DNA of 19,751 bases, taken from IMG/VR virus record IMGVR_UViG_2734482585_000002. The stretch is one strand, 5' to 3'. Positions 1-19,751 of the stretch are shown piece after piece. The position numbers and the translations under genes were made by a program. This stretch comes from a virus (lineage: Duplodnaviria > Heunggongvirae > Uroviricota > Caudoviricetes). The notes under the pieces are model-generated. The model was not told the origin of the DNA and did no database searches. It worked only from the letters and a program-made list of their open reading frames with translations. Numbering within the stretch: position 1 is the first letter of the stretch; every line of letters begins with the position of its first letter.

Positions 1-3000
1 CCGCTCCCCGGATCGTCATACGCTATACCGTTAAAAATAATGGGCGGAATAATAATCTGGCGGTCAAAGTTATGATCATCGCTGATGGTGACTGTAACCG
101 TACCGTCTGGTGTTTCCGTGTTACCCCACGTACCGACTTTTTTCGGGAAGGCTTTTGATACAGCTTTAACGAAATCCCCTCTGACCTGGGTCGCCTCCAG
201 CATGCCCTTAATCGTACAGTTCTGGTTAATCGTGACATTGTTGAGCGTTCCTGAGTTCGCATTCACACTACCACTGATATCCGCATTTTTAGCGGTCAGC
301 TTTCCGTCTGATGTCAGGGAAAATACCGGAGGACTGCCACCGCTGGTAATGGCGGGGGCTGTCAGGCGCTTCAGGAACACGTCGTTCATGAATATCTGGT
401 TGCCCTGCGCCACAAACATCGGCGTTTCATTCCCGTTTGCCGGGTCAATAAACGCGATACGATTGGCGGCAACCAGAAACTGGCTCAGCTTGCCTTCCTC
501 CGTGTCCTCCATGCTGAGGCCAATACCCGCGACATAATGTTTGCCGTCTTTGGTCTGCTCAATTTTGACGCCCCACATCGCATTCCATTTATCGTTAGCG
601 TCCTTCCACTCTTTCGAAAACTCATCCAGTCTGCTGGCGTTATCCTCCGTCAGATCAACTTTTTCCAGCAGCTCTTTACCGAGATGGGATTCGGTTATCT
701 TGCCTTTGAAAAAATCCAGGTAACCTTCCGCATCATCGCTCGCCCGACCGACGGCCTCCACGAATGCCGATTTGCCAACGGTGTTCACACTGCGGATATA
801 AAAGTAATAATCATGGCCCGGTTTGATATTGATACTGGCGGCTATCCAGTACAGCCCCGCGCCAAGGTAGCGGGCTGTGGTTTCAACCTGCCTGATATCG
901 GTAATCCGCGTTTCCGAGAACCAGAACTCAAACTGTACCGTCGGATCATAAACCGCAAGATGCGGCGTGGCAGTTATCTGAAAATAGCCCGGCGTCAGCT
1001 CAATCCGCGACGGTGCTACCGGTGCGGCAATCCTGAACGATACCGACGCCGGATCGCCCTGCTGTCCCCAGGCATTTACCGCCCGGACTGTCAGCGTGTA
1101 CCGTCCCAGCGCCAGTTGCGTGAAGCGGTATGTGGTTTCCGTCGTCCGGGCCGTGCTGACCAGNNNNNNNNNNNNNNNNNNNNNNNNNNNNNNNNNNNNN
1201 NNNNNNNNNNNNNNNNNNNNNNNNNNNNNNNNNNNNNNNNNNNNNNNNNNNNNNNNNNNNNNNNNNNNNNNNNNNNNNNNNNNNNNNNNNNNNNNNNNNN
1301 NNNNNNNNNNNNNNNNNNNNNNNNNNNNNNNNNNNNNNNNNNNNNNNNNNNNNNNNNNNNNNNNNNNNNNNNNNNNNNNNNNNNNNNNNNNNNNNNNNNN
1401 NNNNNNNNNNNNNNNNNNNNNNNNNNNNNNNNNNNNNNNNNNNGCCGTCAGGAACACGGCTCACTTTCACCTTCACGCCGTCGGTGACGGACTGAACCTC
1501 CACGCTGACCGGATTGCCACTTCCGTCAACCAGGCTTATCAGCATGGTACCGGAGGATGGCAGCGTGATTTCACGGTCGAGCGTCAGCGTCCGGGTCTGG
1601 CTGTTTACCGCCAGCACGCGCCCGCCGATGCTGATACCCGCATAGTCATCATCACAGATTTCAATGACATCGCCCGGCACATGGCGAAGCCCTTCTGCGC
1701 CCACGCTGAAGTCCACGGTCTGCGTTTCCAGCAGTTCTGTTTTAATCAGCCACAGCCCGGCGCGGTGTGCCTGCCCCCGGCTGGTACAGCCAAAAGCATC
1801 CATCTTCGTGACGTTACGACCGTAACGGGCAATGGCCTGCGTATCCTCCACAAGCTCTGTCGCCGTCTCCCAGCCGTTATCCGGGTCAATCCAGTTCACC
1901 TCAACGGCATTATGGCGGTCTTTCAGGGCGCTGAAGCTGTAGCGGAACGGCGCGCCATCATCCGGCATCACCACATTACTGCGGTTATAGGTCCACACCT
2001 TATCCGACGGTCGGTCCTGCACGAACGTCAGCGTCTGCCCGTTCCATACCGGCATACAGCGCATCGCCGAGCAGAAATCACTGAGCACATCCCACGCCTT
2101 GCGCTGTGTGGTCAGGTACGCATTACAGGTGATGCGCGGCTCCGTGCCGCCAAAGCCGTCCGGCACTGACTGGTCGCAGTACTGGCCGATGACATACAGC
2201 GCCCATTTGTCCACATCCGCCGCACCAAGACGTTTCCCCATGCCGTAGCGCGGGTGGGTCAGCATATCCCACAGACACCAGGCCATGTTGTTGCTGTATG
2301 CTGGTTTTAACGTTCCGTCCCAGATACCGCTGTATTGTCGCGTCTGCGGGTTATAGTTCGACGGCACCTGCAGAATGCGCCCGCGAAGATGATAATTACG
2401 ACTCACCTGCTGGCTGCCGAACTGCTCCGAGTCCACCTGTACGCCGACCAGTGCAGTGTTCGGGTAGCACTGTTTCACATCGATGATTTCGGTGTATGAC
2501 GACCAGAGCGTTTTGTTCTGCAGCTGGTCTGTGGTGCTGTCCGGTGTCATCCTGCGCATCCGGATACTGAACGGGCGCGGAGGCAGGTTATCCACCACCA
2601 CCGAGACCAGATACTGCGAGGTGGTTTTGCCCTTAATGGTGATGTCTTTTTCCGTCACCCAGCCACCGTTACGCTGTATCTGAACCAGCAGGCGGACTTC
2701 CGACGGATTCCTGTCTCCCTTTGAGGTGGTTTCCACCAGTGCCTGTACACCGAAGGTAAAGCGCAGACGGTCGATGTTTGCCGACGTGATGGTCCGGGTG
2801 ATCGGCGTGTCATATTTCACTTCCGTACCCAGCACCGTCTCGGAGCCGGAGGATTCAAACCCCTCCGGCGGTGACTGCTCCTGCTCACCTGCCCGGAACA
2901 CCACCGTGACGCCGGAGATGTTGGTATTCCCCTCACTGTCCAGCACCGGCGTACTGTTCAGCAGCACGCTTTTTAATCCATCCACCGGACCTTCAACCGG

Positions 3001-3099
3001 CCCTTCGCTGATGGCATCGATCACACTCAGCAGCTGCGTGGACTTCAGGTTGTCCTTCGCTTCGCGCGGGGTATGCCCCTTACTGCTGCCTTTACCCAT
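1..3099 (-). CDS. J: Tail tip / host specificity protein J, N-terminal ~1030 codons; 3' end lies beyond the window start; interrupted by an N-run
   Basis: ORF 1000..3099 begins [34 protein letters not shown], matching lambda gpJ as I recall it. My manual translation of the minus strand below the gap (1..1163) continues in J-like sequence ([20 protein letters not shown]...) to the window edge. ATG at 3097-3099. Confidence 0.95.
1164..1443. other. Assembly gap (280 N) inside J
   Basis: Run of n characters; J reading frame resumes on both sides. Confidence 0.99.
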
Positions 3100-3159
3100 T
3101 CGTCATGCTCCATAAACGATAAAACCGCCCGGAGGCGATTTCACATAAAACATTTTGCA

Positions 3160-3831
3160 TCAGCGACCAATCACCACAACCTGACCACCGTCCCCTTCGT
3201 CTGCCGTGCTGATCTCCTGAGATACCACACGTGACCCCACGCGCATTTCACCATACAGAACAGGCATAACATTGCCCTGGGCAACCATGTTATCCAGTGA
3301 GGAGAAATAGGTGTTCTGCTTACCGTTATCCGTTGTCTGTGTGCGGGGAGTTCTGGCTTTCGGTGCCAGCATCTGAGCCACACCGCCGAGCACCATACTG
3401 GCACCGAGAGAAAACAGAATGCCGGTCATACCACCGGCACCAATGGCAGCCCCCCATGCTGCAAGGGTGGCTCCGGCGGTAAAGAATGATCCGGCAATGG
3501 CGGCTGCTCCCAGGACAATCTGGAATACACCACCTGACTTGGCCCCGGCGACTCTGGGAACAATATGAATCACAGCGCCGTCAGGCAGAGCCTCATGTAA
3601 CTGTGCCGTTAATCCGGACGTGCTAACATCCTGCCCGGCAATACGCACCTGATACCAGCCGTCGCTCAGCTTCTGACGAAACGCAGGGAGCTGTGTGGCC
3701 ATCGCCCGGATGGCTTCGGCACCCGTTTTCACACGAAGGTCGATGCGGCGGCCAAATCGTTGCAAATCCCCGTAAAGGCAGATGCGTGCCATGCCCGGTG
3801 ACGCCAGAGGGAGTGTGTGCGTCGCTGCCAT
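3160..3831 (-). CDS. I: Tail assembly protein I
   Basis: 223 aa ORF, MAATHTLPLASPGMARICLYGDLQRFGRRIDL..., same length as lambda gpI; overlaps K by 103 nt as in lambda. Confidence 0.95.
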   Translation of the reverse strand: MAATHTLPLASPGMARICLYGDLQRFGRRIDLRVKTGAEAIRAMATQLPAFRQKLSDGWYQVRIAGQDVSTSGLTAQLHEALPDGAVIHIVPRVAGAKSGGVFQIVLGAAAIAGSFFTAGATLAAWGAAIGAGGMTGILFSLGASMVLGGVAQMLAPKARTPRTQTTDNGKQNTYFSSLDNMVAQGNVMPVLYGEMRVGSRVVSQEISTADEGDGGQVVVIGR

Positions 3832-4391
3832 TTGTCGGTATACCTCTCTCGTTTGCTCAGTTGTTCAGGAATATGGTGCAGCAGCTCGCCGTCACCACAG
3901 TAAATGGCGGCATGATTCGGCACCGATGAACCAAAACAGCACAGCAGCACATCGCCCGGCTGCGCCGCTGACAACGGCACCTGATACAGCCCTGTGGCCT
4001 CCAGATTATCCAGATAGAGATTCTGACCGTGACGCCACCAGTCATCCTCACGATGAAAATCCGGCATCTCAATCCCCGCCAGATGGTAAGCATCCCGGAA
4101 CAGCGTGTAACAGTCCGTCACCCCGTGCTCAAAGCGCCGCCCGGTAAGATGTGGCACACAGCGGAACTTGTGAATCGCCCCCCGGCAGACCAGCCACCAC
4201 GGCAAATCACTCTGCACCTGCAGCCGCCGGTCGGCCTCACTCAGCCAGGGCAGACCACCGTCCGGCTCACCGGAGATATTCACGCAGGGGAAATATCTTT
4301 CCCCCTCCGGCGTTCTTACCACGAAGCCGCACGACTCCGCTGGAGCACATCGCCGGGCGTGCGCCAGAATCGCTGATTCTGTCTCTGTCAT
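3729..4391 (-). CDS. K: Tail tip assembly protein K (MPN/JAMM-like N-terminal region plus NlpC/P60-like C-terminal region); 220 aa, about 27 aa shorter than the full-length lambda frame
   Basis: ORF MTETESAILAHARRCAPAESCGFVV...; C-terminal 175 aa collinear with lambda gpK as recalled; starts 5 nt after the L stop; ATG at 4389-4391. Confidence 0.9.
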   Translation of the reverse strand: MTETESAILAHARRCAPAESCGFVVRTPEGERYFPCVNISGEPDGGLPWLSEADRRLQVQSDLPWWLVCRGAIHKFRCVPHLTGRRFEHGVTDCYTLFRDAYHLAGIEMPDFHREDDWWRHGQNLYLDNLEATGLYQVPLSAAQPGDVLLCCFGSSVPNHAAIYCGDGELLHHIPEQLSKRERYTDKWQRRTHSLWRHRAWHASAFTGICNDLAAASTFV

Positions 4392-4396
4392 GGGAT

Positions 4397-5095
4397 TTAC
4401 TGCGAAAGTTTGTTAATGGAAAGGAAGCCGCCAAAGTTGCCGACGTTATTGCGAAACTTACAGCCACTCAGGCATTTGCTGCATTTATCCTTCGTGATGT
4501 CGGACGTTGGCTGGTCATATTCATCCGCGACCGCCGGACCGTGATAACCGCACTCATCGCCGCGATAGGTCCAGGTGCAGGTGTTGGCCAGCATGATACG
4601 TCCCGGAAAAACAGCGCCATCTGTTTCCGTCGGCGTGGACAGTACAAAAGAGGCACTCACCGCGCTCAGTTCGCTGCACTGCTCAATGCGCCAGCGGCTG
4701 ATCACCTCCTGCTCCGGATCGGCGTCACTGTTTCCGTTGACGAAGTTCACCGCATCCAGAAAACGGGCGTAAACCTTACGCCGGACCACCGTTCCGCCGA
4801 CCAGACTCTGTAGATCTTCCGCCATCCCGGTGACCATACCGTACAGGTTAGAAACCATCAGCGTGGGGCGCGTACTGGTGCCTTTGCCATTCAGTTCAAA
4901 ACCACTCCCCTGAATGGGATACGGCTGATACTGTCGCCCCTGCCAGGTGACCGGCTCACCTTTTTCGTTCTGCTCATTACAGAAAAAATAACGTTCTCCA
5001 CCGACCTCTGTCAGATCGATTTCCCAGAGCACCACGCTGGCCGACTGCTCCGCACGGGTGCATTCATTCAGTGTTTCCTGCCGGATATCCTGCAT
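4397..5095 (-). CDS. L: Minor tail protein L
   Basis: 232 aa ORF MQDIRQETLNECTRAEQSASVVLWEIDLTEVGGERYFFC..., lambda gpL length and sequence; C-terminal Cys cluster. Confidence 0.95.
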   Translation of the reverse strand: MQDIRQETLNECTRAEQSASVVLWEIDLTEVGGERYFFCNEQNEKGEPVTWQGRQYQPYPIQGSGFELNGKGTSTRPTLMVSNLYGMVTGMAEDLQSLVGGTVVRRKVYARFLDAVNFVNGNSDADPEQEVISRWRIEQCSELSAVSASFVLSTPTETDGAVFPGRIMLANTCTWTYRGDECGYHGPAVADEYDQPTSDITKDKCSKCLSGCKFRNNVGNFGGFLSINKLSQ

Positions 5096-5424
5096 CAGTT
5101 CACCACCTGTTCAAACTCTGCGCTGAACTCAACACGCAGCATACTGACCCGCGACGACCATTTTGCGCAGGTCACCTTTATCTGCCGCCACTCATAAGGC
5201 GGCGTCCACAGAAAGGCTTTCCAGCCCCCGTGCTCTTCCAGAAACGACTCCAGTACCATGGCCTCCTCACGGGGGACAGAAAGCGTCACGCTGTACGTTT
5301 TCAGGTTGGCATTCAGCCCGGCAGGCGCTCGCTGGGAATAGCCATCACCAAAGCGCACCTTTCTTACAGAAGGGGCCGAAGCCACATCCATACCGGGTTT
5401 CACTTTCCAGCGGAAGGTTTTCAT
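5095..5424 (-). CDS. M: Minor tail protein M
   Basis: 109 aa ORF MKTFRWKVKPGMDVASAPSVRKVRFGDGYSQRAP...; overlaps L start by 1 nt and H start by 4 nt. Confidence 0.95.
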   Translation of the reverse strand: MKTFRWKVKPGMDVASAPSVRKVRFGDGYSQRAPAGLNANLKTYSVTLSVPREEAMVLESFLEEHGGWKAFLWTPPYEWRQIKVTCAKWSSRVSMLRVEFSAEFEQVVN

Positions 5425-7982
5425 CGTCCACCTCCGGAGAACAGGCCACCATCACGCATCTGTGTCTGAATTTCATCACGGGCACCCTTGCGGGCCATGT
5501 CATACACGGCCTTCATCATCTGTGGACCTGGCAGACCATTCGTACCGTCGTTCTGAATCACCACGTGATTGTTCTGATTAAAATTAATGCCTTCAGCCCG
5601 CCGCATCTGCGCCGGACTTCCGGCACCGCCCACATAACCACCTTCCGCATAGCCGCGCATCAGCCGGTAGAGATTCCCCACGCCAATCCGGCTGGTTGCC
5701 TCCTTCGTGAAGACAAATTCACCACGGTGAACAATCCCCGCTGGCTCATATTTGCCGCCGGTTCCCGTAAATCCCCCGGTTGCAAAATGGAATTTCACCG
5801 CAGCGGCCTGAATGGCTGTACCACCTGACGCGGATGCGCCGCCACCAACAGCCCCGCCAATGGCGCTGCCGATACTCCCGACAATCCCCACCATTGCCTG
5901 CTTAAGCAGAATTTCTGTCATCATGGACAGCACGGAGCGGGTGAAGCTGCGCCAGTTCTGTTCACTGCCGGTCAGCATCGCCGCCATATTCTGTGCAATA
6001 CCATCAAAGGTCTGCGTGGCTGCACTTTTAACCTGTGACATACTGTCCGTGGCGCTCTCTTCCCACTCACTCCAGCCGGACTTCAGGCCTGCCATCCAGC
6101 TCCCGCGAAGCTGGTCTTCAGCCGCCCAGGTCTTTTTCTGCTCTGACATGACGTTATTCAGCGCCAGAGGATTATCGCCATACTGTTCCTTCAGGCGCTG
6201 TTCCGTGGCTTCCCGCGCTGCCTGCCGGTCAGTCAGCCCCCGGTTTTTCGCATCAATGGCTGCCCGTTTTGCCCGTTGCTGCTGTGCGAATTTATCCGCC
6301 TGCTGCGCCAGCGCATTCAGGTGCTCCTGATACGTAACCTTGTCACCAAGTGCAGCCAGCTGGCGTTTGTACTCCAGCGTCTCGTCTTTATGCGCCAGCA
6401 GGGATTTCTCCTGTGCGGACAGCTGGCGACGTTGTGCCGCCTCCTCCAGTACCGCGAACTGACTTTCTGCCTTCCACAAATCCCGGCGCTGCTGGCTGAT
6501 TTTCTCATTCGCTCCGGCATGCTTCTCCAGCGTCCGGAGTTCTGCCTGAAGCGTCAGCAGGGCCGCATGAGCACTGTCTTCCTGACGATCGCCCGCATAC
6601 ACCTTCACGCCGGACTGTTTCGGCTTTTTCAGCGTCGCTTCATAATCCTTTTTCGCCGCCGCCATCAGCGTGTTGTAATCTGCCTGCAGGATTTTTCCGT
6701 CTTTCAGTGCCTTGTTCAGTTCTTCCTGACGGGCGGTATATTTCTCCAGCGGCGTCTGCAGCCGTTCGTAAGCCTTCTGCGCCTCTTCGGTATATTTCAG
6801 CCGTGACGCTTCGGTATCGCTCTGCTGCTGCGCATTTTTGTCCTGTTGACGCTGTTGATCTACCCTCTTTTGGGCTGCATCCCGCTCCAGGCGTTTTTTT
6901 TCACGATCATCCCAGTAACGCGCCCGTGCTTCATCGTTAACGAAATAATCATCCTTGCGCAGATTCCAGATGTCGTCTGCTTTCTTAAACGCAGCCTCTG
7001 CCTTAATCAGCATCTCCTGCGCGGTATCAGGACGACCAATATCCAGCACCGCATCCCACATGGATTTGAATGCACGTGCAGTCCTGTCTGCCCAGGTCTC
7101 CAGCGTGCCCATGTTCTCTTTCAGGCGGCGGGTCTGGTCATCAAACCCTTTCGTTGCGGCCTCGTTCGCCGCCTGCAATGCCCCGGCTTCATCGCCGGAA
7201 CGCTGCAACTGAGCAACATACGCAATCTGCTCCGCCGTCACGTTATGGAACTGGCGTGCCATCGCCGTCAGCCCCGACGTCGGGTCTGTGGTCAGCTTCC
7301 CGAAGGCTTCAGCGACCTTGTCCACCTCCACGCCGGATGCATAGGAGAAACGCGCCACACTCTGGCTGATGGACGCAATCTGAGCCTCACCGCTTACCCC
7401 CGCCTTAACCAGTGCGCTGAGTGACTCGCTGGTCTGGTTAAACGTCAGCCCTGCCGCCTGCCCGGCTCTGGACAGGACCAGCATACGATCTGCCGTCAGT
7501 CCCGCCTGATTACCGGAAAGGACCAGCGTTTTGTTGAAATCGGACAGGGTTGAGTTGCCCTGATACCAGGCATACGCCAGCGCACCGGTCGCCACCGCCA
7601 GCGAGGTGGCCCCCACCATCGGCAGGGTGATCGCGCCGGCAAGCCCCCTGAACATGGGGATCATCCCGCCGAAGGAGTCCTTAACCTGACCACCCTGTTG
7701 CAGCAGGATCAGCCAGGGATTCTGCCCCCCTGCAAGCTGCGTGGCCACGTCGGTGAACTGTGCAGGCAGCATACGCATGGCGGCTTTATACTGCCCGACG
7801 GAAATCCCCGCTTTCTGTGCAGCCAGCGCCTGTCGGCTCAGCGACTGTTCAACGACTGCCGCTGTTTTTTTCGCATCACTTTCCGTACCGGAAAAATGAC
7901 GCCTGACTCTGGCCATCTGCTCGTCAAATCTGGCCGCATCCAGACTCAAATCAACGACCAGATCGCCTACCGGTTCAGCCAT
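5421..7982 (-). CDS. H: Tail tape measure protein H
   Basis: 853 aa ORF MAEPVGDLVVDLSLDAARFDEQMARVRRHF..., coiled-coil middle and Gly-rich C-terminus; same length as lambda gpH; GGAGGAG RBS upstream of the ATG at 7980-7982. Confidence 0.96.
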   Translation of the reverse strand: MAEPVGDLVVDLSLDAARFDEQMARVRRHFSGTESDAKKTAAVVEQSLSRQALAAQKAGISVGQYKAAMRMLPAQFTDVATQLAGGQNPWLILLQQGGQVKDSFGGMIPMFRGLAGAITLPMVGATSLAVATGALAYAWYQGNSTLSDFNKTLVLSGNQAGLTADRMLVLSRAGQAAGLTFNQTSESLSALVKAGVSGEAQIASISQSVARFSYASGVEVDKVAEAFGKLTTDPTSGLTAMARQFHNVTAEQIAYVAQLQRSGDEAGALQAANEAATKGFDDQTRRLKENMGTLETWADRTARAFKSMWDAVLDIGRPDTAQEMLIKAEAAFKKADDIWNLRKDDYFVNDEARARYWDDREKKRLERDAAQKRVDQQRQQDKNAQQQSDTEASRLKYTEEAQKAYERLQTPLEKYTARQEELNKALKDGKILQADYNTLMAAAKKDYEATLKKPKQSGVKVYAGDRQEDSAHAALLTLQAELRTLEKHAGANEKISQQRRDLWKAESQFAVLEEAAQRRQLSAQEKSLLAHKDETLEYKRQLAALGDKVTYQEHLNALAQQADKFAQQQRAKRAAIDAKNRGLTDRQAAREATEQRLKEQYGDNPLALNNVMSEQKKTWAAEDQLRGSWMAGLKSGWSEWEESATDSMSQVKSAATQTFDGIAQNMAAMLTGSEQNWRSFTRSVLSMMTEILLKQAMVGIVGSIGSAIGGAVGGGASASGGTAIQAAAVKFHFATGGFTGTGGKYEPAGIVHRGEFVFTKEATSRIGVGNLYRLMRGYAEGGYVGGAGSPAQMRRAEGINFNQNNHVVIQNDGTNGLPGPQMMKAVYDMARKGARDEIQTQMRDGGLFSGGGR

Positions 7983-8813
7983 ACCGGACTCCTCCTGCGA
8001 TCCCTTCTGATACTGTCATCAGCATTACGTCATCCTCCGTCATGTCCGCCACATCCGGGGAAGCGGGGATAACTTCATTCCCGTCCGGGCCAAAGCGGAC
8101 ACCTCCGGCAAGCCCTGCCGCTTTCTGCATCAGCACATCATCTTCAGGCTCTTCGTCAGCCTCGCGCCGGTTCAGCAGACTGAAATCCAGCGGATGCATC
8201 TCCGGATCGCTGAAAAACAGGCTGAGCACGGTGTACGTCAGCCCGGAAAAGTGCATATCCAGCAGAACATCATGAAAATAATGGGTACTGTAAAAGCGGT
8301 GCCAGTCGGCATACTCCGTGGATGACATCCCGGCAAGCATGGCGCGCCAGTCGGGTCGCCCCATCTCACGCGCCAGTTTCAGGGCAAAACTCAGCTCACC
8401 GTCGAACACTTTCCCGCAGAAACAGGCTCTGCAGGCCCGGCGTCCTCTGCCTGTTCAGGAGCATCATTCACCACAAACTCATACATACCGGACAGCCGGT
8501 ACACCACGTTTTCAGCATGAGAAATTGCCTCTGTGGGCCAGGTGGTAAGCACTTCCTGCTCAATCTGTTTAACGGCTTCATTCATGGACGGCATCTGCGT
8601 CTTCTTCGGATGGTTATGCCACAGGGACATCGCAACCACAAAAGCGCCGGTTCTGATGGCGTCTTCCACAGTAAACTTCCGGTTGCTGTCTGACTCCGCC
8701 TGTTCTGCCTGCCGTTTCATCAGGTCGAGATGCTCAATACGCTGCAGGGCTGACAGTTCAGAAAGCGTGACGGTCACACCGTTATGTTCAAATGATTCGG
8801 TTTTCAGGAACAT
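7975..8813 (-). CDS. T: Tail assembly chaperone G-T fusion made by a programmed -1 frameshift at 8409-8415; the T-frame part ends at 7975
   Basis: The -1 frame downstream of the slippery site encodes ...YGVRVGAIGESVTMLMVDDETMDAVDPSA...-like lambda T sequence (ORF 7975..8409); its stop overlaps the H start by 8 nt as in lambda. Confidence 0.88.
8391..8813 (-). CDS. G: Tail assembly chaperone G
   Basis: 140 aa ORF MFLKTESFEHNGVTVTLSELSALQRIEHL... ending ...VSAGKCSTVS. Confidence 0.95.
   Translation of the reverse strand: MFLKTESFEHNGVTVTLSELSALQRIEHLDLMKRQAEQAESDSNRKFTVEDAIRTGAFVVAMSLWHNHPKKTQMPSMNEAVKQIEQEVLTTWPTEAISHAENVVYRLSGMYEFVVNDAPEQAEDAGPAEPVSAGKCSTVS
8409..8415 (-). promoter_or_regulatory. 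Slippery heptamer G_GGA_AAG for the G to G-T -1 ribosomal frameshift
   Basis: Plus strand reads ctttccc (reverse complement GGGAAAG), placed on the Gly-Lys codons of ...SAGKCSTVS near the G stop. Confidence 0.85.
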
Positions 8814-8828
8814 CGCTGACTCTCCGGA

Positions 8829-9569
8829 TTAACTGGCGGTGACGTTGATTTCTGCAACCGCAGCAAACTCACCATTACCAGATACGACCGGAATGTTGAC
8901 CTTGCCTGCAGCAACACCTTTCACGGTGATGGTCATACCACTGACCGACACGGTGGCTTTTGTTTTATCCGCAGACACCGCACGGAAGCTCTTGTCGGTT
9001 GCGCCATCCGGCTGGAATGCCACGGTCAGCGTGGTGCTCTGCCCTTTCACTACGGAAGCACTGGCGGGTGTCACCGTCATGCCGGTCGTCGCCGTCACCG
9101 TGCTGCGATCTTCTGCCATCGACGGACGTCCCACATTGGTGACCTTCACCGTGCGGGTAATCACCTCCTTCGCCGTCACCGCCTTACCGATACTGCTGAC
9201 CCAGCCACGGAACACATCGACCGTGCCGTTCGGGAAGCGGATTTTATAGGCACGGGTATCACCTTCATTAAACCACGCCAGCAGCGCCTGCTGCCCCTGC
9301 TCTCCGGGCATCCACGCCAGCGTGAAGCTGGTATCTCCGGCAGATTTCTGCCCCTGCCCGGTCGCAGTCCAGTCTGCATCTTCATCATCGAGATAGCTGT
9401 CGTCATAGGACTCAGCGGTCAGTTCGCCGGGCGTCAGGTCTTTAACTTTTGCCAGACGCGACCAGTCAACGTCTGAAAGCGGGTTCGCATAAGGGTCACC
9501 GCTCCCCTTATAAACCCACAGGGTGGTCCCGGCACCTTTCACCGGCATTGTAGGATTTGGTACAGGCAT
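8829..9569 (-). CDS. V: Major tail tube protein V with C-terminal Ig-like domain
   Basis: Internal start [36 protein letters not shown]... gives 246 aa, the lambda gpV length; the ORF-track start 30 nt upstream is not used. Confidence 0.94.
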
Positions 9570-9576
9570 AGCGTCC

Positions 9577-9972
9577 TCACATTTCATAGATAATGACATA
9601 AGTCAGATCGGCTGAACTCCACAGGCCCGCATCATCGTCGCGCCGGTAGTCATAGCCGCTGGCCACCATACTGGTGATCAAATCTGACAGTGCCGGGATA
9701 TCGCTCATCACAGGATAAATCCGGGACTCCATCCACGAATCCAGCTCTGAATCCGGCACCTGAGCAGGCAGGAAAACTTCAATATGCAGCTCCGCCTGCC
9801 AGGTATCGCTGTCCAGCTCTTCGCCCGTGTATTCAGCGCCGGTGAGATAAACGGCAATTGCCGGAAAATCTTCCTCATCAAAAACAGCGGGGCGACCATC
9901 AAAAAGCGTCGCCCCGGTGTCATGCTTCTCCAGTGCATCCAGTACGGCTGCACGGAGTTCAGTATGTTTCAT
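9577..9972 (-). CDS. U: Tail terminator protein U
   Basis: 131 aa [40 protein letters not shown]... Confidence 0.95.
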
Positions 9973-10547
9973 CGCTTTATTACCATTCTCAGTTGATGCT
10001 GCAGCGCATAGCCCAGCTCTTTCGGAAGACGTTCACGCCGTATCCGTTCAATATTCTGTTTAAACGCCGTGGTCAGCGGCACCGCCATCGGGATTTTCAC
10101 CACATCAATGGGGTAACGGTTTTTCCCGGCCACACGCTGCATAACATGCCACCGGCCGTTTTTCAGTTGCTGAATAAACGCGCCGGGAATACGACGGTTA
10201 CCCACCACAAGCACGCTGCCGCCACCTTTCAGGGATGAACGCTGCCCCTTTTTATGACGCCTGCGGCGGGACAGGACAACCCGCGCATTACCCAGCTTGA
10301 TTACGGGCAAATCCCCCCGGTTAACTTTGATTCTGGCCTGCGGATTTTTGACCGTGGCCCTTTTCAGCCTGGCCCTTTCCTTTACCAGTTTCCGGCGTAC
10401 CTTTGTCTCACGGGCAACCTGTGACGCAGACTGCGATATCGCGGATGAAGCAACGCGGTTAATGGCCATTGCGGCGGCACCGGGCACCGCCGTTTTGCTG
10501 ATACGGCTGAGGTTTTCAACGGCCTGCTCAAGACCTTTTATGGCCAT
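9969..10547 (-). CDS. Z: Tail completion protein Z
   Basis: 192 aa ORF MAIKGLEQAVENLSRISKTAVPGAAAMAINRVASS...; 4-nt overlap with U. Confidence 0.94.
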   Translation of the reverse strand: MAIKGLEQAVENLSRISKTAVPGAAAMAINRVASSAISQSASQVARETKVRRKLVKERARLKRATVKNPQARIKVNRGDLPVIKLGNARVVLSRRRRHKKGQRSSLKGGGSVLVVGNRRIPGAFIQQLKNGRWHVMQRVAGKNRYPIDVVKIPMAVPLTTAFKQNIERIRRERLPKELGYALQHQLRMVIKR

Positions 10548-10558
10548 ACATCCCCCTT

Positions 10559-10912
10559 TCAGCGGCGACGGTTAACGGCAGGCGGTACGCCCCGTCCAAG
10601 CCAGAGATGACAACTTCCGCCATCATCCGGCGAAACCCGATCTACCCAGAAATTTTCCTCACCGATGGTCAGCGTGTCTCCACGCCGCAGCTGCCGCACC
10701 TCATCAGTCCGGACAAACAGGGACGGGCTGGAGCCTTCAACGCGCACGCCCTGTCCGGCATAGCTGATATTTTCAGGGTCATCAAAAACACCACGTATCA
10801 CCGCACCTGACTGCTCACCGGATGTCATGGTGGCTGACGTTCCCATGTACCCGCGTATCGTTTCATCGGCGCGGGCAATGGCAGCATCGAACAGGTTATC
10901 GAAATCAGCCAC
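10559..10912 (-). CDS. FII: Head-tail joining protein FII
   Basis: 117 aa ORF MADFDNLFDAAIARADETIRGYMGTSATMTSGEQSG... Confidence 0.94.
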   Translation of the reverse strand: MADFDNLFDAAIARADETIRGYMGTSATMTSGEQSGAVIRGVFDDPENISYAGQGVRVEGSSPSLFVRTDEVRQLRRGDTLTIGEENFWVDRVSPDDGGSCHLWLGRGVPPAVNRRR

Positions 10913-10923
10913 AGCGCCTCCCG

Positions 10924-11322
10924 TTATTGCATTCTGGCCAGGCCGCGCTCTGTCATTTCGGCTGCCACACCGGCAGAGACACGAAACGCCGTTCCCGGCA
11001 GCACAAATGCCACAGGTTTATCCCGCGTGGCGTGAAGTGCATCAGTATGCAGCGTCACCAGTGCCACGACCGTGACCAGTTCAGCCGTATCCTGAATCAC
11101 GGTATCCGGCTGCGCTGATACCACCTCATTTTCATGCCCGGTCAGCACATTTTCCCGGCTGAGAGGGGTGTCCTGACCGGCAGTTTCATCCGTGTCATCA
11201 AGCTCTTCTTCCAGCTCTGCCACACGAAGCGCCAGTTCTTCTTTCGTTCCCGTCAAACTGACATCGCGGTTCAATTGCTCACCCAGCTCCTGAAGACGGG
11301 CAATCAGTTCATCTTTCGTCAT
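10924..11322 (-). CDS. FI: Head completion / DNA packaging protein FI
   Basis: Internal start MTKDELIARLQELGEQLNRDVSLTGTKEELALRVAELEEEL... gives 132 aa; GGAGGA RBS before that ATG. Confidence 0.92.
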   Translation of the reverse strand: MTKDELIARLQELGEQLNRDVSLTGTKEELALRVAELEEELDDTDETAGQDTPLSRENVLTGHENEVVSAQPDTVIQDTAELVTVVALVTLHTDALHATRDKPVAFVLPGTAFRVSAGVAAEMTERGLARMQ

Positions 11323-11363
11323 GAACTCCTCCACAGAGAGAAAATGGCCCCGAAGGGCCATGA

Positions 11364-12389
11364 TTACGCCAGTTGAACGGACACGAACTCATCAGGATCA
11401 GCCAGCAGCATCAGCGGTGCTGACTGAATCATGGTGAACTCACGCGCCGGATCGCCGGTGGTCACCCAGTTTTTCGGGTAACGGGCAGAAGCGTTAATGC
11501 CTTCGCGCTGTGCGTCCGCATCCTGAATGCAGCCATAGGTGCGCAGACCGCGAGCCTGAGTGTTCCCCAGCACCATCGTGTTGTCCGGCAGGAAGTTCTT
11601 TTTGACGCCGTTTTCCACGTACTGTCCGGAATACACGACGATGGCCACATCGCCATACATTCCCTTATAGGACACCGCTTTGCCCAGGTCTTTTACCGCT
11701 GTCTCCAGCTCGGAATGAGAGCCGCGACGGGTATCCAGCTTCTCCTTGACGGCTTTGAAGGAACGGAACAGCGCCCAGCCTTTCGGGTCAAACACGATGA
11801 TATTCACCACACCGCTGGCGTTCAGCGCGTAGGCTTCGATATCGTCGGTCGGGTCATACGTGGACTTGTCACGCTTGCTCCACTCCGTGACGCCGGACTG
11901 TGTGATGTTGTTCGCCGCACTGCGGCCCATATCCACCTCAACCGGATCGAAGGCTTCACCGGTCATGGTGTATTTGCCCTTGAGCACGGCAGAAACTGCC
12001 TGCATCTCTTCGACCTGAGCAATGGCCAGCTCTTCGTCACGCATGTTCTGCATGATGATGCGACGGCGGCGGTAAGCCGGGTCCGCCAGATTCTGCGGAT
12101 CTTCATCCGGCAGGCGACGCAGGGTCATCTGCGGATTCACCTCATGCTTGGGTTTGACATATCCCGGCGTAAATTCAGAGGTGGAGCCGCCACGGGAACG
12201 GATAACCTCACCGGAAACAATCGGCGAAACGTACAGCGCCATGTTTACCAGTCCCGGAATTTGTGAGAGATAGACTTTCTCCGTAGTGAAGGGATAGCTC
12301 TCACGGAAAAAGAGACGCAGAAACAGCGGATCAAACTTAAATTTCTGCTCATTTGCCGCCAGCAGCTGGGCGGTTGTGTACATCGACAT
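11364..12389 (-). CDS. E: Major capsid protein E
   Basis: Internal start MSMYTTAQLLAANEQKFKFDPLFLRLFFRESYPFTTEKVYL... gives 341 aa. Confidence 0.96.
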   Translation of the reverse strand: MSMYTTAQLLAANEQKFKFDPLFLRLFFRESYPFTTEKVYLSQIPGLVNMALYVSPIVSGEVIRSRGGSTSEFTPGYVKPKHEVNPQMTLRRLPDEDPQNLADPAYRRRRIIMQNMRDEELAIAQVEEMQAVSAVLKGKYTMTGEAFDPVEVDMGRSAANNITQSGVTEWSKRDKSTYDPTDDIEAYALNASGVVNIIVFDPKGWALFRSFKAVKEKLDTRRGSHSELETAVKDLGKAVSYKGMYGDVAIVVYSGQYVENGVKKNFLPDNTMVLGNTQARGLRTYGCIQDADAQREGINASARYPKNWVTTGDPAREFTMIQSAPLMLLADPDEFVSVQLA

Positions 12390-12444
12390 AAAAAAATCCC
12401 GTAAAAAAAGCCACACAGGCGGCCTTTAGTGATGAAGGGTAAAG

Positions 12445-12777
12445 TTAAACGATGCTGATTGCCGTTCCGGCAAACACGGTCCGTTTTTTCGTCTCGTCGC
12501 TGGCAGCCTCCGGCCAGAGCACATCCTCATAACGGAACGTGCCGGACTTGTAGAACGTCAGTGTGGTGCTGGTCTGGTCAGCAGCAACCGCAAGAATGCC
12601 AACGGCAGCACCGTCGGTGGTGCCATCCCACGCAACCAGCTTACGGGTGGAGGTGTCCAGCATCAGCGGGGTCATTGCAGGCGCTTTCGCACTCAATCCG
12701 CCGGGCGCGGTTGCGGTATGAGCCGGGTCACTATTGCCCAGCGGCTGGTAATGGGTAAAGGTTTCTTTGCTCGTCAT
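12445..12777 (-). CDS. D: Capsid decoration protein D
   Basis: Start [37 protein letters not shown]... gives 110 aa; begins 9 nt after the C stop. Confidence 0.95.
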
Positions 12778-12786
12778 AAACATCCC

Positions 12787-13253
12787 TTACACTGGTGTGT
12801 TCAGCAAATCGTTAACGGCNNNNNNNNNNNNNNNNNNNNNNNNNNNNNNNNNNNNNNNNNNNNNNNNNNNNNNNNNNNNNNNNNNNNNNNNNNNNNNNNN
12901 NNNNNNNNNNNNNNNNNNNNNNNNNNNNNNNNNNNNNNNNNNNNNNNNNNNNNNNNNNNNNNNNNNNNNNNNNNNNNNNNNNNNNNNNNNNNNNNNNNNN
13001 NNNNNNNNNNNNNNNNNNNNNNNNNNNNNNNNNNNNNNNNNNNNNNNNNNNNNNNNNNNNNNNNNNNNNNNNNNNNNNNNNNNNNNNNNNNNNNNNNNNN
13101 NNNNNNNNNNNNNNNNNNNNNNNNNNNNNNNNNNNNNNNNNNNNNNNNNNGCGCCGCGCTGGCGTTCTCGCCCTCCGTCGCTTGCACCACGCCAGTAACG
13201 TCAGCCTGCGAAGCAGTGGCTGAAACAGTTGTTGATTGAGTCTCTTTGGTCAT
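12787..13253 (-). CDS. Nu3: Scaffolding protein Nu3, in-frame internal start within C; middle lost in the N-run
   Basis: ATG at 13251-13253 (MTKETQSTTVSATASQADVT...) preceded by AGGAGGG RBS; shares the C stop. Confidence 0.85.
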
Positions 13254-14157
13254 TCGCCCTCCTGAGAGACGGGATTTACGTGCATCCAGTGCATCACGCA
13301 TGACGGTGATCGCATCGGTACTGTTAACAAGTTCATCAGCCAGTCCGGCATCAATGGCCTCCTGACCGCTGTACACTGCAGCCTCGGTATCCAGCACAGC
13401 CTGCACGGACAGGCCGGTATATGCCGACACCTTCTGTGCAAACATCCGGCGGGTTGCATCCATCCGGGACTGCAATGTTTCCCGGACATCATCCGGTAGA
13501 TGGCTGTAGGGGTTGCCATCCACCTTATGGCTGCCGCTGTAAATCAGCGTGATTTCCACGCCCTGTTTCTCCAGTGCAGCGCCGTAATTACTGTGAGCCA
13601 TCATGACGCCGATGGAGCCTGTCCGGGCGGTCTGCGTGACCAGACGCCGGGAGGCGGCACTGGCAAGCAGCTGACCTGCGCTGCAGTTCATGTCATTGGC
13701 CAGCGCCCATACCGGCTTTATGTCACGCACACGGGCGATGATGTCAGCGCAGTCAAATGCTCCCGCCACCATTCCGCCCGGTGTGTCCATATCGAGCAGA
13801 ATGCCGTCCACCATCGGGTCGCTGGCAGCCTGTTGCAGACGGGCGATAATGCCGTTGTAACCGGTCATCCCCGAGTACGGCTGCAGCGCCCGCGTCCGGC
13901 TGACCAGCGTGCCGGACACCGGCAGCACGGCGATGCCGTTCATTACCTGATAACTGCGGGCCTGTCGTGGTCCGTCATCATCACCGGATAACGCCAGCGC
14001 CGCGGGTGCCTCTCCGGCAGTCAGGCTGTCGCCGGATACTGCATCCGTCAGGCAGCTGATCCCAAGCTGGCCTGCAAGCGCACAAAAGAAAACCCGCGCA
14101 TAGGCGGGTTCAAGCATCAGCGGCTCATTAAAAGCCATGCTGGCAATATGCGGGAGA

Positions 14158-14177
<20 letters not shown>
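12787..14177 (-). CDS. C: Prohead protease/scaffold protein C (ClpP/S49-like), interrupted by an N-run; GTG start
   Basis: VTAELRNLPHIASMAFNEPLMLEPAYARVFFCALAGQLGIS... from GTG at 14175-14177 with GGAGGAG RBS; C-terminus ...AVNDLLNTPV with stop at 12787-12789, read manually below the gap. The ORF-track frame is broken by the arbitrary gap length. Confidence 0.92.
12820..13150. other. Assembly gap (331 N) inside C/Nu3
   Basis: Run of n characters; the length is not frame-preserving, and C spans 1391 nt here against the 1320 nt I recall for lambda, so the gap size looks like an estimate. Confidence 0.99.
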
Positions 14178-17858
<3,681 letters not shown>

Positions 17859-17884
<26 letters not shown>

Positions 17885-18404
17885 TCAGCAACCCCGGTAT
17901 CAGTTCATCCAGCGCGGCTGCTTTGTTCATGGCTTTGATGATATCCCGTTTCAGGAAATCAACATGTCGGTTTTCCAGTTCCGGAAAACGCCGCTGCACC
18001 GACAGGGGGATCCCGTCGAGAATACTGGCAATTTCACCTGCGATCCGCGACAGCACGAAAGTACAGAATGCGGTTTCCACCACTTCAGCGGAGTCTCTGG
18101 CATTTTTCAGCTCCTGTGCGTCGGCCTGCGCACGCGTAAGTCGATGGCGTTCGTACTCAATAGTCCCTGGCTGGAGATCTGTCTCGCTGGCCTGCCGCAG
18201 TTCTTCAACTTCCCGGCGCAGCTTTTCGTTCTCAATTTCAGCATCCCTTTCGGCATACCATCTTATAACGGCGGCAGAGTCATAAAGCACCTCATTACCC
18301 TTGCCACCGCCTCGCAGAACGGGCATTCCCTGTTCCTGCCAGTTCTGAATGGTACGGATACTCGCACCGAAAATGTCAGCCAGCTGCTTTTTGTTGACTT
18401 CCAT
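17859..18404 (-). CDS. Nu1: Terminase small subunit Nu1
   Basis: 181 aa ORF MEVNKKQLADIFGASIRTIQNWQEQGMPVLRGGGKGNEVLYDSAAV...; ATG at 18402-18404. Confidence 0.96.
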
Positions 18405-18416
18405 TGTTCATTCCAC

Positions 18417-18541
18417 GGACAAAAACAGAGAAAGGAAACGACAGAGGCCAAAAAGCCCGTTTTCAGCACCTGTCGTTTCCTTTCTTTTCAGGGGGTGTTT
18501 TAAATAAAAACATTAGGTTACGGCGAAGAAGAACGGAAACG
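18417..18541 (-). promoter_or_regulatory. cosB terminase-binding region: R1 (~18427-18444), R2 (~18470-18487, inverted), I1 IHF-site region (~18491-18520), R3 (18524-18541)
   Basis: Three copies of the CGTTTCC(N)TTC element in the lambda arrangement; R1 and R2 form a 15-nt perfect inverted repeat (18430-18444 with 18470-18484); an AT-rich segment lies between R2 and R3. Confidence 0.85.
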
Positions 18542-18581
18542 CCTTAAACCGGAAAATTGTCATAAATAGCGAAAACCCGCG

Positions 18582-18593
18582 CGCCTTCCGCCC
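18582..18593 (-). promoter_or_regulatory. cosN cohesive-end 12-mer, variant: GGGCGGAAGGCG on the minus strand
   Basis: Flanking sequence on both sides (ggttacg / cgcgggttttcgc on the minus strand) matches the lambda cos junction as I recall it; the 12-mer sits between them. Confidence 0.8.
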
Positions 18594-18629
18594 CGTAACC
18601 TGTCGGATCGCCGGAAAGGACCCGCAAAA

Positions 18630-18644
18630 TGATAATAATTATCA
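18630..18644. promoter_or_regulatory. Perfect 7-1-7 palindrome TGATAAT-A-ATTATCA (Fur-box-like), candidate operator
   Basis: Read directly from the sequence; identical to the 7-1-7 Fur-box consensus TGATAATnATTATCA. Confidence 0.5.
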
Positions 18645-18792
18645 TCTACATGTCACAACGTGCATCTACGCCATCAAACCACGTCAAATAATCAATTATG
18701 ACGCAGGTATCGTATTAATTGATCTGCATCAACTTAACGTAAAAACAACTTCAGACAATACAAATCAGCGACACTGAATACAGGGCAACCTC

Positions 18793-19026
18793 ATGTCAAC
18801 GAAGAACAGAACCCGCAGAACAACAACCCGCAACATCCGCTTTCCTAACCAAATGATTGAACAAATTAACATCGCTCTTGTTCAAAAAGGGTCCGGGAAT
18901 TTCTCAGCCTGGGTCATTGAAGCCTGCCGCCGGAGACTGTGCTCAGAAAAAAGAGTTTCGCCTGAAGCAAACAAAGAAAAGAGTGACATTACTGAATTGC
19001 TCAGAAAACAGGTTAGACCAGATTGA
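18793..19026 (+). CDS. Small right-end accessory protein, YlcI/YnfO-like (DUF3950-like, possible ribbon-helix-helix fold), 77 aa
   Basis: ORF MSTKNRTRRTTTRNIRFPNQMIEQINIALVQKGSGNFSAWVIEACRRRL...; N-terminal ~50 aa match the small ORF next to cos in lambda and DLP12/Qin-type prophages as I recall them; weak AGGG RBS. Confidence 0.75.
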   Translation: MSTKNRTRRTTTRNIRFPNQMIEQINIALVQKGSGNFSAWVIEACRRRLCSEKRVSPEANKEKSDITELLRKQVRPD

Positions 19027-19083
19027 AGCAATTTAGATAATCGTGCAGACTACGCCCCCTCATATCACATGGAAGGTACTACA

Positions 19084-19494
19084 ATGGCTCAGGTTGCCAT
19101 TTTTAAACAAATATTCGATAAAGTGCGAAATAATTTAAACTATCACTGGTTTTATTCTGAACTAAAACGTCACAATGTCTCACATTACATTTACTATTTA
19201 GCCACAGAGAATATTCATCTTGTTCTTGAAAACGATAATACGGTTTTAATAAAAGGACAGGGTAAGGTTGTAAATGTAAGATTTTCAAAAAATAAATGCC
19301 TTATAGAAGCCACCTTAAAAGGATTCAAATCAGGAGAGTTATCATTTTACGAATACAGGAAAAATCTTGCTACAGCAGGGGTTTTCAGATGGATTACAAA
19401 TATCCACGAAAACAAAAGGTATTACTATACCTTTGATAATTCATTACTCTTTACTGAGAACATACAGAACACTACACAAATATTTCCGCACTAA
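19084..19494 (+). CDS. YbcV-like protein (DUF1398 family), function unknown, 136 aa
   Basis: [58 protein letters not shown]...; second ATG chosen because GGAAGG lies 7 nt upstream; roughly 75% identical to the lambda/DLP12 homolog as recalled. Confidence 0.8.
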
Positions 19495-19751
19495 ATCATA
19501 ACGTCCGGTTTCTTCCGTGCCAGAACCGGACTCGCTGGCATGATGAAATATGTGTACCCGGTAACCCCGGTGTGCATCGTTTTTGATTATTCCCGCACAC
19601 TCGCGCAGAAGGAGTTCCCCGTCGGGCTACGGTCTCTGTTAATACGGGAATACGGCGACGATTGGATTTGCCCCTATATTTCCAGACATCTGTTATCACT
19701 TAACCCATTACAAGCCCGCTGCCGCAGATATTCCCGTGGCGAGCGATAACC

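Follow-up and report, generated by a model that had tools for sequence, protein, structure and literature searches.

A rare in-frame deletion removing the JAMM core of tail assembly protein K from a lambda-like prophage of Shigella sonnei

Does a tail assembly gene that has lost part of a predicted peptidase domain represent a natural variant with an inactive domain, or a lesion in a degrading prophage? The question is raised by a 19,751-nucleotide stretch of caudoviricete DNA (IMG/VR record IMGVR_UViG_2734482585_000002; hereafter, the window), which is the Shigella sonnei draft contig CWZX01000081.1 and in which gene K (TAPK, tail tip assembly protein K) encodes only 220 aa. Tail assembly needs K, and virions are without it (PMC10721106, PMC12617516). 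At its full length of 247 aa, K combines two peptidases, an N-terminal JAB/MPN+ zinc metallopeptidase with the motif E19 ... H68-x-H70-x7-S78-x2-D81 and a C-terminal NlpC/P60 cysteine peptidase; its JAB peptidase has been predicted to cleave TAPI, that is, gpI with its ubiquitin-like N-domain (PMC1779556). A literature search for experimental work on the JAB/MPN domain of gpK found none, only predictions and structural papers without visible gpK.

The window K (3729..4391, minus strand; translation containing CVNISGEPDGGLPWLSEADRR) was aligned, as DNA and as protein, with K of phage 434, phage Ayreon and two independently sequenced lambda genomes (PV340536.1 and LC730321.1). The alignments resolve a single clean gap, exactly 81 bp (27 codons) long, outside which the window K is 96-99% identical to the 434, Ayreon and lambda genes. 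The missing 81 bp are present in every full-length relative compared, and the best 30 phage matches all cover 744 bp, split in two pieces, against the 663 bp of the window gene. Alignments and codon map place the junction at 4260..4261 (minus strand; K nucleotides 131/132), inside the interval 4255-4270 where a preliminary description had located a loss of about 27 codons from a 220-aa K. At the junction a new codon 44, GAC (4260-4262), takes its GA from the former Glu44 codon and its C from the end of the former Pro71 codon. One Asp, which is included in the count of 220 residues, thereby stands in place of residues E44-P71 of full-length K; the reading frame is preserved, and H68-S-H70 of the JAMM motif lie within the lost stretch. 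We take the start of K to be the ATG at 4391 rather than an internal Met because the stop codon of L precedes it by 5 nt, a spacing also annotated in phage 434 and in lambda PV340536.1.

The expectation that lambda K should measure about 247 aa is borne out by independently sequenced lambda. The lambda reference (J02459/NC_001416) has no continuous open frame between the stops of L and K, one base being missing after position 14266, and for this reason K is annotated there as a protein of 199 aa starting at Met49. Independent lambda genomes and derivatives have the extra base and a 247-aa K with HSHPGGLPWLSEAD; two other records agree with the reference, one an UNVERIFIED engineered strain and the other a cloacal-swab 'isolate' with reference coordinates. 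The annotated 199-aa protein, considered as an argument that the N-terminal portion of JAB is dispensable, was rejected on this account. Full-length lambda K does carry the HxH, which disposes of the refutation that had been allowed for, namely that lambda K might lack it as well. The RefSeq and UniProt entries for gpK, at 199 aa, omit the first third of the JAB domain, and structural and HHpred analyses of a '199-residue gpK' inherit the truncated model (e.g. PMC7291167). As an observation in its own right, the missing base in the reference K may be of wider use than the deletion allele.

What the deletion leaves of the two peptidase domains was delimited from the lambda K alignment, a structure model of full-length K and the codon map. 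Two remnants of the JAB/MPN domain flank the junction on the minus strand: an N-terminal part (4263..4391, aa 1-43) with helix alpha1 and strands beta1-beta2, and a C-terminal part (4143..4259, aa 45-83, equivalent to lambda residues 72-110) with helix alpha3 and strands beta4-beta5. The JAMM glutamate E19 is kept in its PAESCG context (4335-4337), as is the S-x2-D half-motif, Ser51 (4239-4241) and Asp54 (4230-4232) corresponding to S78 and D81 of lambda K; the His-x-His zinc ligands are absent. The preliminary description was thus correct that both zinc-binding histidines are gone while the Ser-x2-Asp half is retained. The Prok-JAB profile (PF14464) gave the window K 20.3 bits, under the 25-bit cut-off and as a partial match (aa 4-39, profile positions 4-40 of 114), versus 52.3 bits over profile positions 3-112 in full-length lambda K. 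The NlpC/P60 (C40) papain-like peptidase domain (3801..4142, minus strand, aa 84-197) is intact, again as first described: it matches NLPC_P60 (PF00877) at 49.5 bits against a cut-off of 23 (E = 4.5e-13) over all 105 profile positions, and it retains D93-C94, H160 and H172/H173 (Cys94 at 4110-4112, His160 at 3912-3914, His172 at 3876-3878). Precomputed Pfam assignments agree, giving NLPC_P60 alone for the deletion allele and Prok-JAB plus NLPC_P60 for its intact counterpart, and the window K accordingly departs from the two-domain architecture of TAPK orthologues.

In the model of full-length K (pLDDT 97.3), the deletion takes out the loop at 44-50, the helix at 51-60 and the strand at 62-69. 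Helix alpha2 and the central strand beta3 fall, as modelled, within the deleted residues 44-71, and the complete MPN fold would thus be lacking; by this model the lesion goes beyond a dead active site, since core secondary structure of the MPN domain is removed. With two of its three zinc ligands, helix alpha2 and core strand beta3 all deleted, the JAB domain of this allele likely cannot bind zinc and has likely lost its activity, and it probably cannot fold. An AlphaFold model of the shortened protein (pLDDT 96, dipping to 82 at the junction) was discarded as evidence on folding in either direction: AlphaFold is driven by the alignment, and the confidence of this model therefore says little about stability.

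Conservation among homologues bears directly on the consequences of such a loss. In 84 full-length K homologues spanning 31-91% identity, H68, H70 and D81 are invariant, E19 and S78 are at least 90% conserved, and the Cys/His/His columns of NlpC/P60 are likewise invariant or at least 90% conserved; H68 is found in 104 of 108 K representatives of 215-290 aa. Invariance of the zinc ligands down to 31% identity implies selection on catalysis, and in so diverse a set of homologues it makes loss of function likely in the deletion allele.

The distribution of the allele was read from exact matches in an index of some 15 billion proteins. The 220-aa protein occurs there on four contigs only, all from S. 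sonnei (CSK90250.1, CSL58525.1, CSM94900.1 and CSM99362.1). Three of the four contigs were compared and are identical over window positions 3100-14462 save for two SNPs in L005. The window K with the 81 bp restored is an exact match to an intact allele, P0284, which is named 'MULTISPECIES: C40 family peptidase [Shigella]', occurs on at least 1000 contigs (5044 index blocks) and is carried by complete S. sonnei genomes such as CP104423.1 and CP032523.1. Apart from the gap, the window differs from CP104423.1 by one mismatch in 8559 bp (about 99.99% identity). Because the intact parent is known, the deletion can be dated as very recent. A 40-mer spanning the junction had no match among complete E. 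coli genomes (5,426) or phage records (50,697), nor a 32-mer in the genome_contigs and viral_contigs sets; these negatives speak of rarity, in collections that contain few Shigella genomes.

The surroundings of K are those of a lambda-like prophage. The tail-gene order H-M-L-K-I-J is intact and agrees with annotations of phage 434, lambda and E. coli prophages. Gene L (4397..5095, minus strand, from the ORF list) lies directly upstream of K; gene I (tail assembly protein I; 3160..3831, minus strand) overlaps the 3' end of K and is intact, with 98% identity to lambda I over 223 aa, a Pfam Lambda_tail_I match of 95 bits and an N-terminal ubiquitin-like domain; gpI is the protein on which the JAB peptidase of K is predicted to act (PMC1779556). 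Since every other late gene in the window is a full-length ORF, the prophage cannot be called grossly decayed. Homology to E. coli relatives ends at 19662, and the terminal 89 bp (19663..19751) match IS2 ends in E. coli genomes at 100%, the contig ending within an IS2 whose insertion site has the lysis/KilA-N region on one side and the DUF1398 gene/Nu1 on the other. The complete S. sonnei genomes CP104423.1 and CP041322.1 show the identical junction and there contain the entire IS2 of 1331 bp. The DUF1398 protein was dropped as a context marker, being too widespread among prophages, and the terminase was used instead. In complete S. sonnei genomes the late region of this prophage carries, besides the IS2, an IS1 upstream of the holin gene and another after tfa; Q-modified transcription might pass through these IS elements.

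These observations lead us to conclude, with high though not complete confidence, that the deletion is a recent and rare in-frame lesion of 81 bp in a lambda-like prophage of S. sonnei. The allele is an ordinary lesion in a decaying prophage and not a new kind of protein. Of the two alternatives offered in the preliminary description, the degrading-prophage lesion is the one upheld, by its rarity, its intact parent and the IS insertions, and the natural inactive-MPN variant is disfavoured: four contigs stand against about 5,000 blocks of the intact allele, the flanks are near-identical, and IS1 and IS2 were already present. On this account the deletion would have arisen by a single illegitimate event in a prophage whose late region already carried IS1 and IS2 and on which selection was probably weak or absent, and a small clone would then have inherited it. 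The JAB-dependent step would presumably fail, namely, by prediction, the cutting of the ubiquitin-like N-domain off gpI and possibly also gpH cleavage. The NlpC/P60 domain, the frame and the overlapping gene I are unaffected. Such a K would be expected not to support tail assembly unless K from another prophage acts in trans.

The alternative that best withstands these data is that the JAB/MPN domain is dispensable or serves as scaffolding, the shortened K still supporting tail assembly. The intact frame, NlpC/P60 domain, K-I overlap and neighbouring late genes are consistent with it, although an in-frame deletion, expected also of a tolerated variant, has a one-in-three chance of arising anyway. 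The function of gpK is experimentally unassigned in the literature (PMC10721106, PMC12617516), and Iyer, Burroughs and Aravind (2006) described phages and prophages with a K homologue having NlpC/P60 only (PMC1779556); the same authors, however, suggested that the JAB-less versions are possibly degenerate variants typical of integrated prophages (PMC1779556). Dispensability is further opposed by the invariance of the JAMM zinc ligands in distant homologues, by the confinement of the junction to four contigs of one clone against thousands with the intact allele and its absence from every isolated phage genome searched, and by the loss of core secondary structure beyond side chains. We consider this alternative unlikely, and we think it similarly improbable, if anything slightly more so, that Delta44-71 is a natural separation-of-function mutant still supporting tail assembly. 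Were Delta44-71 nevertheless functional, the JAB zinc site of gpK would be dispensable and NlpC/P60 or scaffolding would be the essential activity, overturning the 2006 prediction that JAB processes the ubiquitin-like gpI.

A second alternative, that the 81 bp were collapsed when short reads from a genome containing several lambdoid prophages were assembled or scaffolded, is in our judgement very unlikely. The window does come from a draft scaffold, with two N gaps that depart from the lengths in relatives (280 versus 342 bp and 331 versus 260 bp) and a J region that differs patchily from the complete genome, suggesting paralogous copies; moreover, all four scaffolds are drafts with similar CW-prefixed accessions, perhaps from one project and pipeline. 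Against collapse, the identical junction appears in three separately assembled isolates, and no repeat at its breakpoints could have misled an assembler of the de Bruijn or overlap type. The gap, moreover, is clean and preserves the frame, and the sequence on both sides (8.5 kb on one, gene I with the remainder of K on the other) is a near-perfect match to the complete genome.

How the deletion arose is partly indicated by its ends. A search for a flanking direct repeat of at least 6 nt found none, nor was there microhomology at the junction; slipped-strand deletion between repeats is ruled out for the 81-bp allele by this lack of flanking repeats, and the event therefore looks like a one-off illegitimate deletion. 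The left breakpoint falls within the 3' arm of a small palindrome, CTCCGG-TGAG-CCGGAG, and small palindromes, one at each breakpoint, are a possible contributor. Other E. coli prophage K genes show sporadic in-frame deletions that are similarly rare (1-6 contigs per allele), in a set chosen by short length and near-complete query coverage and hence biased toward in-frame events. Among them, a 29-aa deletion that removes the JAMM core recurs in P0052, P0058, P0061, P0068 and P0070, 28-aa deletions remove it in P0072 and P0077, and P0064, P0074, P0083, P0087, P0094 and P0098 have in-frame deletions in the NlpC/P60 half. The recurrence of the 29-aa (87-bp) loss is explained by a 9-bp direct repeat, GGCTGCAGG, at both of its ends (K nucleotides 161 and 248). 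That loss of the JAMM core was favoured because the host gains from disabled tail assembly or from an NlpC/P60-only activity is the least credible explanation, for although several such core deletions arose independently in E. coli prophages, the recurrent one has a mechanical cause in its repeat, comparable deletions strike the other domain too, all the alleles are rare, and their mode of selection favoured in-frame events.

Taken alone, the lesion we favour matters little: it adds one step of decay to a cryptic prophage in a clonal pathogen, and public databases already list the 220-aa protein under a generic name. The allele is nevertheless convenient for separating the functions of the two domains. 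Together with its intact parent, from which it differs by 81 bp only, it provides a ready isogenic pair for testing the need for JAB, with a bearing on the role of gpK, on gpH cleavage (PMC12617516) and on removal of the ubiquitin-like domain of gpI.

The allele can be compared with several known systems. Lambda gpK (247 aa; PV340536.1, LC730321.1) is its orthologue, with 96% identity outside the gap and the same L-K-I-J position, N-terminal start, NlpC/P60 domain and overlap with gene I; relative to it, the window K is without residues 44-71, has Asp at the junction and falls below the Prok-JAB threshold. The intact S. sonnei allele P0284 is identical at all residues outside the deleted segment and accompanies the same IS2 insertion, but carries the 81 bp encoding EAYFRMSPEDWLQAEMQGEIVALVHSHP. 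The JAMM-core deletion alleles of E. coli prophages are likewise rare in-frame losses of 28-29 aa; their breakpoints are different, however, and the recurrent 29-aa loss is flanked by repeats, unlike that in the window. The JAB-less TAPK forms (PMC1779556) are also K homologues that stand beside TAPI without a functional JAB, whereas in the window the JAB domain is gutted internally, leaving a remnant of about 80 residues flanking the gap. The N-domain of full-length K has the JAMM/MPN+ fold with the complete E...HxHx7Sx2D motif (PMC300881), and its model matches the Pyrococcus furiosus enzyme JAMM1 (PfJAMM1; with SAMP2, 5LD9/5LDA), Rpn11, CSN5 and AMSH. From these relatives the window K differs in being without the HxH strand. 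MPN- paralogues such as Rpn8 are naturally inactive yet fully folded. Because its core strand and helix are missing, the window K resembles neither the MPN+ enzymes nor MPN- Rpn8.

The window is occupied by the late region (head and tail genes) of a lambda-like prophage in reverse orientation: Nu1 (17859-18404, minus strand) comes first in the late gene order and is followed, all on the minus strand, by A, W, B, C, D, E, FI, FII, Z, U, V, G/T, H, M, L, K, I and the 5' part of J. The late ORFs have the lengths seen in lambda or in annotated E. coli relatives, and those other than K are full length in the window. Two runs of N mark scaffold gaps, one in J (1164-1443, 280 nt; 342 bp in the homologous stretch of relatives) and one in C/Nu3 (12820-13150, 331 nt; 260 bp in relatives), the former artificially breaking the J frame into a listed 699-residue "ORF" with X residues. 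J itself (1-3007, gaps excluded) shows patchy divergence of about 2-9% from the complete Shigella sonnei genome and a sister isolate, whereas the window from 3100 onward is near-identical to both. These patches suggest recombination with, or mis-assembly from, the paralogous J of a second lambdoid prophage in the same genome, which, if real, might also provide a second copy of K in trans. Long plus-strand ORFs running opposite J, K and L (for example 4151-4813) look like side effects of GC-rich coding DNA on the other strand rather than genes; a 150-residue ORF antisense to J (85-537, plus strand) is called as a gene, without a Pfam match, in some public assemblies.

K (3729-4391, minus strand) is a 663-bp ORF starting 5 nt past the L stop codon, and it encodes the 220-residue protein, reading ...CVNISGEPDGGLPWLSEADRR..., of the preliminary description. 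Its 30 best phage matches all cover 744 bp and are all split in two pieces; alignments with phage 434, phage Ayreon and two independently sequenced lambda genomes contain one clean 81-bp (27-codon) gap, with 96-99% identity outside it, which bears out exactly the loss of about 27 codons including the HxH of the JAMM motif given in the preliminary description. The deletion junction lies at 4261|4260 and creates a new codon 44, GAC (Asp), from the GA of the former Glu44 codon and the final base of the former Pro71 codon; residues 44-71 of the 247-residue protein are gone, H68-S-H70 among them. JAMM residues E19, S78 and D81 are still present, the latter two as S51 and D54, so that the Ser-x2-Asp half is kept as first described, and the NlpC/P60 half, also described as intact, retains D-C94, H160 and H172/H173 and matches the whole NLPC_P60 profile (Pfam) at 49.5 bits. 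The proposed HMM search for the JAB domain gave Prok-JAB 20.3 bits, under the Pfam cut-off of 25 bits and covering only residues 4-39; full-length lambda K scores 52.3 bits with Prok-JAB and 49.2 bits with NLPC_P60.

The comparison with lambda exposed a discrepancy in the reference record. In J02459/NC_001416 the distance from L stop to K stop is 743 nt and the frame is not continuously open: it shifts past codon 45, and K is annotated as 199 residues from Met49. Alignment reveals one base absent after 14266 (GGAGGC^TATTTCC versus GGAGGCGTATTTCC); this site, 14266|14267 (approximately 866-867 in our NC_001416.1 segment), and Met49, the classical annotated start, both fall within the stretch lost at window 4260|4261. 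Gap-free matches to the reference come from only four lambda-type records, namely J02459 and its RefSeq copy, an engineered strain flagged UNVERIFIED, and an "isolate" from a swab that has the reference coordinates. The extra base and a 247-residue K with the full JAMM motif occur in DE3, lambda of K-12 CV601, lambda imm21, imm434, h434, PV340536.1, LC730321.1 (48,503 bp) and lambdoid relatives; KT232076.1 likewise has the base. The lambda frame of about 247 residues given in the preliminary description therefore holds for the real phage, the reference record aside, and the full motif in that protein disposes of the possibility that lambda K also lacks HxH. The missing base, probably a 1982 sequencing error, splits the 247-residue frame and so yields the RefSeq 199-residue K, which lacks the first third of the JAB domain and with it E19. 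That this annotation is cut down by a one-base discrepancy is worth remembering; the "199-residue gpK" of published analyses carries it over.

Searching 1.84 billion cluster representatives retrieved 2,787 relatives of K. Among the 108 matches listed (215-290 residues), H68 is present in 104, H70 in 102, D81 in 104 and E19 in 101, and chimeric fragments account for most of the exceptions. H68, H70 and D81 do not vary across a curated alignment of 84 homologues of full length (31-91% identity), in which E19, S69, S78, C121, H187 and H200 each reach at least 90% conservation. An AlphaFold model of a full-length allele built from this alignment (pLDDT 97.3, pTM 0.92) places in the MPN domain helix 3-15, strands 21-27 and 30-36, helix 51-60, strand 62-69, helix 79-88 and strands 92-96 and 99-103. 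Mapped onto it, the deletion removes loop 44-50, helix alpha2 and beta3, the central strand with both histidines, so that the fold is damaged and two of three zinc ligands are lost as well. The shortened protein was also modelled with confidence (pLDDT 96, falling to 82 where the two parts join), but since the alignment drives this model it was not counted as evidence of folding.

Exact-protein look-up located the identical 220-residue K in four S. sonnei contigs in all, including that of the window, CWZX01000081.1 (GCA_001258155.1). The contigs from other isolates that were read equal the window across 3100-14462, save two SNPs (3840 and 3855) in one of them, L005, and their remaining differences all lie within J. 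The junction sequence was found in none of 5,426 complete E. coli genomes or 50,697 phage records, nor in the species-representative genome set or IMG/VR. When an intact parent was sought by exact look-up of ten plausible rebuilt K variants with the missing segment restored, eight were found in databases. One of these, P0284, the intact allele of the same prophage (insert EAYFRMSPEDWLQAEMQGEIVALVHSHP; annotated "MULTISPECIES: C40 family peptidase [Shigella]"), occurs in at least 1000 contigs and in 5044 index blocks, complete genomes included. Compared with complete genome CP104423.1, the window has a single mismatch over 4261-12819 (8,559 bp) and matches throughout 13151-14462, and the 81-bp gap is the sole difference in K. 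This near-perfect match, together with the common intact allele, marks the deletion as derived and very recent, in a prophage that is otherwise common in S. sonnei.

Versions of K without JAB were already pointed out in prophages in 2006 (PMC1779556). A reading of Delta44-71 as a functional JAB-less variant is disfavoured, the lost residues being invariant in homologues, the core structure lost, and the allele confined to one small clone and lacking from the isolated phages searched. Collapse during assembly is an unlikely source of the gap: the junction is common to three separately assembled isolates, there is no repeat able to mislead an assembler, and agreement with the complete genome is almost perfect both over the 8.5 kb on one side and over the remainder of K and gene I beyond the junction.

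No direct repeats of 6 nt or more flank the 81 bp and no microhomology exists at the junction; the left breakpoint falls inside the 3' arm of the palindrome CTCCGG-TGAG-CCGGAG and the right within CCACC-CC-GGTGG (direct reading). The deletion looks like a one-off illegitimate event. Other E. coli prophage K proteins (P0052, P0058, P0061, P0068 and P0070) have a common 29-residue in-frame deletion (residues 55-83), found in more than one E. coli background, which takes out the entire HxH...S..D motif. A 9-bp direct repeat, GGCTGCAGG, occurs at K nt 161 and again at 248 (in both L010:10001-10744, from the complete genome, and L008:655-1398), and the 87 bp of this deletion lie exactly between its copies, a slipped-strand hotspot that accounts for the recurrence. 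Further rare in-frame deletions affect the JAB half (P0072, P0077) or the NlpC/P60 half (P0064, P0074, P0083, P0087, P0094, P0098); sporadic internal loss is thus normal for K in prophage decay, and the window allele is one more instance. Selected domestication of K is not supported, as the recurrent deletion is mechanically caused, both domains are struck and every such allele is rare.

The window ends in 89 bp of IS2 terminus (19663-19751), and homology to E. coli relatives ends at 19662. Complete S. sonnei genomes have the same junction with a full 1331-bp IS2 (L018, approximately 6892-8222), between lysis/KilA-N genes on one side and a DUF1398 gene and Nu1 on the other, as well as one IS1 that separates the Q/porin region from the holin gene and a second IS1 after tfa. 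The late operon is therefore already interrupted across S. sonnei, and its tail genes are presumably under relaxed selection, though Q-antiterminated transcription might still pass through the insertions. With an intact parent common in S. sonnei and both IS2 and IS1 in the late region, the option of a lesion in a degrading prophage, one of two offered in the preliminary description, prevails: Delta44-71 is most probably an unremarkable lesion of recent date, with likely loss of function, in a gene already known from a prophage that insertion sequences have interrupted.

Lambda tail assembly needs gpK, which neither mass spectrometry nor cryo-EM detected in virions (PMC10721106, PMC12617516), and the canonical JAMM motif is present in lambda K (PMC300881). 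Iyer, Burroughs and Aravind predicted that the K JAB domain cuts the ubiquitin-like N-domain off gpI at a conserved C-terminal glycine (PMC1779556). Only residues ~134-223 of virion gpI were seen in two cryo-EM studies, which is consistent with such cleavage without being proof of it. In the window gpI is intact (98% identity to lambda I; Lambda_tail_I 95 bits), including its ubiquitin-like N-domain (3541-3792, residues 14-97, ending ...VPRVAGAKSGG), and the lesion, being in frame, disturbs neither the K-I overlap nor translation of I. The prophage would accordingly retain the predicted substrate with the JAB peptidase destroyed, and Delta44-71 K would not support tip assembly unless the K of another prophage acts in trans. 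Delta44-71 and P0284 form a natural isogenic pair for probing the role of the gpK JAB domain. By sequence, the only relative of K in the PDB is the JAB protein 2KKS; by structure (Foldseek), the N-domain resembles Pyrococcus JAMM1, which has also been solved with the ubiquitin-like SAMP2, as well as Rpn11, CSN5 and AMSH, and the C-domain resembles NlpC/P60 enzymes of the MepS/Spr type.

Follow-up and report, generated by a model that had tools for sequence, protein, structure and literature searches.

A naturally recurring right-half variant of the lambda-type cosN site, probably functional, in a prophage left arm

The stretch of DNA analysed here (IMG/VR record IMGVR_UViG_2734482585_000002, Caudoviricetes; 19,751 nucleotides, hereafter the window) represents, when its minus strand is read, the left arm of a prophage of the lambda type, and the 12-bp cosN site at its positions 18582 to 18593 carries AAGGCG in place of lambda's CGACCT at bp 7-12. 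Based on comparisons with viral contigs, complete bacterial genomes, plasmids and published lambda genetics, we propose, with a probability of about 0.85, that this cosN is a functional and naturally occurring lambda-type allele. By its sequence, it adds to the natural cosN variants already known to differ from lambda in the right half.

On the minus strand, positions 18593 to 18582 (bp 1 to bp 12 of cosN) read GGGCGGAAGGCG, the lambda counterpart of which is GGGCGGCGACCT; the plus strand of positions 18582-18593 is CGCCTTCCGCCC, and the junction in lambda orientation is CGACAGGTTACG-GGGCGGAAGGCG-CGCGGGTTTTCGC. This cohesive-end sequence aligns with the annotated cos site of DE3. Its right half (bp 7-12, 18582..18587) is changed at bp 7, 8, 9, 10 and 12 and retains C11, while its left half (bp 1-6, 18588..18593), GGGCGG, is the same as that of lambda in the alignment. 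Hence five of the 12 positions differ from the canonical lambda 12-mer, and all of them are confined to bp 7-12, as in a natural right-half polymorphism. The CG on the 5' side of the top-strand nick (bp -2 and -1, 18594..18595) and the CG beside the bottom-strand nick (bp 13 and 14, 18580..18581), both on the minus strand, are conserved, and conservation of the flanking bp -2 and -1 has been reported previously (Feiss et al., 2015, PMC4669245).

A 401-bp region around cosN of the window was aligned with those of DE3, 2H10, Turner and PhiR70_1, of which DE3 is a lambda derivative with the cos site annotated in its record. Lambda/DE3, 2H10 and Turner all possess GGGCGGCGACCT, and the flanks on either side of cosN are identical between them and the window. 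A preliminary description of this DNA, which had noted that five of the six second-half bases differ between identical flanks and had given the lambda 12-mer, is borne out on both counts by this alignment. The total number of differences across the 401 aligned columns is 12-22, and a permutation test puts the probability that any run of six columns contains at least five at 1e-5 to 6e-4; the clustering of the cosN changes is not due to chance. Despite the changes, GC content is 10 of 12 in both GGGCGGAAGGCG and GGGCGGCGACCT, and the nearest-neighbour dG of the variant, -17.8 kcal/mol, is close to the -18.2 kcal/mol of lambda. Rotationally symmetric cosN bp number 8 of 16 in the variant and 10 of 16 in lambda: the variant retains the flanking pairs and pair 2/11, loses pairs 3/10 and 6/7 (two of lambda's five) and gains pair 4/9.

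The elements that surround cosN are those of a lambda-type cos, all on the minus strand. In addition to GGGCGG and a CG at both nick positions 12 bp apart, the heptamer GGGTCCT is found at 18617..18623 (bp -30 to -24), about 24-30 bp upstream of cosN and identical in the lambda/DE3 alignment, which by its sequence and position we take to be cosQ, the packaging-termination signal. A complex cosB, consisting of R3, an inverted R2 and R1, lies at the correct distance from cosN. R3, the TerS anchor site, is AGGCGTTTCCGTTCTT (18529..18544, bp 50-65; coordinates taken from PMC9026076) and is the same as in lambda. The 16-mer AGAAAGGAAACGACAG (18470..18485, bp 109-124) is an inverted copy of the 16-mer CTGTCGTTTCCTTTCT (18429..18444, bp 150-165), which is assigned to R1; because a 16-bp sequence is common to R2 and R1 and inverted in R2 (PMC9026076, PMC4669245), AGAAAGGAAACGACAG is assigned to R2. 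The adjacent terminase genes Nu1 (TerS; 17859..18404, 181 aa; Pfam Phage_Nu1, E = 2.4e-101) and A (TerL or gpA; 15959..17884, 641 aa; Pfam GpA_ATPase and GpA_nuclease, i.e., the ATPase and endonuclease domains) are both intact, and Nu1 starts at bp 190, the same position as in DE3. An intact lambda-family portal protein is also found in the window by Pfam, and the lengths of the other head and tail open reading frames are lambda-like. Two runs of N, at 1164-1443 (280 nt, in J) and at 12820-13150 (331 nt, in C/Nu3), artificially break both of these reading frames; a truncated or IS-disrupted J was considered as a sign of a cryptic prophage and rejected, as the break is a run of N and not a mutation.

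Compared with the lambda cos, GGGTCCT, the spacer, the flanking CG, cosN bp 1-6 and 11, R3, the R2/R1 16-mers and the Nu1 spacing are identical or nearly so, and Nu1 and gpA of the window are of lambda type; the unlikeness to GGGCGGCGACCT is found at the five right-half positions given above. Changes within bp 7-12, with the left half and flanking CG kept and with a terminase that is not allele-specific, are also the pattern of N15, phiD326, Gifsy-1 and mEp213/LLS. The bp that differ are 9 and 12 in N15 and phiD326 and 8, 9 and 11 in Gifsy-1 (PMC4669245), while the cosN of LLS/mEp213 is reported to be GGGCGGCGCGCT (PMC12315714); the window variant, with five, changes more positions than these published alleles. 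It shares G at bp 12 with N15 (GGGCGGCGTCCG in the N15 record) but differs from it at bp 7-10. Unlike the N15-type cos, which has a simple cosB with a single R3 and a TerS start at bp 89, the cos of the window has the lambda-type complex cosB and the Nu1 start at bp 190, and it is not of the N15 type.

The variant recurs in many phages and prophages. The exact variant 27-mer is present in 51 IMG/VR contigs. A variant 48-mer, centred on the changed bases so that canonical cos was unable to seed megablast, is found at 170 places (16 on plasmids) in 159 of 5,426 complete E. coli genomes, while the canonical 48-mer is found at 8,400 places in 4,480 of the 5,426; the variant share is about 2% of the lambda-flank cos junctions in complete E. 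coli genomes. A base-by-base check of six sampled genome matches revealed the exact 12-mer in five and AAGGCT in the sixth, that of O111:H8 SF4-1. In PLSDB, 23 plasmids of E. coli, E. fergusonii, E. albertii and Shigella sonnei carry the variant. Two deposited phage genomes, PhiR46_1 and YDC107_1, possess the identical 12-mer together with a lambda-type cosB/Nu1/A module. PhiR46_1, the host of which is ECOR13 according to its record, is an N15-like linear phage-plasmid with telL/telR, ParAB, a primase and the full lambda head/tail module, its viability resting on the record metadata; YDC107_1 is an N15-like phage-plasmid classified as Ravinvirus, with lambda-type Nu1 and A. Unlike these telomere-bearing plasmid prophages, the window element, in the stretch analysed, has lambda-like right-end genes (YlcI-like and DUF1398/YbcV), and its left flank differs from theirs at bp -6 and -11. 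The allele is found in independent phages and prophages and is not a private lesion, and the suggestion of an altered cohesive end in the preliminary description is supported in the form of a recurrent natural allele. A full-text literature search with GGGCGGAAGGCG and its reverse complement returned no match; the dedicated cosN survey of Vahanian et al. in 2017 (Virology 509:140), which lay outside that search, may well list this 12-mer.

When the 12-mer was left free in the search pattern, at least 120 IMG/VR contigs matched, and among the matches listed 117 are canonical, two are variant and one is GGGCGACGACCT. The last, found in IMGVR_UViG_2778261513_000005 (L075), has G changed to A at bp 6 and is the sole left-half variant among the matches listed (at least 120). 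One 56-kb metagenomic contig, IMGVR_UViG_3300045988_113976, contains the variant cos twice (L143 and L147) with identical flanks, and may be a concatemer or an assembly longer than one genome. Two cos sites in the same orientation are found in another contig, IMGVR_UViG_2623620496_000002 (L139; positions 12504 and 239, minus strand): the variant cos with a lambda-type cosB and, about 12.3 kb farther downstream, a canonical cosN after which comes a cosB-like sequence of another kind, TATGAGCCTTTTTCGGGTGCTGG. The right flank of this canonical cosN is also found in L184, where it is joined to the allele CAGACG; the second cos of L139 may belong to a cos-bearing satellite (PICI) or to a second element.

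Enumeration of the IMG/VR right halves that stand between GGGCGG and lambda-type flanks shows that AAGGCG, in 51 contigs, is by far the most frequent non-canonical allele. TGACCT is found in two contigs (L178 and L179), and AGACCT (L180), CAACCT (L189), CGACCG (L183), CAGGCG (L185), AAGGCT (L182), CAGACG (L184), AAGCGT and CTGACG are found in one contig each. C11, the symmetry partner of G2, is retained in all enumerated non-canonical alleles except AAGCGT. Five of the six distinct alleles that are a single step from CGACCT or AAGGCG carry the base of the other major allele at the changed position (AGACCT, CAACCT, CGACCG, CAGGCG and AAGGCT, but not TGACCT), which has a probability of about 0.008 under random position and base in what is a small sample. 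Scans for interior alleles, with C at bp 7 and T at bp 12, recovered only CAACCT and therefore left the stepwise path from one major allele to the other incomplete.

The terminase genes linked to the variant were compared with those linked to the canonical cosN by extracting Nu1 and gpA from all loci with sufficient downstream sequence. Among the full-length gpA sequences (26 variant- and 37 canonical-linked) and the Nu1 sequences (26 and 46, respectively), no residue tracks the allele, the largest residue frequency difference between the alleles being 0.35. Variant and canonical loci have two gpA and four Nu1 sequences in common, and there is no sign of an allele-specific terminase in this comparison. 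The gpA of the window is identical to that of another variant locus (L138) and differs by 2 aa from a canonical-linked gpA. A 641-aa gpA open reading frame is found in 26 of the 29 variant loci with enough flanking sequence, and pairwise codon differences among the variant-linked gpA genes amount to 10,261 synonymous and 1,766 nonsynonymous ones, the pattern expected of genes that are kept in use. Clustering of the variant loci by sequence gives 18 groups upstream of cosN, whereas 45 of 50 loci share a single cluster downstream, in cosB/Nu1; the allele thus travels with a lambda-type cosB-Nu1-A module that has been joined to many right arms. The canonical comparison set was gathered by a longer left-flank pattern, and its upstream uniformity is partly built in. 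Three cosB positions, +71, +97 and +137, are in partial linkage with the variant allele. Phage Perceval (OV696612.1; record ends, L195/L196) starts at the canonical GGGCGGCGACCT and has the cosB haplotype of the window (71C, 73G, 78C and 97C), which shows that cosN alleles and cosB haplotypes reassort.

Published lambda genetics provides a framework for a functional allele of this kind. Differences at bp 7-12 are described as "common" among lambda-like phages, and the conservation of cos ends that the preliminary description took as its premise consequently holds for the left half and the flanking CG but not for the right half (PMC4669245). Many right-half mutations have a minimal phenotype: C11G is without effect, although G2C at the symmetric position costs about 10-fold in yield, and the functional asymmetry between left and right halves of cosN depends on the proximity of cosB (PMC4669245). 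With lambda terminase, yields from cosN-lambda and cosN-N15 are equal, the lambda and N15 terminases are without cosN specificity, and in the authors' words "maintenance of bp positions 7-12 is not" under selection (PMC4669245).

Based on this framework, we propose that TerS (gpNu1) would bind R3 of cosB, which is unchanged and correctly spaced in the window, and would position the endonuclease of TerL (gpA). The bottom-strand nick at bp 12/13 would then be set by the distance to cosB and by the flanking CG rather than by bases 7-12, so that changes at bp 7-12 would be tolerated when TerL is positioned by R3-bound TerS (PMC4669245), and the top-strand nick would depend on the left half GGGCGG, also unchanged in the window. 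Virions would carry 12-nt 5' overhangs of GGGCGGAAGGCG and its complement CGCCTTCCGCCC, the mutual annealing of which is predicted to be about as stable as that of lambda ends. The allele is carried with the cosB-Nu1-A module by integrated lambda-like prophages as well as by N15-like linear phage-plasmids. We infer that nicking occurs at the same two positions as in lambda and that the window prophage is packaging-proficient; nothing in the data suggests a packaging defect, and nicking at the variant is predicted. Nicking could nevertheless be somewhat less efficient than at lambda cosN, given that two symmetric pairs (3/10 and 6/7) are lost and one (4/9) is gained, and a modest cost in efficiency is possible because replacement of five of six bases goes beyond the single changes and the 2-bp N15 allele of the published tests. 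The frequency of about 2%, far below that of the canonical allele, could reflect such a mild cost or history only.

Other explanations of the clustered change are much less probable. A local assembly or sequencing error in a single genome, raised in the preliminary description, has the unusual clustering and nothing more in its favour; it is refuted because the identical 12-mer is found in many assemblies made independently of one another, which differ in laboratory, host and country and include 51 IMG/VR contigs, at least five complete E. coli genomes and two phage records, and its probability is next to nil. The same description raised the possibility that the change inactivates cosN in a packaging-defective cryptic prophage with a decaying cos, and in its favour are the alteration of five of six bases within the nicking site, the loss of two symmetric pairs and the rarity of the allele beside its canonical counterpart. 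Decay, however, predicts scattered and private mutations, whereas one and the same allele sits on many backbones and is shared by at least 51 viral contigs, some 159 genomes, 23 plasmids and deposited phage genomes; 26 of the 29 loci have a full-length linked gpA, the differences in which are mainly synonymous, and the remaining cos sites and the terminase genes of the window are intact. As right-half mutations in lambda are also phenotypically mild (PMC4669245), a cryptic prophage of this kind is unsupported and very unlikely. Scarcely tenable is co-evolution of cosN with a terminase of new nicking specificity, which would place these phages in a distinct packaging-specificity group. Such groups are known among lambda-like phages (lambda, 21 and N15), and the partial linkage of cosB +71, +97 and +137 to the allele would fit; but R3, which determines specificity, is the same as in lambda, Perceval combines the same cosB haplotype with canonical cosN, and the lambda and N15 terminases lack cosN specificity (PMC4669245). 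This explanation is rejected on the comparison of terminase genes above, in which neither protein has a residue that follows the allele and some gpA and Nu1 sequences are shared unchanged by variant and canonical loci.

A functional allele may in addition be kept as a recombination barrier that partly isolates its lineage from co-resident canonical-cos prophages, an addition that we regard as unlikely. Hybrid lambda/variant ends would be mismatched at 5 of 12 positions, pair at about 7 of 12 and cyclise poorly, when a mismatch at 2 of 12 already lowers yield 4-fold and the GGGCGG stem alone amounts to about -8 kcal/mol, and encounters should be frequent, given that canonical cos is present in 4,480 of 5,426 genomes. 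Against a barrier, exchange across the allele boundary does happen, as the allele is found on many backbones and with terminase proteins identical to those of canonical loci; the cost of mismatch is transient according to Feiss et al. (PMC4669245), and neutral drift at unconstrained positions explains the data with no need for selection. Also unlikely, and put forward here as a tentative idea, is that CGACCT and AAGGCG are partly incompatible end types, the rare intermediates being footprints of heteroduplex repair or nick translation. That five of the six single-step alleles are chimeric fits partial repair of mismatched ends as a small-sample hint only, and the same pattern could also arise from selection for tolerated bases, e.g., G at bp 12, which is also found in N15. 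The reading that we prefer remains a functional natural allele.

The allele bears on how cos sites are annotated and used. Because about 2% of the lambda-flank cos junctions in E. coli carry it, annotation or termini pipelines that seek the exact lambda 12-mer should not count a non-canonical right half as defective. Oligonucleotides designed for lambda cohesive ends (GGGCGGCGACCT or AGGTCGCCGCCC) would not fit variant phages. If function of the variant is confirmed experimentally, the tolerance of lambda terminase for changes at bp 7-12 would widen from one to three changes to five of six. CGACCT and AAGGCG also form a natural and strongly mismatched pair for studying the cyclisation and repair of cohesive ends, and, if they are indeed partly incompatible end types, right-half divergence would act among lambda-like phages as a post-recombination barrier that is transient and can be measured, and the intermediates would be a natural record of cohesive-end mismatch processing.

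Several minor features of the region were also observed. The hexamer AAGGCG is found a second time in the window, at the 5' edge of R3 (TTTAAGGCGTTTCC; 18540-18545, minus strand, cos bp 49-54). This is probably a coincidence, because only 6 bp match and the hexamer lies outside the TerS-contacted bp 55-63. Two candidate origins of the cosN hexamer, templating from the R3-edge AAGGCG and inversion (AGGTCG versus AAGGCG, with four of six positions matching), were rejected as not beyond chance. In the spacer between cosN and R3, position 18559 of the window (cos bp 35) is C, where most relatives have A; this C is shared by 9 of the 172 other loci and has no evident function. On the plus strand, the phage right-end region that adjoins cos encodes a 77-aa open reading frame (18793-19026) and a DUF1398 (YbcV-like) protein (19069-19494). 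At the corresponding position in APEC E14033, a carrier genome, a YlcI/YnfO-family gene and the serum-survival gene iss are found.

Follow-up and report, generated by a model that had tools for sequence, protein, structure and literature searches.

Why a perfect match to the Fur-binding motif should lie a few base pairs from the packaging site of a lambda-like phage, and which process host iron would reach through it, are the questions raised by this locus. The window, i.e., the whole stretch of 19,751 nt that was analysed, is a lambda-like late region in an orientation opposite to that of the lambda map, with the large terminase gene found to the left of Nu1. The site and its neighbourhood consist of the following features:

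17859-18404, minus strand: Nu1, terminase small subunit (Pfam Phage_Nu1, 2e-101)
18582-18593, no strand: cosN cohesive-end 12-mer CGCCTTCCGCCC, in place of AGGTCGCCGCCC in lambda, Qin and DLP12
18617-18623, minus strand: cosQ, the packaging termination signal, GGGTCCT, from the alignment with lambda and 434 and from the records of phages 434 and 21, in which cosQ is annotated
18625-18649, both strands: overlapping matches to the 19-bp Fur consensus, a typical Fur site cluster, from consensus scoring
18630-18644, no strand: Fur-box core, a perfect 7-1-7 palindrome TGATAATAATTATCA, from the motif match; the same as in DLP12 nohB/nohD and phage 434
18793-19026, plus strand: DUF3950 (YlcI/YnfO-like) gene (Pfam, 2e-20)
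19069-19494, plus strand: DUF1398 (YbcV/YdfO-like) gene (Pfam, 3e-43)

The lambda right end aligns from 18594, and cosQ, which reads AGGACCC here (the reverse complement of GGGTCCT), has coordinates that agree with the annotation of the phage 434 record. The palindrome is found 36 bp from cosN, 6 bp from cosQ and 149 bp from the DUF3950 ATG (18793). The first-pass annotation of this DNA, which had placed the palindrome about 36 bp from cosN and about 150 bp before the first ATG, was thus correct on both distances, and the YlcI-like and YbcV-like neighbours that it had named were recognized by Pfam as DUF3950 and DUF1398. The cohesive-end 12-mer CGCCTTCCGCCC differs from AGGTCGCCGCCC at six positions, five of them in the half that Feiss and colleagues report as unconstrained, and this variant recurs in an Escherichia sp. 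contig (L181).

The motif scan bore out the exact 7-1-7 palindrome that had been noticed at 18630-18644. The sequence TGATAATAATTATCA matches the motif TGATAATnATTATCA at every position and is its sole match within the window with up to two mismatches allowed; the number of 7-1-7 matches per window expected by shuffling was 0.03, with one contained in 6 of 200 shuffles. The perfect palindrome grows to 17 bp (ATGATAATAATTATCAT). Against the 19-bp Fur consensus GATAATGATAATCATTATC, the score of 14/19 reported earlier is right for the centred register (18628-18646), and a register moved by 3 does better, with 16/19 at 18625-18643 on the plus strand. Additionally, the minus strand holds two 15/19 matches, at 18625-18643 and 18631-18649, which overlap at an offset of 6 bp, while the rest of the window scores no higher than 13/19. 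The hexamers across the box (CAAAAT GATAAT AATTAT) make it a Fur box by the definition that calls for at least three NATWAT hexamers or overlapping sites. Altogether, the palindrome is supported as a genuine Fur-type site.

A hairpin or terminator role for the palindrome was also considered and was rejected as unlikely. The DNA hairpin has a predicted energy of -3.3 kcal/mol (z -1.65) and the RNA fold on the late-transcript strand a z of -0.97, neither of significant stability, and terminator prediction called none at the site.

The first-pass annotation had known of no described Fur input at this position in lambdoid phages. The implied novelty did not survive the comparison with Escherichia coli K-12, where the site has already been published as nohA/nohB, with a gel shift in 2007 and a reference to the Fur titration assay paper of 1994. 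The intergenic region aligns with the DLP12 nohD-ylcI and Qin nohA-ynfO regions, and with the right ends of lambda and 434. Between 18594 and 18792 the window and DLP12 differ at only two bases (18624 and 18783), and the cohesive 12-mer immediately to the left differs as well. The palindrome arms are invariant in the window, DLP12, Qin, lambda and 434; an A stands at the centre in the window, DLP12 and 434, against a G in Qin and lambda, and the latter two also differ from the window in the nearby flanks (the lambda palindrome is TGATAATGATTATCA). The palindrome centres are located at 580602 (DLP12) and 1636599 (Qin) in NC_000913.3, and the distance from the centre to the Nu1 start, 233 bp in the window, is 232 bp to the annotated nohD start in DLP12.

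In the survey of Chen et al. 2007 (PMC2189734), the nohB Fur cluster at 579824 reached 25.3 bits, the third-strongest in the genome, with four overlapping sites over 28 bp (their Table 4), and the nohA cluster at 1634624, position -233, reached 22.3 bits. The same authors chose nohA as a predicted Fur-controlled promoter and observed that an oligonucleotide of the nohA allele was gel-shifted by 150 nM purified Fur (PMC2189734). For nohB they refer to the paper on the Fur titration assay, and for nohA additionally to a selection of Fur-binding fragments in vivo; the works that they cite include Stojiljkovic et al. 1994 and Vassinova & Kozyrev 2000 (PMC2189734). The position of -133 that their Table 4 gives for nohB (PMC2189734), against the 232 bp measured here, probably goes back to another annotated start or to a misprint.

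The sites of Chen et al. were equated with the palindrome by their coordinates and by their distance to the FNR site of Grainger et al., and not by oligonucleotide sequence. The coordinates of the two published clusters are offset from those in NC_000913.3 by 778 bp and 1975 bp. Both offsets agree within 2 bp with the IS1 and IS5 insertions by which the older version of the record, used for the published clusters, differs from the newer one. The reference point for the second comparison is a further element of the window:

18719-18732, no strand: perfect FNR box TTGATCTGCATCAA, from the motif match; centred 67.5 nt before the DUF3950 ATG

Grainger et al. 2007 detected FNR at nohA/nohB by ChIP-chip and EMSA at sites with TTGATCTGCATCAA, located at 579735.5 and 1634713.5. 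From these sites to the Fur coordinates of Chen et al. the distance is 88.5-89.5 bp, and from the FNR box to the palindrome centre it is 88.5 bp in the window and in both K-12 copies. The alignment, the coordinates, the matching FNR distance and the match to position -233 therefore identify the element with the published nohA/nohB Fur site, and the Fur box at this position, as judged from sequence and map position, is an already known element.

Occupancy by Fur is documented for a homologous allele in strain CFT073. In iron-replete CFT073, the Fur pan-regulon study of Gao et al. 2023 (PMC10164565) recorded the Fur ChIP-exo peak P53 (1424699-1424711), and we found that the CFT073 palindrome CGAGAATAATTATCA, at 1424694-1424708 beside a phage-21-type cos, overlaps this peak. 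As described there, P53 is flanked on one side by a transcription unit that encodes the small and large terminase subunits, a head-tail joining protein, the portal and the next gene, and on the other by a divergent unit of two small genes (PMC10164565). Among the genes listed there, deletion of fur raised the divergent side by log2 +2.95 and +2.33 (5- to 8-fold) and the terminase side by log2 +1.34 (TerL), +1.57 (portal) and +2.13 (PMC10164565). Together, the published gel shift and ChIP-exo on homologous alleles make Fur binding to the element appear well supported.

The K-12 data sets gave other results. For MG1655 and W3110, the listed ChIP-exo peaks of Fur include none at the DLP12 or the Qin copy, and a nohA/B promoter::lacZ fusion had low activity (Grainger et al. 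2007). In published RNA-seq of K-12 fur deletions, nohA and nohD were not derepressed, with decreases observed in W3110, and ynfO/ydfO and ylcI/ybcV were unchanged in the MG1655 deletion. The W3110 deletion, at very low read counts, showed log2 changes of -5.1 for ynfO, -2.0 for ydfO (p 2e-5), -3.7 for ybcV (p 8e-5) and -5.3 for ybcW; ylcI likewise falls, also at low counts, and so do distant DLP12 genes such as appY. The sign of the fur-deletion effect on the right-end genes is therefore up in CFT073, unchanged in MG1655 and down in W3110. The published fur-deletion effects conflict between strains, and the rise of late genes in CFT073 could represent general prophage induction in an iron-overloaded, DNA-damaged mutant instead of local derepression.

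Information about what the element belongs to was obtained from its conservation. A scan of viral contigs anchored solely on the cosQ region returned 120 loci, 116 of them usable, whose right flanks fall into 21 unrelated clusters. In 16 of the 21 right-flank clusters, a Fur-box-like palindrome with 0-3 mismatches of 14 is found 4-8 nt beyond cosQ, where such a match within 25 offsets would be expected by chance in roughly 1 per 100 to 1,000 sequences (a rough estimate). Amongst named phages, lambda, 434, 21, phi80, N15 and HK225 carry a palindrome at this spacing:

lambda: TGATAATGATTATCA
434 and phi80: TGATAATAATTATCA
21: CGAGAATAATTATCA, with two mismatches
N15: CGATAATAGTTATCG
HK225: CGATAATAATTATCA

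The conservation of the palindrome across lambdoid right ends, which the first-pass annotation had wanted checked, was thus found in 16 of 21 flank contexts as well as in the named phages. Across 21 lineage representatives with unrelated right flanks, the conserved stretch in window coordinates is:

18627-18650, no strand: conserved block AAA[T/C]GATAAT[A/G][A/G]TTATCA, followed by a weaker TTnCA

Relative to the palindrome centre, conservation in these representatives extends from -10 to +7, is weaker up to +13 and drops to background past +14. The TTnCA at 18646-18650, 9-13 nt to the right of the centre, is weakly kept across unrelated flanks; it may mark where the Fur footprint ends, or it may be a short element of its own. 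The homology of the window with Stx1 phages and with PhiR47_2 stops a few bases past the palindrome. Additionally, many of the lineages with the palindrome have their next rightward genes on the late-operon strand (spanins, N15 gp59 and the phi80 homologue), with no divergent accessory gene. As the palindrome is kept with unrelated right flanks, even where divergent genes are missing, it belongs to the cos/terminase module and not to the accessory cassette. Closer relatives were less informative: across 46 unique ones, the palindrome arms vary at 0.009 and the right flank at 0.020, and this whole region is so nearly invariant that it discriminates poorly. A cosQ-anchored scan of genome contigs was dominated by chance matches and lambda-vector contamination; it gave only 13 true cos matches, mostly lambda itself, and added no taxonomic breadth.

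The palindrome is absent from five of the 21 clusters, namely those of L021 and L076 and three with a lambda-type Nu1 (L014, L031 and L058). A lambda-type cosN and cosQ with no Fur-like palindrome was observed in L021 (cosQ at 2560-2578) and nine similar viral loci, and also in L076 and L207. The neighbours of cos in L021 are AlpA, a gpD-like protein and a truncated gpE-like capsid fragment, with no Nu1, and L076 is also without a Nu1-like gene. From this gene content, L021 appears to be a satellite or PICI packaged by machinery borrowed from a helper phage. The existence of cos sites without the palindrome indicates that the element is common but apparently dispensable, and it argues against a requirement for packaging.

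No mention of the palindrome was found in the open literature on cos and packaging, although the original papers defining cosQ may comment on it. In the open cos literature, packaging termination is defined by cosQ and cosN alone, and a search of the open literature turned up no paper that connects Fur with Nu1 or with the terminase.

What would a Fur site in the cos/terminase module control? The promoter-like sites near the box all read leftward, toward cos and Nu1, and the best of those returned by promoter prediction coincides with the box:

18629-18656, minus strand: sigma-70-like promoter toward cos/Nu1 (GTGACA, 16-nt spacer, TATCAT; 10/12), with the -10 and the spacer under the palindrome

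There is, in our judgement, about an even chance that the palindrome acts as a high-affinity Fur operator placed over a promoter near cos, from which transcription would run toward the terminase genes. With iron in sufficient supply, dimers of Fur-Fe2+ would occupy about 25 bp, among them the -10-like hexamers formed by the box itself, and bound Fur would silence cos-proximal transcription that is independent of the phage antiterminator Q. In the window, the candidate target would be the leftward promoter across cos into the terminase/head operon, which we infer to fire, and to be under Fur control, in the lysogen. Transcription toward divergent genes could also be silenced in lineages that have them. 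A -10 within the box is the classical layout for repression by Fur, and it agrees with the choice of nohA by Chen et al. (PMC2189734) and with the CFT073 data. Of 17 lineages with the palindrome, only about 8 have a comparable leftward promoter, and lambda itself falls short of the prediction criteria. A promoter-operator role therefore cannot explain conservation everywhere, and a conserved leftward promoter as the general cause of conservation was rejected, given its presence in about half of the lineages and its absence from lambda. Additionally, if the role were purely transcriptional, the close linkage to cosQ would not be expected.

The direction opposite to that of the terminase genes needs to be considered as well. 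The box could be the iron-responsive operator of the DUF3950/DUF1398 genes, at which Fur would repress, or would activate from upstream, e.g., by countering H-NS silencing. The box is indeed found in the intergenic region upstream of these genes, 149 bp from the ATG; the divergent genes near P53 rise 5- to 8-fold in the CFT073 fur deletion, among the genes listed in that study, and the falls of ynfO, ydfO, ybcV and ybcW in W3110 would fit Fur as an upstream activator. However, the palindrome is kept with unrelated flanks and beside late-strand genes such as spanins and N15 gp59, and the effect of deleting fur changes sign between CFT073 and W3110 and is not seen in MG1655, with very low K-12 counts and with appY falling too. 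The accessory module also has an FNR box of its own, at a fixed 67 nt from the ATG in 59 of the 69 viral loci with a DUF3950 gene. This FNR box is a separate element of the accessory-gene module, and it would belong to a predicted class II FNR promoter with a -10 near GACAAT (18754-18759) and a start at about 18766. No rightward promoter between the Fur box and the DUF3950 ATG was found by promoter prediction. Control of the accessory genes by iron, as proposed in the first-pass annotation, did not hold up in the sense of a conserved target, since the palindrome stays with cosQ and the terminase, and the genes have their own FNR box and no predicted rightward promoter. As to fur-dependent transcripts, the proposal finds no derepression in K-12 to match and is favoured by the rise of the divergent genes in CFT073. 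We regard an accessory-gene operator as unlikely, though worth weighing.

The linkage to cosQ that a cos-proximal operator would leave unaccounted for is the starting point of a packaging role, in which a dimer of Fur or of another protein, 6 bp outside cosQ, would serve as an architectural factor or as a speed bump for terminase and would aid or gate termination, comparable to IHF at cosB. The linkage, at 4-8 nt, is seen in six named phages and 16 of 21 contexts. These phages differ in cosB and terminase specificity, so that the shared partner would have to be cosQ/cosN or a host factor. The polarity of lambda packaging is established, with the motor reaching cosQ from the palindrome side, and the element is thus located on the side from which cosQ is approached. 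However, the spacing to cosQ varies by 4 bp, which means that helical phasing is not kept. The satellite- or PICI-like L021 has cosQ and cosN and no palindrome, as do the three lambda-Nu1 lineages without it (L014, L031 and L058), and the open cos literature names only cosQ and cosN for termination. On this evidence, a part for the palindrome in packaging is decidedly unlikely.

A third possibility is that the element is a Fur decoy, by which hundreds of phage genomes in lytic replication, each with a top-ranked Fur site, would titrate Fur, derepress host iron uptake and favour phage production. The Fur titration assay works in this manner, in that a Fur-controlled reporter is relieved of repression when a site is cloned in multicopy. 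It was to the paper on this assay that Chen et al. referenced the nohB site (PMC2189734). A decoy needs no local promoter, which fits the lineages that have none; it leaves the fixed position beside cosQ unexplained, however. Fur is abundant in E. coli, so one site per genome may titrate little, and a decoy is very unlikely to be what the palindrome is kept for.

It is also highly improbable that the palindrome serves mainly a phage protein (e.g., the large terminase subunit), or some other purpose at the DNA level, and binds Fur incidentally. Its conservation with the packaging module across phages and the lack of Fur occupancy in K-12 ChIP-exo would be consistent with this reading. On the other hand, conservation falls on the positions of the Fur 7-1-7 motif and on the flanking A-tract hexamer, binding of Fur is published both in vitro and by ChIP-exo, and the palindrome forms no hairpin of significant stability. 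To our knowledge, no phage protein binds such a site.

That the palindrome is itself an FNR site has next to no probability, as its half-sites are wrongly spaced (TGAT-N7-ATCA, not TTGAT-N4-ATCAA), the separate perfect FNR box assigned by Grainger et al. and bound in vitro is 88.5 bp away and Myers et al. 2013 class the locus as Fur-repressed, even though their FNR ChIP-seq summit at 1634625 (NC_000913.2, Qin; about 18637 in the window) falls exactly on the palindrome. The position of this summit on the palindrome and not on the FNR box 89 bp off may reflect the resolution of peak calling or a cross-reaction of the antibody with Fur-bound DNA, and the same table of Myers et al. 2013 includes several other classical Fur sites.

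With a Fur operator over a cos-proximal promoter as the preferred reading, the Fur box as such is ordinary, since the identical sequence has long been catalogued as a strong K-12 Fur site (nohB/nohA). The new point is possibly the context, in that a top-ranked K-12 Fur site is a conserved neighbour of cosQ across the lambda family, including lambda itself. A broader proposition, which we hold to be improbable and put forward tentatively, is that the Fur box has gone unrecognised as a conserved accessory element just outside cosQ in the lambda family, through which host iron would act on packaging by way of terminase expression, termination or the sequestration of Fur. If Fur does have a role at cos, iron status would be tied to the production and packaging of a model phage, in a manner testable by existing lambda genetics.

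Several known systems can be compared with this element. As with the palindrome in the window, the CFT073 site P53 lies beside cosQ, between the terminase operon and divergent small genes (Gao et al. 2023, PMC10164565); it differs in having the CGAGAATAATTATCA allele and another right flank, which lacks DUF3950 and DUF1398. The sites at nohB/nohD in DLP12 and nohA in Qin share the same position, 232-233 bp from the start of the Nu1 homologue and 6 bp from cosQ. However, DLP12 and Qin are decayed cryptic prophages, whereas the window holds what appears to be a complete lambda-like late region, with Nu1, A and the genes downstream of them, and the nohA/nohB literature assigns the site to the noh genes, a link to cosQ or phage lambda not having been found there. 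Another host Fur operator on a lambdoid prophage is reportedly the box in the stx1 promoter carried by Stx1-converting phages (Calderwood & Mekalanos 1987), which is said to place a phage-borne gene under iron control. The stx1 box overlaps the toxin promoter, in the late region upstream of the lysis genes, while the cos box is without a defined promoter or cargo gene. Finally, we know of no packaging role for Fur, and natural cos sites exist without the Fur palindrome, whereas IHF has a demonstrated accessory role in packaging initiation at the sites I1 and I2 of lambda cosB, which are likewise sites for a host protein embedded in the packaging region and conserved together with it.

What the first reader, a model, noticed from the sequence alone, without database searches (positions are those of the whole stretch)
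18793..19494. Two-gene right-end accessory cassette (YlcI/YnfO-like plus DUF1398/YbcV-like) of unknown function
A 77-aa basic protein with a plausible ribbon-helix-helix-like N-terminus (NIRFPNQMIEQINIAL...GNFSAWVIEACRRRL) is followed 57 nt later by a 136-aa DUF1398-type protein. They lie in the region between the lysis genes and cos, where lambdoid phages carry accessory genes such as bor. The pairing of a small putative DNA-binding protein with a conserved uncharacterised partner could be a toxin-antitoxin-like, exclusion or regulatory module, but nothing in the sequence establishes that. The YbcV-like protein is clearly diverged from the lambda copy, most strongly in residues ~60-95.
Basis: inference. 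Interest (0 to 1): 0.45.

Follow-up and report, generated by a model that had tools for sequence, protein, structure and literature searches.

The report
Known lambdoid accessory genes ynfO–ydfO
The two genes are real, but they are the common ynfO–ydfO-type accessory genes found beside the cos site of lambda-like E. coli prophages: a small, probably Arc-like DNA-binding protein and a separately acquired AT-rich gene of unknown activity, not a toxin–antitoxin or defence pair.

Summary
Both ORFs are present as described. One is a 77-aa basic YlcI/YnfO (DUF3950) protein at 18793-19026. The other, 57 nt downstream, is a 136-aa DUF1398 protein at 19084-19494. Both are transcribed away from cos/Nu1 and against the late operon.

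This is the Qin ynfO–ydfO arrangement. It is contiguous in 2677 of 5426 complete E. coli genomes and is already annotated by PGAP.

The pairing is positional, not a module:
- DUF1398 almost always has a ylcI-type gene upstream.
- YlcI-type genes usually occur without DUF1398: at least 112 of 155 phage records, and all 39 examined loci in other Enterobacterales, where many sit in PICI-like satellites.
- In lambda an opposite-strand gene (p79/ybcW) separates the two.
- DUF1398 is a discrete 32% GC island with its own promoter-like site over a PdhR-type box.

YlcI models as strand-helix-helix and carries the Arc/Mnt N-x-R-x-P strand motif, but fold and profile searches gave no significant match. 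DUF1398 is about 75% identical to YdfO (NMR structure 2HH8), whose function is unknown.

Perfect Fur and FNR boxes lie between cos and ylcI. Near-identical (Fur) and identical (FNR) K-12 sites bind these factors, but FNR-dependent expression was not seen.

Verdict: an ordinary, known gene pair whose functions remain unknown.

The parts
18793..19026 (+). ylcI/ynfO-type gene: 77 aa, pI 10.9, DUF3950. Predicted strand-helix-helix core at residues 9-52 plus a variable C-terminal tail.
   Evidence: ORF. Pfam DUF3950 2e-20 and NCBIfam YlcI_YnfO_N. PHROG 949. AF2 topology. Residues 1-49 differ at one position from the unannotated 64-aa ORF of HK630/lambda and from Qin ynfO and DLP12 ylcI.
19084..19494 (+). 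DUF1398 (ydfO/ybcV/lambda p78-type) gene: 136 aa, GC 31.6%. Alternative upstream ATG at 19069.
   Evidence: ORF. Pfam DUF1398 3e-43. E=2.9e-67 to the YdfO NMR structure 2HH8. dN/dS 0.21-0.35. AT-rich island. No hydrophobic segment, max KD19 0.39.
19071..19076 (+). Shine-Dalgarno-like GGAAGG, 7 nt before the ATG at 19084.
   Evidence: Read directly from the sequence.
19014..19041 (+). Promoter-like site for the DUF1398 gene (TAGACC, 16-nt spacer, GATAAT), inside the 3' end of ylcI and the spacer.
   Evidence: Consensus scan, 9 of 12 matches. GATAAT and the upstream box are conserved in the Qin and HK630 copies. Function not shown.
19007..19023 (+). PdhR-type box AACAGGTTAGACCAGAT, overlapping the -35 of the DUF1398 promoter-like site.
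   Evidence: One base different from the Qin site AAcaGGTcagACCAgaT recovered by PdhR gSELEX. ybcV mRNA fell 10-fold in a pdhR mutant (PMC7660256; alignment). The core motif alone is not above chance in this window.
18719..18732 (+). Perfect FNR box TTGATCTGCATCAA, 74 nt before the ylcI ATG.
   Evidence: Unique in the window, 0.03 expected. The identical K-12 sequence is bound by FNR in ChIP-chip and EMSA (PMC1802558) and in ChIP-seq with the highest motif score among the entries shown (PMC3688515 supplement). A box lies at the same distance in a Salmonella homologue.
18754..18759 (+). -10-like GACAAT at class-II spacing from the FNR box. Implied start near 18766, giving a leader of about 27 nt.
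   Evidence: Read directly from the sequence. The Salmonella L135 locus has TAAAGT at the same offset from its FNR box. Inferred, not mapped.
18630..18644 (.). Perfect Fur 7-1-7 box TGATAATAATTATCA between cos and ylcI.
   Evidence: Unique in the window, 0.01 expected. Its centre lies 233 bp upstream of Nu1, the same offset as the Fur site gel-shifted for nohA (PMC2189734). Conserved in lambda, Qin and DLP12.
18629..18656 (-). Sigma-70-like promoter (GTGACA, 16-nt spacer, TATCAT) overlapping the Fur box and pointing through cos towards Nu1.
   Evidence: Consensus scan, 10 of 12 matches. Context only; not part of the two genes.
18582..18593 (.). cosN cohesive-end 12-mer (reverse complement GGGCGGAAGGCG). 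It marks the boundary between the packaging genes and the accessory region.
   Evidence: Alignment with lambda/HK630, Qin, DLP12 and PhiR49_1. The position follows from the known lambda left-end sequence (my own knowledge).

Best explanation
These are two neighbouring but separable accessory genes (morons) of the lambdoid right arm. They are read against the late operon, so they can be expressed from the prophage.

Gene 1 (YlcI/YnfO type) most likely encodes a small dimeric Arc/Mnt-like ribbon-helix-helix DNA-binding protein. It would place a two-stranded ribbon (T12, N14, R16 facing DNA) and a basic N-terminal arm into the major groove. It would act as a transcriptional repressor in the cos-proximal control region: on its own promoter and possibly on neighbouring ones. 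Its promoter region carries FNR and Fur sites that are occupied at the corresponding K-12 loci.

Gene 2 (DUF1398, YdfO fold) is an independently acquired AT-rich gene for a soluble cytoplasmic protein. It has its own promoter under host control (PdhR, H-NS, stress). Its biochemical activity is unknown.

Shown here: gene identity, families, position, composition, distribution, and the presence of the transcription-factor sites. Shown elsewhere for K-12 copies: Fur, FNR and PdhR binding. Inferred: the RHH fold, the repressor role and its targets, expression in the lysogen, and any benefit to the host.
For: Identity: family hits. The same arrangement occurs at 98-100% identity in phages PhiR49_1, Kati and ev099 and contiguously in 2677 of 5426 complete E. 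coli genomes, annotated 'YlcI/YnfO family protein | DUF1398 domain-containing protein'.

Separability:
- DUF1398 is found in 43 phage records and YlcI in 155.
- None of the 39 examined YlcI loci in other Enterobacterales has DUF1398 or Nu1/gpA within 4 kb. Their neighbours include AlpA, integrase and primase domains.
- In Stx phages YlcI sits alone beside HNH/TerS.
- In the lambda/DLP12 allele group the order is Nu1(-) ylcI(+) ybcW(-) DUF1398(+) in 68 of 80 loci.
- GC is 44.6% for ylcI, 31.6% for DUF1398 and 53.9% for the window, with sharp edges.
- DUF1398 has its own promoter-like site over a PdhR-type box.

DNA-binding reading of YlcI:
- pI 10.9.
- AF2 strand-helix-helix with core pLDDT 80-88.
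- hhalign places NIRFP on Arc NLRWP and Mnt NFRMP in the same register.
- R16, F17, P18, F37, W40, V41 and C45 are invariant across diverse homologues.
- In satellites the domain is fused to a TerS DNA-binding HTH.

Host control: Fur and FNR boxes are unique in the window and experimentally bound at the homologous K-12 sites — identical for FNR, one base different for the tested nohA Fur site. ybcV rose 1.67 log2 under microaerobiosis. ydfO was strongly induced by ionic-liquid shock.

Dispensability: CRISPRi on lambda p78 had no effect on plating.
Against: - No significant sequence, profile or fold match links YlcI to any RHH family. The RHH call rests on a moderate-confidence monomer model and a short motif.
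- No standard sigma-70 promoter was found upstream of ylcI.
- Genome-scale data list the ylcI/nohB and nohA/ynfO FNR peaks among those with no FNR-dependent change in expression (PMC3688515 Table S9). A reporter from this region showed marginal FNR effects, but it was oriented towards nohA.
- No terminator was found after either gene, so read-through co-transcription is not excluded.
- DUF1398 nearly always has ylcI upstream: 79 of 80 loci, and 61 of 65 loci with enough sequence. This could reflect dependence rather than history.
- Nothing indicates what DUF1398 does. The AF2 model was unusable (pLDDT 47).
Confidence: 0.55

Rival explanations
1. Regulator-effector pair. YlcI is the dedicated transcriptional regulator of the adjacent DUF1398 gene, and of ybcW where present, so the two genes form one functional unit even though they are not one operon.
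For: DUF1398 is almost never found without a ylcI-type gene within about 1.3 kb upstream. All 43 DUF1398 phage records are lambda-type right ends. The DUF1398 promoter-like site lies at the 3' end of ylcI. Two TTAGA repeats overlap its -35 and -10 (my reading of the sequence).
Against: Most YlcI genes have no DUF1398 partner. The different base composition implies separate acquisition. The DUF1398 upstream region already carries host-factor sites (PdhR; H-NS at ybcV/ybcW). No YlcI operator has been identified.
Confidence: 0.15
2. Packaging-linked role. YlcI binds DNA near cos, or interacts with small-terminase DNA-binding domains. It would protect the prophage cos from untimely cleavage, silence the cos-proximal Fur-box promoter that reads into Nu1, or bias which cos is packaged.
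For: The gene is divergent from the first packaging gene in two unrelated terminase module types: Nu1/A here and HNH/Terminase_2 in Stx phages. The 120 bp before its ATG are almost invariant across lambda, Qin, DLP12 and this window. In cf-PICI-like satellites the DUF3950 domain is fused to a copy of the helper TerS DNA-binding domain, 64% identical over 53 aa. That architecture parallels Rpp (PMC6739421).
Against: The gene is antisense to late transcription, when packaging happens. Minimal cos fragments and in vitro lambda packaging need no such protein (established knowledge of cosmids; my own knowledge). Many family members lie far from any terminase, for example in SPI-5 and next to alpA/int. 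The window protein has no TerS-like domain.
Confidence: 0.12
3. Toxin-antitoxin, abortive-infection or superinfection-exclusion two-gene module. YlcI would be an RHH antitoxin or regulator and DUF1398 the toxin or effector.
For: A small basic RHH-like protein lies directly upstream of a second small gene on the same strand, with a short spacer and a prophage accessory position. The neighbouring lambda gene p79 is sensed by a defence system, which shows that the region matters in phage-defence conflicts.
Against: Co-occurrence is one-sided. An opposite-strand gene interrupts the pair in lambda-type alleles. There are no PADLOC or Pfam toxin/antitoxin hits above threshold: Csx23 E=0.023, and HEPN_AbiA_CTD at 15.8 bits against a cutoff of 27. 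The YlcI C-terminal tail, where antitoxins bind their toxin, is the least conserved part and differs between alleles that have near-identical partners. DUF1398 was expressed and its structure solved (2HH8). ydfO was induced about 100-fold without reported killing.
Confidence: 0.07
4. DUF1398 is a virion 'head protein' or 'envelope protein', as several database records label it.
For: PHROG 413 is labelled 'head protein'. RefSeq and GenBank records use 'head protein' or 'putative envelope protein'.
Against: The gene is on the strand opposite to the late operon. It has no signal peptide or hydrophobic segment (max KD19 0.39). CRISPRi knock-down does not reduce plating. It is absent from most YlcI-bearing lambdoid phages. 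No experimental basis for the labels turned up in the literature searches.
Confidence: 0.02
5. The ylcI reading frame is preserved only because it overlaps cis-acting DNA next to cos, and it makes no functional protein.
For: The first 49 codons are nearly identical in lambda, Qin, DLP12 and the window, with very few synonymous changes as well. The upstream 120 bp are invariant.
Against: Homologues of 36-57% amino-acid identity keep the same conserved residues in other genera and in unrelated DNA contexts. Curated Pfam and NCBIfam models exist. The family recurs as a domain fused to another protein.
Confidence: 0.04

Closest known systems
E. coli K-12 Qin prophage ynfO-ydfO (also DLP12 ylcI-ybcW-ybcV, and lambda unannotated 64-aa ORF / p79 / p78)
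   Same: Same genes, order, orientation and distance from Nu1 and cos. The control region is near-identical, including the Fur, FNR and PdhR-type boxes. The window has the Qin-type arrangement without ybcW.
   Different: The DUF1398 allele is about 75% identical to YdfO and 76% to lambda p78, with a divergent block at residues 58-95. The YlcI C-terminal tail (residues 50-77) differs from that of lambda.
P22 Arc and Mnt (ribbon-helix-helix repressors)
   Same: Small size, a basic N-terminal arm, predicted strand-helix-helix order, an N-x-R-aromatic/hydrophobic-P strand motif in the same register, and a glycine-containing turn between the helices. The Arc and Mnt sequences and Arc's DNA contacts through Q9, N11 and R13 are from my own knowledge.
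   Different: No significant sequence, profile or structure match (hhalign probability 0.2-1.6%; Foldseek found nothing). Not in an immunity region. No operator known.
YdfO solution structure (PDB 2HH8)
   Same: Homologous over the full length, E=2.9e-67, about 75% identical.
   Different: It is a structural-genomics entry with no assigned function. I could not run a fold comparison from it.
Lambda morons bor and lom
   Same: Accessory genes outside or against the late operon, dispensable for lytic growth, present or absent between related phages, with atypical base composition. The moron concept and prophage expression of bor and lom are established knowledge (PMC7067206).
   Different: Bor and Lom are outer-membrane proteins with known phenotypes. 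These two proteins have no export signal and no known phenotype.
Type II toxin-antitoxin pairs with RHH antitoxins (ParD, CcdA, RelB types)
   Same: A small RHH-like protein upstream of a second small protein on the same strand.
   Different: Partners are not co-inherited, there is no toxin homology, the genes have separate promoters and composition, and the pair is interrupted in lambda.
Rpp of E. coli PICIs (redirecting phage packaging)
   Same: Relevant only to the satellite relatives. DUF3950 fused to a TerS DNA-binding-domain copy mirrors Rpp's design of a TerS-mimic domain plus a dimerisation domain.
   Different: The window protein has no TerS-like domain. Rpp is a winged helix plus coiled coil and is unrelated in sequence.

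Membership tests
Pfam DUF3950 / NCBIfam YlcI_YnfO_N | Score above the curated cutoff of the family model | tested here: met
   72.8 bits against cutoff 25; 35.2 bits against cutoff 30.
Pfam DUF1398 (YdfO-like) | Score above the curated cutoff, full-length match | tested here: met
   147 bits against cutoff 22, profile positions 1-119 of 119. E=2.9e-67 to 2HH8.
Ribbon-helix-helix superfamily (Arc/MetJ/CopG) | Strand-helix-helix topology of about 45 residues | tested here: met
   AF2: strand 9-18, helix 19-32, helix 37-52, block pLDDT 80-88. This is a monomer model of moderate overall confidence (mean pLDDT 70).
Ribbon-helix-helix superfamily (Arc/MetJ/CopG) | Significant sequence, profile or fold similarity to a known member | tested here: not met
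   No RHH family in Pfam even at E<=10. A PDB profile search found none. hhalign probability was 0.2-1.6% against Arc, CopG and Mnt. Foldseek against PDB and BFVD gave no hit. These methods are weak for 45-residue domain-swapped folds.
Ribbon-helix-helix superfamily (Arc/MetJ/CopG) | Obligate dimer forming a two-stranded antiparallel ribbon that binds the major groove | not testable with these tools
   Needs a multimer prediction or experiment.
Type II toxin-antitoxin module | The two genes are co-inherited as a unit | tested here: not met
   YlcI occurs without DUF1398 in at least 112 of 155 phage records and in all 39 examined loci of other Enterobacterales.
Type II toxin-antitoxin module | Single operon with adjacent or overlapping genes | tested here: not met
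   57-nt spacer with its own promoter-like site. ybcW lies on the opposite strand between the genes in 68 of 80 lambda-type loci.
Type II toxin-antitoxin module | Recognisable toxin family, or demonstrated toxicity neutralised by the partner | tested here: inconclusive
   No toxin model matched above threshold. Toxicity cannot be tested here.
Known anti-phage defence systems (PADLOC) | Match to a defence-system protein model | tested here: not met
   No family for YlcI. Only Csx23 at E=0.023 (12.7 bits) for DUF1398.
Moron (phage accessory gene unit) | Atypical base composition with sharp boundaries | tested here: met
   DUF1398 is 31.6% GC against 53.9% for the window; the profile dips to 27.5-35% only over 19000-19500. 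ylcI is less extreme at 44.6%.
Moron (phage accessory gene unit) | Present or absent between otherwise similar phages; dispensable for lytic growth | tested here: met
   Distribution. Lambda p78 is non-essential by CRISPRi.
Moron (phage accessory gene unit) | Own promoter and terminator; expressed from the repressed prophage | tested here: inconclusive
   Promoter-like sites and bound host-factor sites are present. No terminator was found. No FNR-dependent expression was seen in K-12. Transcripts of the K-12 copies have been detected.
Rpp-like packaging redirectors | Domain mimicking the small-terminase DNA-binding domain | tested here: not met
   The window protein has only DUF3950. The TerS-like domain is found only in satellite relatives.

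The most novel reading that the evidence does not exclude
DUF3950 proteins are a phage and satellite DNA-packaging control element. The RHH-like unit stands alone beside cos in lambda-like and Stx phages. In capsid-forming PICI-like satellites it is fused to a copy of the helper's small-terminase DNA-binding domain. In both settings it would bind cos-proximal DNA or partner with terminase DNA-binding domains. The effect would be to guard the prophage cos or to decide whose DNA is packaged, making it an Rpp-like mechanism for Terminase_2-type helpers.
Probability: 0.1. Interest if true: 0.65.

Novelty: already known. Interest (0 to 1): 0.22.

Why it matters
As found, this is an ordinary pair. 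It is one of the most common gene pairs in E. coli prophages, both families are already curated, and one has a solved structure.

Its remaining value is as a reminder that two very widespread lambdoid genes still lack a function, one of them unannotated in the HK630 record and several lambda records.

The analysis gives concrete handles:
- an Arc-like motif in YlcI;
- experimentally occupied Fur and FNR sites in the cos-ylcI control region;
- a PdhR-type box overlapping the DUF1398 promoter-like site.

The ybcW-less arrangement seen here is the one that lambda escapers of the Vulcan defence acquire by recombination with Qin.

If YlcI proved to act on cos or on terminase, that would add a new layer to a packaging system considered fully understood.

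Tried and rejected
- **Rosetta-stone fusion.** A 233-aa 'DUF3950+DUF1398' protein cluster (P0134, 761 members; also P0130) looked like evidence of functional linkage. Its DNA carries the TGA stop, so the W comes from genes called with code 4. Rejected as an artefact.
- **Programmed read-through.** In the window the two ORFs are in frame, separated by one TGA and 19 sense codons. The stop-to-stop distance is 468 nt in 47 loci but 467 or 469 nt in 29 of 79 loci. The frame is not conserved, so this was rejected.
- **Fold assignment for YlcI.** Foldseek against PDB and BFVD gave no hit with E<1. hhalign against Arc, CopG and Mnt was not significant. A profile search against PDB hit only SF6 TerS, through the satellite C-terminal extensions.
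- **Fold assignment for DUF1398.** The AF2 model had pLDDT 47 because the alignment was shallow. Foldseek recovered 2HH8 only by sequence (TM 0.36) and nothing else credible. No inference was drawn.
- **Defence and toxin models.** PADLOC and Pfam gave only sub-threshold noise: Csx23, HEPN_AbiA_CTD.
- **Known RNA families in 18300-19751.** Only sub-threshold miRNA-like hits on the cosB inverted repeat.
- **Intrinsic terminators.** None found after either gene.
- **Reported phenotype of YdfO.** The statement in PMC4077768 that YdfO overexpression raises oxidative-stress resistance cites Wang 2010. That paper concerns YfdO of CPS-53 and does not mention ydfO. Discarded.
- **FNR boxes in satellite-borne YlcI genes.** Absent. 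They occur only in the lambda-type and Salmonella SPI-5 loci.
- **PdhR core motif as a statistic.** Not enriched in the window: 6 found against 7 expected. The site rests on homology to the gSELEX site only.
Full report
**1. What is there**

The window is a lambda-like phage or prophage read in the opposite orientation to the lambda map. The large terminase gene A lies at 15959-17884 and Nu1 at 17859-18404, both on the minus strand. The lambda-type cos region follows, with cosN at about 18582-18593.

The two ORFs of the finding lie on the plus strand, diverging from Nu1:
- ORF 1: 18793-19026, 77 aa, pI 10.9.
- ORF 2: 19069/19084-19494.

The ATG at 19084 has a GGAAGG 7 nt upstream, while the ATG at 19069 has none. 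The 136-aa product and the 57-nt spacer are therefore correct.

Family scores:

| Protein | Model | Score |
|---|---|---|
| 77 aa | Pfam DUF3950 | E=2e-20 |
| 77 aa | NCBIfam YlcI_YnfO_N | above cutoff |
| 77 aa | PHROG 949 | unknown function |
| 136 aa | Pfam DUF1398 | E=3e-43 |
| 136 aa | PHROG 413 | labelled 'head protein' |

The DUF1398 protein is 76% identical to the lambda/HK630 p78 copy. By my count on the alignment, 18 of its 33 differences fall in residues 58-95. Another allele (P0124) is mosaic for exactly that block.

**2. How common it is**

- The 1.35-kb stretch from Nu1 to the window end matches phages PhiR49_1, Kati, Chlobot and ev099 at 98-99%, and lambda, HK629/630 and DE3 at about 88% in two pieces.
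- Lambda/HK630 carries the same ylcI-type ORF (64 aa), unannotated in that record. It is followed by p79/ybcW on the other strand and then by p78.
- The contiguous two-gene stretch is found in 2677 of 5426 complete E. coli genomes, annotated by PGAP as 'YlcI/YnfO family protein' and 'DUF1398 domain-containing protein'.
- It is the ynfO-ydfO arrangement of the K-12 Qin prophage (L099).
- Of 80 IMG/VR loci with the same 77-aa allele, 79 have DUF1398 at the same distance.

**3. Is the pair a unit?**

The linkage is one-sided.
- tblastn finds DUF1398 in 43 GenBank phage records, all lambda-type. It finds YlcI in 155, most of the extra ones Stx-converting phages.
- In an Stx2 phage, YlcI stands alone, 41 bp from and divergent to an HNH/TerS/TerL packaging module.
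- In one genome per GTDB species, the Escherichia/Shigella loci (and lambda control-DNA contaminants in unrelated taxa) have DUF1398. None of the 39 examined loci from other Enterobacterales (36-57% identical YlcI) has DUF1398, Nu1 or gpA within 4 kb.
- The neighbours of those loci are enriched for AlpA (11), integrase (6), Arm-DNA-binding, DUF4222, AntA and primase domains. These are features of PICI/P4-like satellites.
- Conversely, DUF1398 almost always has ylcI upstream: 79 of 80 loci, and 61 of 65 loci with enough sequence. In the lambda/DLP12 allele group the two are separated by ybcW on the opposite strand in 68 of 80 loci.
- Base composition also separates them: ylcI 44.6% GC, DUF1398 31.6%, window 53.9%. 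The dip is confined to 19000-19500.
- A protein cluster that appeared to fuse the two domains is a gene-calling artefact in which TGA was read as Trp.
- The in-frame relation of the two ORFs is not conserved.

I conclude that DUF1398 was inserted next to a pre-existing ylcI slot in one lineage. The pair is not an obligate module.

**4. The YlcI-type protein**

The family is narrow. Only 108 clusters at 50% identity, out of 1.84 billion representatives, reach E<=0.001, and many of those are error-laden reads of lambda control DNA.

Genuine diverse members conserve R16, F17, P18, I25, F37, W40, V41 and C45. The tail after residue 50 is variable.

AlphaFold2, with a 25-sequence alignment, gives a strand (9-18), a helix (19-32), a short turn and a helix (37-52), with block pLDDT 80-88. 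This is the ribbon-helix-helix order.

The strand reads T12-R13-N14-I15-R16-F17-P18. hhalign aligns this in register with Arc (Q-F-N-L-R-W-P) and Mnt (F-N-F-R-M-P). In Arc the equivalent Q9, N11 and R13 contact the bases (my own knowledge).

None of this is statistically supported:
- hhalign probabilities are at most 1.6%.
- Pfam shows no RHH family even at E<=10.
- The PDB profile search and both Foldseek searches found nothing.

I therefore treat 'Arc-like RHH DNA-binding dimer' as the most likely reading, at about 60%. It is not a demonstrated membership.

**5. The DUF1398 protein**

- It is about 75% identical over its full length to YdfO, whose NMR structure (2HH8) was solved by structural genomics without a function.
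- It has no hydrophobic segment.
- It evolves under purifying selection, dN/dS 0.21-0.35.
- Its lambda homologue is dispensable for plating by CRISPRi.
- The labels 'head protein' and 'envelope protein' have no support that I could find.
- My AF2 model was too poor to use.
- The one functional claim in the literature, that YdfO overexpression protects against oxidative stress, is a mix-up with YfdO.
- Expression data for the K-12 copies exist: ydfO is strongly induced by ionic-liquid shock, ybcV is down 10-fold in a pdhR mutant, and ybcV is up under microaerobiosis.

**6. Control region**

Three host-factor sites stand out.

(a) Fur box
- A perfect 7-1-7 box lies at 18630-44. It is unique in the window, with 0.01 expected.
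- Its centre lies 233 bp upstream of Nu1. That is the same offset as the nohA Fur site that was shifted by Fur in vitro and found by Fur titration.
- A minus-strand promoter-like site overlaps it and points through cos to Nu1.

(b) FNR box
- A perfect box, TTGATCTGCATCAA, lies at 18719-32. It is unique in the window, with 0.03 expected.
- It sits 74 nt before the ylcI ATG, with GACAAT at the spacing expected for a class-II FNR promoter.
- The identical K-12 sequences upstream of nohA/ynfO and nohB/ylcI are bound by FNR in ChIP-chip, EMSA and ChIP-seq. They have the highest motif score among the supplement entries shown.
- A 56%-identical homologue in Salmonella arizonae/diarizonae lies in SPI-5 between sopB and pipD, in unrelated flanking DNA. 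It has an FNR box at -76 with TAAAGT at the same offset.
- Against a regulatory role: the same genome-scale study lists both K-12 peaks among those with no FNR-dependent expression change. The only reporter tested faced nohA.

(c) PdhR-type box
- AACAGGTTAGACCAGAT lies at 19007-23. It is one base different from the Qin site recovered by gSELEX.
- It overlaps the -35 of a promoter-like site (TAGACC, 16-nt spacer, GATAAT) just upstream of DUF1398.

The 120 bp before the ylcI ATG are almost invariant among lambda, Qin, DLP12 and this window.

**7. Most likely mechanism**

- The two genes are separate accessory genes read against the late operon. They can therefore be expressed from the prophage, and late transcription converging on them should interfere with that expression.
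- YlcI is probably a dimeric Arc-like repressor acting in the cos-proximal control region.
- DUF1398 is a separately promoted, host-regulated soluble protein of unknown activity.

Rivals, in order of weight:

| Rival | Confidence |
|---|---|
| YlcI as dedicated regulator of DUF1398 | 0.15 |
| A packaging- or cos-linked role for YlcI | 0.12 |
| A toxin-antitoxin or exclusion module | 0.07 |
| Conservation only through cis-acting DNA | 0.04 |
| A virion protein | 0.02 |

**8. A lead outside the window**

In capsid-forming PICI-like satellites of E. coli (L091/L092), two DUF3950 genes lie between alpA/int and the primase operon. One of them (P0332, with several diverged relatives) is fused to a Terminase_2-type HTH. 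That HTH is 64% identical to the N-terminal DNA-binding domain of the flanking prophage's TerS and 53% identical to the satellite's own TerS.

This design parallels Rpp, which combines a TerS DNA-binding-domain mimic with a dimerisation domain. It is the main reason I keep a packaging-related reading of the family alive.

**9. Verdict**

The feature is already known and extremely common, and its function remains open. Interest is low to moderate.

Noticed in passing
window 18582-18593: The cosN cohesive-end 12-mer differs from lambda at 5 positions: reverse complement GGGCGGAAGGCG against GGGCGGCGACCT. The closest phage, PhiR49_1, as well as Qin and DLP12, keep the lambda sequence. The exact variant occurs in 14 IMG/VR contigs. 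It could be a different cos specificity or a defective cos.
   Followed up: partly
window 18629-18656 (minus strand) and 18630-18644: A sigma-70-like promoter (GTGACA, 16-nt spacer, TATCAT; 10 of 12 matches) overlaps the perfect Fur box and points through cosQ/cosN/cosB into Nu1. This implies iron-regulated transcription across cos towards the terminase genes in a prophage. The near-identical K-12 nohA site (one base different) binds Fur.
   Followed up: partly
window 18719-18759: A perfect FNR box with a -10-like hexamer at class-II spacing lies upstream of ylcI. FNR occupies the identical K-12 sites strongly. No FNR-dependent expression change was reported, and the only reporter tested faced the opposite gene.
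   Followed up: yes
L135 4001-4168 and L137 (Salmonella enterica subsp. diarizonae / arizonae): A DUF3950 gene lies in SPI-5 between sopB (IpgD family, with its chaperone) and pipD (Peptidase_C69). It has an FNR box at the same distance from its start codon as in the window.
   Followed up: partly
L091/L092 4590-5363 (E. coli cf-PICI-like satellite inside a prophage TerS region): Two DUF3950 genes lie in tandem. One is fused to a Terminase_2 HTH that is 64% identical to the flanking prophage's TerS N-terminus and 53% to the satellite's own TerS. It is a candidate Rpp-like packaging redirector. Several diverged versions exist (P0299, P0341-P0345).
   Followed up: partly
window 19024-19083: ylcI and DUF1398 are in the same frame, separated by a single TGA and 19 sense codons. 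Public gene calls made with code 4 turn this into a false 233-aa fusion protein with 761 members. The frame relation is not conserved among alleles.
   Followed up: yes
L101-L132, L150, L165 (GTDB genomes of Streptomyces, Cohnella, Pseudomonas, Flavobacterium and others): Many unrelated genomes carry 95%-identical lambda right-end sequence on short contigs or at contig ends. The protein databases hold hundreds of frameshifted versions on contigs of about 3.5 kb. This looks like lambda control-DNA contamination (my reading).
   Followed up: no
lambda/HK630 L001 748-954 (absent from the window): p79/ybcW, which sits between ylcI and p78 in lambda but is missing here, is reported as the trigger of the Vulcan NADase defence. 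Lambda escapers lose it by recombination with Qin, so they acquire the arrangement seen in this window.
   Followed up: no
window 19540-19749 (+): A 69-aa ORF lies downstream of DUF1398. Only its last 29 residues match the C-terminus of PHROG 20197 (158 positions), which suggests a remnant of a longer gene. PhiR49_1 and ev099 annotate ORFs of about 53-54 aa here.
   Followed up: partly
literature (PMC4077768 citing PMC3105296): The statement that YdfO overexpression increases oxidative-stress resistance traces to a paper about YfdO (CPS-53), which never mentions ydfO.
   Followed up: yes
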